Positions 1 to 64,000 of a stretch of DNA of 64,000 nt are shown here, one piece after another. A program made the position numbers and the translations under genes. The number at the start of each line of letters is the position of its first letter. Position 1 is the stretch's first letter. The notes under the pieces were generated by a model. The model saw nothing but the letters and a program-made list of their open reading frames with translations. It did no database searches and had not been told where the DNA came from. The DNA comes from Myxococcota bacterium. Lineage in GTDB: Bacteria; Myxococcota_A; UBA9160; UBA4427. The DNA lies in NCBI GenBank assembly GCA_041389495.1, contig JAWKRT010000004.1, forward strand, positions 165,262 through 229,261, written 5' to 3'.

Positions 1-521
1 CGGAGCTCGGCGCGCAGGCCGACGAATCGTCGATCTGCGAGGTGGCACCCGGCGCGATCGCCGAGGAGGTCGCGACGCTGCTCGCGGGGGAAGCCCGGCG
101 GGCCGGCATCGCGCTCCACGTCGAGGCGGATGCGCAGTGTCCGAAGCTCCTCGCGGCGCCCGGCCAGATCCGTCAGGTGCTCCTGAACCTCGTCATGCAC
201 GTGCTGCGTCGCGCGCCGACGGGGGGCGACGTGGCGATCCGGAGCGGGACCGACGCGGGCGAGGCGCGCGTCGCGCGCCTCGAGGTCGTCGGCGCGCGCG
301 CCGCCGTCGATCCCGACGACGTCGAGCGCCTGCTCGATCCGTTCGCGACGAGCGATGCCACCTCGCTCGAGGAAGGTCTCGGGCTGCGCGTCGCGCACGA
401 GCTCGTGCGCGAGCTCGGCGGAACGCTCGAGGTGAGCACCGACGACGCGTCCGACACCGCGACGCTCCGCGTGCGCCTCGCGCGCGATCGCAGCGCCGGT
501 TCGCTCCGCACCACCGGTTGA
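1..521 (+). CDS. Sensor histidine kinase, C-terminal ATP-binding (HATPase_c) part; 5' end lies outside the window
   Basis: The frame of ORF 42..521 stays open to the window edge. It contains LLNLVMHVL (N-box-like) and GLGLRVAHELVRELGGTLEV (G2-box-like), typical of GHKL kinases. Confidence 0.75.
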   Translation, partial: ELGAQADESSICEVAPGAIAEEVATLLAGEARRAGIALHVEADAQCPKLLAAPGQIRQVLLNLVMHVLRRAPTGGDVAIRSGTDAGEARVARLEVVGARAAVDPDDVERLLDPFATSDATSLEEGLGLRVAHELVRELGGTLEVSTDDASDTATLRVRLARDRSAGSLRTTG

Positions 522-534
522 CGCTCCGAAGGGT

Positions 535-1269
535 TTGGCAGAGACTCGCCGGCCCCTCCCGCCGCTCGGGCGGCGCCTTCGGCAGCGGAGATCCCTCTTG
601 GCCCTCGTGACGTTCCGTGCGTTCGCGGCGTCGGTCGCGCGAGCCTCGGCGTGCGCGGTCGCGGTCGCCCTGGTCGCGGGGCCGGTCGGCGCCGAGCCGC
701 CCGCGAGCAAGGTCTCGATCGCACTGCTTCCCCTCGTCGTCCACAGCGCGGAGGATCCGGCCTATCTGAGAGCGGGCCTGGCGGACATGCTCGTCTCGCG
801 GCTCGACCAGACGGGCGCCTTCGAGATCCGGCGGGTGGCGGACGGTGAGGCCGCGACGACCGATCTCGGTCGCGCGCTCGAGGCCGGGCGGGCCGCCGGC
901 GCGCGCTTCGTGCTGTTCGGGAGCTTCACGCGCTTCGGTCAGGGAGCGAGCCTCGACATGCAGTGCGCGTCGACGGAGGCGGGCCCCGCGCCGGAGCCGC
1001 TGCGCGAGATCTTCGTGCACTCGGGCAGCATCGGGGACGTCATCCCCGATCTCGACGAGCTGGTCGGCAAGGTCACGCGCTTCGCGGTCGAGGGCTTCGA
1101 GGATCGGCGCGGCGACGCCGTCGCCGCGGCTGCCGACCGCGCGCGGCCGTCCGAGGCGAAGCTCCGCCAGCGGGTCGACGGGCTCGAGCGCGAGCTGCGG
1201 GAGCTGCGGCGCGAGCTCGAGGACGTCGCGAAGAAGGCCGGCGCGCAGGCGGGCGCCAAGGCGCGCTAG
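535..1269 (+). CDS. Secreted hypothetical protein with C-terminal coiled coil (TolB-N/LpoB-like fold is a guess)
   Basis: 244-aa ORF with a hydrophobic N-terminal signal-like segment (ACAVAVALVAGPVGA). The C-terminus is heptad-like (LRQRVDGLERELRELRRELEDVAKKA). No catalytic motif recognised; the start codon is uncertain. Confidence 0.55.
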   Translation: MAETRRPLPPLGRRLRQRRSLLALVTFRAFAASVARASACAVAVALVAGPVGAEPPASKVSIALLPLVVHSAEDPAYLRAGLADMLVSRLDQTGAFEIRRVADGEAATTDLGRALEAGRAAGARFVLFGSFTRFGQGASLDMQCASTEAGPAPEPLREIFVHSGSIGDVIPDLDELVGKVTRFAVEGFEDRRGDAVAAAADRARPSEAKLRQRVDGLERELRELRRELEDVAKKAGAQAGAKAR

Positions 1270-1281
1270 GGCGTGCCGGCC

Positions 1282-1304
1282 GCGCGGCGCGCGGCTAGAC
1301 TGCG
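1282..1304 (+). repeat. Copy A of a 23-nt exact repeat, GCGCGGCGCGCGGCTAGACTGCG, with an embedded TAGACT (-10-like) box
   Basis: Identical 23-mer at 28803-28825. Both copies are intergenic. This one ends 13 nt upstream of tRNA-Met. Confidence 0.6.
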
Positions 1305-1317
1305 GCGCCTTCACCGT

Positions 1318-1394
1318 GGCGGTGTAGCTCAGTTGGTTAGAGCAGCGGAATCATAATCCGCGTGTCCGGGGTTCGAATCCCTGCACCGCTACCA
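1318..1394 (+). tRNA. tRNA-Met (anticodon CAT), elongator type; tRNA-Ile2 (lysidine) identity not excluded
   Basis: Cloverleaf read by eye. Acceptor GGCGGTG/CACCGCT (G1-U72 wobble), D-arm TAGCTCAGTTGGTTAGAGC, anticodon stem GCGGA/TCCGC with loop ATCATAA, T-arm CGGGGTTCGAATCCCTG, encoded CCA. It lacks the three G-C pairs in the anticodon stem and the C1xA72 mismatch of initiator tRNA. Confidence 0.9.
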
Positions 1395-1432
1395 CTCCCC
1401 TCCCGCTCGCCGCTCCCCGCGACCTCCTCCGC

Positions 1433-2377
1433 GTGTCGAACCGCGCCACGGCGCGGCGGCGCGGCGCTAGGCTGCGCGCGATGCGCGACCGCGAGCGATG
1501 GATCGATGCGGCGATCGACCGCGTCTTCGGGCTCGCGGGCGATCGCGAGCCGTCGGATCGGCGCGCCGGGCTGCTCGCGTTCGAGCGCGTCCTGCTCTTC
1601 CACCTCTCCGTGCGATTCGCGCTCGAGCGGTTCCCCGTCGAGCGCGGGCCGGCGGTCCCGAGCGAGGCGCTCGCGGGGACGTTCCTGCTGTGTCTCGGGC
1701 TCACGTTCGTGCGGCGGCTCGCGCCACTCGCGCTCGGCATCGCGATCTGCGCGATGCTCGTCGTGCTCGAGGCGAGCTTCCCCGCGACGTCCAACCACTT
1801 CTTCGTCGAGCTCTGGCTGCTCGTGCTCTTCCTCGTGGTCGGGTTCGACGGCGAGGACGAGGCGCGCGTGCTGCTCGCCGCGACGCGCATCAGCATCGCC
1901 GTCCTGCTCTTCTACACGGGCGTGCAGAAGGCGCTCTACGGCACCTACTTCCACGGCCAGTACCTGCTCGTCGAGATGGCGATCAAGCCGACCTTCGCCG
2001 CCGTGCTCGGGTGGACGCTCCCCGCCGACGAGCTCGCGCGCGTGCTGGGGCAGCTTCCGGACCGCGTCGGCGCGGGCCCCTTCCGCACGACGGCGCCCCT
2101 CTTCCTGCTCGCGTCGAACGCGGTCTGGCTGTTCGAGATCGCCATCCCCGTGCTGCTGCTCGCACAGCGCACGCGGCGGCTCGCCGTCGTCGCCGTCGGC
2201 GCGTTCGTCTTCGCGATCCAGTCGGGGGCGACGGAGATCTTCTTCGGCACGCTGCTCGTCGCGTGCGTGCTCCTGTTCTGGCCGCGCGACCTGCTCGCGC
2301 GCGCGCAGTTCGTCTTCTACGCGTGGTACGCGCTGCTCGCGGTCGTCGACCTCGTCACCGACTGGCGGTTCGTGTGA
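1433..2377 (+). CDS. Polytopic membrane protein, HTTM-like (vitamin K-dependent gamma-carboxylase-related transmembrane domain)
   Basis: 314-aa ORF with about 8 hydrophobic segments. SNHFFVELWLLVLF resembles the NH-aromatic motif of HTTM/GGCX, and FYTGVQKALYG resembles the following conserved G-x-x-K segment. The start may instead be the ATG at 1481. Confidence 0.55.
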   Translation: MSNRATARRRGARLRAMRDRERWIDAAIDRVFGLAGDREPSDRRAGLLAFERVLLFHLSVRFALERFPVERGPAVPSEALAGTFLLCLGLTFVRRLAPLALGIAICAMLVVLEASFPATSNHFFVELWLLVLFLVVGFDGEDEARVLLAATRISIAVLLFYTGVQKALYGTYFHGQYLLVEMAIKPTFAAVLGWTLPADELARVLGQLPDRVGAGPFRTTAPLFLLASNAVWLFEIAIPVLLLAQRTRRLAVVAVGAFVFAIQSGATEIFFGTLLVACVLLFWPRDLLARAQFVFYAWYALLAVVDLVTDWRFV

Positions 2378-2835
2378 TGTCGCGGGCCCGCAAGCGCGCC
2401 GTCGCCGCGATGCTGCTGGTCTTCTCCCTCTGGCCGCTCGCACAGCACGCGCTCGTGCAGCGCTTCCGCATGAATCCGTGGAAGTTCTTCGGCTTCGCGA
2501 TGTACACGACGCACGTCCTGAAGCCCGCCGTCGAGGTCTACGCGCTCGACGGCGGACGGCGTCTCGCGCTTCCGATCCCCGAGCGCGAGCTGCCGGAGGC
2601 CGAGGCCGAGCGGCGGCGGCTGCGCGCGTCGAGCCACCACTGCGGTCTGCTCGCGCGCCCCGACCGCCTCGCGCGGCTCGTGCGCGACGCGCTCGCGCCG
2701 AGCGAGGGCGTCGAGGTGGTCGTCGTGCGGCCGTACATCGACCCGCGCTCGGGTCGGGTCACGGCGACGCGCGAGAGCCACCTCTACCTCGCCGACGGCC
2801 GCGTGATCGAGGAGCTCGGGGCGTTCGGACGCTAG
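2377..2835 (+). CDS. Hypothetical membrane-anchored protein, coupled to the HTTM-like gene
   Basis: The ATG at 2377 shares one nucleotide with the upstream TGA (gTGATG). It has an N-terminal TM segment (AVAAMLLVFSLWPLA) followed by NPWKFFGFAMY. 152 aa; lies in the frame of ORF 1498..2835. Confidence 0.55.
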   Translation: MSRARKRAVAAMLLVFSLWPLAQHALVQRFRMNPWKFFGFAMYTTHVLKPAVEVYALDGGRRLALPIPERELPEAEAERRRLRASSHHCGLLARPDRLARLVRDALAPSEGVEVVVVRPYIDPRSGRVTATRESHLYLADGRVIEELGAFGR

Positions 2836-2865
2836 GCGCGGCCGGCGGCGATCGGGGAGGGCGGC

Positions 2866-3867
2866 GTGTTCGGGATCCATCGCTACGTCCTCTCCCTGCT
2901 CGTGATGGTCGGCCACCTCGCTCCGCTCTGGAGCAGCTGGTGCGGCTACTACGCGGTGTTCGCGTTCTACCTGCTGAGCGGATTCCTGATGACGAAGGTG
3001 CTGCGGCGTCGCTACGGCGGATCGAGCGCGGGCGTCGTGCGATTCCTCGCGAACCGCGCGCTCCGCATCCATCCGCCCTACTGGGCCGTGCTCGCGCTGA
3101 CGCTCGGGCTGCTCGCGCTCTGGCCCGTGGACGTGCCGCGCCTGCACCCGTCGATCCGCGTGCCGGGCGACGCGCGCGCCTGGATCCAGAACGTCCTCGT
3201 GATCGGCCTCGAGGGCGAGGCCGTGCGGCTCGTGCCCCCGGCGTGGTCGCTCGACGTGGAGCTCGTCTTCTACCTCGTGCTCGCGGCCGTCGCGACGCGC
3301 GGGCGCGCCGTCGCGTTCGCGTGGCTGGCGGGAAGCGCGGCCTACACGGCGTGGCTCGTCGCGACGGGCGCCGCCTTCGCCGATCGCTATGCGCCGTACG
3401 GCGCTGCGTCCCTGCCGTTCGCGCTCGGTTGCGCGCTGCAGTGGGAGGAGTCGCGGCTGCGCCTCGCCCCCTGGCACGCGGTGCTCGCGCCCGTCCTGTT
3501 CGCCGGACACGCGATGCTCGCGGTGCGGCTCTGGGGCGCGTACGACGGCGCCGCGTTCTACGCGTCGCTCGGCCTCGCGGCCTACAGCGTTGCGGCCCTC
3601 GCCCCGCGCCGTGCGACGGGTGCGATCGCCCGCCTCGACGCGGCTCTCGGCGACCTCTCGTATCCGCTGTTCCTGGGGCACCAGGTCGCGTCGATCGCCG
3701 TCGCGATGACGTGGCTCGGCGGCGCGCGGCCGCCGGACGGCCGCCTCCTGCTGTTCACGCTCCCGGCCGTCCATGCGCTCGCGTTCGCCGTGCACGCCGG
3801 CGTGGAGCGGCCGGTCGAGCGCCTGCGAGGGCGGGTGCGGACGCGCGCCGCACGCGCCGACACCTAG
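2866..3867 (+). CDS. Acyltransferase family 3 (OafA/OatA-like membrane O-acyltransferase)
   Basis: 333-aa polytopic ORF. The N-terminal VMVGHL...YYAVFAFYLLSGFLM and RALRIHPPYW segments are typical of Acyl_transf_3. Confidence 0.75.
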   Translation: MFGIHRYVLSLLVMVGHLAPLWSSWCGYYAVFAFYLLSGFLMTKVLRRRYGGSSAGVVRFLANRALRIHPPYWAVLALTLGLLALWPVDVPRLHPSIRVPGDARAWIQNVLVIGLEGEAVRLVPPAWSLDVELVFYLVLAAVATRGRAVAFAWLAGSAAYTAWLVATGAAFADRYAPYGAASLPFALGCALQWEESRLRLAPWHAVLAPVLFAGHAMLAVRLWGAYDGAAFYASLGLAAYSVAALAPRRATGAIARLDAALGDLSYPLFLGHQVASIAVAMTWLGGARPPDGRLLLFTLPAVHALAFAVHAGVERPVERLRGRVRTRAARADT

Positions 3868-3870
3868 ACG

Positions 3871-4848
3871 CTAGGCGGGCAATCCGCTCCACAGGCCGCG
3901 CAGCGGCGAGTCGCGCATGACCTCGGCGATCTCGCGCTGCTGGCCCTCGGAGAGCTGCTCGCGCCACTTCTCGAGGCTCTCGCGCGGGTCGCGGAAGACG
4001 CTGAAGTAGGCGCGGCGCGCGTCGATGCCCTCGGCCTCGCCCGAGATCGACGCCTCGACGAAGGCGCGCGTCTGCGGGCCGACCTGCCAGCCGATGAACT
4101 CGAAGATGCGCGTCGTCTCGGCGAGCGGGTCGGCGCAGAGGTCCTCGTAGACGACGACGCGGCCGCGCGGCTGCGCGCGCGTGACCGCGACGAGCGGCTC
4201 GACCTGGATGCGCCAGCGCAGGGCCTCGAACATCGCCTCGGGCATCGTCGCGAGATCGGGCAGGAAGGCGCGGTAGGCCTCGCCGCCCGGCGCCTCGATC
4301 ACGTCGCGAGCGCGCCGCGCGTCGCGCTCGCGATCGGCGTCGAAGATCCCCTTCGCGACGCCCGACAGGTGGCTCGCGACGTTCGCGAACGGGTTGCGCA
4401 CCGCGGCCAGCAGCACCGGCTCGATCACCTCGCACAGGCGCGCGAGGAGCGCGGTCTCGAAGTTGACGTCCTTGATCAGGACCTCGCCGTCCTCGGCGAG
4501 ACGCGGCCGACCGTACGCTTCGTAGAGCCCGCGCAGTGCGGGCACGCGCGAGCCGAGGCCGTGCAGGAAGTGGAGCACGCGCGGGTGGCCGCGTTCGAAC
4601 GTCTTCGGCGGGAACGGGGGCAGGTCGACCTGGTGATGGCAGCCGCGGCAGATCGCATCGAAGCGCGTGCGCAGGGCCGCGCGGTCGCCGCCGCTCGCGA
4701 GGTCGCGCTTCCACGCCGCGTACGGCGCGCGCTTCCACTCCGGGAACGGCTCGTGCTTGTAGCAGCAGGTCGTATGGCTGTTGAGGATCTGCGCCAGCCA
4801 CGTCGTGCCGGAGCGTCCCTTGCCTGTGATCAGCACGTAGCGGAGCAA
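3871..4848 (-). CDS. Sulfotransferase family protein
   Basis: PAPS 5'-phosphosulfate-binding loop ITGKGRSGTTWLAQIL. I trimmed tracked ORF 3871..5511 to an in-frame TTG at 4848 preceded by GGGAGGGG. The discarded N-terminal 221 codons are Arg/Ser/Pro-rich and overlap the neighbouring ligase gene out of frame. Confidence 0.7.
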   Translation of the reverse strand: MLRYVLITGKGRSGTTWLAQILNSHTTCCYKHEPFPEWKRAPYAAWKRDLASGGDRAALRTRFDAICRGCHHQVDLPPFPPKTFERGHPRVLHFLHGLGSRVPALRGLYEAYGRPRLAEDGEVLIKDVNFETALLARLCEVIEPVLLAAVRNPFANVASHLSGVAKGIFDADRERDARRARDVIEAPGGEAYRAFLPDLATMPEAMFEALRWRIQVEPLVAVTRAQPRGRVVVYEDLCADPLAETTRIFEFIGWQVGPQTRAFVEASISGEAEGIDARRAYFSVFRDPRESLEKWREQLSEGQQREIAEVMRDSPLRGLWSGLPA

Positions 4849-4927
4849 GGGCCCCTCCCGAGGTCGAGGGCGCACCGTACCCGGGCGCCGCGCGGCGGAC
4901 CTCCTTCGGCACGACGCACGGGCGGGC

Positions 4928-6526
4928 TCAACTCCCGAGCGCGGACGACGCGAGCGCGCCGTCCGTCCCGGCGGCCGCGCCGAGCTGCGCGAGCAGCTCG
5001 TGCTTGCGCACCTTGCCACTCGCGGTGCGCGGGAGCTCCGCCGCGACCACGAGGTGCCGGGGCTGCTTGTAGCGCGCGAGGCGATCGCCGCACCACGCGA
5101 GGAGCGCGGCGAGGTCGAGCTCGGCCCCGGGTGCGAGCACGACGAAGGCGCAGCCGCTCTCGCCCCACGTCGCGTCGGGAACCCCCACGACCGCGACCTC
5201 GTCGACGGCCGGGTGCGCGAGCAGCGCAGCCTCGACCTCGGCCGGGTACACGTTCTCGCCGCCCGAGATGTACATCTCTCGTGCGCGCCCGACGAGCGTG
5301 ACGAAGCCCTCGTCGTCGATGCGGGCGAGGTCGCCGGTGCGCACCCAGCCCTCGCGGAGCGTCGCGGCCGTCTCGGCGGGTCGCTCCCAGTAGCCGAGCA
5401 TCGCGATCGGCCCGCGCACGACGATCTCGCCGGTCTCGCCCGTGCCGACGTCGCGCCAGTGGGCGGGCGCTGCGTCGACGGTGGCGCGGTCGACCACCCG
5501 CAGCTCCGCATGGAAGACCGGGCGGCCCACGCTGCCCGCCTTCCGCAGCGCGTCGGCCTCGTCGAGACAGCAGAGGATCGACGTCTCGGTCTGGCCGTAC
5601 CCCTGCTTCAGGACGAGGCCGTGGCGCTCGTAGGCGCGCACCGTGTCCGGCGCGATCGCGGCGCCGGCGGTGAACAGGAAGCGCAGCGCCGGCCGCGCGC
5701 CGGGCGGACACGCGCCCGCGTCGAGCGCGCCGAGCAGCCGCTCGTACTGCGTCGGCACGCCACCCAGGTACGTGATGCGCTCGCGCTCGACGGCGCGCCA
5801 CACCGCGTCGGCGTCGAAGCCGCGCTGCAGCACGACGGCGCAGCCCGCGTAGAGAGCGGGGAGCGAGAGGATCTTGAGCCCGAGCGAGTGGAACAGCGGG
5901 ACCGCCACGAGCACGCGCTCCGCGCCGCTGCGGATGCCGAAGTAGAGCTGCGCGTTGAGCGCGTTGAAGAGCGTCTTGCGGTGCGCGAGCAGCGCGCCCT
6001 TCGGCGCGCCGGTCGTCCCCGAGGTGTAGAGGATCATCATCGGCGCGTCGGGCGAGACGGGGAGGGCGTCGATCGCGGGCGCTGCGGCGCGCTCGCGCTC
6101 GAAGGCGTCGTCGGGATCGTCGCCGAGCAGCGCGACGCGCGCGGGGGCGTGCGCGGCCGCCGCGAGCGCGTCGGCGACGAGCGATGCGAACGCGCGCTCC
6201 GCGACGAGCACGCGCGGGCGCGCGTCGTCGACCTGGAACGCGATCTCGCGCGCGGAGAGCCGGGTGTTGGTCGGGACCGCGATCGCGCCGAGGCGCGCGC
6301 TCGCGAGGACGAGCTCGAGGTACGCGGCGCGGTTCCCGAGCAGGAGCGCGACCCGGTCCCCGCGCGCGACGCCGGCCGCCGCGAGCCAGCCCGCCGCGCG
6401 GCCGACGCGCTCGTCGAACGCGGCCCAGTCGAGGCGCAGGCGGCCGTCGACGATCGCGAGACGGCGCGGCGCCGTCGCCGCCCACCGCGACGTCCAGCCG
6501 CCGACGTTGTGCACCGCGCTCGACAC
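4928..6526 (-). CDS. AMP-dependent acyl-CoA synthetase/ligase (FadD-like)
   Basis: 532 aa. AMP-binding signature YTSGTTGAPKGALLAH, plus GYGQTE, GDLARIDDEGF and a C-terminal GKVRK. Confidence 0.9.
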   Translation of the reverse strand: MSSAVHNVGGWTSRWAATAPRRLAIVDGRLRLDWAAFDERVGRAAGWLAAAGVARGDRVALLLGNRAAYLELVLASARLGAIAVPTNTRLSAREIAFQVDDARPRVLVAERAFASLVADALAAAAHAPARVALLGDDPDDAFERERAAAPAIDALPVSPDAPMMILYTSGTTGAPKGALLAHRKTLFNALNAQLYFGIRSGAERVLVAVPLFHSLGLKILSLPALYAGCAVVLQRGFDADAVWRAVERERITYLGGVPTQYERLLGALDAGACPPGARPALRFLFTAGAAIAPDTVRAYERHGLVLKQGYGQTETSILCCLDEADALRKAGSVGRPVFHAELRVVDRATVDAAPAHWRDVGTGETGEIVVRGPIAMLGYWERPAETAATLREGWVRTGDLARIDDEGFVTLVGRAREMYISGGENVYPAEVEAALLAHPAVDEVAVVGVPDATWGESGCAFVVLAPGAELDLAALLAWCGDRLARYKQPRHLVVAAELPRTASGKVRKHELLAQLGAAAGTDGALASSALGS

Positions 6527-6611
6527 GGGGCGGGGGGATAGACGACGGCGCGCGCGCCCGCCATCGGCGCCCGCGCCGCTACGCTAGGAGGGCTCGACCG
6601 GGAGGACGCGC

Positions 6612-7508
6612 GTGAACCTGATCGGCCAGCCCGCCACCGTCGGCCGCCACTGCGGCGCGAGCCGCTACGACGTGACGCCCGAGGTCGTCGCCTTCTACGA
6701 GGATGCGCTCGACGACCACCATCCGCTCTACGAGCGCTTCGCGCCGCCGCTCCTCCACCACTCGGAGTGCTTCCGCTACCTCGGCGAGTGGTACCTGAAG
6801 AACCTGTTCGGAAACCTCCACGCGCAGCAGGACTGGGAGTGCTTCGCGCCGATCGAGGTCGGGCGCGCGATCCGCACCCGCTCGACGATCGTGGACCGCT
6901 ACGCGAAGCGCGGCCGCGACTACGTCGTGAACGAGACCGACTACGTCGATGCCGAGGAAGGACGGCTGCTCGTGCGCAGCCGCACGCACCAGTCCTTCCT
7001 CCCGCCGCAGGATGCGGCGCCGGACGCGGCGAGCGGTGCCGCCGACGCGGGCGCGGGCTTCGTCGTCGACGAGGACACGGCGCGCCGGAAGCAGCGCGAG
7101 GCGCGCCCGCCGTTCCCGACCGCGACGGGCGAGGACCTCCCGCCGATCGCGCACACGATCGACCAGCGCCGCTGCTGGATGTTCTCCGGCCCCGGCGCGA
7201 ACTACCACAACGACGAGGCCCAGGCGCGCAAGCTCGGCTTCCCGCGGATCGTCGTGCAGGGGATGATGTCGACCTGCTTCGTGTCGCAGCTCATGCTGGC
7301 GCGCTTCGGCGAGGGCTGGCTCCGCGGCGGGCGCATGTCGGTGAAGCTCACCAACGTCGTGTGGTGCGACGAGACCGTCGTCGTGCGCGGCAAGGTGCGC
7401 GAATCGGTGCGCGAGGGGACGCGCGTGCGCGTGCACTGCGACGTCTGGGTCGACAAGCCGGACGGCGCGCGGGCGCTGATCGGCAGCGCGTCGGCCCTCG
7501 AGGCGTAG
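6612..7508 (+). CDS. MaoC-family double hot-dog (R)-hydratase/dehydratase
   Basis: 298 aa. The N-terminal half is hot-dog-like. The C-terminal half carries the MaoC pattern ANYHNDEAQARKLGFPRIVVQGMM. GTG start preceded by GGGAGGA. Confidence 0.75.
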   Translation: MNLIGQPATVGRHCGASRYDVTPEVVAFYEDALDDHHPLYERFAPPLLHHSECFRYLGEWYLKNLFGNLHAQQDWECFAPIEVGRAIRTRSTIVDRYAKRGRDYVVNETDYVDAEEGRLLVRSRTHQSFLPPQDAAPDAASGAADAGAGFVVDEDTARRKQREARPPFPTATGEDLPPIAHTIDQRRCWMFSGPGANYHNDEAQARKLGFPRIVVQGMMSTCFVSQLMLARFGEGWLRGGRMSVKLTNVVWCDETVVVRGKVRESVREGTRVRVHCDVWVDKPDGARALIGSASALEA

Positions 7509-7513
7509 CGGCG

Positions 7514-8614
7514 GTGGCCGGGCGCGGCGCGCCGCGGCGGCTCGAGCGCGAGGTCGAGCGCGCGCTGCGCGCGCTCGGCGCGGCGGAGCGCGGCGAGCGG
7601 CTGCTCGTCGCCGTGTCGGGCGGCGTCGACTCGATCGTGCTCCTCGACGTGCTGTGCGGCCTGCGCGAGCGGCGGGGCTTCGAGGTCGCGGTCGGTCACG
7701 TCGAGCACGGCCTCCGCGGCGCGGACTCGCTCGCGGACGCGGCGTTCGTCGAGGCGCAGGCGCGCGCGCGCGGCTGCGCGTTCGGGCTCGAGCGCGTCGA
7801 CGTCCGGGGCGCGCGGAGCGGAGGCCCGAGCCGGACGCGGCCCACTCTCCAGGAGGCCGCCCGCGCGCTCCGCTACGACGCGCTCCGGCGCATCGCCGCG
7901 CGCCTCGGCGCCGCGCGCGTCGCGACGGCGCACACGCTCGACGACCAGGCGGAGACGCTGCTGCTGCGGCTCCTGCGCGGCTGCGCACCGGATGCGCTCG
8001 GCGGCATCCCCGAGCGCTCGCCCGACGGCGCGGTCGTCCGTCCGCTGCTCGGCGCGACCCGCGAGGCGGTCCGGGGCTACGCGTGCGCGCGTGAACTCTC
8101 GTGGCGGGAGGACGCGAGCAACGCGTCGCCCGTCTACGCGCGCAACCGCGTCCGGCACGAGCTGCTGCCCCGCCTCGCGGCCGAGTTCAACCCGCGACTG
8201 CTCAGGGCGCTCGCGAACCTTGCCGAAGCGTCCCGCCGGGACGCCGAGTGGATCCGCTCCGTCGTCGATGGGCTGGCGCAGCAGCGGTTCGAGCGAGCGA
8301 CGACGGGAGACGACGGCGAGCCGTGCATCCGCATCGATCCGAAGGGCTGGGACGAGGCCGCGCTGCCCGACGCGCTCGCGCGGCGGCTCGTCGCGCGGGC
8401 GTTCGACGAGCTCGGCGCGGGCCGCGAGCGGACGCGGGCGCACGTGTCGCGGGTGCTCGACTTCCTGCGGCGCGCGCCGGACGCGCAGATCGGGCGTTGC
8501 ATCGAGCTCCCCTGCGGACTGCGGCTCGTGCGGGCCGCGCACGCCTGCGAGCTGCGCGGCGCGCCAGCGGGCGCGCGGACGCCCGGAAGGGGTGGGCCGC
8601 CGCTCGGGTGCTAG
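7514..8614 (+). CDS. tilS: tRNA(Ile)-lysidine synthase
   Basis: PP-loop VAVSGGVDSIVLL, HTLDDQAETLLLRLLRG, and a RNRVRHELLP segment. Start placed at the in-frame GTG at 7514 within tracked ORF 6767..8614. Confidence 0.88.
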   Translation: MAGRGAPRRLEREVERALRALGAAERGERLLVAVSGGVDSIVLLDVLCGLRERRGFEVAVGHVEHGLRGADSLADAAFVEAQARARGCAFGLERVDVRGARSGGPSRTRPTLQEAARALRYDALRRIAARLGAARVATAHTLDDQAETLLLRLLRGCAPDALGGIPERSPDGAVVRPLLGATREAVRGYACARELSWREDASNASPVYARNRVRHELLPRLAAEFNPRLLRALANLAEASRRDAEWIRSVVDGLAQQRFERATTGDDGEPCIRIDPKGWDEAALPDALARRLVARAFDELGAGRERTRAHVSRVLDFLRRAPDAQIGRCIELPCGLRLVRAAHACELRGAPAGARTPGRGGPPLGC

Positions 8615-8756
8615 CCTGCGCCGAGCCTTGTAGTTTGGGCGCGGAACGCCGGTCGGGCGAACCGCGGACGCCGGGTCGGCATCGGCATCCGTGTCGAATC
8701 CGGAGGGAGGGCGCCCGATCGACGGGCGCCCGAGCGATGGGGTGCCGGGAGCGCGC

Positions 8757-10694
<1,938 letters not shown>

Positions 10695-10705
10695 GGAAGG
10701 CCGCC

Positions 10706-11611
10706 ATGGCGGACCGACAGCTCGAGCCCGACGCGGCGGTGCGCACTCGCGCGCCGGCCGCGGCGCATCCATTCCGCGAAGGCACGACGACGCTGATGGG
10801 CGTGCTGAACGCGACGCCCGACTCGTTCTCCGACGGTGGCCGCTTCGTGCGGGGCGAGCGTGTCGACCTCGCCGGCGCGCTCGCGGCGGCGAAGGAGCTC
10901 GAGGAGGGCGGCGCCGACGTGCTCGACGTCGGCGGCGAGTCGACGCGTCCCGGTGCCGAGCCCGTCTCGCTCGAGGTCGAGCTCGCGCGCGTGCGGCCGG
11001 TCGTCGAGGCGCTCGCCGAAGCGACCGGGCTCCCGATCTCGATCGACACCCGGAAGGCGCGCGTCGCCGCCGAGGCGATCGCCGCCGGAGCGCGCGTCGT
11101 GAACGACGTGTCGGGTCTGCGGACGGATCCGGAGCTCGCCGACGTCGCGGCCGAGGCGGGCGCTTGGCTCGTCGTGGGCCACATGCGCGGCACGCCCGCG
11201 ACCATGCAACGCGCGCCGCGCTTCGACGACGTGCGGGCCGAGGTCGCGCGCGAGCTCGCGGCTTCGATCGCGCTCGCGCGCGAGCGCGGCGTGCCGGCCG
11301 ACCGCATCGTGGCCGACCCGGGGATCGGCTTCGGCAAGCGACTCGAGGACAACCTGGTGCTGATCGCGCGCGCCGGCGAGCTGCGGCGCGAGCTCGGCGT
11401 CCCCGTCCTGCTCGGGCCGTCGCGCAAGTCGTTCCTCGGCGCGCTGACGGGCGACCCGGTCGAGCGGCGCGACGACGCGACGCTCGCCGTCTGTGCCGTC
11501 GCGAGCTTCCTCGGGGTCGACGCGCTGCGCGTCCACGACGCGGCGCGCGTGCGGCGCGCCGTCGCCGTCGGGCGCGCGCTCGCCGCGGCGCGCCCGGAGG
11601 ACGCCCGATGA
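10706..11611 (+). CDS. folP: Dihydropteroate synthase
   Basis: GVLNATPDSFSDGG, DVGGESTRPG, GIGFGK motifs. 301 aa. Confidence 0.93.
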   Translation: MADRQLEPDAAVRTRAPAAAHPFREGTTTLMGVLNATPDSFSDGGRFVRGERVDLAGALAAAKELEEGGADVLDVGGESTRPGAEPVSLEVELARVRPVVEALAEATGLPISIDTRKARVAAEAIAAGARVVNDVSGLRTDPELADVAAEAGAWLVVGHMRGTPATMQRAPRFDDVRAEVARELAASIALARERGVPADRIVADPGIGFGKRLEDNLVLIARAGELRRELGVPVLLGPSRKSFLGALTGDPVERRDDATLAVCAVASFLGVDALRVHDAARVRRAVAVGRALAAARPEDAR

Positions 11612-12489
11612 TCGGCTACCTCTGGCAGCTCCTCGTCGACTTCATCGAGTTCATCGGGACGCGCTTCTCGTGGCGCGACGCGATCGACATCGCGATCGTC
11701 GCGTTCGCGGTCTACTGGCTGCTGCTGCTCATCCGCGGCACGCGCGCGGTCCAGATCCTCGTCGGCGTGATCGTGCTGATCGCGCTCTCGCTCGCCTCGC
11801 AGTTCTTCCAGTTCGCGACCACGCGCTGGATCCTCGACACGTTCATGGGCTCGGCGGTGCTGATCATCGTCGTGCTCTTCCAGCACGACATCCGGCGCGC
11901 GCTCGCGCGCGTGGGCCGCTTCGGCTTCTTCCTCACGCCCGAGCACGAGGAGTCCGCCATGGTCGAGGAGGTCGTGCGCGCGGCGCAGATCCTCGCCCAG
12001 CGCCGCGTCGGCGCGCTGATGGTGATCGAGCGCGAGAGCATCCTGTCCGAGCAGATCGAGCAGGGCACGCGGCTCGACGCCGACGTCTCGAAGGAGCTGC
12101 TGGTGTCGCTCTTCCAGACGCAGTCGCCGCTGCACGACGGCGCGGTGATCCTGCGCGACGGGCGCATCCTGTCGGCCGGGTGCATCCTGCCGCTCACGCT
12201 GCGCCAGGATCTCCCCGACGGCGTCGGGACGCGGCACCGCGCGGCCGTCGGCGTCACCGAGGAGACGGACGCGCTCGTGATCGTCGTGTCCGAGGAGACG
12301 GCGGGCATCTCGATCGTCCTCGGCGGCGACATGCTGCGCAACCTCGACGGGCCGCACCTGCGCGTCGTGCTGCAGGAGATCCTCGCGGGCGAGCGCAAGG
12401 AGCTGCCCGAGGAGGTCGACGACGTGCGGCGGCCGCTCGAGCTCGCGGAGGCGGGCGGTGCCGATCGCACGAGCGGGTCGCGCGCCTAG
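11608..12489 (+). CDS. cdaA: Diadenylate cyclase CdaA (c-di-AMP synthase), membrane-anchored
   Basis: The ATG at 11608 overlaps the folP stop (ATGA). Three N-terminal TM segments. DAC-domain motifs HDGAVIL and GTRHRAA. Confidence 0.9.
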   Translation: MIGYLWQLLVDFIEFIGTRFSWRDAIDIAIVAFAVYWLLLLIRGTRAVQILVGVIVLIALSLASQFFQFATTRWILDTFMGSAVLIIVVLFQHDIRRALARVGRFGFFLTPEHEESAMVEEVVRAAQILAQRRVGALMVIERESILSEQIEQGTRLDADVSKELLVSLFQTQSPLHDGAVILRDGRILSAGCILPLTLRQDLPDGVGTRHRAAVGVTEETDALVIVVSEETAGISIVLGGDMLRNLDGPHLRVVLQEILAGERKELPEEVDDVRRPLELAEAGGADRTSGSRA

Positions 12490-12515
12490 CCAGCACGCAG
12501 GGGGAAGAGGGGCGC

Positions 12516-13217
12516 ATGGCGCGTCGTCGGTACTCGAACTTCCGGCCCGGGGCGATGATCCTCTCGGTGCTGATCGCGAGCTTCCTGTGGGCCGTCTCGC
12601 AGGGGCAGGCGAACATCGAGCAGCTCGTCGCAGTGCCGGTCGAGCTGCGCCAGATCCCCGAGGACCTCGTCATCACCGATCGCAACGCCGACGCGCTGAG
12701 CCTCCACCTGCGCGGCACGGCGGCCGCGCTGCGCAACATCGACAAGAAGGCGCTCGTCTTCCCGATCGACCTCTCGAAGAGCAAGCGCGGGACGACGACG
12801 ATCAACGTGCCGAACCCGCCCGTCGAGCTGCCGCGCGGCGTGACGACCTCGCAGCTCGCGCCGTCGCAGCTCACGGTGACGCTCGACTCGAAGGCGCGGA
12901 AGTCCGTGTCGGTGAAGCCCGACATCGAGGGCGAGCCCGCCGAGGGCTTCCGCCTCAAGGACCTGCGCGTCGTGCCGAACCGCGTCTGGCTCGCCGGCGC
13001 GCGCAGCCAGGTGCTGCGGCTCGACGAGGTCGTCACGGAGCCCGTGAACCTCGCGGGGTTGTCGCAGAGCGAGGAGCGCGAGGTGCGGCTCTACCTCGGC
13101 GGCGGCCGGGTCTGGAAGGAGGACGACGCGCCGGTGCGCGTCGTGATCGAGATCGAGCCCGTCGAGCCGCCGCCCGGCGAGGGCGGCGCGGACGCGCGCT
13201 CGGGAGTGGCGGGATGA
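12516..13217 (+). CDS. cdaR: YbbR-domain protein (CdaR-like regulator of CdaA)
   Basis: N-terminal TM segment followed by YbbR-like beta-rich repeats (VPVELRQIPEDLVITD..., VSVKPDIEGEPAEGFRL...). Its position between cdaA and glmM matches the conserved cdaA-cdaR-glmM operon. Confidence 0.75.
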   Translation: MARRRYSNFRPGAMILSVLIASFLWAVSQGQANIEQLVAVPVELRQIPEDLVITDRNADALSLHLRGTAAALRNIDKKALVFPIDLSKSKRGTTTINVPNPPVELPRGVTTSQLAPSQLTVTLDSKARKSVSVKPDIEGEPAEGFRLKDLRVVPNRVWLAGARSQVLRLDEVVTEPVNLAGLSQSEEREVRLYLGGGRVWKEDDAPVRVVIEIEPVEPPPGEGGADARSGVAG

Positions 13218-14596
13218 GCGAGGTGGAGACGGCGCCGCCGCGGCCGCGGAGGCTCTTCGGGACGGACGGCGTGCGCGGCACGGCGAACGTGCACCCCATG
13301 ACGGCGCCGATGGCGCTCAAGCTCGGGCAGGCGATCGCGCACGTCTTCCGCGGACGCGGGCGGCGGCGCGTGCTGATCGGCAAGGACACGCGCCTGTCCG
13401 GCTACATGTTCGAGGACGCGCTCGCGTCGGGCATCTGCTCGATGGGCGCGAACGTCATCCAGGTCGGGCCGATGCCGACGCCCGCGCTCGCCTTCCTCAC
13501 GGCCGACATGCGCTGCGACGCCGGCGTCATGATCTCGGCGAGCCACAACCCCTACCAGGACAACGGCATCAAGTTCTTCGGGCACGATGGCTTCAAGCTC
13601 GCCGACGAGCTCGAGGCGCGCATCGAGGCGCTGGTCGAGAGCGGCGAGCTCGACGCGGCGACCGCCGACCCCGACGAGATCGGTCAGGCGCGGCGCATCG
13701 ACGACGCCGAGGGCCGCTACGTCGTCTTCCTCAAGAAGACGTTCCCGATGGACCTCGAGCTCGAGGGCATGCGCGTCGTGCTCGACTGCGCGAACGGTGC
13801 GGCCTACAAGGTCGGGCCGACGGTGCTGTCCGAGCTCGGCGCCGAGGTCTTCCCGATCGCCGTCGAGCCGAACGGCCGCAACATCAACCGCGAGTGCGGC
13901 TCGACGCACCCCGAGAAGGCGGCCTCGCGCGTGCGCGAGGTGCGCGCGGACGTCGGCATCGCCGTCGACGGCGACGCCGACCGCGTGATCCTGATCGACG
14001 AGCGCGGCGAGCAGGTCGACGGCGACCAGGTGCTCGCGCTCTGCGCGCGCGACCTGCACGAGCGCAAGGAGCTGCGCGGCGGCGGCATCGTCGCGACCGT
14101 GATGAGCAACCTCGGCCTCGAGCGGTTCCTCGCGGCCCGCGGGCTCGGGCTCGAGCGCACGCAGGTGGGCGACCGCTACGTCGTCGAGGCGATGCGCGCC
14201 GGCGGCTACAACCTCGGCGGCGAGCAGAGCGGCCACGTCGTCTTCACGGACTACGGTCGCACCGGCGACGGCCTGATGACCGCGCTCCAGGTGCTCGCGA
14301 TCATGGCGCGCAGCGGTCGCAGGCTCTCGGACCTCGCGTCCGACTTCGAGCGCTTCCCCCAGGTGCTCGTCAACGTCGCGGTCGCGAGCAAGCGCCCGCT
14401 CGAGGAGCTGCCCGGCGTGCAGGCGGCGATCCGCCGCGTCGAGGCCGAGCTCGCGGGGCGCGGCCGCGTGCTGATCCGCTACAGCGGCACCGAGCTCAAG
14501 GCGCGCGTGATGGTCGAAGGCGAGGACGAGGCGCGCGTGCGCGAGATCGCGGGCGATCTCGCCGACGAGCTGCGCCGCTCGCTCGGGGGGGTGTGA
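13214..14596 (+). CDS. glmM: Phosphoglucosamine mutase
   Basis: The ATG at 13214 overlaps the upstream stop (ATGA). LFGTDGVRG, active-site loop SASHNPYQDNGIKFF, and GEQSGH. Confidence 0.95.
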   Translation: MSEVETAPPRPRRLFGTDGVRGTANVHPMTAPMALKLGQAIAHVFRGRGRRRVLIGKDTRLSGYMFEDALASGICSMGANVIQVGPMPTPALAFLTADMRCDAGVMISASHNPYQDNGIKFFGHDGFKLADELEARIEALVESGELDAATADPDEIGQARRIDDAEGRYVVFLKKTFPMDLELEGMRVVLDCANGAAYKVGPTVLSELGAEVFPIAVEPNGRNINRECGSTHPEKAASRVREVRADVGIAVDGDADRVILIDERGEQVDGDQVLALCARDLHERKELRGGGIVATVMSNLGLERFLAARGLGLERTQVGDRYVVEAMRAGGYNLGGEQSGHVVFTDYGRTGDGLMTALQVLAIMARSGRRLSDLASDFERFPQVLVNVAVASKRPLEELPGVQAAIRRVEAELAGRGRVLIRYSGTELKARVMVEGEDEARVREIAGDLADELRRSLGGV

Positions 14597-15309
14597 TGCG
14601 GAACCTGATCGTCTCGCTCGACGCGATCGCGGGCCTCGCCGAGGCGTCCGCCGGCCGCGCGAGCTTCGACCTCGGCGCGGCGGCCGCGCTCGCCGAGCTC
14701 GCCGGCGCGGGCGGCGTGCGCATCGGACTGCGCGAGGACCTGCGCCCGATCGGCGAGGCCGAGGTGCTCCACCTGCGCCGCGCGAGCCGCTCGCTCGAGC
14801 TTCGCCTGCCGCCGTCGCCCGGCCTCCTGAAGCCCGCGCTCGAAGCGCGACCCGACCGCGTCGTGATCGCCGGCGAGAGCTGGGAGAGCCTCGGCGGCGC
14901 GACGCCGCTCGACCTGCGCACGCAGGCGCAGGCCGTGCAGGCGATGCTGCGCTCGCTCGACGACGCGGCGATCCCGGCCGTGCTCGTGCTGGCGCCGTCG
15001 CTCGACGCCGTGAAGGCCGGCCACGGGCTCGGCGCCCGCAGCGTCGAGCTCTACACGGGCGCGACCGTCGACCTGCCGCGCGCCGAGCGGCGCGCCGCGC
15101 TCGAGCAGCTCGCGGACGCGACGCGGCTCGCGAGCAAGCTGCGGCTCGGCCTGTCGATCGGCGGCGCGCTCGACGACCGCAGCGCGCCGGAGGTGCTCGA
15201 GGTCGCGCCGTCGGCCGAGCGCGTCGCGATCGGCCGCGCGTTCGCCGCGCGCGCCTTGCTCGTCGGCGTCGATCGCGCGGTGCGCGACCTGCGCGCGCGC
15301 GTCGAGTAG
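14596..15309 (+). CDS. PdxJ-like (pyridoxine 5'-phosphate synthase fold) protein with substituted catalytic residues
   Basis: 237 aa, collinear with Pdx[12 protein letters not shown] aligns with [20 protein letters not shown] with VHLREDRRHI, and SIGGAL with NAGHGL. The ATG shares one nucleotide with the glmM TGA. Confidence 0.6.
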
Positions 15310-15320
15310 CGGGGCGCGCG

Positions 15321-16994
15321 ATGCGCGCGGCCTGGCCCCTCGCGACCGCCTCCGAGATGCGCGCGCTCGACGCGCACACGATCGAGCACCTCGGCGTGCC
15401 GGGCGAGATCCTGATGGAGAGCGCGGGCCGCGCGGTCGCCGACGTCGCACTCGCCGAATGGCGCGCGCTCGGGCGCGGCGACGCCGAGGTGCTCGTCGCG
15501 TGCGGGCGCGGCCACAACGGCGGCGACGGCTTCGTGGTCGCGCGCCACCTCCACCTGCTCGACGTGCCCGTGCGCGCCGCGCTGCTCGGCGGCGAGCGCG
15601 CGGCGAGCGGACTGCGCGGCGACGCCGCCGCGGCGTTCGCGCGCATGCGCGCCGTCGGCGTGCGCTGCGAGGGCGATCGCTGGCGCGCACCCGCCGCCGG
15701 CGTCGTGGTCGACGCGCTCTTCGGAACGGGGCTCTCGCGCGCGCTCGACGGCGCCGCCGCGGCGGCCGTGCGGCGCATCGCGCGCGCGCGCGCGGCGGGC
15801 TGCCGCGTCGTCGCCGTCGACCTCCCGTCGGGCCTCGACGCCGACACGGGTGCCGCGCTCGGCGCGTGCGTCGAGGCCGATGTCACGGTCGCGATCGGGC
15901 TCCCGAAGCTCGGGCTCGCGCTCGAGCCCGGGCGCGCGCGCGCCGGGCGCATCTTCGTCGCGCGCATCGGCATCGCCGACGCGGCGCCCGGCGTCGGGCC
16001 GCTCGCGTTCGCGCCGACGCGCGCGGCCGCGGGCGCGCTGCTGCCGCCTCGCCCGGCGACCGGGCACAAGGGGAGCTTCGGCCACGTGCTGGTCGCGGCC
16101 GGCTCCGAGGGGAAGACGGGCGCGGCCGCGCTCGCCGCGCGCGCGGCCGCGCGGGCCGGCGCCGGGCTCGTGACGGTCGCGTGTCCGGCCGGGCTCGGCG
16201 ACGTGATGGAGACGCTCTGTCTCGAGGCCATGACCGCGCCGCTCGCCGACACCGCGCGCCGCGGGCTCGCCGCGGCGGCCGAGGACGCGCTGCTCGCGCT
16301 CGCGCGCGAGCGCGACGTCGTGGCGCTCGGGCCGGGGATCGGGCGCGAGGCCGACACGGGCGATCTCGTGCGCGCCTTCGCGAAGCGCTGCGAGCGCCCG
16401 CTCGTGCTCGACGCCGACGCGCTCTTCGCGTTCGGCGACGAGCTCGAGCGCCTTCGCGAGCGCGGTGCGCCGACCGTGCTCACGCCGCACCCCGGCGAGG
16501 CGGCACGCCTGCTCGGCGTGCGCGCCGCGGACGTGAACGCCGGGCGCGTCGCCTGCGCGCGCGAGCTCGCCCGGCGAAGCGGCGCCGTGGCGGTGCTGAA
16601 GGGCGCGCCGACCGTGGTCGCGGCGCCCGACGGAGCGATCGCCGTCAACCCGACGGGCGGTCCGGCCCTCGCGAGCGGCGGGACGGGCGACGTGCTCACC
16701 GGCGCCATCGCCGCGCTCGTCGCGCAGGGGGCGGACGCGTTCGCGGCGGCCGTCGCGGCGGTGTTCGCGCACGGGCTCGCCGGCGATCGGATCGGGCGCC
16801 GCATCGGCGACGCGGGCCTCCTCGCCGGCGATCTCGCCGACGCGCTCCCGGCGGCACTCGCCGCGTTGCGCGAAGCTGCGCGCGATGTCGCGTCCGACCG
16901 ACCCGTCCCCGGACCTCCCGCGCTGCTCGTGGCGTTTCCCGAGCCCGACCGCGACGCTCGCCGCCGGCGCCGCCCTCGCGCGCGCGTTCGCTGA
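15321..16994 (+). CDS. nnr: Bifunctional NAD(P)H-hydrate repair enzyme Nnr (YjeF_N epimerase + ADP-dependent dehydratase)
   Basis: N-terminal [15 protein letters not shown]-terminal carbohydrate-kinase-like domain with [11 protein letters not shown] and GGTGDVLTG. Confidence 0.9.
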
Positions 16995-17550
16995 GGCCGA
17001 GGCGGCGGGCGAGCTCGACGGGCCGCTCGTCGTCGCGCTCGCCGGCCCGCTCGGCGCCGGCAAGACGCAGCTCGCGAAGGGCGTCGGCGCGGGCTTCGGC
17101 TACGCGCCGGGCGACCTCGCGAGCCCGACGTTCACGATCGCGAACGGCTATCCGCTGCCCGGCGGCGGCGAGCTCCTGCACGTCGACGCCTACCGGCTCG
17201 CGGGGCCCGAGGAGCTGCGCGCGGCGGGCTTCGACGACGCGCTCGAGCCCGGCCGCGTCGTCGTCGTCGAGTGGCCCGAGCGCGTCGCCGGCGCGCTGCC
17301 CGACGACCGGCTCGACATCGTCCTCTCGCTCGAAGCCGGCGCCGCGGGGCTTGTCGCGGACGCCCCGGTCGGGGACGATTCCGCGCCCGCGGGCGCCCCG
17401 GTCGCGGCCCGCCGCGCCGAAGCGCGCGCGCGCGGACGGGACGCGGCCCGCGTGCTCGTGCGGATGCGTTCCCTGCTCGACGCGGTGCGCGGCGCCGGAC
17501 GGGACGAGGACGGCGCGCGAGACGAGCCGTCGGCGGACGGTCGCGACTGA
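16885..17550 (+). CDS. tsaE: tRNA t6A37 biosynthesis protein TsaE with a C-terminal extension
   Basis: P-loop [33 protein letters not shown]. It overlaps the nnr 3' end by 110 nt in another frame. About 70 extra Ala/Arg/Asp-rich residues at the C-terminus. Confidence 0.8.
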
Positions 17551-17587
17551 CGATCAGCGCGCCCGCGACGGGCGAGGAGTGCGATTC

Positions 17588-18826
17588 GTGGCCCTGGTGG
17601 TGCAGAAGTTCGGCGGCACGAGCGTCGGCGACCCCGAGCGCATCCGGAACGTCGCGCGGCGCGTCGTCGAGACGCATCGCGCGGGCCACCGGGTGGTCGT
17701 GTGCGTCTCGGCGATGGCGGGCGAGACGAACGCGCTCGTCGCGCTCGCGAACGACGTCGGCGGCGAGCAGCCGAGCGCGCGCGAGTACGACGTGCTCGTC
17801 GCGACGGGCGAGCAGAAGACGATCGCGCTGCTCGCGATGGCGATCCATCGGCTCGGGGTGGACGCGCAGAGCTTCACCGGCGCGCAGATGGGCATGCGCA
17901 CGGATTCGGACCACGCGCGCGCGCGCATCCAGAGCATCGACACGGAGGCGCTGCGCGCCGTCCTCGACCGCGGTGCGATCGCGGTGATCGCGGGCTTCCA
18001 GGGCGTCGACGACGAGGGCGACATCACGACGCTCGGTCGCGGGGGCTCGGACACCTCGGCCGTCGCCGTCGCCTGCGCGCTCGGCGCCGACGTGTGCGAG
18101 ATCTACACGGACGTCGACGGCGTGTACACGACCGACCCGCGCATGTGCGCGCGAGCGCGCAAGCTCGCGCGCGTCTCCTTCGAGGAGATGCTCGAGATGG
18201 CGAGCCTCGGCGCGAAGGTGCTGCAGATCCGCTCGGTCAAGTTCGCGATGCGGTACGGCCTTCCGATCCACGTGCGATCGAGCTTCGACGCGTCGGAGGG
18301 CACATGGGTGGTGCGCGAGGAGGACCTGATGGAGCACATGATCGTTTCGGGCATCACCTTCAACCGCGACGAGGCGAAGATCCGGGTGCTCGGGGTGAAG
18401 GACCAGCCCGGGGTCGCGAGCCGCGTCTTCACGCCGCTCTCCGACGCCGGCATCGTCGTCGACATGATCATCCAGAACCTCGGCTCCGATGCGATGACGG
18501 ACCTCACGTTCACGGTGCCGCGGGGCGACTTCAAGCGCGCCTTCGAGCTCGCGCGCAACGCGGGGCGGGACATCGGTGCGCGCGACGTCGAGGGCGCGAC
18601 GGACGTCGCGAAGGTGTCGCTCGTCGGCCTCGGCATGCGCGACCACGCGGGCGTCGCGTCGAGGGCGTTCCGCGTGCTGGCGGACGAGGGCATCAACATC
18701 CAGGCCATCACGACGAGCGAGATCAAGATCTCGGTGCTCGTCGATGAGAAGTACACGGAGCTCGCCGTGCGCGCGCTGCACCACGCCTTCATCGAAGAGG
18801 GTGTGATGGAGCCGCGCGCGGAGTAG
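17588..18826 (+). CDS. lysC: Aspartate kinase with tandem C-terminal ACT domains
   Basis: GTG start 8 nt after [26 protein letters not shown], and an ACT-like C-terminus ([13 protein letters not shown]..., [15 protein letters not shown]). Confidence 0.93.
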
Positions 18827-18860
18827 CCGTGCGTCCCCGCGGTCCCGCGGAGCCGCCCGC

Positions 18861-19547
18861 TTGGACAGCCGGTCCCCGCCGCCCCGATGCGGCGCGCCCG
18901 CGCGCCCGGAGCGCGGTGCGCTCCCCGTCCGCCTCGTCGCCGCGCTGCTGCTCGGCCTCGCGCCGCTCGCGCGCTGCGCGGAGCCGGGGCCGCCGCCCGA
19001 GGCGCGCGTCGCGGGGGCGGACCGCGCGGCGGTGCAGCTGCTCGCCGGCGGGCGACTCGACCCGAACCGGGCCGCGGCGAGGGACCTCGAGCTGCTCCCG
19101 GGCATCGGGCCCGCCCGCGCGGAGGCGATCGCCCGCGCGGCGCGCGCCGCTCCCTTCGCGCGCCCCGACGACCTCGCCCGCGTTCCCGGCATCGGGCCGC
19201 GGACCGTCGCGCGGCTCGCGCCGTGGCTCGCCGTGGGCGGCGATCGTGCGAACGGCGCGCGCGGATCGGGCGGCGCGTTGCCGATGAGCTGCGAAGCTCC
19301 CACCCTCGGGCCGCCCGCATTCGCCGCGCCAGGAGGAACGACATGGCCGCACCGCCCGCCGAGCTCGTCGACCGCGCGCGGCGCTTCCTGTTCCACGACC
19401 TGTGGCGCGTCGAGGTCGAGGACCGGTCGCTCGCGACGCTGCCGATCCGCCTGCTGCAGTTCGGGTACATGGTCGTCGAGGGCTTCATCCGCGACGAGCT
19501 GCTGCTGCGGGCCAGCGCGCTCACCTACATCGTCTCCCTCTCGCTGA
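18861..19547 (+). CDS. ComEA-like tandem helix-hairpin-helix DNA-binding protein (3' end uncertain)
   Basis: Signal/lipobox-like LLLGLAPLARC, then two HhH motifs (LLPGIGPARAEAI, RVPGIGPRTVARL). The frame has no stop until 19547, so the last ~200 nt overlap yihY and translate to low-complexity Ser/Arg/Cys sequence. Confidence 0.55.
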   Translation: MDSRSPPPRCGAPARPERGALPVRLVAALLLGLAPLARCAEPGPPPEARVAGADRAAVQLLAGGRLDPNRAAARDLELLPGIGPARAEAIARAARAAPFARPDDLARVPGIGPRTVARLAPWLAVGGDRANGARGSGGALPMSCEAPTLGPPAFAAPGGTTWPHRPPSSSTARGASCSTTCGASRSRTGRSRRCRSACCSSGTWSSRASSATSCCCGPARSPTSSPSR

Positions 19548-20713
19548 TCCCGCTGCTCGTGGTGGTGCTGTCGCTCCTGTCCGCGCTCGGCATGACGAGC
19601 GGCCTCGTCGAGGCCGCGATCGACTACCTCGCGATCCCGGGCGCGCGCGAGACGGTGCTTCCGTACGTGCAGGGGGTCGATCTCTCGGGCTTCGGCACGC
19701 TCGGCGCCGCGATCCTGTTCGTGACGACCGTGCTCGCGCTGCGCCACGGCGAGCACGCGGTGAACGAGATCTGGGGCGTCGTCGCCGGAAGGAGCTGGAC
19801 GCGTCGCTTCACGGACTACCTGGCGATCCTGATCGTCGCTCCCGTGCTCCTGACGGTCGCGCTCTCGCTCGGGCCGACGCTGCGCTCGGACCCGGTCGTC
19901 GCCTGGCTCCTGCGCTTCCCCGCGTTCGAGTACGCCTACGCGCTCGGTCTGCGCTACGCGCCCGTCGTCCTGCTGACGCTCGCCTTCACGTTCGTCTACT
20001 GGTTCCTGCCGAACACCCAGGTGCGCGTCGCGAGCGCGGCGCTCGGCGGCGTCGTCGCGTCGGCGCTGTTCCTGATCGCGCAGGCGCTCTACGTCGACTT
20101 CAACGTCGGCGCGGCGACCTACAGCGCGTTCTTCGGCGCCGCGGCGACCGTGCCGCTGCTGCTCGTCTGGATCTACGTGTCGGCGTCCGTGTTCCTGCTC
20201 GGCGCGGAGATCTCGTTCGCGCACCAGAACCTCGCGACGTACCGGCGCGAGGTGCAGGGCGAGCGGCCGGCGCCGGCCGAGCGCGAGGTGCTCGGCCTGT
20301 GCATCGCACTCGAGGTGGCGCGCGCCTTCCGCGATCGCGAGGGCTACTGCACGGCGGACGACCTGGCGGATCGGCTCGGCGTCCCCGTGCGGCCGGTGCG
20401 CGAGGTGATGGCGGCGCTCGAGCGCGAGGAGATCCTCGCGCCGTGCACGCCCGACGGGCGCGAGCCCGGCCACCAGCTCGGGCGTCCGAGCGAGGACGTG
20501 CGGGTGGCGGAGGTGCTCGCCGCGCTGCGCGGGACGCCGCGGCTCCCGAACGCCGCGCCCGCGGTCGGCGACACGGCGCGCGTCGTCGAGGGCGTCGTGG
20601 GCGACCTCGAGCGCGCGGTCGCGCCGGTCGCGCGCGAGACGACGCTCGCCACCCTGCTCGGTGCGCTCGAGCCGCGCGCACCGCTCGCGGGCCGCGAGGG
20701 CGTCGGCGCGTAG
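19343..20713 (+). CDS. YihY/BrkB (ribonuclease BN-like) family membrane protein with a C-terminal winged-helix-like extension
   Basis: ATG 7 nt after AGGAGG. ASALTYIVSLSLIPLLVV and about 6 TM segments typical of the YihY family. The ~140-aa soluble C-terminus (DDLADRLGVPVRPVREVMAALEREEIL) looks wHTH-like. Confidence 0.8.
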   Translation: MAAPPAELVDRARRFLFHDLWRVEVEDRSLATLPIRLLQFGYMVVEGFIRDELLLRASALTYIVSLSLIPLLVVVLSLLSALGMTSGLVEAAIDYLAIPGARETVLPYVQGVDLSGFGTLGAAILFVTTVLALRHGEHAVNEIWGVVAGRSWTRRFTDYLAILIVAPVLLTVALSLGPTLRSDPVVAWLLRFPAFEYAYALGLRYAPVVLLTLAFTFVYWFLPNTQVRVASAALGGVVASALFLIAQALYVDFNVGAATYSAFFGAAATVPLLLVWIYVSASVFLLGAEISFAHQNLATYRREVQGERPAPAEREVLGLCIALEVARAFRDREGYCTADDLADRLGVPVRPVREVMAALEREEILAPCTPDGREPGHQLGRPSEDVRVAEVLAALRGTPRLPNAAPAVGDTARVVEGVVGDLERAVAPVARETTLATLLGALEPRAPLAGREGVGA

Positions 20714-20782
20714 CGCCCGGGGCGCGTCGTGCGCGCCGGGCGAGCGCGGTGTCGCGCGGTCGGCCTGCTAGGTTCGGCGCGC

Positions 20783-22012
20783 ATGCGCATCTACCTCGAT
20801 CACAACGCGACGACGCCGCTGCGACCCGCCGCGCGCGAGGCGATGGTCGCCGTGCTCGACGGCGTGTTCGGCAACCCGTCGAGCACGCACGCCGATGGGG
20901 CCGCCGCGCGCCGCGTCGTCGAGGACGCGCGCGAGCAGGTGGCGTCGCTCGTCGGCGCCGCGCCGCGCGAGGTGACGTTCACGGCCGGTGCGACCGAGGC
21001 CAACAACACCGTGCTGGCCTCGCTGCGGGACGGCTCGCTGCCGTGGCGGCGGCTCGTGACGACGCGCGCGGAGCACCCGTCGGTCCGCGAGCCCGCGCTC
21101 GCGCTCGCGCGCGCGGGCCTCGACGTCGCCTGGCTCGACGTCGACCGCGACGGGCGTCTCGATCTCGCCCAGCTCGACGCCGCGCTCGCCGCGGGCCCGC
21201 CCGCGCTCGTGAGCGTGATCGCGGCGAACAACGAGACGGGCGTCGTCGCGCCGATCGACGCGATCGCCGAGCGCGTCCGCGCGGCGGGCGCCTTCCTGCA
21301 CACCGACGTGACGCAGGCGCTCGGGAAGATCCCGGTGCGCGCGCTCGCGGCGGGCGCGCACTGGCTCTCCGCGTCCGCGCACAAGCTCGGCGGTCCGAAG
21401 GGCACGGGCTGTCTCGTCGCGCGCGAGGGGCTCGGGCTGCCCGCGCTGCTGCAGGGCGGGCCGCAGGAGCGGCGCGCGCGCGGCGGCACCGAGAACGTCG
21501 CGGGCATCGCGGGCTTCGGCGCGGCGTGCGCCGAGGCGGAGCGCGCGCTTCCCGAGCGCGCGCTCCGCGACGCGGCGCTGCGCGACCGGCTGTGGAGCGG
21601 CCTTCGCGCGCGCCTCGAACGCATCGCGTGGAACGGCGCTCCCGATGGAGACGGAAGGGCGCCCGCGGCCCACGCCCTCCTTCCGAACACGCTCTCGCTC
21701 GAGATCGAGGGCGCGGCGGCGGACGTGCTGCTCGAGGCGCTCGACCTCGAGGGCATCGCGGTCTCGACGGGCGCGGCCTGCCACTCGGGTGCGATCGAGC
21801 CCTCGCACGTGCTGCTCGCGATGGGGCGCTCGCCCGAGCGCGCGCGCTCGACGCTTCGCCTGTCGGTCGGCGAGGGCAACGACGAAGCGCAGATCGACCG
21901 CGCGATCGCGACCATCGCGGCGCTCGCCGCGCGCGCGCGCGCGGCGCTCGGCGGAGAGCTCGGTGCGGCGCCGGGCGGCGCGCGCGCCCGCGCGGCGGGT
22001 GCGCGCGCGTGA
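20783..22012 (+). CDS. Cysteine desulfurase (NifS/IscS class)
   Basis: IYLDHNATTP, PLP-lysine motif SAHKLGGPKG, catalytic-Cys loop STGAACHSG. Start taken at the internal ATG at 20783 of tracked ORF 20729..22012. Confidence 0.9.
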   Translation: MRIYLDHNATTPLRPAAREAMVAVLDGVFGNPSSTHADGAAARRVVEDAREQVASLVGAAPREVTFTAGATEANNTVLASLRDGSLPWRRLVTTRAEHPSVREPALALARAGLDVAWLDVDRDGRLDLAQLDAALAAGPPALVSVIAANNETGVVAPIDAIAERVRAAGAFLHTDVTQALGKIPVRALAAGAHWLSASAHKLGGPKGTGCLVAREGLGLPALLQGGPQERRARGGTENVAGIAGFGAACAEAERALPERALRDAALRDRLWSGLRARLERIAWNGAPDGDGRAPAAHALLPNTLSLEIEGAAADVLLEALDLEGIAVSTGAACHSGAIEPSHVLLAMGRSPERARSTLRLSVGEGNDEAQIDRAIATIAALAARARAALGGELGAAPGGARARAAGARA

Positions 22013-23097
22013 GCGCCGCCGCGGAGCGCGTCGTCGTCGCGATGTCGGGCGGCGTCGACTCGTCGGTCGCCGCGGCGCTCGTCGCCGCGACGGGCGTCGA
22101 GACGGTCGGCATCACGCTCCGGCTCGCGGCCGGCGACTCGCGCTGCTGCTCGCTCGACGACGCCGACGACGCGCGCCGCGTCGCCGACCGCCTCGGCATC
22201 CGCTTCTTCGTCGCGAGCTATGCGGAGCGCTTCCGGGCCGAGGTCGTCGAGCCGTTCGCGGACGCGTACCTCGCGGGCGAGACGCCGATCCCGTGCGTCG
22301 CGTGCAACAAGCGCTTCAAGTTCGACTACCTGGTCGAGCGGGCCGCCGCGCTCGGCGCCGCGCGGGTCGCGACGGGGCACTACGCGCGCATCGCGCGCGA
22401 CGCCGCGACGGGCCGCTTCCGGCTCCTGCGCGCGCGCCATCTCGCGAAGGACCAGAGCTACTTCCTCTTCCAGCTCGGCCAGCGCGAGCTCGCGCGCGCC
22501 GTCTTCCCGCTCGGCGAGCTCGCGAAGGAGGAAGTGCGCGCGCAGGCGCGCGCGCTCGGGCTCGCGACGGCCGAGAAGCCCGAGAGCCAGGAGATCTGCT
22601 TCGTCCCGGACGGCGACTACGCGGCCGCGGTCGCGCGCATCCGTCCCGACGCGGCGGCCGCCGCGGGAGGCGAGATCGTCGACGCCGCCGGCCGCGCGCT
22701 CGGGCGGCACGACGGCGTCCACCGCTTCACGGTCGGACAGCGCAGGGGCCTCGGCGTCGCGGCGGCGCGACCGCTGTACGTCACGCGCATCGACGCCGCG
22801 CGCCGGCGCGTCGTGGTCGGCGAGCGCGAGGCCCTCGCGGTGCACGAGGCGCGCGTGCGCGACGTGCACTGGGTGGCCGGCACGCCGCCCGCGGCGCCCG
22901 TGCGCGCGCGCGTCCACGTCCGCTACCGGCACGCCGGAGCGATGGCGAAGGTCGAGTCGCTCCCGGGAGGCGAGGCGCGCGTCGCCTTCGACGAGCCGGT
23001 GACCGCGATCGCTCCGGGCCAGGCGGCGGTCTTCTACGACGGCGACGAGGTGCTCGGCGGCGGCTGGCTCGCGGCCGCGGACCCGGGGCGCGCGTGA
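22009..23097 (+). CDS. mnmA: tRNA-specific 2-thiouridylase
   Basis: The GTG overlaps the upstream stop (GTGA). PP-loop AMSGGVDSSV, catalytic PIPCVACN, KDQSYFL, QEICFV. Confidence 0.92.
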   Translation: MSAAAERVVVAMSGGVDSSVAAALVAATGVETVGITLRLAAGDSRCCSLDDADDARRVADRLGIRFFVASYAERFRAEVVEPFADAYLAGETPIPCVACNKRFKFDYLVERAAALGAARVATGHYARIARDAATGRFRLLRARHLAKDQSYFLFQLGQRELARAVFPLGELAKEEVRAQARALGLATAEKPESQEICFVPDGDYAAAVARIRPDAAAAAGGEIVDAAGRALGRHDGVHRFTVGQRRGLGVAAARPLYVTRIDAARRRVVVGEREALAVHEARVRDVHWVAGTPPAAPVRARVHVRYRHAGAMAKVESLPGGEARVAFDEPVTAIAPGQAAVFYDGDEVLGGGWLAAADPGRA

Positions 23098-23903
23098 GCG
23101 CCGACCGCGCGGCGACGCTCGACGCGTTCGAGGCCCGGCTCGGCTACGCGTTCCGCGATCGCGCGCGGCTCGAGACGGCGCTGCGCCACGCGTCGCGCTC
23201 GTTCGAGCTCGAGGGCGCCGAGAGCAACGAGCGGCTCGAGTTCCTGGGCGATGCGGTCGTCGGGCTCGTCGTCGCGCACCGGCTGTTCGCGGCGCATCCG
23301 ACGTGGGGGGAGGGCGAGCTCACGCGCGCGACGCACGCGCTCGTCGACGAACGCGCCCACGCGCGGCTCGCGGCCGCGCTCGGCATCGCGGACGTCGTCG
23401 AGCTCGGCGCGACGGTGCGCGCGAGCGCCGCGTCCACGCGCTCCGCGCGGCGCGCTTCGTCCGAGCGGGAGGGCGGCGAGGCCGCGCCCGCGGACGGGAC
23501 GGCGATGCGGCGCATCCTCGCGAACGCGCTCGAGGCCGTGCTCGGCGCGATGTATCTCGACGGCGGGCTCGAGCCGGTGTTCCGCGTCGTCGATCGCGCG
23601 TTCGCCTCGGCCTTCGCGCCCGGCGCGAGCCCGCCGCCGCGCGACCCGAAGACCGCGCTGCAGGAGACGACGATGGCGCGTTTCGGGGCGCTGCCTCGCT
23701 ATGCGCTCGTCGGCGACTCGCTGGTCGAGGGCGGGGACGATCGGTTCGCGGTCGAGGTCGAGCTGCCGGGCGGCGAGCGCGCTGCGGGCGTCGGCCGCTC
23801 GAAGCGCCTGGCCGAGCGCGCGGCGGCGCGTGCCGCGCTGGCGCGGCTCGCGCAGGCCCCGGATGTCGACGCCGAGGGCGACGGATCGAGGGGCGACGCG
23901 TGA
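23094..23903 (+). CDS. rnc: Ribonuclease III (variant: insertion and Asn at a catalytic Asp position)
   Basis: The GTG overlaps the mnmA stop. Signature NERLEFLGDAVV is intact. The second catalytic block reads ILANALEAVLGAMYLD (usual ILADxxEA). dsRBD at the C-terminus (DPKTALQE...GRSKRLAERAAA). Confidence 0.88.
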   Translation: MSADRAATLDAFEARLGYAFRDRARLETALRHASRSFELEGAESNERLEFLGDAVVGLVVAHRLFAAHPTWGEGELTRATHALVDERAHARLAAALGIADVVELGATVRASAASTRSARRASSEREGGEAAPADGTAMRRILANALEAVLGAMYLDGGLEPVFRVVDRAFASAFAPGASPPPRDPKTALQETTMARFGALPRYALVGDSLVEGGDDRFAVEVELPGGERAAGVGRSKRLAERAAARAALARLAQAPDVDAEGDGSRGDA

Positions 23904-24790
23904 CCGAGCCGGCCGAGCACCGCGCCGGCGTCGTCGCGCTCCTCGGCCCGCCGAACGCGGGCAAGTCGACGCTGCTGAACGCGCTCGTCGGACAGAAGCT
24001 CGCGATCGTGACGGCGAAGCCGCAGACGACGCGCAGCCGCATCCTCGGCATCCACCGCGCGCGGGGCGGCCAGATCGCGCTCGTGGACACGCCCGGGCTG
24101 CACGAGAGCGGCAAGCGCCTCAACGCCGCGTTGAACGCGGCCGTCGACGAGGCCGCGCGCGGTGCCGACCTCGCGCTCGTCCTCGTCGATCGCACGCGAG
24201 GCTGGACGCGCGCGCACGACGCGGTCGCCGCGCTCGTGCGCGACGCCGGCGTGCCGGCGATCGTGGTCGGGACGAAGAGCGACCTCCCGCGGCGGCCGTC
24301 CCCCGACGTCTGGCCGCCCGCGTCGGAGCTCGCCGCGGTCGCGTGCCTCGAGATCTCGGCGGCGACGGGCGCGGGGCTCGACGCGCTCGAGCACGCGATG
24401 CTGGCGCGTCTCCCGGTCTCGCCGCCGCTGTTCGGGGAGGACGAGCTGACGGACCGACCGCTGCGCTGGCTCGCCGGCGAGCTCGTGCGCGAGGTGCTGT
24501 TCGAGGAGCTCGGCCAGGAGCTGCCGTACGAGATCGCGACCGAGGTCGTCGAGTACGACGAGTCGCGGCCCGAGCGCGTGCACATCCGCGCGAACCTGCT
24601 CGTGGCGCGCAGCTCGCAGAAGCGGATCGTGGTCGGCACGGGCGGCGCGCAGATCAAGCGCATCGGGACGCGCGCGCGCGCGCAGATCGAGGAGCTCGTC
24701 GGGAGCCGCGTCCATCTGGAGCTCTGGGTGAAGGTCGATCCGCGCTGGCTCAAGAGCGCGAAGCGGCTCGAGGAGCTCGGCTACGGCTGA
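23900..24790 (+). CDS. era: GTPase Era
   Basis: The GTG overlaps the rnc stop. G1 GPPNAGKST, G2 TTR, G3 DTPG, G4 TKSD, and a KH domain at the C-terminus. Confidence 0.93.
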   Translation: MTEPAEHRAGVVALLGPPNAGKSTLLNALVGQKLAIVTAKPQTTRSRILGIHRARGGQIALVDTPGLHESGKRLNAALNAAVDEAARGADLALVLVDRTRGWTRAHDAVAALVRDAGVPAIVVGTKSDLPRRPSPDVWPPASELAAVACLEISAATGAGLDALEHAMLARLPVSPPLFGEDELTDRPLRWLAGELVREVLFEELGQELPYEIATEVVEYDESRPERVHIRANLLVARSSQKRIVVGTGGAQIKRIGTRARAQIEELVGSRVHLELWVKVDPRWLKSAKRLEELGYG

Positions 24791-24823
24791 GCGCGGCGCG
24801 CGGGTCGTGACGCGCACCCGCAC

Positions 24824-24847
24824 CTTACGTAAGCTGGCAAGGTTGCC
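24824..24847. promoter_or_regulatory. Two adjacent palindromes (CTTACGTAAG and GGCAA-GG-TTGCC); candidate operator upstream of the MerR-icmF operon
   Basis: Perfect 10-bp palindrome at 24824-24833 and 5-bp inverted arms at 24836-24847, located 67-90 nt upstream of the MerR ATG (24914). MerR-family proteins bind dyads within their own promoters. Confidence 0.35.
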
Positions 24848-24913
24848 GATCGGCCCCGTGGCCCGCGCCGCATCGCGCGCGGCGGCGGGTTCCCGATCCA
24901 CGGAGGGACGGCC

Positions 24914-25363
24914 ATGGCGCGTTCGAGTGCGCGGGTGCTGGCGGCACCGACCGGCGCCGCGGCGTCGCCCGCCGACCTCGAGATCGGCGGCGTGTGCGAG
25001 CACACGGGGCTCTCGGCGCGCACCGTCCGGTACTACGAGGAGCTCGGGCTCCTGCCCGGCGTGCGCCGCCGCACCGGCGGCCGGCGGGTGTACGGGCCCG
25101 ACGAGCTCGAGCGGCTCGGCTTCATCCAGCGACTCAAGCGGCTCGGTCTGAGCCTCGCGGAGATCAAGGAGCTCAACCGCGTCTACGCGCTCGGCGGCTC
25201 GACGCTCGCGATGCTCGAGCGCCTCGACGGCGTGCTCGGCGCGCGCGCGGCCGAGGTCGCGGCGCAGATCGCGGAGCTCGAGACCCTCCGCGACGACCTG
25301 CTCCGCTACCGGCGCCACGTGCGACGGCGCGTGGGCGCGCTCGGCAAGGGAGCGGCGCGATGA
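24914..25363 (+). CDS. MerR-family transcriptional regulator
   Basis: [27 protein letters not shown] followed by a coiled-coil dimerisation helix. Its stop overlaps the icmF ATG (ATGA). Confidence 0.85.
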
Positions 25364-28300
25364 CGGCGGGGGCGGCGAAGCTCGACGCGTCGCCCGGCGC
25401 GATGCGCACCGGCGGCCCGGTGCGCGTCGTGACGGCGGCGTCGCTGTTCGACGGACACGACGCCGCCATCCACATCATGCGGCGCATCCTCCAGCAGCAG
25501 GGCGCCGAGGTCGTGCACCTCGGTCACGATCGCTCGGTCGACGAGATCGTCGACACGGCGATCCAGGAGGACGCGCACGCGATCGCCGTCTCGTCCTACC
25601 AGGGCGGCCACGTCGAGTTCTTCCGCTTCATGATCGACCGGCTCCGCGAGCGCGGAGCCGAGCACGTCCGCGTCTACGGCGGGGGCGGCGGGACGATCCT
25701 CCCCGAGGAGATCCGCGCGCTCGAGGCGTACGGCGTGGCGCGCCTCTTCAGCCCCGAGGACGGTCGCGCGCTCGGCCTCGAGGGCATGATCCGCGCGATC
25801 CTCGACGAGTGCGCGGCCGCGCCGCGACCCGCGCTGCGGGTCGATCGCGCGGCCGTGGCCGCCGGCGAGCCCGACGCGATCGCGCGCGCGATCAGCTGGC
25901 TCGAGGAGCAGGGGCAGAGCGAGGCGCCCAGCGTGGATCTCGCGGCGGAGCGCGAGGCCCTCGGCGCGCTCGCCGCACCCGGCTCCGTGGTCGTGGGCTT
26001 CACGGGGACGGGCGGTGCGGGGAAGTCGAGCGTCGTCGACGAGCTCGTGCGACGGCTTCGCACCGACGCGCCCGACCTCCGCATCGGCCTGCTCCTCGTC
26101 GATCCGACCCGGCGGCGCAGCGGCGGCGCGCTGCTCGGCGATCGCATCCGCATGAACGCGATCCACGCGCCCGGCATCTACGCGCGCTCGCTCGCGACGC
26201 GGCGTGCGCACGCGGCGCTCGCGGGCGCGGTGCGCGACGCGGTCGGCGTGCTGCGCGCCGCTCGCTTCGACGTGGTCTTCGTCGAGACCGCGGGCATCGG
26301 GCAGAGCGACTCCGAGATCGTCGACCTCGTCGACGTGTCGCTCTACGTGATGACGCCCGAGTACGGCGCGCCCTCGCAGCTCGAGAAGATCGACATGCTC
26401 GAGCTCGCGGACGTCGTCGTCCTGAACAAGTCCGATCGGCAGGGCGGAGCGGACGCCCTGCGCGACGTGCGCAAGCAGTGGCGCCGCAACCACGTGCGCT
26501 TCGACGCGCCCGACGACGCGATCCCGGTGTATCCGACGGTGGCGCGGCGTTGGAACGACCCGGGCGTCGACCGCCTGCACGCCGCGCTGCGCGAGGCGCT
26601 CGCCGCCCGTGGCGTCGGCGCCCTGCGCCCCGCGATCGAGCGCGCGGCGCAGGGCGCGGCGGAGCGGAGCGACGCCGACGTGTCGAGCGCGTCGTCGATG
26701 ATCCCGGCGGCGCGAAGGCGCTACCTGGCCGACATCGCCGACACCGTGCGCGGCTACCACGCGCGGACGCGGGCGGAGGGCGCGCTCGCACGCGACGCAC
26801 AGGCGCTCGAACGCGCGGTCGAGCTCGTCGGTGGCGGCGCGGAAGGCGGCGCGGCGGCCCGCGTCGCGCTCGCGGCCGCGCGCGACGCGGCGCGCGAACG
26901 GCTCGACCCCGCGGTGCGCGCGGCCCTCGAGGCCTGGCCGGCGACGCGCGCGCGCTACGAGGCCGAGGAGCAGGAGTACGCGGTGCGCGACCGCGCGATC
27001 GCGGTGCGCAACCGGGTCGAGACGCTGTCGCGCACGCCGCTCCCGCGCGTCGCGCTCCCGCCCACGCAGGACGCAGGCGAGCTCGTCCGCTTCCTCCGCG
27101 GCGAGAACCTGCCCGGTCACTTCCCGTACACGGCCGGCGTCTTCCCGTTCAAGCGCGCCGAGGAGGATCCGGCGCGCATGTTCGCGGGCGAGGGCGCGCC
27201 CGAGCGAACGAACCGGCGCTTCCACTTCGTCGCCCGCGGGCAGCGCGCCGCGCGCCTGTCGACGGCGTTCGACAGCGTGACGCTCTACGGCCGCGACCCG
27301 GACGAGCGGCCCGATGTGTACGGCAAGGTCGGGAACTCGGGCGTCTCGGTCTGCACGCTCGACTGCGCGAAGAAGCTCTACTCGGGCTTCGACCTGTGCG
27401 CGCCGAGCACGTCCGTCTCGATGACGATCAACGGGCCGGCGCCGACGATCCTCGCCTTCTTCCTGAACGCGGCCGTCGACCAGCAGGTGGAGAAGCACCT
27501 GCGCGAGCGCGGCGAGCTCGAGCGCGCGGTGGCGAGCGCGGCGAAGGGAGCGGCGCTCCCGGTCTACCGCGGCGCGCTCCCGGACGGGCACGACGGGCTC
27601 GGGCTCGGGCTGCTCGGCGTGACGGGCGACGAGGTCGTCGACGCCGCCACCTACGCGCGCATCCGCGCCGACGTCCTCGCGCGCGTGCGCGGCACGGTGC
27701 AGGCCGACATCCTCAAGGAGGACCAGGCCCAGAACACCTGCATCTTCTCGACCGACTTCTCGCTCGGCGTCATGGCCGACATCCAGGAGTCGTTCGTGCG
27801 CAACGGCGTGCGGAACTTCTACTCGGTCTCGATCAGCGGCTACCACATCGCCGAGGCCGGAGCGAACCCGATCACGCAGCTCGCATTCACGCTCGCGAAC
27901 GGCTTCACGTACCTCGAGTCGTACCTCGCGCGCGGGATGCGCGTCGACGACTTCGCGCCGAGCTTCAGCTTCTTCTTCAGCAACGGGCTCGACGCCGAGT
28001 ACAACGTGATCGGTCGCGTGGCGCGGCGCATCTGGGCGATCGCGCTGCGCGAGCGGTACGGCGCGTCCGAGCGCAGCCAGATGCTCAAGTACCACATCCA
28101 GACGTCGGGGCGTTCGCTGCACGCGCAGGAGATGGCGTTCAACGACATCCGCACCACGCTGCAGGCGCTCACCGCCCTCCAGGACAACTGCAACAGCCTG
28201 CACACGAACGCCTACGACGAGGCCGTGACGACACCGACCGAGGAGTCGGTGCGGCGCGCGCTCGCCATCCAGCTCGTGATCGACCGCGAGCTCGGCGTCT

Positions 28301-28791
28301 CGCGCATCGAGAACGCGACGCAGGGAGCCTACGCGGTCGAGTGGCTGACCGACGCCGTCGAGCGCGCCGTGCTCGAGGAGTTCGACCGGCTGGCGGAGCG
28401 CGGCGGCGTGCTCGGCGCGATGGAGACGCAGTACCAGCGCTCGAAGATCCAGGAGGAGAGCCTCGAGTACGAGGCGCGCAAGCACAGCGGCGAGCTCCCG
28501 ATCATCGGCGTGAACACCTTCGAGAACCCGGACGCCGAGCAGGCGAGCGCGCGCCCGCGCGAGCTCATGCGTTCGACGCGCGAGGAACGCGACGCGCAGC
28601 TCGCCCACCTGCGCGCGACCCACGCGCGCCACGCCGGCCGCGCGGAGGCCGCGCTCGCGCGGCTCCAGGACGTGGCGCGGCGCGGCGGCAACGTCTTCGA
28701 CGAGCTGCTCGAGACGGCGAAGGTCGCGAGCCTCGGGCAGATCAGCGACGCGCTCTTCGAGGTCGGGGGGCGCTACCGGCGCTCGATGTGA
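25360..28791 (+). CDS. icmF: Fused isobutyryl-CoA mutase IcmF (B12-binding domain + MeaB-like G domain + mutase barrel)
   Basis: 1143 aa. N-terminal [19 protein letters not shown] (B12 domain). Central P-loop GTGGAGKSS with NKSD. C-terminal acyl-CoA mutase barrel ([19 protein letters not shown]...). Confidence 0.88.
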
Positions 28792-28802
28792 GGCGGGCTT
28801 CG

Positions 28803-28825
28803 GCGCGGCGCGCGGCTAGACTGCG
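28803..28825 (+). repeat. Copy B of the 23-nt exact repeat GCGCGGCGCGCGGCTAGACTGCG (TAGACT box)
   Basis: Identical to 1282-1304. Lies in the icmF-mcm spacer, about 100 nt upstream of the mcm ATG. Confidence 0.6.
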
Positions 28826-28928
28826 CCCGCCCTGGAGGCCCGGCCCCGGGAGCCGACGGCCCGCCGAGCGCGGCGCCCGCACCGAGAGCGGAGGCGCGGC
28901 GCGCGAGGCACACCGAGGAGAAGGAACG

Positions 28929-31073
28929 ATGAGCGCGATGCGCGCGGATCTCGAGACGTGGAAGGAGCTCGCGGCGAAGGAGCTCCGCGGCAAGGCCGCC
29001 GACGAGCTCGTCTGGACGAGCCCCGACGGCATCCGCATCAAGGCGCTGTACACCGCCGCCGACCTCGAAGGTCTCGAGACGATCGACACCATTCCGGGCC
29101 TCTTCCCGTTCCTGCGCGGCCCGCGCGCGACGATGTACGCGAACCGGCCGTGGACGCTGCGCCAGTACGCCGGCTTCTCGACCGCCGAGGAGTCGAACGC
29201 GTTCTACAAGGCGAACCTCGCGGGCGGACAGCAGGGCCTCTCGGTCGCCTTCGACCTCGCGACCCACCGCGGCTACGACAGCGACCACCCGCGCGTCGTC
29301 GGCGACGTCGGCAAGGCGGGCGTCGCGATCGACTCCGTCGAGGACATGAAGATCCTCTTCGACGGCATCCCGCTCCAGGACGTGACCGTGTCGATGACGA
29401 TGAACGGCGCCGTGCTGCCCGTGCTCGCGTGCTTCGTCGTCGCGGGCGAGGAGCAGGGCGTCCCGCAGGAGCGCCTCGCCGGGACCATCCAGAACGACAT
29501 CCTCAAGGAGTTCATGGTCCGCAACACGTACATCTATCCGCCCGAGCCGAGCATGCGGATCGTGGCCGACATCATCGCGCACACGGCCGTGCACATGCCG
29601 AAGTTCAACTCGATCTCGATCAGCGGCTACCACATGCAGGAGGCGGGCGCGACGACGGTCCAGGAGCTCGCCTACACGATCGCCGACGGGCTCGAGTACG
29701 TGCGCGCCGCCACCGCGAAGGGGCTCGACGTCGACGCCTTCGCGGGCCGGCTCTCGTTCTTCTGGTGCATCGGGATGAACTTCTATCTCGAGATCGCCAA
29801 GATGCGGGCCGCGCGGCGGCTGTGGGCCGAGGAGATGAAGGCGCTCGGCGCGAAGAAGCCCGGCTCGATGATGCTGCGCACGCACTGCCAGACGTCGGGC
29901 GCGTCGCTCACCGAGCAGGACCCGATGAACAACGTCGTGCGCACGACGATCGAGGCGATGGCCGCGGTCTTCGGCGGTACCCAGTCGCTGCACACGAACG
30001 GCTACGACGAGGCGGTGAGCCTGCCGACCGACACGGCCGCTCGCGTCGCGCGCAACACGCAGCTGATCCTCCAGGAGGAGTCGGGCATCCCGGCGGTCGT
30101 CGACCCGTGGGGCGGCTCGTACTTCATGGAGAACCTCACCGAGACGGTCTACCGCGAGGCGCGCAAGGTGCTCGCGGAGGTCGAGTCGGCCGGCGGGATG
30201 ACCAAGGCGATCGTGCAGGGCATCCCGAAGCTGCGCATCGAGGAGGCGGCGACGCGGCGGCAGGCGCGCATCGACAGCGGCGACGACGTGATCGTCGGCG
30301 TCAACAAGTACCGGCTCGCGAAGGAAGACGCGATCGAGATCCGCGACATCGACAACACGGCCGTGCGCGAGGCGCAGGTCGCGCGTCTCGAGCGGATCCG
30401 CGCGTCGCGCGACGGCGCGGCCGTCGAGCGTGCGCTCGCGCGCCTCGAGGAGCTCGCGCGCTCCGGCGAGGGCAACCTGCTCGCCGCGGCGATCGACGCC
30501 GCGCGCGTGCGCGCGACCGTGGGCGAGATCTCGGCCGCGCTCGAGACCGTCTACACGCGACACCGCGCCGAGGTGCGGTCGATCTCGGGCGTGTACAGCA
30601 AGGCGTACCAGGGCGACGGCGACTTCGAGCGCGTGCGCGCGGACGTCGCGGCCTTCGCCGCCGAGGAGGGCCGGCAGCCGCGCATGCTCGTCGTGAAGCT
30701 CGGCCAGGACGGACACGACCGCGGCATGAAGGTGATCGCGACCGCCTTCGCCGACACGGGCTTCGACGTCGACATCGGGCCGCTCTTCCAGACGCCGGCC
30801 GAGGCCGCGCGCATGGCGGTCGACAACGACGTGCACGTCGTCGGCGTGTCGAGCCAGGCGGCCGGGCACAAGACGCTCGTGCCGCTGCTCGTCGAGGAGC
30901 TTCGCAAGGCCGGTGCGAGCGACGTCGCGGTCGTCGTCGGCGGGGTGATCCCGCCGTCCGACTACGAGTTCCTGCGTGCGAACGGGGCCGCCGCGGTGTT
31001 CGGGCCGGGCACGCCCATTCCGAAGGCGGCGGGCGAGGTGCTCGCGGTGCTGCGTCGCCGGCGAGCGGCGTGA
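28929..31073 (+). CDS. mcm: Methylmalonyl-CoA mutase, single-chain (catalytic barrel + B12-binding domain)
   Basis: ATG after [36 protein letters not shown], and C-terminal LGQDGHDRG (DxHxxG B12 motif). 714 aa. Confidence 0.93.
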
Positions 31074-32062
31074 CCGACGCGCGCGCGCGGGACGAGGTCG
31101 GCGACCTCTGTGCGCGCGTGCGCGCCGGCGAGCGCCGCGCGCTCGCCCACGTGATCACGCTGCTCGAGAGCACGCGCGCCGACCTCTCCGCGCTCGGTCA
31201 GCGCGTGCTCGAGGCGCTCGTGCCGCACACGGGCGGGGCCGTCCGGCTCGGCGTCACGGGGCCGCCGGGCGTCGGGAAGAGCACGTTCATCGAGGCGCTC
31301 GGGCTCGCGCTCGTCGAGAAGGGCCATCGCGTGGCGGTGCTCGCCGTCGATCCGACGAGCCCCGTGTCGGGCGGCAGCATCCTCGGAGACAAGACGCGCA
31401 TGGAACGCCTCGCCCTGTCGGAGCGCGCGTTCATCCGGCCGTCGCCGTCGAGCGGCTCGCTCGGCGGCGTCGCGCAGCGCACGCGCGAGGCGCTGCTCGC
31501 CTGCGAGGCGGCGGGCTACGACGTCGTCGTGGTCGAGACGGTGGGGATCGGGCAGTCCGAGGTCGCGGTCGCGTCGATGGTCGACTTCTTCCTCGTGCTG
31601 CTGCTGCCGGGCGGCGGCGACGAGCTGCAGGGCATCAAGAAGGGCGTGATCGAGCTCGCGGACGCCGTCGTCGTCAACAAGGCCGACGGCGACACGGCCG
31701 CCGTCGCCGAGAAGACGCGCGCGGAGTACGACGGCGCGCTCTCGCTCGTGCGAAGCGCGTCCGCGGCGTGGCGGCCCGTGGCCCTCTCGGCGAGTGCGCT
31801 CGAGGGGCGCGGGATCGACGCCGTCTGGAGCACGGTTCTCGACCACCGCGCCCGCCTCTCGGCGACCGGCGAGCTCGCGGCGCGCCGCCGCGACCAGGCG
31901 CGTTCGTGGATGTGGTCGCTCGTCGAGGAGGCGCTCCGGCGGCGCTTCCGCAGCGACCCCGAGGTGGCTCGGGCGATTCCCGGGCTCGAGCGCGCCGTCG
32001 AGCGGCAGGAGACGACGCCGGCCGCCGCCGCACGCGCGCTGCTCGCCGCCTTCGGGCACTGA
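31070..32062 (+). CDS. meaB: Methylmalonyl-CoA mutase-associated G3E GTPase MeaB/ArgK
   Basis: The GTG overlaps the mcm stop (GTGA). P-loop [24 protein letters not shown]. Confidence 0.92.
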
Positions 32063-32176
32063 GCGGCGAACGCGGGCCGCGCGTCCCGCAATCCGGCCTT
32101 CACCGCGCCGGCGCGGCGGCCGATGGGGGAGCGGCCGGCGGTGCGCTGCCGGGTCGATCCGCGCGCGAGGCTGCCG

Positions 32177-32842
32177 ATGGTCCAGATCAACATGGCCAGC
32201 AAGGAGATCACCGTGAAGGTGGTCTACTACGGGCCCGCGCTGTCCGGGAAGACGACGAACCTCGTGATGCTGCACCAGCTCATGGATCCGTCGCGCCGCG
32301 GCAAGATGGTCACGCTCGACACCAAGGACGACCGCACGCTCTACTTCGACTTCCTGCCCGTCGAGTTCGAGGCGGCGGGCGGCTTCGCGATCAAGGTCAA
32401 GCTGTTCACGGTGCCCGGCCAGGTGATGCACAAGTCGACGCGCAAGGTCGTCCTCGCCGGTGCCGACGCGGTCGCCTTCATCGCCGATTCGCAGGTCTCC
32501 TCCGCGAGCGCCAACGCGTACTCGTGGCGCGACATGGAGGCCAACCTGAAGGCCAACGGCTTCGACTTCGACCGCATTCCCAAGGTCGTGCAGTTCAACA
32601 AGCGCGACCTGCCCGACATCAAGCCGCTCCAGGACATCCGCACCGCGTGGAAGGAGACGCCGACGTTCCCCGCGGTCGCGACGCGCGGCGAGGGCGTCCT
32701 CGAGACCTTCCGCGCGCTGATGCGCGAGCTCTACCGGAGCCTCGACGAGAAGCACGCCTTCGCGACGAAGTTCGGGCTGTCCGAGGACGACTTCCTCAAG
32801 GGCGTGATGCGCAACTTCCCGGCGAGGTCGCCCGGCGCCTGA
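32177..32842 (+). CDS. mglA: MglA-family small Ras-like GTPase (polarity/motility switch orthologue) with a ~28-aa C-terminal extension
   Basis: The N-terminus MVQINMASKEITVKVVYYGPALSGKTTN is collinear with M. xanthus MglA ([28 protein letters not shown]). DRTLYFDFLP (switch I), TVPGQ (switch II), FNKRD. No Roadblock/MglB gene is adjacent. Confidence 0.88.
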   Translation: MVQINMASKEITVKVVYYGPALSGKTTNLVMLHQLMDPSRRGKMVTLDTKDDRTLYFDFLPVEFEAAGGFAIKVKLFTVPGQVMHKSTRKVVLAGADAVAFIADSQVSSASANAYSWRDMEANLKANGFDFDRIPKVVQFNKRDLPDIKPLQDIRTAWKETPTFPAVATRGEGVLETFRALMRELYRSLDEKHAFATKFGLSEDDFLKGVMRNFPARSPGA

Positions 32843-32896
32843 CCTTCGCGATCCTTCCTCGCGTGCGAACGCCGCGGCGCGCGTCGCCTGCGCCGA

Positions 32897-32925
32897 TTGA
32901 CACCCCTAGTCCCCACAATTAGAGT
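32897..32925 (+). promoter_or_regulatory. Sigma70-type promoter TTGACA-N17-TAGAGT for ribBA
   Basis: Exact -35 consensus at 32897-32902, a 17-nt spacer, and TAGAGT at 32920-32925, in an intergenic region 181 nt upstream of the ribBA ATG. Confidence 0.6.
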
Positions 32926-32941
32926 CGGCCGGTCGCTCTCC

Positions 32942-33104
32942 GACCCCGGAGGGGCCGGCTCGACGGGCGCGCGGATCCCGACGTCGGCCGTCCCACTCGC
33001 CCGACCGGCGGAGATCGTCCCGCGCCACGCGCACTGCACAGCGCCCGCCGGAACCGCTGCTCCTCGGTGCACGGCCGATCGAGCGCGGTCCGCACGGGAG
33101 GTCC
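32942..33104 (+). ncRNA. Candidate FMN riboswitch (RFN element) in the ribBA leader
   Basis: GGGGC at 32951-32955. CCCGACCGGCGG at 33000-33011 is identical to the conserved RFN core. GTCCCGCG at 33017-33024. GCCGATCGAGCGCGGTCCGCACGGGAGG (33074-33101) resembles the GCCGACGGT-AAAGTCCGGATGGGAGA 3' block and contains the SD. The P2 region does not fit the consensus well. Confidence 0.4.
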
Positions 33105-33105
33105 G

Positions 33106-34416
33106 ATGGCCACCTCGCAGAGCTCCGATCGTCCGTCGTCCACCGAAGGGTCGGGCGATGCGGGGGGCGCGCGACTGCGCGCTCCGGCCGGCACGCCCGG
33201 CTCGCCGCTCGCCTCGATCGAGTCCGCGCTCGCGGACATCCGGGCCGGCCGGATGGTGATCCTCGTCGACGACGAGGATCGCGAGAACGAAGGCGACCTG
33301 TGCATGGCGGCCGAGAAGGTCACGCCGGCCGCGATCAACTTCATGGCGCGCGAAGGGCGCGGCCTCATCTGCCTGTCGCTCACCGAGGAGCGGCTGCGGC
33401 AGCTGAAGCTCGACATGATGGTGCCCGACCACGAGAACAGCGCGCAGCACGGGACGGCGTTCACGGTCTCGATCGAAGCGCGCGAGGGCGTGACGACGGG
33501 CATCTCGGCAGCCGACCGGGCGCATACGATCCTGACGGCGATCGCGCCCGACGCGCGGCCGGGCGACCTGTCGCGCCCCGGGCACGTCTTCCCGCTGCGC
33601 GCGCGCGCGGGCGGTGTGCTCCGGCGCGTCGGCCAGACGGAGGGGAGCGTCGACCTCGCGCGGCTCGCCGGCCTCGCTCCGGCGGGCGTGATCTGCGAGA
33701 TCATGAAGGACGACGGCACGATGGCGCGCATGCCCGACCTGGTCGAGTACGCGCGCCGGCACGCGCTCAAGATCGTGACCATCAAGGATCTCGTCGAGTA
33801 CCGCCTCCGCAACGAGCGGCTCGTGTGGCCCGCCGCCGAGGCGCGCATGCCGACGCGCCACGGCGACTTCCGCGCGATCGTCTACGAGAACGACATCGAC
33901 CGCGTCGATCACGTCGCCCTCGTGCGCGGCGAGTGGGGCGAGGACGAGGCCGTGCTCGTGCGCGTGCACAGCGAGTGCCTGACGGGCGACGCCTTCGGCT
34001 CGATGCGCTGCGACTGCGGCGAGCAGCTCGACGCGGCGCTCAAGATGATCGCCGATGCCGGCAAGGGCGTGCTCCTGTACATGCGCCAGGAAGGCCGCGG
34101 CATCGGGCTCAAGAACAAGATCCGCGCCTACGCGCTGCAGGACACCGAGGGGCTCGACACGGTCGAGGCGAACCACCGGCTCGGCTTCGCCGCCGACATG
34201 CGCGACTACGGCGTCGGCACGCAGATCCTCGTCCACCTCGGCATCCGCAACATGCGGATGATCACGAACAACCCGGGCAAGCGCGCGGGCATCGAGGGCT
34301 ACGGCCTGCGGATCGCGGAGCGCGTGCCGCTCGAGATCGCACCCAACGAGAACAACCTCGAGTACCTCCGCACCAAGAAGGAGAAGCTCGGGCACGTCCT
34401 CAACCTGATGAGCTAA
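33106..34416 (+). CDS. ribBA: Bifunctional 3,4-dihydroxy-2-butanone-4-phosphate synthase / GTP cyclohydrolase II
   Basis: [11 protein letters not shown] (DHBPS) and [18 protein letters not shown] (GCHII zinc site). Start at the internal ATG at 33106 preceded by GGGAGG. Confidence 0.93.
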
Positions 34417-34452
34417 CCCGCTCGCCCGCGCGAGCGCCGCCTTGGAGACCGC

Positions 34453-35448
34453 ATGTTCAGCTCCGTCCAGAACGTCATCGAGAGCCTCGGCGCGCAGGGC
34501 TACATCTGCGACAAGAACATCGCGACCGTCGTGTATCTCGCGCAGCAGCTCGAGAAGCCGGTGCTCGTCGAGGGGCCGGCGGGCGTCGGGAAGACCGAGC
34601 TCGCCAAGGTCGTCGCCGGGGCGCTCGGCCAGAAGCTGGTCCGCCTGCAGTGCTACGAGGGCCTCGACGAGGCGAAGGCGCTGTACGAGTGGGAGTACAG
34701 CAAGCAGCTCCTCTACACGCAGATCCTCAAGGACAAGTTCGCCGAGGCCATGGCGGACGCGAAGACGATGGCCGACGCGGCGGACCGCGTCGGTCGCGAG
34801 GACACCGTCTTCTTCTCCGACCGCTTCATCGTGCCGCGACCGCTGATGACGGCGATCACGTCCGAGGACCCGGTGCTCCTGCTGATCGACGAGGTCGACA
34901 AGTCGGATCCGGAGTTCGAGGCGTTCCTGCTCGAGGTGCTGTCGGACTTCCAGGTCACCGTGCCCGAGGTCGGCACGTTCGTCGCGAAGCGCAAGCCGCT
35001 CGTGTTCCTGACCTCGAACGACGCCCGCGAGATGAGCGACGCGCTGAAGCGCCGCTGCCTGCACCTGTGGATCGACTACCCGCCGGCCGAGCTCGAAGTG
35101 GCGATCCTGAACGAGAAGGTCCCGGGCATCGAGCAGCGGCTCGCCGAGGACCTGATCCAGCTGATGAACGGGATCCGGGCGCTCGACCTGAAGAAGCGCC
35201 CGTCCATCAGCGAGACGCTCGACTGGGCGCGCGCGCTCCTCGCGCTGAACGCGAACGACCTCGAGGACGAGGTCGTCGCCGACACGCTCAACGTCATCCT
35301 CAAGTACGAGGGCGACGTGAAGAAGGCGCAGAGCGAGCTGGCCAAGCTCATCGAGAAGAAGTCGGCGCGGATCGCCGCCGAGGGCCCGCAGGGTGCCGAG
35401 GCGCCGAAGCCGGCCGCGGCCGCCGCGAAGAAGGGCGTACTGCATTGA
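34453..35448 (+). CDS. MoxR-family AAA+ ATPase (AAA_5, CoxD-like)
   Basis: Walker A GPAGVGKTELAK, Walker B LLLIDEVDKSD, sensor region TSNDAREMSDALKRRC. 331 aa. Confidence 0.88.
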   Translation: MFSSVQNVIESLGAQGYICDKNIATVVYLAQQLEKPVLVEGPAGVGKTELAKVVAGALGQKLVRLQCYEGLDEAKALYEWEYSKQLLYTQILKDKFAEAMADAKTMADAADRVGREDTVFFSDRFIVPRPLMTAITSEDPVLLLIDEVDKSDPEFEAFLLEVLSDFQVTVPEVGTFVAKRKPLVFLTSNDAREMSDALKRRCLHLWIDYPPAELEVAILNEKVPGIEQRLAEDLIQLMNGIRALDLKKRPSISETLDWARALLALNANDLEDEVVADTLNVILKYEGDVKKAQSELAKLIEKKSARIAAEGPQGAEAPKPAAAAAKKGVLH

Positions 35449-35450
35449 GC

Positions 35451-36872
35451 ATGCAGGCGAAGGTCATCGAGTTCACGAACCTGCTCCGCAAGAGCGGCGT
35501 TCGCGTCTCGGTCGCGGAGGCGATCGACGCCTTCACGGCGCTCGACGAGCTCTCGCTCGACGACCGCGAGATCTTCAAGGACGCACTGCGCTCCTCGATG
35601 ATCAAGCGCGGCGACGAGATCGCGACCTTCGACCAGCTGTTCGACCTCTTCTGGTCGGGCTTCTACGACAACCTGCAGCAGAGCTTCGGCAACCTGGGCG
35701 CCGAGCTCGGCGAGATGGGGCTCGACCTCGAGCAGCTGATGCAGCAGCTGGCCGAGATGCTGGGCCGGATGGAGCAGGGCGACGTCGACCTCTCCGAGCT
35801 CGCGAAGGCCCTCCTCACCCAGGACCTCTCGATGATCGAGGGCATGATCCGCGATGCCGCGAAGCAGGCGGGCATCGAGCGGATCGAGAACATGCTCCAG
35901 GTGGGCTTCTTCTCCCGCCGGACCCTCGAGCAGATGGACATGGAGGGCGCGGGCAGCGAGCTCGAGGCCCTCGTCGCGCAGCTCCAGGAGATGGGGCTCT
36001 CGGCGCAGGACGCCGAGGCGATGCGCAACATGATCCAGAAGCTCATGGAGACGCTGCGCCGCGCCGTCCGCGACTTCACCGAGCGCGAGCTGCAGACGCG
36101 CAACCACGACTACATGGAGAAGTTCCGCCGTGAGATGCTCACGGAGAAGAGCTTCTACCACCTGACCGAGGCCGAGATCCAGCAGATGCGCGAGGTCGTG
36201 CACCGCCTCGCGCAGCGCATCAAGAACATCCTGTCGATCCGGCGCAAGCGGCTGAAGCGCGGCAAGCTCGACCTGCACACGACGCTGCGGCGCAACATGG
36301 CGCGCGGCGGCATCCCGTTCGAGGTGACGTTCAAGCAGCGTCGCAAGGAGCGGCCGAAGCTCGTGATCCTGTGCGACGTGTCGTCGTCGGTCGCGAACGT
36401 GTCCCGCTTCATGCTGCAGTTCTGCTACGAGCTGCAGGAGGCGTTCACCAAGATCCGCGCCTTCGTCTTCGTCGCCGAGCTGGGCGAGGTGACGCAGGTG
36501 TTCTCGGACAACGACGTCTCGACCGCGATCGACAAGGCGCTCGACGGCGGCGAGGTGATCAACGTCTACACGCGCAGCAACTTCGGCTACGCGTTCCACC
36601 ACTTCTGGAAGAACCACCTGTCGGCGATCGACAACAAGACGACCGTCCTGATCCTCGGCGACGCGCGGAACAACTACAACGACCCGAAGGCCTGGTGCAT
36701 CCGCGACATCCAGACGAAGGCGAAGAACGTCGTGTGGTTGAACCCGGAGAGCCCGAGCGCCTGGGGCTTCGGCGACTCCGTCATGGATCGCTACATGCCG
36801 TACTGCGACGTGGTCGAGGAATGCCGCAACCTGCGGCAGCTGTCGCGGATCGTGGACGACATCGTCCTCTGA
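35451..36872 (+). CDS. VWA-domain protein (CoxE-like), partner of the MoxR ATPase
   Basis: ATG 3 nt after the MoxR stop. Long helical, acidic N-terminal region. C-terminal VWA with MIDAS LCDVSSSV and LILGDARNNYNDP. Confidence 0.85.
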   Translation: MQAKVIEFTNLLRKSGVRVSVAEAIDAFTALDELSLDDREIFKDALRSSMIKRGDEIATFDQLFDLFWSGFYDNLQQSFGNLGAELGEMGLDLEQLMQQLAEMLGRMEQGDVDLSELAKALLTQDLSMIEGMIRDAAKQAGIERIENMLQVGFFSRRTLEQMDMEGAGSELEALVAQLQEMGLSAQDAEAMRNMIQKLMETLRRAVRDFTERELQTRNHDYMEKFRREMLTEKSFYHLTEAEIQQMREVVHRLAQRIKNILSIRRKRLKRGKLDLHTTLRRNMARGGIPFEVTFKQRRKERPKLVILCDVSSSVANVSRFMLQFCYELQEAFTKIRAFVFVAELGEVTQVFSDNDVSTAIDKALDGGEVINVYTRSNFGYAFHHFWKNHLSAIDNKTTVLILGDARNNYNDPKAWCIRDIQTKAKNVVWLNPESPSAWGFGDSVMDRYMPYCDVVEECRNLRQLSRIVDDIVL

Positions 36873-36964
36873 TCTGCGCGCTCCCGGGGCCGGCCGCCGC
36901 CTCGATCTCCCGAGCCCAAACACCGTTCCGTCGCCGTTCGCAGGCCGCGGAATGCGCGTTCGCG

Positions 36965-37173
36965 CAAAGAGGAACGCCCCGCTGGCAGGGCCAGCGGGGC
37001 GTCGTCAGGGGGGAGGGCGGCGGATCATATGATGGGGGGTGAGAGGTTGGACATTTCCGAGAAGAAATGGCCTAATCCGCCGCCGCTCCAGAACCTGTGA
37101 AACTCCTCGAAGGTCTTCGACCGTGCGCAGCGTACCACGACGCCGCTCGTCTCCGCTCCGGTCGCTTACCGGG
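36965..37173 (-). ncRNA. Candidate structured small RNA (about 200 nt) on the minus strand
   Basis: Bounded by a putative promoter (37209-37180, minus) and the 13-bp hairpin with a T-rich tail. Internal 10-bp stem 37016-37025/37075-37084 encloses a 9-bp stem 37049-37057/37064-37072. No convincing ORF. Identity unknown. Confidence 0.3.
36974..37002. terminator. Perfect 13-bp GC-rich hairpin (ACGCCCCGCTGGC-agg-GCCAGCGGGGCGT)
   Basis: Read directly from the sequence, about 100 nt after the VWA stop. On the minus strand it is followed by TCCTCTTTG. On the plus strand no T-tract follows. It could terminate either or both transcripts. Confidence 0.5.
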
Positions 37174-37179
37174 AAGCCG

Positions 37180-37209
37180 AGTATCGGACGAGCGGGGCGC
37201 CCTTGTCAA
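37180..37209 (-). promoter_or_regulatory. Putative sigma70 promoter TTGACA-N18-GATACT (minus strand)
   Basis: TTGACA is the complement of 37204-37209 and GATACT is the complement of 37180-37185. It lies in a relatively AT-rich spacer with no minus-strand CDS downstream. Confidence 0.3.
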
Positions 37210-37401
37210 TCCACGAATTGAAACAGCATCTCGAAAATCCGGAACTGCTTTTCCGCCGAGGAGTTGCGTCGGTCCTCTCGACGCGATTCGAGGGGCTGGC
37301 GGCCGGATGGGCCGGTGCGGCGGGGTCCCGGCCCGGGTAGGTTCCGCCGCCCGCCGCACCCAGGTCGGAGCGGCGCGCCGGACCGGCCGTCGGGAGGAGC
37401 C

Positions 37402-38883
37402 GTGAGCCCGCCTCGCGCGTTCGCCATCCGCACCTACGGGTGCCAGATGAACGTCCACGACTCGCAGAAGGTCGCGAACCTCCTGTTCCACGCGGGCTAC
37501 CGCGAGGCGGCGAGCGAGGAGGAGGCCGACCTCCTGGTCGTGAACACGTGCTCGATCCGCGAGAAGGCGGAGCACCACCTCTACAGCGACCTCGGAGCGC
37601 TGCGCGAGTGGAAGGCAGCGGCGCCGGGACGGGTCGTCGGCGTGGGCGGTTGTGTCGCCCAGCAGGTCGGCGACGGGCTGCTCGCCCGCTTCCCGCAGCT
37701 CGACTTCGTGTTCGGGACGCACAACGTGCGCCACGTCGCCGCACTCGCGGAGGCCGCCCTGCGCGGCGAGCGCGCGGCGCGCACCGAGGAATCGGCCGGC
37801 CCGGAGCGCTTCGCGCTCCCCGAGGCGCATCCGGTCTGGGCGGGCAGCCGCGCCGCGCGGGCCTACGTCACCGTGATGGAAGGCTGCGACATGTTCTGCA
37901 GCTTCTGCATCGTTCCCCTCACGCGCGGCCGCGAGGTCAGTCGCACCGCCGAGGCGATCGTCGCCGAGGTGCGGGCGCTCGCGGACCGGGGTGTGCGCGA
38001 GGTGACACTGCTCGGGCAGACCGTGAACGCCTACGGGCGGCACGACGTGCGCCGCGGGCGCGAGGCCGCCGCCGGGACCACCACCTTCGCGGCGCTCCTT
38101 CGCGCCGTCGACGCGATCCCGGGCATCGACCGCATCCGGTACACGAGCCCGCACCCGCGATTCGTCGACGACGAGCTCGTGCGCGCCCACGGCGAGCTCG
38201 AGCACCTCTGCCCGCACGTGCACCTCCCGGTGCAGAGCGGGTCGGATCGCATCCTCGAAGCGATGCACCGACGCTACACGCGAGCGGAGTACGAGCGGGT
38301 CGCCCGCGCGCTTCGCGCCGCTCGGCCCGACGTCGCGCTGACGACCGACCTGATCGTCGGCTTCCCGGGCGAGACCGACGGCGACTTCGAGGCGACGCTC
38401 GGGCTGGTGCGCGACATCGGGTTCGTCGACCACTACTCGTTCAAGTACTCGCCGCGGCCCGGCACGCGCGCGGCCGAGGCCCCCGCGCGCGACGAGGTGC
38501 CGGCCGGCCTGGCGCAGGAGCGGCTCGAGCGGCTGCAGGATCTGCAGCGCGGGCTGTCCCTCGCGTACCACCGGGGGAGGGTCGGGACGCGGACGCGCGT
38601 GCTCGTCGACGGGCCGAGCCGCAAGGGCGGGCTCCAGCTCTGCGGGCGGGACCCGTACCACCGCGTCGTGAACTTCGAGCCGCCGCGCGGCGGGATCGCG
38701 CCGCATCCGGGCGACCTCGTCGAGGTCGACCTCGTCGAGGCGCTGCCGCACTCGCTGATCGGCGAGCTCGCCGTCGCGCCCGGGAGCCTCGCCGGCCGCG
38801 ACGGCCCGGATGCATCGTCCGCTCGGACCACGGCGACCGCGAGCGACGGCGATGCCCGTCTGCGCGTCGTCTCGAGCCTCTAG
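37402..38883 (+). CDS. miaB: tRNA-2-methylthio-N6-dimethylallyladenosine synthase
   Basis: GTG after GGGAGGAG. UPF0004 TYGCQMN...NTCSIREKAE, radical-SAM GCDMFCSFCIVP, and a TRAM domain at the C-terminus. Confidence 0.92.
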   Translation: MSPPRAFAIRTYGCQMNVHDSQKVANLLFHAGYREAASEEEADLLVVNTCSIREKAEHHLYSDLGALREWKAAAPGRVVGVGGCVAQQVGDGLLARFPQLDFVFGTHNVRHVAALAEAALRGERAARTEESAGPERFALPEAHPVWAGSRAARAYVTVMEGCDMFCSFCIVPLTRGREVSRTAEAIVAEVRALADRGVREVTLLGQTVNAYGRHDVRRGREAAAGTTTFAALLRAVDAIPGIDRIRYTSPHPRFVDDELVRAHGELEHLCPHVHLPVQSGSDRILEAMHRRYTRAEYERVARALRAARPDVALTTDLIVGFPGETDGDFEATLGLVRDIGFVDHYSFKYSPRPGTRAAEAPARDEVPAGLAQERLERLQDLQRGLSLAYHRGRVGTRTRVLVDGPSRKGGLQLCGRDPYHRVVNFEPPRGGIAPHPGDLVEVDLVEALPHSLIGELAVAPGSLAGRDGPDASSARTTATASDGDARLRVVSSL

Positions 38884-38946
38884 CCCCTCGGGCGTTCCGC
38901 CGAAGAGAGCCCTCGTTGCGGGAGGGGTGCGCCCGCGGAGGGACCG

Positions 38947-40785
38947 ATGGCGAAGGCGCGGGTGCTCGCGGTCGACGACCAGCGCTACTTCCGCGAGCTG
39001 ATCGAAGGTCTGCTCGCGGAGGGGGGCTACGCGGTCCAGACCGCCTCGAGCGCCGAGGAGGCGCTCCACCGGCTCGAGCGCGAAGACTTCGACATCGTCG
39101 TCACCGACCTCGTGATGCCGGGCATCGACGGCGCCGAGCTCTGCCGTCGCATCAAGCAGCGCAAGCCGGACCAGGACATCGTGATGATCACGGGCGTCGT
39201 CGACGTGCAGACCGCCGTCGACGCGATGAAGCTCGGGGCCACCGACTACCTGCTGAAGCCGTTCGACCGCGAGACGCTCGTGGGCGCGCTCGACGCGATC
39301 CGCAAGCAGCGTCGCCTGCGCGAGGAGCACGCACGACTCGTCGAGGAGAATCTCGAGTACCTCGGTGCGCTCTCGCTCTACGAGCGCGCGACGGGCCTCT
39401 TCCAGACGCTCGGCCTCGCCGCGCTCGCCGAGCGCGCCGTCGAGGGCCTGTGCATCGAGACGCGCGCGCAGGGCGGCGTCGTGTGGATGGCCGACGACCT
39501 CGAACGCGAGGCGCCGCTCGCGCTCGCGGGCGTGCGCGGCCTGCTGCGCGTCGAGAACGAGCCCAAGCAGCTCGACCCGAACGACCTCTCGCACGACGTC
39601 GTCGCGGCGCTCGCGCGCGGGCGCGCGCGCATCGGCTCCGACGGCGAGCTCGGCACGGTGCTCTGGGTGCCACTCGAGCACGCCGGCCAGCTGCTCGGCG
39701 TCGTGCGGCTGTCAGACAAGCTGGAGGGCGAGGCCTTCGGCGAGCTCGACCGGCTGCGCGCCGAGAAGCTCGCCGGGTTCGCGGCGCTCGCCGCCGCCAA
39801 CACGCTCCGCTTCCGCGCGCTCGAGCGCCGCTCGTTCCGCGACCCGGTCACGAAGACCTACACGCGCGCCTACTTCCAGGACGTCGTCCACAACGAGATC
39901 CAGAAGGCGGCGCGTTTCGCGCGCGAGTTCTCGCTGCTGCGGCTGCGGCTCGACGACGCGATCGAGCGCCGCCGCTCGAGCTCGCAGACCGAGCACGCGC
40001 GCTGGCTCGAGGCGTGCGTGCAGCGCGCGAGCCAGGCGCTCCGCGCGACCGACATCCTCGCGACCGAGGGCGACGACGCCTTCAGCGTGCTGCTGCCCGA
40101 GACCGACTCGCTCGCGGCGGCGGCGCTCGCGGCGCGCGTGCGCGCCGCTCTCGCGGAGTCGGGCGCGGCCGGGCCCGTCTCCACCGCCTGCGCGACGTTC
40201 CCCGCGGACGGCACGCGCGCCGAGATGCTCGAGCGCGTGCTGGCGACGCGGCTCGCCGCGAGCGCCGAGAGCCTCGCGCCGGACGTCGAGCGGCACACGC
40301 TCGCGGGCGCGCTCGACGCGCTGCTCGCGCGCGGGCGGCGCGAGCGCGCCGATCAACGCGACGCGATCGCCGAGCTCGTGATGCGCGCCGTGGCGTGTCA
40401 GCCGCACGAGCGCGCGTTCGTGCTCTACGCGGTCCCCGAGAAGGAGTCGCAGGGCGTGCGGGCCGCTCTCGACGACGCGATCGGCGAGCTCGACCGGCGC
40501 GCGTCGACGGCCGGCGCACTGCGGACCGAGCTCGTGCTCGCGGGGCCGCACGTCGACGCGCGCGAGGCGGACGGGCCGACGGCCGTCGTGCGCGCGCCCG
40601 GCGGGCGCGTCGGGCGCTGCGACGCCGCGCTGATCGCGCTCGGCGACGGCCCTTCCTACGCGTTCGTCGCCGGCGCGGAGGCGCGCGACGGCACGCTCGC
40701 CTTCTTCCACACGGACGATCGCGCGCTGGTCGAGCAGCTCGCCGTGCAGGCGCGCCGCGAGCTCGGAATGGCGGTGGCGGAATGA
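38947..40785 (+). CDS. Response regulator: receiver + GAF-like + degenerate GGDEF + uncharacterised C-terminal domain
   Basis: Intact REC (VDDQ, VVTDLVMPG, MITG, LLKPF). GAF-like middle. The GGDEF-homologous region starts at RDPVTKTYTRAYF, but the signature reads EGDDAF (GGDEF expected). The last ~190 aa have no recognised motif. Confidence 0.8.
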   Translation: MAKARVLAVDDQRYFRELIEGLLAEGGYAVQTASSAEEALHRLEREDFDIVVTDLVMPGIDGAELCRRIKQRKPDQDIVMITGVVDVQTAVDAMKLGATDYLLKPFDRETLVGALDAIRKQRRLREEHARLVEENLEYLGALSLYERATGLFQTLGLAALAERAVEGLCIETRAQGGVVWMADDLEREAPLALAGVRGLLRVENEPKQLDPNDLSHDVVAALARGRARIGSDGELGTVLWVPLEHAGQLLGVVRLSDKLEGEAFGELDRLRAEKLAGFAALAAANTLRFRALERRSFRDPVTKTYTRAYFQDVVHNEIQKAARFAREFSLLRLRLDDAIERRRSSSQTEHARWLEACVQRASQALRATDILATEGDDAFSVLLPETDSLAAAALAARVRAALAESGAAGPVSTACATFPADGTRAEMLERVLATRLAASAESLAPDVERHTLAGALDALLARGRRERADQRDAIAELVMRAVACQPHERAFVLYAVPEKESQGVRAALDDAIGELDRRASTAGALRTELVLAGPHVDAREADGPTAVVRAPGGRVGRCDAALIALGDGPSYAFVAGAEARDGTLAFFHTDDRALVEQLAVQARRELGMAVAE

Positions 40786-42365
40786 GCGCGCAGCCCGACG
40801 TGAGGCGCGGAGCGACGGGCGTGCTGCTCGTGGCCGACGGCAATGCGGGACGCGCGCGCCGGCTCGCCGCTGCGCTCGAGGGCGAGGTCGAGCGCGTCGA
40901 GGTCGCCGACAACGGCGTCGTCGCGATCGAGCGTGCGCTGGCCCTCGCGCCCTCGCTGCTCGTCGCCGCGCACGGCCTCCCCCTCGTCGACGCACCGCGC
41001 CTCGCCGAGATCGTCGCCTCGAACCCGCGCACCTCGTCGACGCGCTTCCTGTTCCTCGGCGAGCCCGAGCGGTCGAGCTTCCAGCCCGGCGTCGGCGACG
41101 AGCAGGTCCCCGCGACGCTGCGCCCCCTGGACGTCGCCGACGTCGCGCGCGAGATGCTCGCGCGCCAGCGGCGCGCCCAGCAGTTCGCGGTCGCCGCGGG
41201 GAGCGGTCATGCGAGCAGCGGGAGCCTCGAGGAGCTCGCGCTCGCCGATGCGCTCCGCATGCTGAACGAGGGAGCGAAGAGCGGCCGCCTCGAGCTGTCG
41301 CACGACGACCTCGGCGGCGAGCGCCACGCCGGGTCGGTCGACGTCGAGCGCGGCGAGATCGTGGGTGCGCGCACGGGGCGCGCGACGGGCGAGAAGGCGC
41401 TCTTCCGCATGCTGCTCTGGGACGCGGGCAGCTTCCGGTTCGGCCCGCGCGGCACGCCGGGCGAGGCGATGCGGATGCGCATGCCGACGCGCCAGCTGCT
41501 CGCGGAGGGGCTGCGACAGGCGAGCGAGTGGAAGCGTCTGTCCACGCAGCTCCCCCCGCTGGATTCGCGCATCCACCTGCGCGTCGAGCCCGCCGACCTG
41601 CCGTCCGGCGTGCACCCGCTGACGCAGGAGGTGCTCGTGCTGCTCGAGGCGCAGGAGCGCGTCGGCGACGTCGTCGACCACGCGTCGTTCCCGGACTACC
41701 AGGTGCTCCGCACGCTGCGCACGCTCGAGGAGCGCGGCATCGTCGCGATCGGACGCTCGGCGTGCGAGCCCCGGCCCGGCCCGCGCGAAGGGCTGTTCGG
41801 CGAGCCGCAGGTGCGCCGGCTCCGCGAGTGGATCCGCGACGCCCAGGGCCACCCGTCGACGCCGCGTCCCGCGCGGCTCGTGGTCGCCGCCTCGGATGCG
41901 AGCGGCCTCCCGGATCTCGCGAACCTGCTGCGCCCGATTCCCGGCGTCGCGCTCGCGCCCGCGATGGAAGCCGGCCGCGTCGCGCGCGACGCGATCGCGC
42001 CGCTCGGCACGGTCCGCATCGACGAGCGCCACGCGATCGAGCTCGTGCACGTGCCGTCGGCGCCGCGCTTCGCGCCGCTCTGGGCGCGCGCCGCGCACGG
42101 CGCCCTCGGCGTCGTGTTCCTGCTCTCGGGGGCCGTGGGCGAAGCGGCGACGCGCCTCGCGCCCATGGTGCGCGCGGTCCACGCGCTGCCGCGCCCGCGC
42201 GTCTTCCACGCCGCGCTCCTCGGCAAGGGCGAGCGGCCGTCGCCCGACGAGCTTCGCGAGAACCTCTCGCTGATCGACGAAGGATCGCTGTTCCTCATCC
42301 CGCTCGAGCCCTCGAAGGAGCCGTCGACGCTGCTCGCGCGCCTGTTCGCGAGGATCGTGCCGTGA
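40782..42365 (+). CDS. Pseudo-receiver + PATAN (DUF4388) + degenerate MglA/Ras-like domain protein
   Basis: The ATG overlaps the upstream stop (ATGA). The REC-like N-terminus lacks the acceptor Asp (SLLVAAHGLP). DUF4388 pattern GSLEELALADALRMLNEGAKSGRLEL...GEKALFRMLLWDAGSFRF. The C-terminal ~165 aa are collinear with the window's own MglA but lack the P-loop and NKxD. Confidence 0.75.
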   Translation: MSAQPDVRRGATGVLLVADGNAGRARRLAAALEGEVERVEVADNGVVAIERALALAPSLLVAAHGLPLVDAPRLAEIVASNPRTSSTRFLFLGEPERSSFQPGVGDEQVPATLRPLDVADVAREMLARQRRAQQFAVAAGSGHASSGSLEELALADALRMLNEGAKSGRLELSHDDLGGERHAGSVDVERGEIVGARTGRATGEKALFRMLLWDAGSFRFGPRGTPGEAMRMRMPTRQLLAEGLRQASEWKRLSTQLPPLDSRIHLRVEPADLPSGVHPLTQEVLVLLEAQERVGDVVDHASFPDYQVLRTLRTLEERGIVAIGRSACEPRPGPREGLFGEPQVRRLREWIRDAQGHPSTPRPARLVVAASDASGLPDLANLLRPIPGVALAPAMEAGRVARDAIAPLGTVRIDERHAIELVHVPSAPRFAPLWARAAHGALGVVFLLSGAVGEAATRLAPMVRAVHALPRPRVFHAALLGKGERPSPDELRENLSLIDEGSLFLIPLEPSKEPSTLLARLFARIVP

Positions 42366-42799
42366 TCGAGGACGCGTTCGACCCGAAGCGCTTCGCGCTG
42401 CTCGCCGACCTCGGCGAGGACGACCGCGACGCGCTCGTCGAGGTGCTCGAGCTGCAGCGCGTCGCGACGGGGCGCAAGCTCTTCCGCGAGGGCGGCGAGG
42501 CCGACGGTCTCGTGCTCGTCGAGAGCGGGCGCATCGTGCTGTCGTCGAAGCGCACGGGTGCGCGCAGCGAGGTCGGGCCGGGCGACGCGGTCGGTGTGCT
42601 CTCGCTGTTCGCGATCGGACCGCGCGAGGCGACCGCGTCGACGATCGAGCCCTGCGTCGTCTGGAAGCTGCCACGCGCGCACTGGCGCCGTCTGTGCGAG
42701 GACGCGCCGCGGACGGCGTGTCGGGTGCTCGAGGCGGCGGTCCGCGAGTGCGCCGCGCTGCTGCGCGAGTCGCTCGACGCGGTCGACGGCGACGCCTGA
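42362..42799 (+). CDS. Stand-alone cyclic-nucleotide-binding domain protein
   Basis: The GTG overlaps the upstream stop (GTGA). 145 aa. LFREGGEADGLVLVESGRI...GPGDAVGVLSLF...PREATASTIEPC matches the cNMP-binding beta-roll and phosphate-binding cassette pattern. Confidence 0.75.
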   Translation: MIEDAFDPKRFALLADLGEDDRDALVEVLELQRVATGRKLFREGGEADGLVLVESGRIVLSSKRTGARSEVGPGDAVGVLSLFAIGPREATASTIEPCVVWKLPRAHWRRLCEDAPRTACRVLEAAVRECAALLRESLDAVDGDA

Positions 42800-42895
42800 G
42801 CCGGGCGCCCGCGCCGCGCACGCGTGGCAAACGGCGTTTCCCCCAGCGCTCCCGTCATCGCGTCGCTGCCGTCGCGCGCGCCGCGTCCGCGCTGG

Positions 42896-44573
<1,678 letters not shown>

Positions 44574-44596
44574 CGCGCGCGCCGTCCGCCGGGGCG

Positions 44597-46189
44597 GTGC
44601 GCGACCACGGGGGGAACGTCATCTCGCAGCCGACGACGCACGCCGACCGCATCCTGATCCTCGACTTCGGATCGCAGGTGACGCAGCTGATCGCGCGCCG
44701 CGTGCGCGAGTGCGAGGTGTACTGCGAGATCCACCCGTTCCGGATGTCGATCGACGCGATCCGCGCCTTCGCCCCGCGCGGCATCATCCTCTCGGGCAGC
44801 CCGGCGAGCGTGCACGACGCGGGCGCGCCCGACGTCGACCCCGCGCTCTTCGAGCTCGGCGTGCCGATCCTCGGCATCTGCTACGGGCTGCAGGTCATCG
44901 TGAAGCGGCTCGGCGGGCGCGTCGAGTCGTCGGACGAGCGCGAGTTCGGACCGTCGCTGCTCGATCACCGCAGCGACGACCCGCTGTTCGCGGGTCTGCC
45001 TCCGCGCGAGGGCCGCGCGCGCCGCACCGTGTGGATGAGCCACGGCGATCGCGTCCTCGAGCTTCCGCCCGGCTTCGAGGTGCTCGCGACCAGCGAGCAC
45101 TCGCCCAACGCCGCGGTCGCGAGCCGGGAGCGGCGCATCTGGGGCGTGCAGTTCCATCCGGAGGTGCACCACACGCCCGACGGCGCGCGCATCCTGCGCA
45201 ACTTCGTGCGCGACATCTGCGGCTGCGAGGGGGCGTGGACCTCCGCGGCCTTCATCGACGAGTCGGTCGCGGCGATCCGCGCGCAGGTCGCCGGCGGCCG
45301 CGCGATCTGCGGGCTCTCGGGAGGCGTCGACTCGACCGTCGCCGCGGCGCTCGTGCACCGCGCGATCGGCAGCCAGCTGACGTGCATCTACGTCGATCAC
45401 GGGCTCATGCGCGAGGGGGAGAGCGCCGAGGTCGAGCACCTGTTCCGCGACGCGCTCGGCATCGAGCTCGTGACGGTCGATGCGAGCGAGCGCTTCCTCA
45501 CCGAGCTCAAGGGCGTGGCGGACCCCGAGCGCAAGCGCCGCATCATCGGCCATCTCTTCATCGAGACGTTCGAGGCCGAGGCGGAGAAGCTCGGCGGAGC
45601 GGACTTCCTCGTGCAGGGCACGCTCTACCCCGACGTGATCGAGAGCGTCTCGGTCAAGGGGCCGTCGGCGACGATCAAGACGCACCACAACGTCGGCGGC
45701 CTCCCCGAGCGCATGAAGCTCGCGCTCGTCGAGCCCCTGCGCGAGCTCTTCAAGGACGAGGTGCGCGCGGTCGGTCGCGCGCTCGGCCTGCCCGAGCGCG
45801 CCGTGAAGCGGCATCCGTTCCCCGGGCCCGGGCTCGCGATCCGCGTGCTCGGCGAGGTGACGGCCGAGAAGCTCGCGCCGCTGCGCCGCGCGGATGCGAT
45901 CCTGCGCGAGGAGATCGAGCGCGCCGGGCTGTACGACGAGATCTGGCAGGCGCTCGTCGTGTTCCTGCCGGTCCAGAGCGTCGGCGTGATGGGCGACGGA
46001 CGGACGTACGAGAACGCGGTGGCGCTGCGCTGCGTCACCTCGACGGACGCGATGACGGCGGACTGGTCGCGCCTGCCGTACGACGTGCTCGCCACGATCT
46101 CGAGCCGCATCATCAACGAGGTGAAGGGGATCAACCGGGTCGTGTACGACGTCTCGTCGAAGCCGCCCGCGACGATCGAGTGGGAATAG
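44597..46189 (+). CDS. guaA: GMP synthase (glutamine-hydrolysing)
   Basis: GATase ILILDFGSQ and GICYGLQ. PP-loop [11 protein letters not shown]-terminal dimerisation domain ending PPATIEWE. Start is the in-frame GTG at 44597 (no ATG available). Confidence 0.93.
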
Positions 46190-46202
46190 GAGGGAGTGCG
46201 CC

Positions 46203-49200
46203 GTGCCGGGGATCCCGCGTCCGTTCGTCCACCTCCACCTCCACACCCAGTACTCGCTGCTCGACGGTGCCATCAAGCACAAGCCGCTGTTCGAGCGCGC
46301 GAAGGCGCTCGGCATGCCGGCGGTGGCGCAGACCGACCACGGCAACCTGTTCGGGACCATCGACTTCTACGAGTCCGCGCGCGCGAACGGCGTCAAGCCG
46401 ATCATCGGATGCGAGGTGTATCTCGCGGGCGGCTCGCGCTTCGACCGCGAGCGGCGCGAGCGCGACGAGGGCGGATTCGACGCGATCAACCACCTGCTGC
46501 TGCTGGCGATGGACGGGACGGGCTATCGCAACCTCATGCACCTCGTCTCGCGCGGCTATCTCGAGGGCTTCTACTACAAGCCGCGCATCGACATGGACCT
46601 GCTGCGCGCGCACCACGAGGGGCTGATCTGCACCTCGGGCTGCCTGTCGGCGCCCGTCCCGCGCGCCATCCTGCACAACGAGGCGAATCGTGCGTGGGAG
46701 GTGGCCGAGGACTTCAAGGCGCTGTTCGGCGACCGCTACTACCTCGAGATCCAGCGCCACGGGATTCCGGCGCAGGACACCGTCAACGCCGAGCTGATCA
46801 AGATGTCGCACGACATCGGCATTCCGCTCGTCGCGACGAACGACGCGCACTACCTCTCCGCCGACGACCACGACCACCACGATGCCCTGCTCTGCATCGG
46901 GACGGCCGCCAACCTCGACGACGAGAAGCGCTTCCGCTTCGACGGGCGCGGCTTCTACGTCAAGGACGGCGACGAGATGTACGAGCTGTTCCACGACCAT
47001 CCGCAAGCCGTCGCGAACACGCTCGAGATCGCGGAGCGCTGCGCGCTCGAGATCCCCATGGGCGAGTACCACATGCCGGAGTACCAGGTGCCGGCGGGGC
47101 GCACGCTCGACGAGGTGCTGACGGACGGCGCCTGGGCGGGGCTGCGATCGCGCCTCGGCCTCGACGCCGATGCGCCGCTCGAGGGCGATCGCAACACCGC
47201 CTACGCGTCGCGCCTCGAGCACGAGCTCGGCGTGATCAAGTCGATGGGCTTCCCGGGCTACTTCCTGATCGTCGCCGACTTCATCCAGTACGCGAAGCGC
47301 AACGGCATCCCCGTCGGGCCGGGACGCGGATCGTCGGCGGGGAGCCTCGTCGCGTACTCGCTCGGCATCACGGGCATCGACCCGATCGAGTACGACATCA
47401 TCTTCGAGCGCTTCCTGAACCCCGAGCGCATCTCGATGCCCGACATCGACGTCGACTTCTGCATGCGCGGGCGCGACCAGGTGATCCGCTACGTCGCCGA
47501 GAAGTACGACGGCGGGAGCGGCTACGACGACATGCGCGTCGCGCAGATCGCGACCTTCGGGACGCTGCAGGCGAAGGCCGCGATCCGCGACGTCGGTCGC
47601 GTGCTCGGCATGCCGTTCGGCGACGTCGACCGCATCGCGAAGCTCGTGCCCGACGCCCTCGGGATCACGCTCGCCGAGGCGCTCGAGCAGAGCCCCGAGC
47701 TGCGCGCGCGGATCGACGCCGACGGCCAGGTCGCGAAGCTCTTCGACACGGCGCGCGCGCTCGAGGGCCTGACGCGCCACGCCAGCAAGCACGCGGCCGG
47801 CGTCGTGATCGGGACGCAGCCGCTGATCGACATGGTCCCGCTCTACAAGGATCCGAAGAGCGGCGACGTGATGTCGCAGTACAACATGAACTGCGTCGAG
47901 AAGGTCGGGCTGATCAAGTTCGACTTCCTCGGCCTGCGCACGCTCACGCTCATCGCCGACGCCGAACGCATGGTGCGGGAGAACACGAAGCCCGACTTCT
48001 CGGTCGCGGACATCCCGCTCGACGACGCGACGACCTACGACCTCCTCTGCGAAGGGGACACGATGGGCGTGTTCCAGGTCGAGTCGTCGGGCATGACGGA
48101 GCTCGTGCTCCAGCTCAAGCCGCGGACGTTCCGCGAGATCATTCCGCTCGTCGCGCTCTATCGGCCGGGCCCGCTCAACTCGGGCATGGTCGACGACTAC
48201 GTGAACCGCAAGAACGGGCGCACGAAGATCGAGTTCGCGCTGCCGGAGATGCGGGAGATCACCGAGGAGACGCTCGGCGTCATCGTGTACCAGGACCAGG
48301 TGCTGCAGCTCGCGCAGCGGCTGGCGGGCTACACGCTCGGCGAGGCCGACCTGCTGCGCCGCGCCATGGGCAAGAAGAAGCCCGAGGTGATGGCCGAGCA
48401 GCGCGAGCGCTTCGTCCAGGGCTCGACCGCGAACGGCATCGACGCGAAGAAGGCGGGCGAGGTCTTCGACACGATCGTCGAGTTCGCGGGCTACGGCTTC
48501 CCGAAGGCGCACTCGACCGCGTACGCCTACCTCACCTACCAGACGGCCTACCTCAAGGCCAACCACCCGTGCGAGTTCCTCGCCGCGGTGCTCACGATCG
48601 AGTCGACGAACCACGAGAAGCTCACGCGCTACATCGCGCACACGCGCGAGCAGGAGATCGAGATCCTGCCGCCCGACGTGAACGAGTCGCAGCGCGACTT
48701 CAGCGTCGTCGAGGGCGCCATCCGCTTCGGGTTCGCGGGCATCAAGAACGTGGGGCAGGGCGCGATCGACGCGATCCTCGACGCGCGCGAGTCGGGCGGC
48801 CCGTTCCGCGGCCTCTACGACTTCACCGAGCGGGTCGACGCGCGCAAGGTGAACCGGCGCGTCGTCGAAGCGCTCGTGAAGTGCGGCGCGTTCGACTCGC
48901 TGCACGCGAGCCGCGCGAAGGTGTGGGCCTCGCTCGACGCTGCGCTCGAGCGCGGTGCGTCCTCGCAGCGCGACCGCGCGATCGGGCAGGAGAGCCTGTT
49001 CGGGGGCCTCGGCGCATCCGAGCCGGTCGACGAGCCGAAGCTCATCGAGGCGGCCGAGTGGACGGAGCGCGAGCGGCTGCAGCACGAGAAGGAGCTGCTC
49101 GGGTTCTACGTCACCGGGCATCCGCTCGGCGCGGTCGCCAGACAGCTCGCGCGCTTCACGGACACGACGGGCGCGAGCTTCGAGGGCAAGGAAGGGCGCG

Positions 49201-49724
49201 AGGTCCGGATCGGCGGCCTCCTCACGTCGCTGCGCGAGACGCGCACCAAGCGCGGCGCGCGCATGGGGTTCGGCGTGCTCGAGGACCTCGAGGGCGCCTT
49301 CGAGCTCGTGATCTTCTCCGAGCCGTACAACCAGCACGTCGAGCTCCTGCGCGACGCGCAGACGGGCGGGCCCGACGGCGGCGGCCCGATCCCGCTCGTG
49401 ATGTCGGGTACGCTCGAAGCGGGCGACACGCCGAAGCTGCTCGTGCGCGACGTGCTCCGCCTGGCCGATGCCGAGGAGGCGCTGGCCGCGCGGCTGCGCA
49501 TCGAGGTGCTCGACGCGGACGTCACGAAGGACCGCATGCTCGCGCTGAAGGACGTGCTGCGCGCACACGGAGGGGACTGCGAAGTGATCCTGCAGGTCAC
49601 GATCCCGGGCGAGAGCGTGACGCTGCTCTCGCTCGGCGACCGCTGCCACGTGCGCGTCACGACCGAGCTCTGCAGCGCGGTGAACGCGCTCTTCGGCCGG
49701 CCCGTCGCGGAGTCGACGCTGTGA
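46203..49724 (+). CDS. dnaE: DNA polymerase III alpha subunit
   Basis: PHP domain FVHLHLHTQYSLLDG, polymerase core SMPDIDVDF, OB fold at the C-terminus. 1173 aa. GTG after AGGAGGGAG. Confidence 0.96.
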   Translation: MPGIPRPFVHLHLHTQYSLLDGAIKHKPLFERAKALGMPAVAQTDHGNLFGTIDFYESARANGVKPIIGCEVYLAGGSRFDRERRERDEGGFDAINHLLLLAMDGTGYRNLMHLVSRGYLEGFYYKPRIDMDLLRAHHEGLICTSGCLSAPVPRAILHNEANRAWEVAEDFKALFGDRYYLEIQRHGIPAQDTVNAELIKMSHDIGIPLVATNDAHYLSADDHDHHDALLCIGTAANLDDEKRFRFDGRGFYVKDGDEMYELFHDHPQAVANTLEIAERCALEIPMGEYHMPEYQVPAGRTLDEVLTDGAWAGLRSRLGLDADAPLEGDRNTAYASRLEHELGVIKSMGFPGYFLIVADFIQYAKRNGIPVGPGRGSSAGSLVAYSLGITGIDPIEYDIIFERFLNPERISMPDIDVDFCMRGRDQVIRYVAEKYDGGSGYDDMRVAQIATFGTLQAKAAIRDVGRVLGMPFGDVDRIAKLVPDALGITLAEALEQSPELRARIDADGQVAKLFDTARALEGLTRHASKHAAGVVIGTQPLIDMVPLYKDPKSGDVMSQYNMNCVEKVGLIKFDFLGLRTLTLIADAERMVRENTKPDFSVADIPLDDATTYDLLCEGDTMGVFQVESSGMTELVLQLKPRTFREIIPLVALYRPGPLNSGMVDDYVNRKNGRTKIEFALPEMREITEETLGVIVYQDQVLQLAQRLAGYTLGEADLLRRAMGKKKPEVMAEQRERFVQGSTANGIDAKKAGEVFDTIVEFAGYGFPKAHSTAYAYLTYQTAYLKANHPCEFLAAVLTIESTNHEKLTRYIAHTREQEIEILPPDVNESQRDFSVVEGAIRFGFAGIKNVGQGAIDAILDARESGGPFRGLYDFTERVDARKVNRRVVEALVKCGAFDSLHASRAKVWASLDAALERGASSQRDRAIGQESLFGGLGASEPVDEPKLIEAAEWTERERLQHEKELLGFYVTGHPLGAVARQLARFTDTTGASFEGKEGREVRIGGLLTSLRETRTKRGARMGFGVLEDLEGAFELVIFSEPYNQHVELLRDAQTGGPDGGGPIPLVMSGTLEAGDTPKLLVRDVLRLADAEEALAARLRIEVLDADVTKDRMLALKDVLRAHGGDCEVILQVTIPGESVTLLSLGDRCHVRVTTELCSAVNALFGRPVAESTL

Positions 49725-50542
49725 GGGCGGCCGGGGGCCCGACGCGCGCACTCCTCCTGGCCGCGGCGGTCGCGCTGGTCGCCCCCGCGGCGCCCGCGGC
49801 GGCGGAGGACCTGCGGCAGATCGAGGCGGTCGGCGCGGTCGGCGTGCGCAAGGGCGAGCGCGCCGATCCGCGCGCGGGCGCCGTCGCACAGGCCCTGCGC
49901 GAGGCCGTCGAGCGCGTGGCGAGCGAGCTCCTGGCGGACGCCGCCCTCGGCCCCGAGGCCGAGGAGGGCGCGCCCGTCGACCTCGCCGCCGTGCTCGGCA
50001 AGGACATGGGCGCCTACACGTCGCGCTTCAAGGTGACGGAGGACCGCGGGCTCGGCCCGGCGCTGTTCGTCGAGGACCCGGACGTGACGACCGAGTACGT
50101 GGTCGTGGTCGATGCCCTCGTCGACGCCGACCTCGTGCGCAGCCGGCTCGTGGCGGCCGGCGCGCTCGAGCCGGAGGCCGGGACCGCGGAGAGCGGCGTC
50201 GTGCTGCTCGAGGTCGAGGGGCTCGAGGTCTACCCGGCCCTCGCCGACCTCCGGGATCTGCTCGAGCGGCGCGTCGGGGCCGCGAGCGCGCTGCCGCGCG
50301 AGATCGAGCACGGCCGCGCGACGCTCGAGGTCCGCACGTCGCTCGATGCGCGCGGCCTCGCGCAGGCGATGGAGCGCGAGGCGCCGCCGCACATGACGAT
50401 CGTGCCGCTCGGCACCGAGGGGAGCGGGCGGGCCCGCATCGCCGTTCGCTGGAGCCCGGCGCGCTTCGCGCCGCCCGACGCCGCGGATCTCCCGCCGGTC
50501 GAGGCCGGCCAGTCGCCCCGGCCGGCTCGCGCGCGCCGGTGA
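49721..50542 (+). CDS. Secreted hypothetical protein, coupled to dnaE
   Basis: The GTG overlaps the dnaE stop (GTGA). Signal-like ALLLAAAVALVAPAAPAAA. Acidic alpha/beta-looking body. No recognisable motif. Confidence 0.5.
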   Translation: MRAAGGPTRALLLAAAVALVAPAAPAAAEDLRQIEAVGAVGVRKGERADPRAGAVAQALREAVERVASELLADAALGPEAEEGAPVDLAAVLGKDMGAYTSRFKVTEDRGLGPALFVEDPDVTTEYVVVVDALVDADLVRSRLVAAGALEPEAGTAESGVVLLEVEGLEVYPALADLRDLLERRVGAASALPREIEHGRATLEVRTSLDARGLAQAMEREAPPHMTIVPLGTEGSGRARIAVRWSPARFAPPDAADLPPVEAGQSPRPARARR

Positions 50543-50579
50543 CGGCGGGCCGGCTCGCGTCGGAATCGGCCGGCGGCGA

Positions 50580-50608
50580 TTGACACCGCAACGGCGAATC
50601 GGTATCGA
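50580..50608 (+). promoter_or_regulatory. Putative promoter TTGACA-N17-TATCGA upstream of tRNA-Val
   Basis: Exact -35 at 50580-50585 and a weaker -10 at 50603-50608. The tRNA starts 24 nt downstream of the -10. Confidence 0.4.
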
Positions 50609-50631
50609 TTCCGGCCCGTTAGACGGGTTTC

Positions 50632-50707
50632 TGGCACGTAGCTCAGGGGCTAGAGCGCTGCCTTGACACGGCAGAGGTCGGCGGTTCAATCCCGCCCGTG
50701 CCAACCA
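50632..50707 (+). tRNA. tRNA-Val (anticodon GAC)
   Basis: Acceptor TGGCACG/CGTGCCA (U1-A72), D-arm TAGCTCAGGGGCTAGAGC, anticodon stem CTGCC/GGCAG with loop TTGACAC, T-arm GGCGGTTCAATCCCGCC, encoded CCA. Confidence 0.9.
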
Positions 50708-50848
50708 CTCCCATCGAGCTCGCGTCGGCGTGCGGCCGCAGGGGTCGCGCGGCGCGCTCGCTTGCGCGCGTTCTGCTGCGACACGCCGCCTTGCACCGCG
50801 ACGTTTCGCTTCGAGTCGTCGGACCACCGCGATGCCCAGCCACCGATC

Positions 50849-52804
50849 ATGAGCCAGATCGCCGTACGCCTACCCGACGGGAAGACGCTCGAGTTGGCGG
50901 CGGGGTCGACGGTGCTCGACGTGGCCTCGGCCATCGGTCCCGGTCTCGCGAAGGCCGCGCTCGCGGGCCGCGTGGACGGCGAGCTCGTCGACCTGCGTCT
51001 CCCGCTCGCGTCCGACTGCGCCGTCTCGATCGTCACCGCGAAGGACGCGGAGGGCGGCGACGTGCTGCGGCACTCGGCCGAGCACGTGATGGCCGACGCC
51101 GTGCAGCGCCTGTTCCCGGGCGTGCAGATCGACGCCGGCCGCGCCGACCACAGCGAGAAGTTCCAGTACGACTTCCTGCTCGACCACGCGTTCTCGCCCG
51201 AGGACGTGGAGCGGATCGAGAAGGAGATGGAGACGATCCTCGCCGAGGATCGCGCCTTTGCGCGCGAGGTCGTGACGCGCGAGGCCGCGGTCGCGCTCTT
51301 CCGCGAGCTCGGCCAGGACCTCAAGGTCGCGCGCATCGCCGACATCCCGGACGGCGTGCCGATCACGCTCTTCCGCCACGGCGACTTCGTCGACCTCTGC
51401 CGCGGGCCGCACGTGCGCAGCACGAAGCAGATCGGCGCCGTCAAGCTCACCGACGTGTCCGGCAGCTACTGGAAGGGCGACGAGTCGGGCCCGAAGCTGC
51501 AGCGCATCTACGGCACCGCGTTCGCGACGAAGAAGGAGCTCGACGCCCACCTCACCGCGCTCGAGGAGGCGCGCAAGCGCGACCACCGGCGCGTCGGCGT
51601 CGACCTCGAGCTGTTCGCGCTCGACGCGCTCTCGCCCGGCTCGCCGTTCTATCTGCCGAAGGGCATGACGGTCTACAACGAGCTCGTCGCCTTCATCCGG
51701 TCGCTGTACCCGCGCTACGGCTACCAGGAGGTGATGACGCCGCAGCTCTTCCGCGCGGAGCTCTTCAAGATCTCGGGCCACTACGAGAAGTTCCACGACG
51801 ACATGTTCTGGTTCGCGGGCGCCGACGAGGGCGAAGAGCTCGGCGTGAAGGCGATGAACTGCCCGGGACACTGCCGCCTGTTCGGGTTCTCGAAGCGCTC
51901 GTACCGCGACCTGCCGCTGCGCGTCGCCGAGTTCTCGCGCCTCCATCGCAACGAGCGCAGCGGGACGCTGAACGGCCTCGCGCGCGTGCGCTCGCTCGCG
52001 CAGGACGACGCGCACATCTTCTGCGAGCCCGAGCAGGTGCCGCAGGAGATCGAGCGCTTCTTCGAGATGGTCGCGGAGGTCTACCGCGCGCTCGGCCTCG
52101 AAGGGGTCGAGATGGCGGTGTCGACGCGCCCCGAGGAGTTCCTCGGCGAGCCGGCCGACTGGGACGTCGCCGAGAAGGCGCTCGTCTCCGCGGTCGAGCG
52201 GGCGGGCTTCACGTGCGCGATCAAGGAGGGCGAGGCCGCCTTCTACGCGCCCAAGGTCGAGTGCGACTTCCGCGACGTGCTCGGCCGGGCGTGGACGCTC
52301 GCGACGATCCAGATCGACATGGCGCTGCCCGGCCGCTTCGGCCTGCGCTACGTCGGGCGCGACGGCGAGCTGCACCAGCCGGCGATGCTCCACCGCGCGG
52401 TGCTCGGGTCGCTCGAGCGCTTCATGGCGATCTACATCGAGCACACGGGCGGCGACTTCCCGTTCTGGCTGTGCCCGGTGCAGGTCGCCGTGCTGCCGAT
52501 CGCCGAGCGCCACGTCGCGCACGCGCGCCGCGTGCACGAAGCGCTGGTCGCCGCCGGGCTGCGCTCGCAGCTCGACGAGCGCAGCGAGACGCTCGGGTTC
52601 AAGATTCGCGAGGCCGAGACGAGCAAGGTGCCGCTCATGCTCGTCATCGGCGATCAAGAGGACGAGAACGGTACGGCCATGCCGCGGCTGCGGCGCTCGA
52701 AGCGGAAGCTCGACGCGCTCGCGGTCGACGACCTCGTGGTCCGGCTCGCGCGCGCCAGGGAGGAGCGCGCCGTGCAACCGTTCGCAGACGAGACGCCGCG
52801 CTAG
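50849..52804 (+). CDS. thrS: Threonine--tRNA ligase
   Basis: TGS domain (IAVRLPDGKTLEL), editing domain HSAEHVMA, class II motifs, anticodon-binding C-terminus. Start is the internal ATG at 50849. Confidence 0.95.
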   Translation: MSQIAVRLPDGKTLELAAGSTVLDVASAIGPGLAKAALAGRVDGELVDLRLPLASDCAVSIVTAKDAEGGDVLRHSAEHVMADAVQRLFPGVQIDAGRADHSEKFQYDFLLDHAFSPEDVERIEKEMETILAEDRAFAREVVTREAAVALFRELGQDLKVARIADIPDGVPITLFRHGDFVDLCRGPHVRSTKQIGAVKLTDVSGSYWKGDESGPKLQRIYGTAFATKKELDAHLTALEEARKRDHRRVGVDLELFALDALSPGSPFYLPKGMTVYNELVAFIRSLYPRYGYQEVMTPQLFRAELFKISGHYEKFHDDMFWFAGADEGEELGVKAMNCPGHCRLFGFSKRSYRDLPLRVAEFSRLHRNERSGTLNGLARVRSLAQDDAHIFCEPEQVPQEIERFFEMVAEVYRALGLEGVEMAVSTRPEEFLGEPADWDVAEKALVSAVERAGFTCAIKEGEAAFYAPKVECDFRDVLGRAWTLATIQIDMALPGRFGLRYVGRDGELHQPAMLHRAVLGSLERFMAIYIEHTGGDFPFWLCPVQVAVLPIAERHVAHARRVHEALVAAGLRSQLDERSETLGFKIREAETSKVPLMLVIGDQEDENGTAMPRLRRSKRKLDALAVDDLVVRLARAREERAVQPFADETPR

Positions 52805-52828
52805 CGCGCGGCGAAGAGGAGAAGACGC

Positions 52829-53524
52829 ATCCCCGGACGCAACCGCTTTCGCATCGTCGCCCCCGAACGGGACGGAACCCGCGTCAACGAGCGCATCCGC
52901 ATCTCCGAGGTCCGCGTGATCGGACCGGAGGGCGAGCAGCTCGGCGTGATGTCGCCCGAACGGGGCATGGAGCTCGCGCGCGAGAGCGGCCTCGACCTGG
53001 TCGAGGTCGCCCCGAACTCGCGGCCGCCCGTGTGTCGCATCATGGACTACGGGCGGTACAAGTACGAACAGAAGAAGAAGAAGACCGGCGCCAACCGCAA
53101 GGCGCACGCCGCCTCCCTCAAGGAGGTGAAGATGCGCCCCGGCACCGATCTCCACGACCTCGAGTTCAAGCTCAAGAACGCGCGCAAGTTCCTGATGGAC
53201 GGCGACAAGGTGAAGGTCACGGTGATGTTCCGCGGGCGCGAGATGGTGCACACCGTGCGCGGCCGCGACCAGCTCGACCAGGTCGCCCGCATGCTGACGC
53301 CGCTCGCGAAGGTGGAGAGCCTCCCGAAGATGGAGGGCCGCTTCATGTCGATGATCCTCGTCGGCGATCGCGAGGCGATCGCCGAGGCGAGGAAGCTCGA
53401 GGCGGCGAATCCGACCGACGAGGATCTCGACGCCGAGGAGATGGACGACGTCGTCGACGACATCGACGACGATCACGAGGACGACGACGAGCCGGACGCC
53501 GAGAGCACGCCGGCGGGAGAGTGA
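52829..53524 (+). CDS. infC: Translation initiation factor IF-3 with a non-canonical ATC start and an acidic C-terminal tail
   Basis: The conserved N-terminus RVNERIRISEVRVIGPEGEQLGV lies upstream of the first canonical start (GTG 52916). The in-frame ATC at 52829 sits 7 nt after GAGGAG. The C-terminal ~45 aa are Asp/Glu-rich (DEDLDAEEMDDVVDDIDDDHEDDDEPD). Confidence 0.8.
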   Translation: MPGRNRFRIVAPERDGTRVNERIRISEVRVIGPEGEQLGVMSPERGMELARESGLDLVEVAPNSRPPVCRIMDYGRYKYEQKKKKTGANRKAHAASLKEVKMRPGTDLHDLEFKLKNARKFLMDGDKVKVTVMFRGREMVHTVRGRDQLDQVARMLTPLAKVESLPKMEGRFMSMILVGDREAIAEARKLEAANPTDEDLDAEEMDDVVDDIDDDHEDDDEPDAESTPAGE

Positions 53525-53527
53525 ACG

Positions 53528-53725
53528 ATGCCGAAGATGAAGACGCACCGCGGCGCCGCGAAGCGGTTCAAGCGAACCGGGAGCGGCGGCTTCAAGCGGG
53601 CGCAGACGAACAAGCAGCACATCCTCACGAAGAAGCGCACGAAGCGGAAGCGCCAGCTGCGGCAGGGCGAGACGGTCGCGGCCGTCGACGAGCGCCAGGT
53701 CCGCCGACTGCTTCCGGGTAGCTAA
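53528..53725 (+). CDS. rpmI: 50S ribosomal protein L35
   Basis: [24 protein letters not shown]. 65 aa. Position between infC and rplT. Confidence 0.95.
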
Positions 53726-53773
53726 CGAGCGGGCCGCGGCCCGCCCACGAACGACGAACGAAGGGAACGAGTC

Positions 53774-54124
53774 ATGCCCCGTGTGAAACGCGGAGTCGCG
53801 GCGCGCCGGCGCCGCAAGCGGATCCTCAAGTCCGCCAAGGGCTACGTCGGCGCGCGCAGCCGCCTGCACGGCGTCGCCCGCGAGGCCGTCGAGCGCGCCT
53901 GGGTCTACGCCTACCGGGATCGCAAGCAGCGCAAGCGCGCCTTCCGCGCGCTCTGGATCGCCCGCATCAACGCCGGCGCGCGACAGAACGGCCTGTCGTA
54001 CAGCCGGCTCGTGGACGGGCTCAAGAAGGCCGGCGTCGAGGTCGACCGCAAGATCCTCGCCCAGCTCGCCGTCGACGACGCGACGGCGTTCGCCGAGCTC
54101 GCGACCCTCGCGAAGTCCGCCTGA
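53774..54124 (+). CDS. rplT: 50S ribosomal protein L20
   Basis: [19 protein letters not shown]...[21 protein letters not shown]. 116 aa. Confidence 0.96.
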
Positions 54125-54137
54125 CGGGCGGCTCGCG

Positions 54138-55157
54138 ATGAGCACGACGCCCGACCTCGAGGCGCTCGAAGCGAGCGCCCGGGCCGAGATCGACGCCGCG
54201 GCGACGCCGCAGGCGCTGGTCGAGGTGCGCGCGGCCTACCTCGGGAAGAAGGGCTCGGTCGCGGCCGTCCTGCGCTCGATCGGCGCCCTCGCGCCCGACG
54301 AGCGCGGGCGCGTCGGCCAGCGCGCGAACGAGGCGAAGCAGCGCATCGAGGCGTGGGCCGCGGCGCGAAGGGACGCGCTCGAGCGCGCGGAGATCGACGC
54401 GCGCCTCGCGGGCCAGCGCCTCGACGTCACGCTGCCCGGGAGCGGTCCGCCGCTCGGGCGCCTGCACGTCGTCACGCAGGTCGTGCGCGAGGTCGAGCGG
54501 TTCTTCCGCGCGCGCGGGTTCTCGATCGAGGACGGCCCCGAGGTCGAGACCGAGCACCACAACTTCGACGCGCTCAACATCCCCCCCGACCACCCCGCGC
54601 GCGAGATGCAGGACACGTTCTGGGTCGAGGGCGGGCACGTGCTGCGGACGCACACCTCGCCCGTGCAGATCCGCGCGATGACGGGGCGCACGCCGCCCTT
54701 CCGCTTCATCGCGCCGGGTCGCGTCTACCGCCACGACATGTCGCCGCGCCACTCGCCCATGTTCCAGCAGGTCGAGGGCTTCATGGTCGACGAGCGCACG
54801 AGCTTCGCGCACCTCAAGGGCGTGCTCTACGACTTCGCGCGCGCGCTGATGGGCGACGTGCGGCTGCGCTTCCGCGCGAGCTACTTCCCGTTCACCGAGC
54901 CGTCGGCCGAGATGGACTTCTCGTGCCTGCTCTGCGACGCGCAGGGCTGCGCGACGTGCTCGCACACCGGATGGATCGAGTGGGGCGGCTGCGGGATGAT
55001 CCATCCGCAGGTGCTCGCCGGCTGCGGCATCGACGCGGAGCGCTACCAGGGCTTCGCGTTCGGCATGGGGCTCGAGCGCGCCGCGATGCTGCGGTACGGC
55101 ATCCCGCAGATCCGGCTGCTGTACGAGGGGGACGTCCGCGTCCTCGAGCAGTTCTGA
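54138..55157 (+). CDS. pheS: Phenylalanine--tRNA ligase alpha subunit
   Basis: HPAREMQDTFW, class II motifs FRFIAPGRVYR and GFAFGMGLER. Confidence 0.95.
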   Translation: MSTTPDLEALEASARAEIDAAATPQALVEVRAAYLGKKGSVAAVLRSIGALAPDERGRVGQRANEAKQRIEAWAAARRDALERAEIDARLAGQRLDVTLPGSGPPLGRLHVVTQVVREVERFFRARGFSIEDGPEVETEHHNFDALNIPPDHPAREMQDTFWVEGGHVLRTHTSPVQIRAMTGRTPPFRFIAPGRVYRHDMSPRHSPMFQQVEGFMVDERTSFAHLKGVLYDFARALMGDVRLRFRASYFPFTEPSAEMDFSCLLCDAQGCATCSHTGWIEWGGCGMIHPQVLAGCGIDAERYQGFAFGMGLERAAMLRYGIPQIRLLYEGDVRVLEQF

Positions 55158-55175
55158 TGTCGGAGCGCGCCTGAC

Positions 55176-57587
55176 ATGCGGGTGCCGCTCTCGTGGCTGC
55201 GCGAGTGGATCGCGCCCGACGCACCCGTCGAGGAGATCGCGGAGCGCCTGACGCGCGCCGGGCTCGAGGTCGACGCGATCGAGCGCACGGGGCCCGACCT
55301 CGGCGCCTTCGTCGTCGGCTTCGTGCGCGAGCGCGAGAAGCACCCCGACGCGGATCGCCTCTCGGTGTGCCGCGTGGATCTCGGCGACGGCGACGCCCAC
55401 ACGATCGTGTGCGGCGCGCCCAACGTCGCGGCGGGACAGAAGGTCGCCGTCGCGCGGCCGGGCACCGTCGTGCTCGGCCGGAAGCTCGGCAAGTCGAAGA
55501 TCCGCGGCGTGAGCTCGCACGGGATGATCTGCTCGGCCGCCGAGCTCGAGCTCGCCGACGAGAGCGACGGCATCCTCGTCCTGCCGGAGGACGCGCCCGT
55601 CGGCGCGCCGCTCGACCGCGTGCTCGCGGCCGGCGACGCCGTGCTCGACGTCGCGATCACGGCGAACCGCGGCGACTGCGCCTCGATGCTCGGCATCGCG
55701 CGCGAGGTGCGCGCCGCGTTCGGCGGCGTCGTCGCGCTGCCGCCCTGCGACGTCGCCGAGGCCGGGCCGCCCGTCGAGCGCGCCGTCGCCGTGGCGATCG
55801 AGGCGCCCGACCTCTGCCATCGCTATGCGGCGCGCGTCGTGCGCGGGGTGCGCATCGCGCCGTCGCCCGCGTGGCTCGCGCGCAGGCTCGAGGCGGCGGG
55901 GCTTCGGCCGATCGACGTCGTCGTCGACGTCACGAACCTCGTGCTGCACGAGCTCGGCCAGCCGCTCCACGCGTTCGACCTCGCGAAGCTCCGCGGCGGC
56001 CGCGTCGTCGCGCGCCGCGCGACGGACGGCGAGCGGATCGAGACGCTCGACGGTCGCACCCACGCGCTCGCGCCGGACGACCTCGTGATCGCCGACGCCG
56101 AGCGCGCCGTCGCGATCGCGGGCGTCATGGGCGGCGCGAACAGCGAGGTCGACGCCGCGACCGTCGACGTGCTGCTCGAGAGCGCGCACTTCGCACCGCG
56201 CGCGGTGCGCCGCACCGCGCGGCGCCTCGGCCTGCACAGCGAGGCCTCCTACCGGTTCGAGCGCGGGGTCGACCGCGCGGGTGTCGAGCGCGCGCTCGAT
56301 CGCGCGGCCCGGCTGCTCGCCGAGCTCGCGGGGGGCGTCGTCGACACCGGGCGCGCCGTCGCGACGGGCGATGCACCGGACGTCGTCGAGGGCGTCGCGC
56401 TCGAGACGGCGCGCGTGAACCGCCTTCTCGGCACCGACCTCGGCCGCGACGCGATCGCCGCGCTCCTCGGCGCGCAGGACATCGCGTGCGCGCCTCGCGG
56501 CGCGGACGCGCTCGCCTGCGCGATCCCCACCCACCGCAACGACCTGCGCATTCCGGCCGACCTCGTCGAGGAGGTCGCGCGCATGCACGGCTACGACGCG
56601 ATCGAGCCGCGCGCGCTCGAGGGCGTGCTCGGCTCCGGCGCGAAGCCCGCGTGGCTCGAGCTCGGCGACGCCATCCGCGACGCCTTCGCAGCCGAGGGAC
56701 TGACCGAGGTCGCGACGTTCCCGTTCCTCGACGCGGCCGCGCTCGACGCGCTGGGCCTCGACCCGGGCGATCCGCGTCGCGCGATGCCCCGCGTCGTGAA
56801 CCCGATCGCGGAGAGCGAGTCGGCGCTGCGCTCGACGCACGTGCCCGCGCTGCTCGCGCTGGTGCGCGACAACCGCAGCCGGCAGGTGGATCGCGTCGCG
56901 CTGTTCGAGGTGTCGCGCGTGTTCGAGGCGCCGGCGGAAGCCGGCGCGCTGCCGCGCGAGCGCTGGCGCGCGACGGCCGTGCTGGCGCGCGGGCGCGAGA
57001 AGCGTCTCTGGGGCGGCGAGGCCCGCGAGCCGGTCTTCTTCGAGGCGAAGGGCGTGGCCGAGCGTCTCGTCGCCCGCCTGCGGCGCCCCGTGCGCCTCGC
57101 GGCCTCGCGGGCTCCCGAGCCCTACCTCCACCCCGGCGCCTGCGCCGACCTGCTCGCGGGGAAGGACCGCGTGGGCGTCGTGGGCGAGCTCCATCCCGCC
57201 GTCGCCGCGCGCTTCGAAATCGACACCCCCGTCGCGGTGATCGAAGTAGACTCGAGCGCCGTCGGGGACTTACCGACGCGCCTGCCGCGCTACCGGGAGG
57301 TCTCGCGGCATCCGCAGTCCCGGCGCGACCTCGCCGTGGTGCTCGACCGCGACCAGCCGGTGGCGGAGGTGCTCGGCGCGATCGGCAAGAAGGCGGGCGA
57401 CGCGCTGGCCGCGGTCGAGGTCTTCGACCGCTACGAGGGCCCGGGCGTGCCCGAAGGGAAGGTGAGCGTCGCGTTCCGGCTCGTGTACCAGCTGCCGGAT
57501 CGGACGCTCACGGACGAAGAGGTCTCACAGGCGACGGACCGCGTCGTGCAGATGCTGCAGCAGCGGTTCGCGGCCGAGCTTCGATGA
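55176..57587 (+). CDS. pheT: Phenylalanine--tRNA ligase beta subunit
   Basis: MRVPLSWLREWI, tRNA-binding OB domain, B3/4 and B5 domains, FDX-ACB C-terminus (VFDRYEGPGVPEGKVSVAFRL). Confidence 0.95.
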   Translation: MRVPLSWLREWIAPDAPVEEIAERLTRAGLEVDAIERTGPDLGAFVVGFVREREKHPDADRLSVCRVDLGDGDAHTIVCGAPNVAAGQKVAVARPGTVVLGRKLGKSKIRGVSSHGMICSAAELELADESDGILVLPEDAPVGAPLDRVLAAGDAVLDVAITANRGDCASMLGIAREVRAAFGGVVALPPCDVAEAGPPVERAVAVAIEAPDLCHRYAARVVRGVRIAPSPAWLARRLEAAGLRPIDVVVDVTNLVLHELGQPLHAFDLAKLRGGRVVARRATDGERIETLDGRTHALAPDDLVIADAERAVAIAGVMGGANSEVDAATVDVLLESAHFAPRAVRRTARRLGLHSEASYRFERGVDRAGVERALDRAARLLAELAGGVVDTGRAVATGDAPDVVEGVALETARVNRLLGTDLGRDAIAALLGAQDIACAPRGADALACAIPTHRNDLRIPADLVEEVARMHGYDAIEPRALEGVLGSGAKPAWLELGDAIRDAFAAEGLTEVATFPFLDAAALDALGLDPGDPRRAMPRVVNPIAESESALRSTHVPALLALVRDNRSRQVDRVALFEVSRVFEAPAEAGALPRERWRATAVLARGREKRLWGGEAREPVFFEAKGVAERLVARLRRPVRLAASRAPEPYLHPGACADLLAGKDRVGVVGELHPAVAARFEIDTPVAVIEVDSSAVGDLPTRLPRYREVSRHPQSRRDLAVVLDRDQPVAEVLGAIGKKAGDALAAVEVFDRYEGPGVPEGKVSVAFRLVYQLPDRTLTDEEVSQATDRVVQMLQQRFAAELR

Positions 57588-57639
57588 CAGCGCCGCAGCG
57601 TCACGCGGTGGCGCGGGCGGCGAGCGGGGGAGAGCGCGC

Positions 57640-57978
57640 ATGACGAAGGCCGAGATCGTCGAGCAGATCTACGAACGCGTAGGCTTCTCGAAGAAGGAGG
57701 CGGCCGAGCTGGTCGAGAAGGTCTTCCAGATCATCAAGGAGACGCTCGAGCAGGGGGAGAAGGTCAAGATCTCGGGCTTCGGCAACTTCGTCGTGCGGGA
57801 GAAGAACGCGCGCAAGGGCCGCAATCCGCAGACCGGCCAGGAGATCCTCCTCGACGCCCGCCGCGTGCTGACGTTCAAGCCGAGCCTCGTGCTGAAGAAC
57901 ATCCTGAACGAGACGGACGTGTCGGAGGCCGAGCTCTCGGCCGCGCGCGCCGGCACCGACGACGGGGACGACGACTGA
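57640..57978 (+). CDS. ihfA: Integration host factor alpha subunit
   Basis: MTKAEIVEQI...ISGFGNFVVREKNARKGRNPQTGQEILLDARRVLTFKP. Conserved position after pheT. Confidence 0.9.
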   Translation: MTKAEIVEQIYERVGFSKKEAAELVEKVFQIIKETLEQGEKVKISGFGNFVVREKNARKGRNPQTGQEILLDARRVLTFKPSLVLKNILNETDVSEAELSAARAGTDDGDDD

Positions 57979-58049
57979 GCGCGACGCACGATCCACGAGC
58001 GGCGTCCCTCGCCGAGGGGCGTCGCGGCCGCCGCGACACGGGGGGACGC

Positions 58050-58577
58050 ATGGCCGCGCGGGACACACGGGACGGCAGGGACGGACGCGACGGCAAGGAC
58101 GCACGGGCGCGCGCCGCGGGCCGCGGCGCGGCGGCCAAGCGCACGCCGCAGCGCTCGCGCGTACGGCGCGGGGCCGGCGGCGACCGGCGCGCCGGCGACG
58201 CCGACCTCGGCGCGCTCGCCGAGGGCACGCTGCTCCCGACCGAGAAGCTCTACTACCGCATCGGCGAGGTCGCGAAGATCACCGGCGTGAAGCCGTACGT
58301 GCTCCGCTACTGGGAGTCCGAGTTCCGCTGGATGGCGCCGCAGAAGTCGCGCTCCAAGCAGCGTCTCTACCGGCGCAAGGACATCGACACCATCCTGCTC
58401 GTCAAGAAGCTCCTCTACGAGGAGCGCTACACGATCGCCGGCGCGCGCAAGCTGCTGCGCGAGATGGGCGTCGGTCGCACCGCGGAGACGGTCGAGGCGC
58501 GCGCACTCGATCACCGCACCGAGTACCGGCGCATCCGCGACGAGCTCCTCGCGCTCCGCGCCGCGCTCGTCTCCTGA
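58050..58577 (+). CDS. MerR-family transcriptional regulator with an Arg/Asp/Gly-rich N-terminal tail
   Basis: HTH YYRIGEVAKITGVKPYVLRYWESEF...RLYRRKDI. The N-terminal ~55 aa are low-complexity (RDGRDGRDGKD), so the true start may be later. Confidence 0.8.
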   Translation: MAARDTRDGRDGRDGKDARARAAGRGAAAKRTPQRSRVRRGAGGDRRAGDADLGALAEGTLLPTEKLYYRIGEVAKITGVKPYVLRYWESEFRWMAPQKSRSKQRLYRRKDIDTILLVKKLLYEERYTIAGARKLLREMGVGRTAETVEARALDHRTEYRRIRDELLALRAALVS

Positions 58578-58585
58578 GCGCGCGC

Positions 58586-58885
58586 GTGGTCGTCGTCGTC
58601 TTCCGCTCGCGACTCGACGAATCGGAGCGCGAGGCCTACGAGCCCGTCGCCGTCCGCATGCTCGAGCTCGCCCACCGCGCGCCGGGCTTCGTCTCGTTCC
58701 GCGCCTACGCGGCCGACGACGGCGAGCGCCTCGCGCTCGCCGAGTTCGAGACCGCCGAGCACGCCGCGGCGTGGGGCCGCGAGGCCGAGCACCTCGCCGC
58801 GCAGCGCCTCGGGCGCGAGCGCTTCTACACCGAGTACCGGCTGCAGGTCGCCGAGGTCGTGCGCGAGCGCGCGTTCCGCCGCTAG
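58586..58885 (+). CDS. Antibiotic-biosynthesis-monooxygenase (ABM/Dabb) fold protein
   Basis: 99 aa. VVVVFRSRL...GFVSFRAY...ALAEFETAEHAAAW is a ferredoxin-like ABM pattern. Confidence 0.65.
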   Translation: MVVVVFRSRLDESEREAYEPVAVRMLELAHRAPGFVSFRAYAADDGERLALAEFETAEHAAAWGREAEHLAAQRLGRERFYTEYRLQVAEVVRERAFRR

Positions 58886-59120
58886 CACCGCGAGGCGGCG
58901 CGCTCGCGCGCCGCGTTAGGCGCGGCGCGCGAGTGCCTGCGTCACGGCCTGCGGCGGCCTTGTGCGATGGCCCCCGTCGTCTACTCTCGCGCGCTCGCTC
59001 CCTCGCGGCGCGCCGAGCGGGCCTCCAGACCGCTCCATCGCCCTGCGTCCCGCGACGCAGCGGTGCGCGCCGCACGCGTCGGTAGGGAGCCGGGATCCGG
59101 CACGCGAGTGCCGTCGGCGT

Positions 59121-59198
59121 CGGGCCGTAGCGCAGCTTGGTTAGCGCGCCTGACTGGGGGTCAGGAGGTCGCGAGTTCGAATCTCGCCGGCCCGACCA
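59121..59198 (+). tRNA. tRNA-Pro (anticodon GGG)
   Basis: Acceptor CGGGCCG/CGGCCCG (C1-G72, typical of tRNA-Pro), anticodon stem CCTGA/TCAGG with loop CTGGGGG, T-arm GCGAGTTCGAATCTCGC, encoded CCA. Confidence 0.9.
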
Positions 59199-59477
59199 CG
59201 CACCGCCGCGCGCCGCCGATGGGCTCGCCGCGATGCGCGTGGCGCTCGCCGGCCGCGCTGCGAAGCGCGCGTCCCGCGTGCGGATTTCGTCGACGGACGT
59301 CGACGAGACTGCCCTAGACGGCCCGCGGTCATCCGTGCACAATCGCGCCCTTGCGACCCCTGCCTTCGCGGACGGGCGCGCCGCGGCATCGCCGCCGCGG
59401 GGCGCGCGCGAAGGGCCGATCGATCGGCATGCGGTGGCGAGCCGGCTCTCCGGCGCCGCCGCCAACCTGCGGTGGCT

Positions 59478-59526
59478 CCGGCACCGCGACTCCGGCACAG
59501 GCAATTTCGGCACACGGTTTCGGCAC
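59478..59526 (+). promoter_or_regulatory. Four direct repeats of YCGGCAC at 13-15-nt spacing upstream of the beta-helix gene
   Basis: CCGGCAC at 59478 and 59492, and TCGGCAC at 59507 and 59520. The last two sit within a 12-nt unit TTTCGGCACACG repeated at 13-nt periodicity. The array ends about 20 nt before the ATG at 59547. Confidence 0.35.
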
Positions 59527-59546
59527 ACGTGGATGGGAAGGTGGCG

Positions 59547-61091
59547 ATGAAGAAGCTCGGCGGGCTGTGCGCGGCCCTCGCCGTCGCGCTCCTGGCGGCC
59601 GACGGGGCGAGTGCCCGGACGCTCTGCGTCAGCAAGAACAACAAGAACTGCTTCCGCACGATCCAGGAGGGGATCCACTTCGCGCAGTTCGGCGACACGG
59701 TGCGCATCGAGCCCGGTGTCTACACCGACACGATGCAGATCCCGCCGCTCAAGCAGGGCCTCCGCATCGTCGGCACGAAGGCGGTCGTGGTCGACGCGAT
59801 CTTCGACGGCTGTCTGCAGGACCAGCCGAACGACCAGCACGATCCCAACCCGAACGCGAACTCGTGCAAGGTCAACAACCTCGACATCAACAAGCCGCAG
59901 TTCCCGGCGGCCGTCGTGCTCAACGGCGCGCCCGGCATCCACATCTACGCGCACGACGTGCAGATCCGCGGCATCACGATCCGCGGCGGCGTGAGCCACG
60001 GGATCCTGGTGCAGAACGGCCGCCAGCGCGTGCGCATCATCGACGTCGCGATCGAGGGGCCGGCGGCGACCGGCATCCTGTGCGGCGGCACGTGCGACGA
60101 CCTCGTGATCTCGGACGTGACGATCACGGGCGCGCAGACGGGCGTCTCGGTAAGCGGGCCGCGCGTCGTGGTCGACCGCGTGCTCGTCGACGGCACGACG
60201 ACCGGCGCGGGCGTCGTCGTGAACGGAGTCGACGCGTTCGTCGACCGCCCCGAGGTGCTCGGCGTCGCGGGCGCGGGCGTGCAGGTGACGGGCGATCGCG
60301 CGAGCGTGATCCGCGCGGACGTCGACGGCGCGACGGGGCTCGGCGTGAACGTCACCGGCAACCAGGCCTGGGTCGCGGGCAATCGCACTGCGAACACCGT
60401 CGGCGGCGTGCGGGTCACGGGCGACGCGCCGATCGTCGAGAAGAACCGCGTGTCGAGCTCGACCGGGTCGGCGGCCGGGATCCGCGTCGTGTGCGCGACG
60501 TGCGCGAGCGGGAGCGTCGGCCGCAACCGCGTCGAGGACGTGACGGGAACCGGGAACGGCATCGAGCTCGTCGCCTCGGCGGCCGGGCTCGTCGCCGAGC
60601 GCAACCGCGTCGACCGCGTGGCGGGTGCGGGCGTCGACCTCACCGGCAGCACGGGCGCGGTGGTCGCGCGCAACGCGGTGCGCGACGCCGGGACGACGAC
60701 GGAGCCGTGCTTCCGCGTGGCGGCCGCGTCGTCGCTCGTCGAGCGCAACAAGGTGCAGCGGTGCGCCGGCGAGGGCTTCATCGTCACCGGCGCGGGCAAC
60801 GTGCTCGCGCGCAACGCGGCGAAGGACGCGGGCACCGACGGCTTCGAGGTCGGCCCGGCGGCGTCGGGCACGACGCTCGAGCGCAACACCGCACAGTCGA
60901 GCCAGCTGTACGGGTTCGAGGTCGCCGACGGCGGGACGCCGGCGACCACGACGACGCTCGACCGCAACCGCGGCACGCGCAGCGCGCTCTTCGATCTCTG
61001 CGACGAGGGCGTCGCGACGACGCTCTCGAACAACCGGTTCGGGTCCGAGGCGCCCGTCGTGCAGGACGGCGTGCGCGACTGCGTGCAGTGA
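59547..61091 (+). CDS. Secreted right-handed parallel beta-helix (PbH1/CASH, NosD/AlgG-like) protein
   Basis: Signal peptide MKKLGGLCAALAVALLAADGASA. At least 10 repeats of about 22 aa with the x-R-N-x-V/A pattern (EKNRV, GRNRV, ERNRV, ARNAV, ERNKV, ARNAA, ERNTA, DRNRG, SNNRF). Confidence 0.8.
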   Translation: MKKLGGLCAALAVALLAADGASARTLCVSKNNKNCFRTIQEGIHFAQFGDTVRIEPGVYTDTMQIPPLKQGLRIVGTKAVVVDAIFDGCLQDQPNDQHDPNPNANSCKVNNLDINKPQFPAAVVLNGAPGIHIYAHDVQIRGITIRGGVSHGILVQNGRQRVRIIDVAIEGPAATGILCGGTCDDLVISDVTITGAQTGVSVSGPRVVVDRVLVDGTTTGAGVVVNGVDAFVDRPEVLGVAGAGVQVTGDRASVIRADVDGATGLGVNVTGNQAWVAGNRTANTVGGVRVTGDAPIVEKNRVSSSTGSAAGIRVVCATCASGSVGRNRVEDVTGTGNGIELVASAAGLVAERNRVDRVAGAGVDLTGSTGAVVARNAVRDAGTTTEPCFRVAAASSLVERNKVQRCAGEGFIVTGAGNVLARNAAKDAGTDGFEVGPAASGTTLERNTAQSSQLYGFEVADGGTPATTTTLDRNRGTRSALFDLCDEGVATTLSNNRFGSEAPVVQDGVRDCVQ

Positions 61092-61690
61092 CGCTGCGCG
61101 ACACCGTCGGGGGCCTCGCCGCCGTCGCCCTGATCGCGGGGCTCTGCGCGGCCGGCTGCTACGGCAAGGAGGGCGCGGTCGAGCCGGAGACCGCTCCCCC
61201 CGCGCCGTCGCCCTCGGTCGTCGATTCCGCCGCCGAGCCTGTCGCACCGCGGGTCGACGAGCCGGCCGCCGACGACGGTGCGCGCGACCTCAGCGCCGAG
61301 CGCTTCGCGCGCGTCGGTGCGCTCCTCGACGAGGACCTGAGCGAGCTCGCCTCGCCCGACCCCGACACGCGCGCCGACGCCGTCGACCTGCTCGACGTCG
61401 ACGAGCCCGAGGTGCTCGCGATCCTCGAGGACTTCGCGCTCGGCGACGCCGACCCGCGCGTGCGGGTGCGGGCGGTCGAGCAGCTCGGGTTCTCGGAGGC
61501 CGGGCGCGCGCAGACGGCGCTCCGCCGCGCGCTCGACGACGCCTCGCCCGACGTCGTGGCGGCGGCGGCCGTCGAGCTCGGGGCGCGCGGCGACCCGGCC
61601 GACATCCGCTATCTCGAGCCGCTCCGCGAGCACCCCTCGCCGACCGTGCGCGAGGAGGCCGGCTTCGCCATCGAGTTGCTGACCGAGTAG
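61088..61690 (+). CDS. Lipoprotein with HEAT-like repeats
   Basis: The GTG overlaps the upstream stop (GTGA). Lipobox LIAGLCAAGC. C-terminal repeats DPDTRADAVDLL / DADPRVRVRAVEQL / DASPDVVAAAAVEL / HPSPTVREEAGFAI. Confidence 0.7.
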   Translation: MTLRDTVGGLAAVALIAGLCAAGCYGKEGAVEPETAPPAPSPSVVDSAAEPVAPRVDEPAADDGARDLSAERFARVGALLDEDLSELASPDPDTRADAVDLLDVDEPEVLAILEDFALGDADPRVRVRAVEQLGFSEAGRAQTALRRALDDASPDVVAAAAVELGARGDPADIRYLEPLREHPSPTVREEAGFAIELLTE

Positions 61691-61772
61691 CGCGCGCGCT
61701 TCGAGTACCCTGCGCGCGGGCCTGCGCTCCGCCTCGCGCGCGCGGGCCCGGCGCTGTGGGGGGCGCGACGGC

Positions 61773-63197
61773 TTGCTCTTCAACTCGATCGACTTCGCGA
61801 TCTTCTTTCCGCTCGTCTACCTCGCCTACTGGCAGCTCGGCCGGCGCGCGCAGAACGTGCTGCTGCTCGTCGCGAGCTACGTGTTCTACGGCTGGTGGGA
61901 CTGGCGCTTCCTCGGCCTGATCGCGTTCTCGAGCGCACTCGACTACGGAGTCGGCCTCGCGCTCGCCGACGCGGAGAGCCCGCGCCGGCGCCGCGCGCTG
62001 CTCGCGGTGAGCCTGCTCGCGAACCTCGGCCTGCTCGGCTTCTTCAAGTACTGCAACTTCTTCATCGACACGGCGGCCGACGCGCTGCGGCTGCTCGGCT
62101 ACGAGCCGTCCATGCACGCGCTCGCGATCGTCCTGCCCGTCGGCATCAGCTTCTACACGTTCCAGACGCTGAGCTACACGATCGATCTCTACCGGCGCCA
62201 GATCCCCGTGGAGCGCGACGCGATCGCGTTCTTCTCGTTCGTCGCGTTCTTCCCGCAGCTCGTGGCCGGGCCGATCGAGCGCGCGCACCACCTGCTCGGG
62301 CAGTTCTCGCGCGACCGCCACTTCGATCGGGAGGCCGCGGCGCTCGCCTGCGGGCAGATCGCGTGGGGCCTGTGCAAGAAGGTGGTCGTGGCGGACACGC
62401 TGTCGGGCTACGTCGACGCGGCGTACGGGAACCCGGCGGCCGACGGCACCGCGCTCGCGCTCGCGACGCTCTACTTCGCGTTCCAGATCTACTGCGACTT
62501 CTCGGGCTACTCCGACATCGCGATCGGCTGCGCGCGCCTCTTCGGCTTCGATCTGATGCGCAACTTCGCGTTTCCGTACTTCTCGCGCGACGTCGGCGAG
62601 TTCTGGCGCCGCTGGCACATCTCGCTCTCGACCTGGTTCCGCGACTACGTGTTCATCCCACTCGGCGGGAGCCGCGTCGGGCCGTGGAAGCTGCTCCGCA
62701 ACGCGCTCGCGACGTTCGTGCTGAGCGGCTTCTGGCACGGCGCCAACCTCACGTTCGTCGCGTGGGGCTTCCTGCACGCCGTGCTCTACGCGGTGTCGCA
62801 CCGCTTCGTGCCGAAGCGCCGCGGCACCGACGTTCCGGGCGGCGAGGGCGCTCTCCCGGGAGCGCGCGCGCTCGTCGAGATGGGCGTGACCTTCGTCGTC
62901 GTGTGCTTCGCCTGGATCTTCTTCCGCGCCGACTCGCTCGCGCACGCCTTCCGCGTGATCGGCACCATCGCGACCGACACCGACCTGGCCGGGTTCTTCC
63001 TCGTCGGCGACGCGAAGCCGCGCGCGCTGATCGGCGCGCTCGTCGCGATCGAGTGGTGGCACCGGGACTGTGCCCATCCGTTCGAAGCGCTGCGCGGGCA
63101 CCCGTTCGCGGAGCGCGCGCTCGCGTACGCACTCGTCGCGGCGCTCGTCCTGCTGGGAGGTACGGCGAATGCTCCGTTCGTCTACTTCCAGTTCTGA
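61773..63197 (+). CDS. MBOAT-family membrane O-acyltransferase (AlgI/DltB/PatA-like)
   Basis: MLFNSIDFAIFFPLV N-terminus, FWRRWHISLSTWFRDYVFIPLGGSR with the catalytic His, and FVLSGFWHG. 474 aa. Confidence 0.9.
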   Translation: MLFNSIDFAIFFPLVYLAYWQLGRRAQNVLLLVASYVFYGWWDWRFLGLIAFSSALDYGVGLALADAESPRRRRALLAVSLLANLGLLGFFKYCNFFIDTAADALRLLGYEPSMHALAIVLPVGISFYTFQTLSYTIDLYRRQIPVERDAIAFFSFVAFFPQLVAGPIERAHHLLGQFSRDRHFDREAAALACGQIAWGLCKKVVVADTLSGYVDAAYGNPAADGTALALATLYFAFQIYCDFSGYSDIAIGCARLFGFDLMRNFAFPYFSRDVGEFWRRWHISLSTWFRDYVFIPLGGSRVGPWKLLRNALATFVLSGFWHGANLTFVAWGFLHAVLYAVSHRFVPKRRGTDVPGGEGALPGARALVEMGVTFVVVCFAWIFFRADSLAHAFRVIGTIATDTDLAGFFLVGDAKPRALIGALVAIEWWHRDCAHPFEALRGHPFAERALAYALVAALVLLGGTANAPFVYFQF

Positions 63198-63256
63198 CCG
63201 GACCGGGTCCGAGCCTGACCGGACCGGGTCCGGGCCTGACCGGACCCCGTCCGGGC
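63194..63256 (+). repeat. Three tandem 21-bp repeats (CTGACCGGACCGGGTCCGRGC), each able to form a small hairpin
   Basis: Units at 63194-63214, 63215-63235 and 63236-63256 (the third has 2 substitutions). Unit 1 contains the MBOAT stop codon. Each unit contains CGGAC-cgg-GTCCG. Confidence 0.85.
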
Positions 63257-63291
63257 CGTCGCCGACCTCGGGCGCGGACCGGCGCGAGGCG

Positions 63292-64000
63292 ATGCGCTTC
63301 GCACTGCGGGTCGCGCGCTTCCTGGCGCCGCTCGCGCTCGTGTTCGCGGCATCGCAGCTCGCGCTGTGGAAGGCGGGCGAGGGGCGCGGGCTCGCGTCCG
63401 TGCGGACGACCGAGCGCCGCGCGCTCGCGGAGGGCGAGGACACGCTGTTCGCGCGCGCCCTCGTGGCGGAGCAGATGCGGCGCTACAAGGCGCTCGAGCT
63501 GCGCGCGCGCCGGCCGCGCATCGCCGTCCTCGGCAGCTCGACGAGCATGCAGCTGCGCGACTTCCACTTCGGTCTCGGCGGCGATCGCGCGCACGGCTTC
63601 GCGGACGGCGGCTTCTACAACGCCGGCGGACTCGTGCAGCACACGGGCGACTTCGAGCCCGTCGCGGCGCTGCTCGACGAGATCGGGAGCGTGCGCGTCG
63701 TCGTCCTCGCGCTCGACCCCTGGTGGTTCAACGACGGGTGGGCGCCGAGTCGCTCGATCGAGCCGCTCGCGCGGACGCTCGCGACCTCGGACTTCGACGC
63801 CGACTGGGACGCGCGCATCCGCGCCTATCCCGCGCTCGTCGAGGCGCTGGCGCGGCGCGGCGGCGCCGCGAAGCTGCGCGCGCTCGTCGCGGCGGACGAC
63901 CGCGTCGAGGTCGCGTCGGGCCGCGCGGTGCGCGCGATCGGGCTCGCGGCGCGCGGCGGCGTCGGGTTCCGCGGCTCGGACGGCAGCCGGCGCAATGCGA
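63292..64000 (+). CDS. MBOAT partner protein, AlgJ/DltD/SGNH-like (3' end outside the window)
   Basis: Open frame from the ATG at 63292 to the window edge (I translated it by hand and found no stop). N-terminal TM segment FLAPLALVFAASQLALW. IAVLGSSTSMQL resembles SGNH block I. It is absent from the supplied ORF track because it has no stop in the window. Confidence 0.6.
   Translation, partial: MRFALRVARFLAPLALVFAASQLALWKAGEGRGLASVRTTERRALAEGEDTLFARALVAEQMRRYKALELRARRPRIAVLGSSTSMQLRDFHFGLGGDRAHGFADGGFYNAGGLVQHTGDFEPVAALLDEIGSVRVVVLALDPWWFNDGWAPSRSIEPLARTLATSDFDADWDARIRAYPALVEALARRGGAAKLRALVAADDRVEVASGRAVRAIGLAARGGVGFRGSDGSRRNA

Follow-up and report, generated by a model that had tools for sequence, protein, structure and literature searches.

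A conserved minus-strand RNA element between the moxR-vwa and miaB genes of uncultured Myxococcota, probably an sRNA family with a C-rich, anti-Shine-Dalgarno-like candidate seed

The 530-bp spacer at positions 36873-37401 of the analysed stretch of Myxococcota DNA (64,000 nucleotides, referred to as the window) very likely contains an RNA gene on the minus strand, as far as can be predicted from sequence. We regard it as probable that this gene encodes a small regulatory RNA (sRNA) which presents a C-rich seed resembling the anti-Shine-Dalgarno (anti-SD) sequence, acts in trans, and belongs to a family located between moxR-vwa and miaB. The spacer is flanked on both sides by plus-strand genes:

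33067-34416, plus strand: ribBA, preceding moxR
34453-35448, plus strand: MoxR-type AAA_5 ATPase gene, preceding the VWA_CoxE gene
35451-36872, plus strand: VWA_CoxE gene, the 5' neighbour of the spacer
GTG start at 37402, plus strand: MiaB-type methylthiotransferase gene (UPF0004, Radical_SAM and TRAM domains), the 3' neighbour of the spacer, with its SD sequence GGGAGGAG at 37392-37399

An earlier note on this DNA had described the spacer as relatively AT-rich, and its G + C counts (29/60 at 37201-37260 and 31/60 at 37021-37080) are exact. The window has an overall G + C content of 73.3%, and the 200-nt stretch with the lowest value across the 64 kb is 37053-37252 (58%). This AT-rich patch is accounted for by the promoter on the minus strand together with its upstream region. 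Much of the moxR-like and VWA_CoxE genes (34453-36872) also lies below the 73.3% of the window, with 62-70% in 200-nt windows across 35500-36872 and minima in the moxR/vwa stretch of 62% at 34339-34538 and 59.5% at 36551-36750.

Approximately 130 bases of the spacer, from 37089 to about 36963 on the minus strand, form the conserved block. In the direction of the predicted transcript, the element and its surroundings are composed as follows:

37180-37222, minus strand: promoter, the only sigma-70-like site in the region
37090-37173, minus strand: variable 5' leader of about 84 nt in the window, unconserved in sequence
37075-37089, minus strand: 5' strand of helix P1, GGAG-C(bulge)-GGCGGCGGAU, pairing with 37012-37025
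37049-37072, minus strand: P2 hairpin, GGCCAUUUC-UUCUCG-GAAAUGUCC, with a conserved stem and a variable loop
37026-37048, minus strand: C-rich strand AACCUCUCACCCCCCAUCAUAUG of 23 nt, unpaired in the fold and in the consensus
37012-37025, minus strand: 3' strand of P1, AUCCGCCGCC-CUCC, the partner of 37075-37089
37003-37011, minus strand: C-rich linker CCCCUGACG from P1 to the terminator, variable across the family
36963-37002, minus strand: intrinsic terminator identified by a terminator scan, consisting of the 13-bp hairpin 37002-36974 and the tail UCCUCUUUGCG

The 10-bp stem of P1 (37016-37025/37075-37084; GGCGGCGGAT/ATCCGCCGCC) had been noticed before and is perfect; GGAG/CUCC lengthens it past one bulged C to 14 bp. 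A second stem, described previously as 9 bp long (37049-37057/37064-37072), is present as P2 but consists of eight pairs and a mismatch (37051/37070). The loop of P2 differs in sequence and length among the family members, and its stem is constant. Likewise present is the perfect 13-bp hairpin at 36974-37002 with the arms ACGCCCCGCTGGC-AGG-GCCAGCGGGGCGT, which also appears in the minimum-free-energy fold. This fold of the window sequence is exactly the consensus structure of the family, and the core folds more stably than its shuffles (z = -6.2). That the hairpin ends the transcription unit, as had been supposed, agrees with the terminator scan on the minus strand and with the relatives, which carry a U-run 3' of the hairpin on the minus strand only. 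The U-tract is weak in the window (UUCCUCUUU; the tail of the hairpin on this strand is UCCUCUUUG) and clearer in the relatives. For the convergent vwa mRNA, the terminator hairpin may also provide the structure at the 3' end. Across the family the linker preceding it is typically CCCCCUG or CGCCCUG. The C-rich strand overlaps an invariant 19-mer (CCAACCUCUCACCCCCCAU, 37050-37032 on the minus strand), which occurs once within the 64-kb window.

Transcription is predicted to start at about 37173, downstream of a -35 box (TTGACA, 37209-37204), an 18-nt spacer, and a -10 box (GATACT, 37185-37180) on the minus strand, with the A/T-rich motif AATTCGTGGA located 5' of the -35 box. Between 36500 and 37800 one sigma-70-like site was found, compared to 0.1 expected. 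This TTGACA-N18-GATACT promoter (37209-37180) had been proposed from the single sequence, and it has an ortholog of the form TTGAC(A/T/G)-N16-18-CATA(A/C)T on the RNA strand in each of the 107 loci with enough upstream sequence. The promoter score was at least 9 of 12 in 106 of these 107 loci, and the upstream motif cAAAt..cGTTTGACaa is common to the family promoters. The predicted primary transcript in the window would be about 210 nt long. Since the family members have 7 to 126 nt between the -10 box and P1, the minimal RNA would extend from P1 to the terminator (about 125 nt), and an alternative 5' end near 37090 may be generated by processing.

The leader contains an SD-like purine box (GAGGAG, 37108-37103, minus strand). 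Among the 59 members with long leaders, 33 have such a box (GGAGG, GAGGAG or GGGGAG) 25-39 nt 5' of P1, versus a shuffle expectation of 3.9 ± 1.7. RNAalifold found no consensus helix involving the leader or the purine box, and neither a partner helix nor a downstream start codon was found for the box. Masking of the seed by the leader was considered and rejected, with a mean z of -0.5 for the 59 long leaders and +1.9 in the window. A different role for this part of the spacer had been suggested by the earlier note, which took repeats as alternative partners for one arm of the terminator hairpin. The repeats are all present (AGCGGGGCG at 36993 and 37191, ACGACGCCGCT at 37137-37147), but the competing helices are rejected because the repeats are unconserved and one copy is not transcribed. 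The AGCGGGGCG copy at 37191 lies in the spacer between the -35 and -10 boxes, upstream of the transcription start. Neither this second copy nor the ACGACGCCGCT of the leader is kept in the closest relative found (locus L204, VWA 96% identical), which has retained only the core and the promoter and has diverged in the 5' leader and in the flank that follows vwa. In addition, the leader that would bear the competitor varies in length from 7 to 126 nt among the members.

A MiaB-based scan with one genome per GTDB species yielded only eight close relatives, all of them uncultured Myxococcota or "Deltaproteobacteria" MAGs whose MiaB is 63-68% identical. In all eight, about 130 nt (approximately 36966-37102 in the window) were 80-87% identical and found at the same place upstream of miaB, and the remaining spacer sequence could not be aligned. 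With the 19-mer CCAACCTCTCACCCCCCAT as query, at least 120 metagenome contigs were matched, and the complete architecture was recovered in at least about 100 unique metagenome sequences. In essentially all of these sequences, a convergent VWA_CoxE gene is located on one side and a divergent miaB on the other. The synteny ribBA-moxR-vwa-[RNA]-miaB is strictly kept in about 110 loci and embedded in a wider housekeeping neighbourhood (mutase-MeaB-ribBA-moxR-vwa-[RNA]-miaB-guaB/guaA or RR-GGDEF). Loci L201-L207, which were fetched via the VWA protein and are thus unbiased with regard to the RNA sequence, also carry the element; it is missing beside a 500-aa VWA variant. The 19-mer is identical in all 14 protein-found loci, with variable bases on both sides, and the block shared by these loci is exactly CCAACCUCUCACCCCCCAU. 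A covariance model built from 40 members matched 36967-37096 with 115 bits (E = 3e-25) and detected a single copy in the 64 kb. Its conservation in more than 100 other genomes places the element clearly beyond chance. A search with this model near miaB in 42 unrelated genomes found nothing, and a distant clade sought via the VWA protein of the outlier L194 returned the main clade alone.

Some 19-mer matches lacked the architecture (L082/L163/L193, L086, L125, and L147) and were rejected as members; their occurrence fits the chance expectation for the size of the database. In the unrelated lineage of L082, L163, and L193 (about 110 nt around the 19-mer), the 19-mer occupies the 3' arm within an extended inverted repeat (GGGTGAGAGGCTGG ... 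CCAACCTCTCACCC). The homology between these contigs stops just past the 19-mer, a possible sign of an element boundary or of a different repeat. A deviating arrangement was observed on a 1.29-Mb contig (L206, 3946-4071, minus strand), where the sRNA follows vwa and miaB is not adjacent. Here, the promoter reads TTGACA-N17-GATAAT, and a gene of 371 aa has been called that overlaps the RNA at its 5' end. This arrangement indicates that the linkage of the sRNA to the 3' end of vwa is tighter than that to miaB.

On a MAFFT alignment of 103 sequences, RNAalifold recovered the same three helices. Canonical pairing was found in 97.6% of the 3388 pair cells, and both sides had changed in 15 of the 33 pairs; none of 500 shuffles reached these values, and slid controls had 44-50% pairing. 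For P1, 97.2% of the cells were canonical, with double changes at four pairs, and compensatory changes occurred at 9 of the 11 pairs of the terminator. The orthologous spacers, a comparison with which had been suggested as a check, thus have a conserved core with covarying helices. The strand is indicated as minus by 156 G-U cells, which make the pairing 97.6% canonical in the minus-sense RNA versus 93.9% in its complement; for P2 alone, the values are 97.4% and 90.5%. Promoter, terminator, covariation, and strand-specific tolerance of G-U pairs all agree with a non-coding minus-strand unit of about 200 nt, as the earlier note had outlined it.

These data also bear on the possibility that the spacer contains a cis-acting structure. 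Such a structure would either serve the convergent vwa gene as an insulator or bidirectional terminator, or be the 5' leader of miaB on the plus strand; both resemble suggestions made previously. In nearly all loci the hairpin indeed follows vwa at a distance of 24-200 nt from the stop codon, and the plus strand of the window folds stably as well (z = -5.3). However, on the plus strand the G-U pairs turn into A-C mismatches, with P2 down to the 90.5% mentioned above, and a T-run past the hairpin is absent on this strand both in the window, which has CGTCAGGGG there, and in the relatives, in which an A-run precedes the hairpin. A terminator would have no use for P1, P2, and the invariant 19-mer, and the dedicated minus-strand promoter is found in 107 of 107 loci. 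The sRNA is kept without an adjacent miaB in L206 and without vwa or miaB on a phage-like contig described below. The miaB-leader reading fails since the element lies on the wrong strand and miaB is located 313 nt beyond the promoter-proximal (P1) end. In sum, we consider a cis-acting structure very improbable.

Each strand of the element contains a short ORF (MSNLSPPI..., with its AUG inside P2, on the RNA strand and MGGERLDIS... on the plus strand), and in most members the first 8-9 codons of both are invariant. In addition, GGAGGG is located 16 nt upstream of the plus-strand ATG at 37031 and 13 nt upstream of an alternative ATG at 37028, where the ORF 37029-37100 begins. If these features reflected a tiny protein, the third codon positions should be freer to vary than they are: they are as invariant as the other positions, although the neighbouring proteins are only about 65% identical, which argues for selection on nucleotides and not on protein. 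Past the invariant block, both ORFs run on in at least three frames for 9 to more than 34 aa. The minus-strand ORF is broken by 1-nt deletions in L091 and L135 and has UUG in place of AUG in L157, and its AUG lacks an SD sequence and is buried in P2. No conserved reading frame was found on either strand, as frames shift and lengths vary, and a tiny protein therefore appears extremely improbable. In the public annotation of L204, a 41-aa "gene" is placed across the sRNA (7545-7670, minus strand); it is very likely a spurious ORF call.

The contig IMGVR_UViG_3300038492_000643 (L210) was the only one in IMG/VR with the 19-mer. It encodes phage proteins (terminase large subunit at 6333-7802 and a Mu-like portal at 2520-3950) and contains a divergent homolog of the element at 13597-13724 on the minus strand, in which the 19-mer is identical and which was scored by the family model with 39 bits (E of about 1e-8). 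Its P1 comprises 15 bp of different sequence yet is complementary, P2 is longer, and the single-stranded strand is identical. The homolog is located just upstream of a gene for a Crp/MarR-like HTH regulator, and no vwa or miaB is found nearby. It lends strong compensatory support to P1 and points to a portable function that does not depend on the vwa/miaB locus. No relatives of the contig were found. Since 340 nt separate the element from the end of the contig, a host flank is possible. Possibly, a phage here carries a copy of a regulatory RNA of its host.

That a mobile element left the spacer as a remnant, as the earlier note had also entertained, or uses it as an attachment site is favoured by one observation, the homolog on a contig that encodes phage terminase and portal proteins. 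Against this stand the single copy in the window, the strict housekeeping synteny in about 110 loci, and the absence of flanking repeats and of an integrase; blastn against plasmids and phages revealed no similarity, the L210 homolog being the sole exception. Moreover, the phage-like contig has the complete, self-complementary RNA and not a shared 3' fragment. Hence, next to no probability remains for a mobile remnant. The same phage-like contig contains, about 3.3 kb from the sRNA homolog, a region with a weak match to the Rfam family YrlA (Y RNA-like; L210 10222-10338, corresponding to L212 3727-3843 on the plus strand), which scored 30.6 bits versus a gathering score of 69 (E = 0.0035). Fragments resembling the tmRNA T-arm lie inside this match (L212 3751-3767) and about 125 nt away (3587-3603), and the region may be a tRNA-like element.

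Scanning of the window with Rfam 15 at gathering thresholds gave no match in the spacer to any family, including 6C, Yfr1, RsaE, Spot 42, 6S, SRP, tmRNA, and RNase P, in keeping with the earlier statement that it matches no recognisable housekeeping RNA. When the region was searched at E ≤ 10, the best match was Spot_42 (20.6 bits versus a threshold of 80), and a search at E ≤ 5 with eight family members revealed no consistent family; the matches to Spot_42, ctRNA, and STnc310 are noise driven by the terminator. Elsewhere in the window, V_AS9 (Vibrio antisense RNA AS9) matched 33299-33402 on the minus strand above its gathering score (62.8 bits), antisense within the DHBP-synthase part of ribBA (33067-34416). 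This match is probably conserved ribB coding sequence caught by the model and no real RNA. The searchable literature (queried for the seed sequence and for sRNAs of Myxococcota or linked to miaB or MoxR) contains no description of the element. Judged by these searches, it would represent a previously uncatalogued sRNA family within an established class, the trans-encoded sRNAs with a C-rich, anti-SD-like seed.

The strong sigma-70-type promoter and the intrinsic terminator bracket the element, and in the consensus structure P1 and P2 keep the 23-nt C-rich strand single-stranded. According to the sRNA model proposed here, the RNA would extend from 37173 or about 37090 to about 36963. This exposed C-rich strand would be the seed and pair in trans with G-rich, SD-bearing regions of mRNAs, with GGGGGGUGAGAGG-like sites expected at ribosome-binding sites. 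Pairing would block ribosome binding or change mRNA stability, and P1, P2, and the terminator would serve as a scaffold for the presentation of the seed and for stability. To the specific proposal that the seed pairs with SD regions, which is predicted from sequence, we assign about an even chance. UCACCCCC is one base apart from the anti-SD sequence of the 16S rRNA (UCACCUCC), and CCUCUC is complementary to GAGAGG; in view of this likeness and complementarity, occlusion of ribosome-binding sites, comparable to the action of 6C, IsrR/RsaE, and Yfr1, would be the simplest reading. The single copy, the arrangement in L206 without an adjacent miaB, and the phage-like homolog suggest that the RNA acts in trans and is not bound to its locus.

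Complementarity of the seed to the miaB 5' region across the family was not in excess (mean of -15.7 kcal/mol versus -16.2 kcal/mol for shuffles), and across the 64-kb window it equalled that of shuffled seeds. The family-wide comparison of translation-initiation regions gave no seed enrichment for moxR, vwa, and ribBA and a marginal result for RR-GGDEF; within the window, GGGGGGTGAGAGG with up to two mismatches occurs at chance frequency. These target searches have low power, since they cover the 64 kb and the conserved neighbourhood only. The C-run of the seed has partial complementarity to the anticodon arm of tRNA-Pro(GGG) (59121-59198), with an energy (-22.9 kcal/mol) no better than shuffled seeds reach.

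An alternative function for the same RNA would be to bind or sequester a conserved protein or machine (a C-rich-RNA binder, Rho, or the ribosome) as an abundant RNA of housekeeping type. The near-consensus promoter with a UP-like A-tract at every locus suggests high constitutive expression, and the invariance of 19 nt, together with P1 and P2 being conserved in sequence among the members of the clade, exceeds what a typical seed needs and could instead mark the binding site of a protein or ribonucleoprotein. The failure to find complementary targets nearby (in the 64 kb and the conserved neighbourhood) points in the same direction, but carries little weight given the low power of these searches. 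In contrast, the sequence of P1 was free to change in L210 while its pairing was kept, which fits the role of a scaffold, and no known protein-binding RNA family in Rfam was matched. Altogether, this alternative seems unlikely, though it is the main rival of the seed model. More speculative still is a global variant, in which the element would be an abundant, lineage-wide housekeeping riboregulator whose 19-nt loop mimics the anti-SD sequence. Such an RNA would compete for strong SD sites or titrate a conserved C-rich-RNA-binding factor, and phages would interfere with this host circuit by means of a re-scaffolded copy of their own (L210); we regard this variant as a rather doubtful proposition.

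Among characterised sRNAs, 6C (B11) of the Actinobacteria has two C-rich hairpin loops. The element shares with 6C its small size, its intergenic location, a terminator at the 3' end, and its origin from high-GC bacteria, as well as a C-rich motif that is ultraconserved lineage-wide. 6C is described as pairing with G-rich mRNA regions through an exposed C-rich stretch of at least six Cs, with no known chaperone (PMC6486639). Unlike 6C, the element belongs to another phylum, presents one 23-nt C-rich strand in a multiloop closed by a 14-bp helix, and has no Rfam match at E ≤ 10. Cyanobacterial Yfr1 is an RNA of about 55-65 nt with an ultraconserved, unpaired, pyrimidine-rich motif (ACUCCUCACAC) between two hairpins. 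The apparent likeness lies in the motif, here ACCUCUCACCC, being positioned between stable helices and conserved throughout the lineage. The element differs from Yfr1 in its length of about 125-210 nt and its nested P1/P2, and no covariance-model match was found.

Single-stranded C-rich regions are also shared with IsrR and RsaE (RoxS) of the Firmicutes, in which they occlude SD sequences. IsrR also down-regulates miaB, which is a neighbour gene of the element here. No sequence or structure homology to IsrR or RsaE was detected by Rfam, no Fur-box-like operator was evident at the family promoters, and the miaB 5' region has no excess complementarity. IsrR is iron-repressed and its predicted targets are mRNAs of iron-containing enzymes (PMC9410917). 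Within the Myxococcota, Pxr of Myxococcus is a regulatory sRNA with stem-loops and syntenic conservation (PMC5684412). The element is similar to Pxr in its phylum, its stem-loop build, and its conserved synteny, but differs in sequence and structure, and its lineage is an uncultured clade and not Myxococcus or its relatives.

This clade is known from MAGs only and is frequent in soil, sediment, and marine samples. To our knowledge, hardly anything has been reported on how RNAs regulate genes in Myxococcota other than Myxococcus. The family, with more than 100 members that all have a promoter and a terminator, is very well supported and offers a covariance model and a defined candidate seed for target prediction in the clade, and hence a handle on its post-transcriptional control. 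It also helps to correct annotations in which ORFs were called spuriously, as with the 41-aa "gene" in L204. If confirmed, the phage-like copy would exemplify the carriage of host-type regulatory RNAs by viruses.

Follow-up and report, generated by a model that had tools for sequence, protein, structure and literature searches.

Gene content and setting of the locus

The end of the 64-kb window (the whole 64,000-nucleotide stretch of DNA that was analyzed) carries four consecutive genes on one strand, at positions 59547-64000, and they encode a secreted beta-helix protein, a HEAT-repeat lipoprotein, a transmembrane acyltransferase of the MBOAT family, and a membrane-anchored SGNH-like protein, referred to here as the partner (Table 1). 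A preliminary description of the locus had listed four such genes in a row, the first two overlapping by GTGA, with a tRNA-Pro as upstream neighbor. All of this was borne out, and the third-position GC of the four reading frames (0.95-0.97) is that typical of coding sequence in this genome of 73% GC. The intergenic spacings are −4, +82 and −29 nt. Between the beta-helix/HEAT pair (unit A) and the MBOAT/partner pair (unit B), neither a promoter nor a terminator was detected.

Table 1. Features of the locus, in window coordinates
Feature	Coordinates	Strand	Evidence or remark
tRNA-Pro(GGG)	59121..59198	+	ARAGORN and Rfam; upstream boundary
Secreted right-handed beta-helix protein, 514 aa	59547..61091	+	PF13229 Beta_helix at 2e-24; Sec signal peptide
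HEAT-repeat lipoprotein, 200 aa	61088..61690	+	PF13646 HEAT_2 at 2e-20; GTGA overlap with beta-helix gene
MBOAT-family transmembrane acyltransferase, 474 aa, TTG start	61773..63197	+	PF03062 at 7.5e-25
Codon of His322 in GFWHG, invariant MBOAT catalytic His	62736..62738	+	Aligns with DltB His336 (phmmer)
C-terminal hexapeptide FVYFQF (FXYXXF acyl-shuttle motif)	63177..63194	+	Stop codon follows
Membrane-anchored SGNH-like partner, N-terminal 277 aa, cut by window end	63169..64000	+	Alignments, HMMER, hhalign, AF2 and Foldseek
21-nt tandem repeat, 3 copies, 93% identity	63194..63257	+	TRF
Partner Ser124 in GSS, putative catalytic	63538-63540	+	Alignment
Partner Asn151 in FYNAGG, putative catalytic	63619-63621	+	Alignment
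Invariant DGS in partner	63979-63987	+	Alignment

The tRNA closes a conserved pheT-ihf-merR-ABM-tRNA block, and the same tRNA occupies the same place in the related loci L090 and L081. Housekeeping genes make up the remainder of the window. The lack of a glycosyltransferase, polymerase or exporter nearby, pointed out in the preliminary description, holds for the genes of the window and for L090 beyond the equivalent edge; the pair must therefore act on a polymer whose genes lie elsewhere. The Myxococcales MAG GCA_020430545.1 carries a nearly identical set of four genes (99.5% nucleotide identity) on a contig of 4.9 kb, which likewise breaks off inside the partner gene.

The MBOAT protein and its SGNH-like partner

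The third gene had been described as an AlgI-type MBOAT. Membership in the family, the catalytic His and a C-terminal motif of the PatA/AlgI type, whose enzymes use acyl-CoA, are all present, and the nearest solved relative is DltB (6bug, 1.7e-26 by phmmer). FxYxxF stands at the C-terminus of all 82 related MBOATs (82/82). Relatives at 45-54% identity occur in 80 genomes, and those in L090, L091 and L095 reach 74-80%. In PatA, the FXYXXF motif was defined experimentally, and its Tyr is auto-acetylated and donates to PatB (PMC12148441). By analogy, the Tyr of FVYFQF is predicted to be the acyl carrier. Assignment to DltB itself was rejected, as the protein scores 158 bits against the 375-bit cutoff of the DltB equivalog TIGR04091 and no AMP-ligase or PP-binding gene is adjacent. 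In a Geomonas locus (L093), an MBOAT ending in FxYxxF and a member of the partner family sit beside an AMP-ligase and a carrier protein; thus, a fused FxYxxF does not by itself rule out a carrier-borne acyl group.

The partner gene starts at the ATG at 63169, not at the internal Met codon at 63292, and so overlaps the end of the MBOAT gene by 29 nt. The same overlap is found in L090, L091 and L095; in L091 and L095 the overlapping start is the sole start codon before the transmembrane helix, and the internal Met of the window protein is preceded by a conserved motif, DRR(E/A)A. The product, about 430 aa long in orthologs, has a cytoplasmic tail, then a transmembrane helix (from about 63298) and finally a domain in the periplasm. 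The 21-nt tandem repeat is in frame within the tail, where it encodes DRTGSEP/DRTGSGP/DRTPSGP, and is absent from the L090, L091 and L095 orthologs.

The window protein has no Pfam or NCBIfam match of its own, and its family yields only sub-threshold Pfam matches, to Lipase_GDSL_2, DUF1574 and DltD. An exhaustive HMMER profile search collected 2,112 cluster representatives, each about 380 aa long, in which GxS, FYNAGG and DGS are invariant and D-G-x-H is nearly so. The blocks run from Ser (GxS) through Asn (FYNAGG) to His (GxH), which is the canonical S-N-H order, whereas AlgJ and AlgX are circularly permuted SGNH proteins with the order H-S-G-N (PMC9487903). The partner also has no match to the AlgX family (PF16822), and neither AlgX nor AlgJ is among the top 50 Foldseek matches, so this family was rejected. 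An AF2 model of a 59% identical ortholog (P0009; pLDDT 88.9) has as its top PDB matches DltD (6o93, 3bma, 7dxm, 6pfx) and PatB (7trr, 7tlv, 8tlb), followed by SGNH esterases. These matches are weak (E about 1e-3, low TM-scores), so that the order of the motifs and the match probability, rather than close similarity, carry the fold assignment. The likeness to DltD is structural only: the window protein does not match PF04914, and one of 58 family members does so at E = 0.038. Thus, of the AlgJ/DltD-like partner first proposed, the membrane anchor, the SGNH-like character and a fold likeness to DltD and PatB stand, and the AlgJ part falls with the canonical block order.

The Ser-His-Asp triad envisaged for such a partner is recovered in part. 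Ser124 is encoded within the window; the block with the His falls past the window end and is seen only in orthologs. The residue three before this His is Asp in 132 family members and Asn in the closest orthologs (P0009, P0026, P0169, P0170), an atypical triad by sequence, with which activity could be altered. SGNH proteins are mostly hydrolases, and the substitution would also fit a partner that is a periplasmic esterase (de-acylase) or a catalytically weakened binding protein and not a transferase. We consider this improbable: the partner strictly adjoins, and is translationally coupled to, an MBOAT with an acyl-shuttle motif, its Ser and His vary little or not at all within the family, and DltD and PatB, the closest structures, act as transferases. 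Indeed, a partner-family member directly follows the MBOAT gene in seven of seven contexts (the window, L090, L091, L092, L093, L095 and L096). At about 70 of 80 related-MBOAT loci, the gene directly downstream encodes a 290-370 aa protein with GxS...DxxH, a family that hhalign relates to the partner profile at 95% probability.

It is useful to compare unit B with known pairs. PatA/PatB of Neisseria and Campylobacter is the paradigm of bacterial MBOAT-SGNH systems (PMC12148441). Like it, unit B combines an MBOAT that contains the catalytic His and ends in FXYXXF with an adjacent gene for an N-terminally membrane-anchored, SGNH-fold protein of canonical block order; neither a carrier protein nor a ligase is encoded next to them, and PatB is among the best structural matches. 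In contrast to PatB, whose catalytic domain is about 220 aa, the partner has large helical insertions within its greater length, there is no detectable sequence similarity, and no Ape esterase gene is found here. The Dlt system (DltB/DltD with DltA, DltC and DltX), which D-alanylates teichoic acids, supplies both the closest solved MBOAT and the structure that the partner model matches best; DltD, moreover, is of similar size (about 390 aa), with an N-terminal transmembrane anchor and S...H order. However, the shuttle motif, which Dlt carries on the DltX microprotein, is part of the MBOAT itself in unit B, neither DltA nor DltC is encoded next to unit B, the MBOAT falls short of the equivalog cutoff, and the host, a Myxococcota organism of Gram-negative type, has no teichoic acids. 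By sequence, the nearest family is DUF1574 (PF07611), an SGNH-clan family of no known function or structure (PMC9487903). It shares an N-terminal anchor and an SGNH-like domain with the partner, and sub-threshold matches to it come from 9 of 58 members of the partner family and from 7 of the 33 partners that accompany related MBOATs. These matches lie below the gathering threshold, so that the current model misses the partner family, and the window protein has none.

The beta-helix and HEAT proteins

The two proteins of unit A had been likened to AlgG, or to glycan lyases of the same fold, and to the scaffold lipoprotein AlgK. For the first, which contains several Cys pairs, the fold class is confirmed (AF2 model, pLDDT 83.4). 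The Foldseek matches are generic and non-specific, at 8-14% identity to glycan-active beta-helices: PL6 lyases, phage tailspikes, AlgE, RbmB, NosD and AlgG score alike, as do pectin methylesterase and GH87, and AlgG appears only at ranks 41-43 among equally weak matches. The DPH[DE] epimerase motif of AlgG and AlgE was not found in the sequence, and a mannuronan C5-epimerase was therefore rejected despite the shared fold. The copper-maturation protein NosD was rejected as well: the TIGR04247 score, 18.9 bits, falls short of the 300-bit cutoff, and neither ABC transporter genes nor NosL are present. Of the alternatives raised in the preliminary description, a CASH/NosD protein, AlgG and a lyase, the fold matches single out none. 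Only five sequence relatives were found; the L090 ortholog is 62% identical.

The second protein is indeed a repeat-containing lipoprotein. Its lipobox (...AAGC|YGKEG) is followed by a linker rich in Pro and Ala and, at the C-terminus, by a HEAT_2 domain; the lipobox Cys and YGKEG are kept in the L090 ortholog, and L094 and L095 also encode homologous HEAT domains. Its repeats are HEAT_2 (PF13646) and not the TPR/Sel1-like repeats of AlgK, and in a Pfam search neither TPR nor Sel1 families came up, even at E values as high as 1. An AlgK-type scaffold was accordingly rejected.

These results bear on the proposal that the locus is a miniature alg operon. A genuine alginate-type system, with equivalents of AlgG, AlgK, AlgI and AlgJ acting on a polyuronate, would account for gene types that superficially parallel that operon, namely a beta-helix protein and a helical-repeat lipoprotein near an MBOAT with a periplasmic SGNH-like protein, and for the C-terminal motif that the MBOAT shares with the AlgI/AlgJ/AlgF/AlgX system. 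It would also fit the presence of AlgE4/AlgE6, PL6 alginate lyases and AlgG among the beta-helix fold matches. However, tailspikes, pectin methylesterase, GH87 and NosD reach equal scores, DPH[DE] is absent, the lipoprotein repeats are of another family, and the partner is not permuted, with no AlgX or AlgJ structure near the top of its matches. Of the alginate operon (alg8-44-K-E-G-X-L-I-J-F-A), neither the Alg8/Alg44 synthase nor the AlgE exporter is co-located; in the window and in syntenic L090 there is no alg8, alg44, algE, algF, algL or algX. An alginate-type system is thus highly improbable. The likeness to the alginate operon is superficial, and the locus is not a miniature of it; of the four genes, only those for the MBOAT and its partner together make up a recognizable system.

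Synteny and a possible role in glycan tailoring

Directly after the partner gene, L090 and L091 carry a PF13469 sulfotransferase (1e-24), a Sulfotransfer_3/Sulfotransfer_1 protein with both PAPS-binding motifs, and L095 carries a remnant of it. By synteny, the gene just past the window edge would encode a cytoplasmic PAPS-dependent sulfotransferase. The preliminary description had allowed that further polysaccharide machinery might lie downstream. Past the equivalent edge in L090, the PAPS-type sulfotransferase is followed by convergent, unrelated genes, with no synthase or exporter there, which argues against it.

Whether the four genes form a unit is uncertain. They, together with the sulfotransferase, might be one operon-like module that tailors a single exopolysaccharide in trans, the beta-helix protein being a lyase or epimerase, the HEAT lipoprotein its scaffold, and the other products acylating and sulfating the polymer. 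The shared strand, the close spacing and the absence of a detected terminator are consistent with this idea, as are the conserved order in L090 (59-80% protein identity), the HEAT-MBOAT-partner genes with the sulfotransferase remnant in L095 despite a different downstream neighbor, and a fold class dominated by glycan-active enzymes. However, L090 also retains the upstream housekeeping block, so that its synteny may be plain vertical inheritance. Moreover, the units occur apart: L091 has the MBOAT/partner/sulfotransferase trio without the beta-helix/HEAT pair, and L094 has that pair without an MBOAT, followed by a convergent acyl-CoA-dehydrogenase-like gene. None of the distant beta-helix homologs (P0004, P0005, P0007) adjoins an MBOAT or HEAT protein, and searches with beta-helix and HEAT HMMs near the other ~83 MBOAT loci gave nothing except one weak match in L014. 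We therefore regard a single module as possible but rather doubtful.

On balance, we favor, with some reservation, two adjacent units: unit B as an MBOAT-SGNH O-acyltransferase for an extracytoplasmic glycan, and unit A as a separate beta-helix/HEAT pair. Both units probably face the periplasm. The gene content, motifs, fold class, family size and gene neighborhoods observed here point to unit B as a member or variant of the known MBOAT-SGNH systems, of the PatA/PatB, AlgI/AlgJ and WssH/WssI kind, with lineage-specific neighbors. By analogy with PatA/PatB, we infer its donor, acceptor and direction, transfer rather than ester hydrolysis. First, an acyl-CoA, most likely acetyl-CoA, would be bound at the cytoplasmic side of the MBOAT. 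Second, His322 would move the acyl group to the Tyr of FVYFQF at the periplasmic side. The acyl-Tyr would then be passed to Ser124 of the membrane-anchored partner, whose synthesis is translationally coupled to that of the MBOAT through the conserved 29-nt overlap. Finally, the partner would deliver the group to a hydroxyl of a glycan outside the cytoplasm, the biosynthetic genes for which lie elsewhere in the genome. With a sulfotransferase next door by synteny, this glycan is probably both sulfated and O-acylated. Unit A pairs a secreted beta-helix protein, of a fold class typical of glycan lyases, epimerases and binders, with an envelope-anchored helical-repeat partner, the two genes being coupled through GTGA; it may process the same polymer in cooperation with unit B.

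The acceptor could instead be peptidoglycan, with the pair a functional equivalent of PatA/PatB. Such a target would account for an orphan cluster in a housekeeping region without a polysaccharide synthase nearby, and the PatA-like FXYXXF and the PatB structural matches are consistent with it. However, the partner profile has no sequence-level match to PatB, nor does the partner family match the Pfam PatB family, and no Ape-like esterase gene is adjacent. The conserved neighbor is a sulfotransferase, and we know of no role for sulfotransferases on peptidoglycan; this linkage suggests that the acceptor is probably not peptidoglycan. Other partner-family members sit in Wzy/Wzx, LPS-core or capsule clusters. 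A peptidoglycan O-acetyltransferase is therefore an improbable reading of the pair.

A bolder and unlikely extension of glycan O-acylation by unit B is that the five genes at tRNA-Pro form a self-contained island for tailoring in trans, which remodels a surface glycan made elsewhere through sulfation in the cytoplasm, O-acylation in the periplasm and beta-helix processing. It would comprise a partner family without earlier characterization, here with a Ser-His-Asn arrangement, and an orphan beta-helix enzyme that the HEAT lipoprotein tethers to the envelope. If true, the partner would define a fifth class of MBOAT partners, beside the AlgX, DHHW, DltD and PatB families, and the locus would be the first link of MBOAT acylation with glycan sulfation in bacteria. 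PAPS sulfotransferases are also known from Nod-factor synthesis (NodH/NoeE). In cyanobacteria, the synechan cluster xss makes a sulfated polysaccharide and includes PAPS sulfotransferases (PMC8205485). The orthologous loci resemble such clusters in their sulfotransferase neighbor; unlike them, the window has an orphan MBOAT-SGNH pair without glycosyltransferases, Wzx/Wzy or exporter, and the sulfotransferase gene falls outside it. In L008, a 27% identical homolog of this sulfotransferase belongs to a polysaccharide cluster of the Wzx type and has two MBOAT-partner pairs next to it.

The MBOAT and its partner

Four + strand ORFs lie between the tRNA-Pro(GGG) gene and the window end. The preliminary description had this gene content right: the ORFs are present, the domain matches agree, and all four have a third-position GC of 0.95–0.97 in a window of 73% GC. 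The best-supported reading of the last two genes is that they encode an MBOAT–SGNH O-acyltransferase pair. A near-identical contig from a Myxococcales MAG (L081, GCA_020430545.1) carries these four genes with 99.5% nucleotide identity and likewise breaks inside the partner gene. The window source and this contig (JAGQJR010000354.1) are independent assemblies, and their break points in the partner are at most about 25 nt apart, which may point to strain variation, a repeat or a drop in coverage immediately 3′ of the shared position.

Positions of features in the window and in comparison loci
Feature	Sequence	Position	Strand	Description
tRNA gene	window	1318–1391
ORF opposite the V_AS9 match	window	32923–34416	+	protein-coding
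V_AS9 match	window	33299–33402	-	62.8 bits, gathering score 50
tRNA gene	window	50632–50704		immediately 5′ of the thrS-infC-pheS-pheT block
tRNA-Pro(GGG)	window	59121–59198		upstream of the four ORFs
Gene 1, beta-helix	window	59547–61091	+	514 aa; PF13229 Beta_helix, 2e-24
Gene 2, HEAT lipoprotein	window	61088–61690	+	200 aa; HEAT_2, 2e-20
Gene 3, MBOAT	window	61773–63197	+	474 aa; PF03062, 7.5e-25
Gene 4, partner	window	63169 to beyond window end	+	start from start-codon analysis
Out-of-frame 29-nt overlap	window	63169–63197
Out-of-frame 29-nt overlap	L090	6833–6861
Out-of-frame 29-nt overlap	L091	2508–2536
Out-of-frame 29-nt overlap	L095	2036–2064
21-nt tandem repeat	window	63194–63257		3 copies, 93% identity
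Assembly break points	window, L081	about 63978–64000		within the partner
Two MBOAT–partner pairs	L008	5467–16400		Owenweeksia sp., OZ243107.1
Four-gene dlt-like set	L093	4673–9182		Geomonas propionica, JAEMHK010000013.1
HEAT protein	L094	388–1443		351 aa, TM anchor
Sulfotransferase remnant	L095	3372–3668		98 aa

The nearest solved relative of the window MBOAT is DltB (6bug, 1.7e-26), with whose His336 the MBOAT His322, in GFWHG, is aligned. Its DltB equivalog score of 158 bits is far under the 375-bit cutoff, and an exact-sequence lookup gave no match. The protein ends in FVYFQF, an instance of the FXYXXF "acyl shuttle" motif, which is C-terminal in 82/82 related MBOATs retrieved. In PatA, the Tyr of this motif is auto-acetylated from acetyl-CoA and then serves as acetyl donor to the SGNH protein PatB (PMC12148441). 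In the Dlt system, by contrast, the motif is carried by a separate microprotein, DltX (PMC12148441), rather than by the MBOAT C-terminus.

Among 80 loci whose MBOATs are 45–54% identical to that of the window, about 70 have an ORF of 290–370 aa with a GxS...DxxH pattern directly 3′ of the MBOAT. These ORFs have weak matches to DUF1574, ALGX, GDSL and DltD, and align to the partner profile with an hhalign probability of 95%. A tblastn search of the same 80 loci with the beta-helix protein, the HEAT protein and the partner returned no match; kinship between partners is visible by profile methods and not by tblastn. Members of the partner's own family directly follow an MBOAT in all seven contexts inspected, among them L090, L091 and L095, a GT4/Wzy cluster (L092), a capsule/GT9 context in Planctomycetota (L096), and a Geomonas locus (L093) where the pair adjoins an AMP-ligase and a carrier protein beside LPS-core genes. 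The Geomonas set comprises an AMP-binding ligase, a PP-binding carrier, the partner-family protein and an MBOAT whose last residues are FIYFNF, and adjoins LpxK, KdtA and heptosyltransferase genes. It is dlt-like, but its host is Gram-negative, and its MBOAT retains the fused shuttle motif despite the carrier protein.

Start codon, family and fold of the partner

Comparative sequence places the partner start at ATG 63169, which gives a 29-nt overlap with the end of the MBOAT gene, as is also seen in L090, L091 and L095. This start is favored because in L091 and L095 the partner has no alternative start codon 5′ of the TM helix, and because a DRR(E/A)A motif 5′ of an internal Met in the window partner is conserved. 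A conserved M[LR]RSS[TI]SSS peptide was dropped as proof of the start, since the overlapping FxYxxF codons dictate it: those of the MBOAT P-F-V-Y-F-Q-F-stop double as the partner N-terminus M-[LR]-R-S-S-[TI]-S-S-S. The overlap thus accounts for the conservation of the Ser-rich N-terminus, which need not reflect a separate function. The cytoplasmic N-terminal tail also contains an in-frame 21-nt tandem repeat with the palindromic core CCGGACCgGGTCCGG, encoding the three heptads DRTGSEP/DRTGSGP/DRTPSGP; it is present in L081 and absent from the L090, L091 and L095 orthologs.

The window partner has no Pfam or NCBIfam match of its own. A word-indexed search returned just two proteins, the MAG copy and one at 30% identity, and the partner fragment matched nothing in a metagenome scan. 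Exhaustive profile search recovered 2,112 cluster representatives (clustered at 50% identity), 485 of them below 1e-30 and most about 380 aa long, from Bacteroidota, Desulfobacterota, Planctomycetota and Myxococcota. The family shares an N-terminal TM helix, invariant G-x-S, FYNAGG and DGS blocks and a nearly invariant D-G-x-H-x-x-E. It has neither a solved structure nor a Pfam model at threshold: its Pfam matches, to Lipase_GDSL_2, DUF1574, Lipase_GDSL and DltD, are all sub-threshold, and the family profile (A3), searched against PDB sequences, gave nothing significant.

The AF2 model of a full-length ortholog (P0009, 59% identical) is confident (pLDDT 88.9), and in Foldseek it best matches the PDB structures of DltD (6o93, 3bma, 7dxm, 6pfx) and PatB (7trr, 7tlv, 7tjb, 8tlb), followed by SGNH esterases, with weak E-values (about 1e-3) and probabilities of 0.97–1.0. 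The blocks of the partner stand in the canonical S-N-H order, unlike those of the circularly permuted AlgX and DHHW families (PMC9487903). Given this order and the absence of AlgJ/AlgX structures from the top 50 Foldseek matches, the partner is predicted to be SGNH-like without an AlgJ-type architecture. Its closest subclade (P0009, P0026, P0169 and P0170; L090, L091 and L095) has N-G-F-H-G-S-E where 132 family members have D-G-x-H, so that the presumed triad Asp, three residues N-terminal of the His, is replaced by Asn; these residues are read from the orthologs, as the His block of the window partner lies beyond the window end.

The sulfotransferase of related loci and the proposed acylation

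The 10.3-kb metagenome contig L090 is a syntenic relative of the window, with the order pheT-ihf-merR-ABM-tRNA-Pro-beta-helix-HEAT-MBOAT-partner. Protein identities to the window are 76, 96, 81 and 80% for pheT, ihf, merR and ABM, and 62, 66, 80 and 59% for the last four genes. After the partner comes a Sulfotransfer_3/Sulfotransfer_1 gene (1e-24) with both PAPS motifs and no signal peptide, followed by convergent unrelated genes. L091 has the same MBOAT-partner-sulfotransferase order. L095 retains a remnant 58% identical to the L091 enzyme, from which the N-terminal PAPS loop and an internal stretch are missing; this suggests that the sulfotransferase is decaying in that lineage. A 27% identical sulfotransferase lies beside two MBOAT–partner pairs in a Wzx-type nonulosonic-acid polysaccharide cluster of Owenweeksia (L008). 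There the two pairs are in tandem, inside a cluster that also has NeuB, UDP-GlcNAc 2-epimerase, cytidylyltransferase, sulfotransferase and Wzx genes, and the product is probably a doubly O-acylated, sulfated polysaccharide with nonulosonic acid. A literature search for MBOAT and sulfotransferase clusters returned no relevant precedent; "AlgI" matches in PMC11641403 were rejected, the text being the word "alginolyticus".

The MBOAT and partner genes are translationally coupled, and in the mechanism we propose acyl-CoA would probably be used via a His→Tyr→Ser relay. The acceptor would be an extracytoplasmic glycan encoded elsewhere; in this lineage the pair is coupled to the cytoplasmic sulfotransferase. 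MBOAT–SGNH acylation pairs as such are already known; they modify peptidoglycan, alginate, cellulose, teichoic acids and secondary cell-wall polymers, and such decorations alter resistance to lytic enzymes, antimicrobials and phages. Of the leads from this locus, the large and uncharacterised family of SGNH partners is the most useful; characterisation of one member would allow thousands of genes to be annotated. The recurrent sulfotransferase neighbour suggests that uncultured Myxococcota have glycans bearing sulfate as well as O-acyl groups, and doubly modified glycans of this kind would interest marine polysaccharide work.

The beta-helix/HEAT pair and the surrounding DNA

Evidence linking the beta-helix/HEAT pair to the MBOAT-partner-sulfotransferase trio is mixed. 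L090 keeps the full four-gene order, but it keeps the housekeeping synteny as well. L095 has HEAT-MBOAT-partner with a different gene downstream; in L091 unrelated ORFs precede the trio. L094, a more distant relative, has a beta-helix gene and a HEAT gene but no MBOAT, and the gene after them is convergent and acyl-CoA-dehydrogenase-like. Near roughly 83 other MBOAT loci, the beta-helix and HEAT HMMs found nothing bar one weak beta-helix match. The pair is a neighbouring periplasmic unit that may cooperate with the MBOAT pair.

The beta-helix protein, whose first residues are MKKLGG, carries a Sec-type signal peptide; its sequence relatives number just five. The contexts of distant ones inspected (P0004, P0005, P0007; 27–30% identity) have no MBOAT or HEAT neighbour; a metagenome scan found L094 alone, and a PDB sequence search found no match at all. 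Its AF2 model (pLDDT 83.4) matches PL6 alginate lyases, phage tailspikes, K1 capsule lyase, AlgE4/6, pectin methylesterase, RbmB, NosD and AlgG, all similarly weakly (4e-6 to 3e-4, 8–14% identity), and its sequence lacks a DPH[DE] motif. The HEAT gene overlaps it by GTGA and encodes a lipobox that runs into CYGKEG, then a linker rich in Pro and Ala, and a HEAT_2 domain; the lipobox with CYGKEG is kept in the L090 ortholog, and the repeats are HEAT, neither TPR nor Sel1. In L094 a TM anchor replaces the lipobox at the N-terminus, so the mode of envelope attachment is not conserved, though the domain is (43% identity). The preliminary description had seen in these four genes a miniature alginate tailoring module. 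That analogy reflects a likeness of gene types, and each specific membership test failed; the locus is instead an acylation cassette of an ordinary type, whose neighbours are lineage-specific.

The remaining window genes are housekeeping (IMPDH, methylmalonyl-CoA mutase, DnaE, PheS, RibBA, FtsH, FolP, ThrRS, IF3), and the composition profile has no island-like GC anomaly 3′ of tRNA-Pro. In this GC-rich sequence, a promoter and terminator scan was uninformative. Two further tRNA genes lie in the window. An Rfam match to the Vibrio antisense RNA AS9 (V_AS9) is antisense to a protein-coding ORF and is probably due to conservation of the coding sequence, not to an RNA gene.
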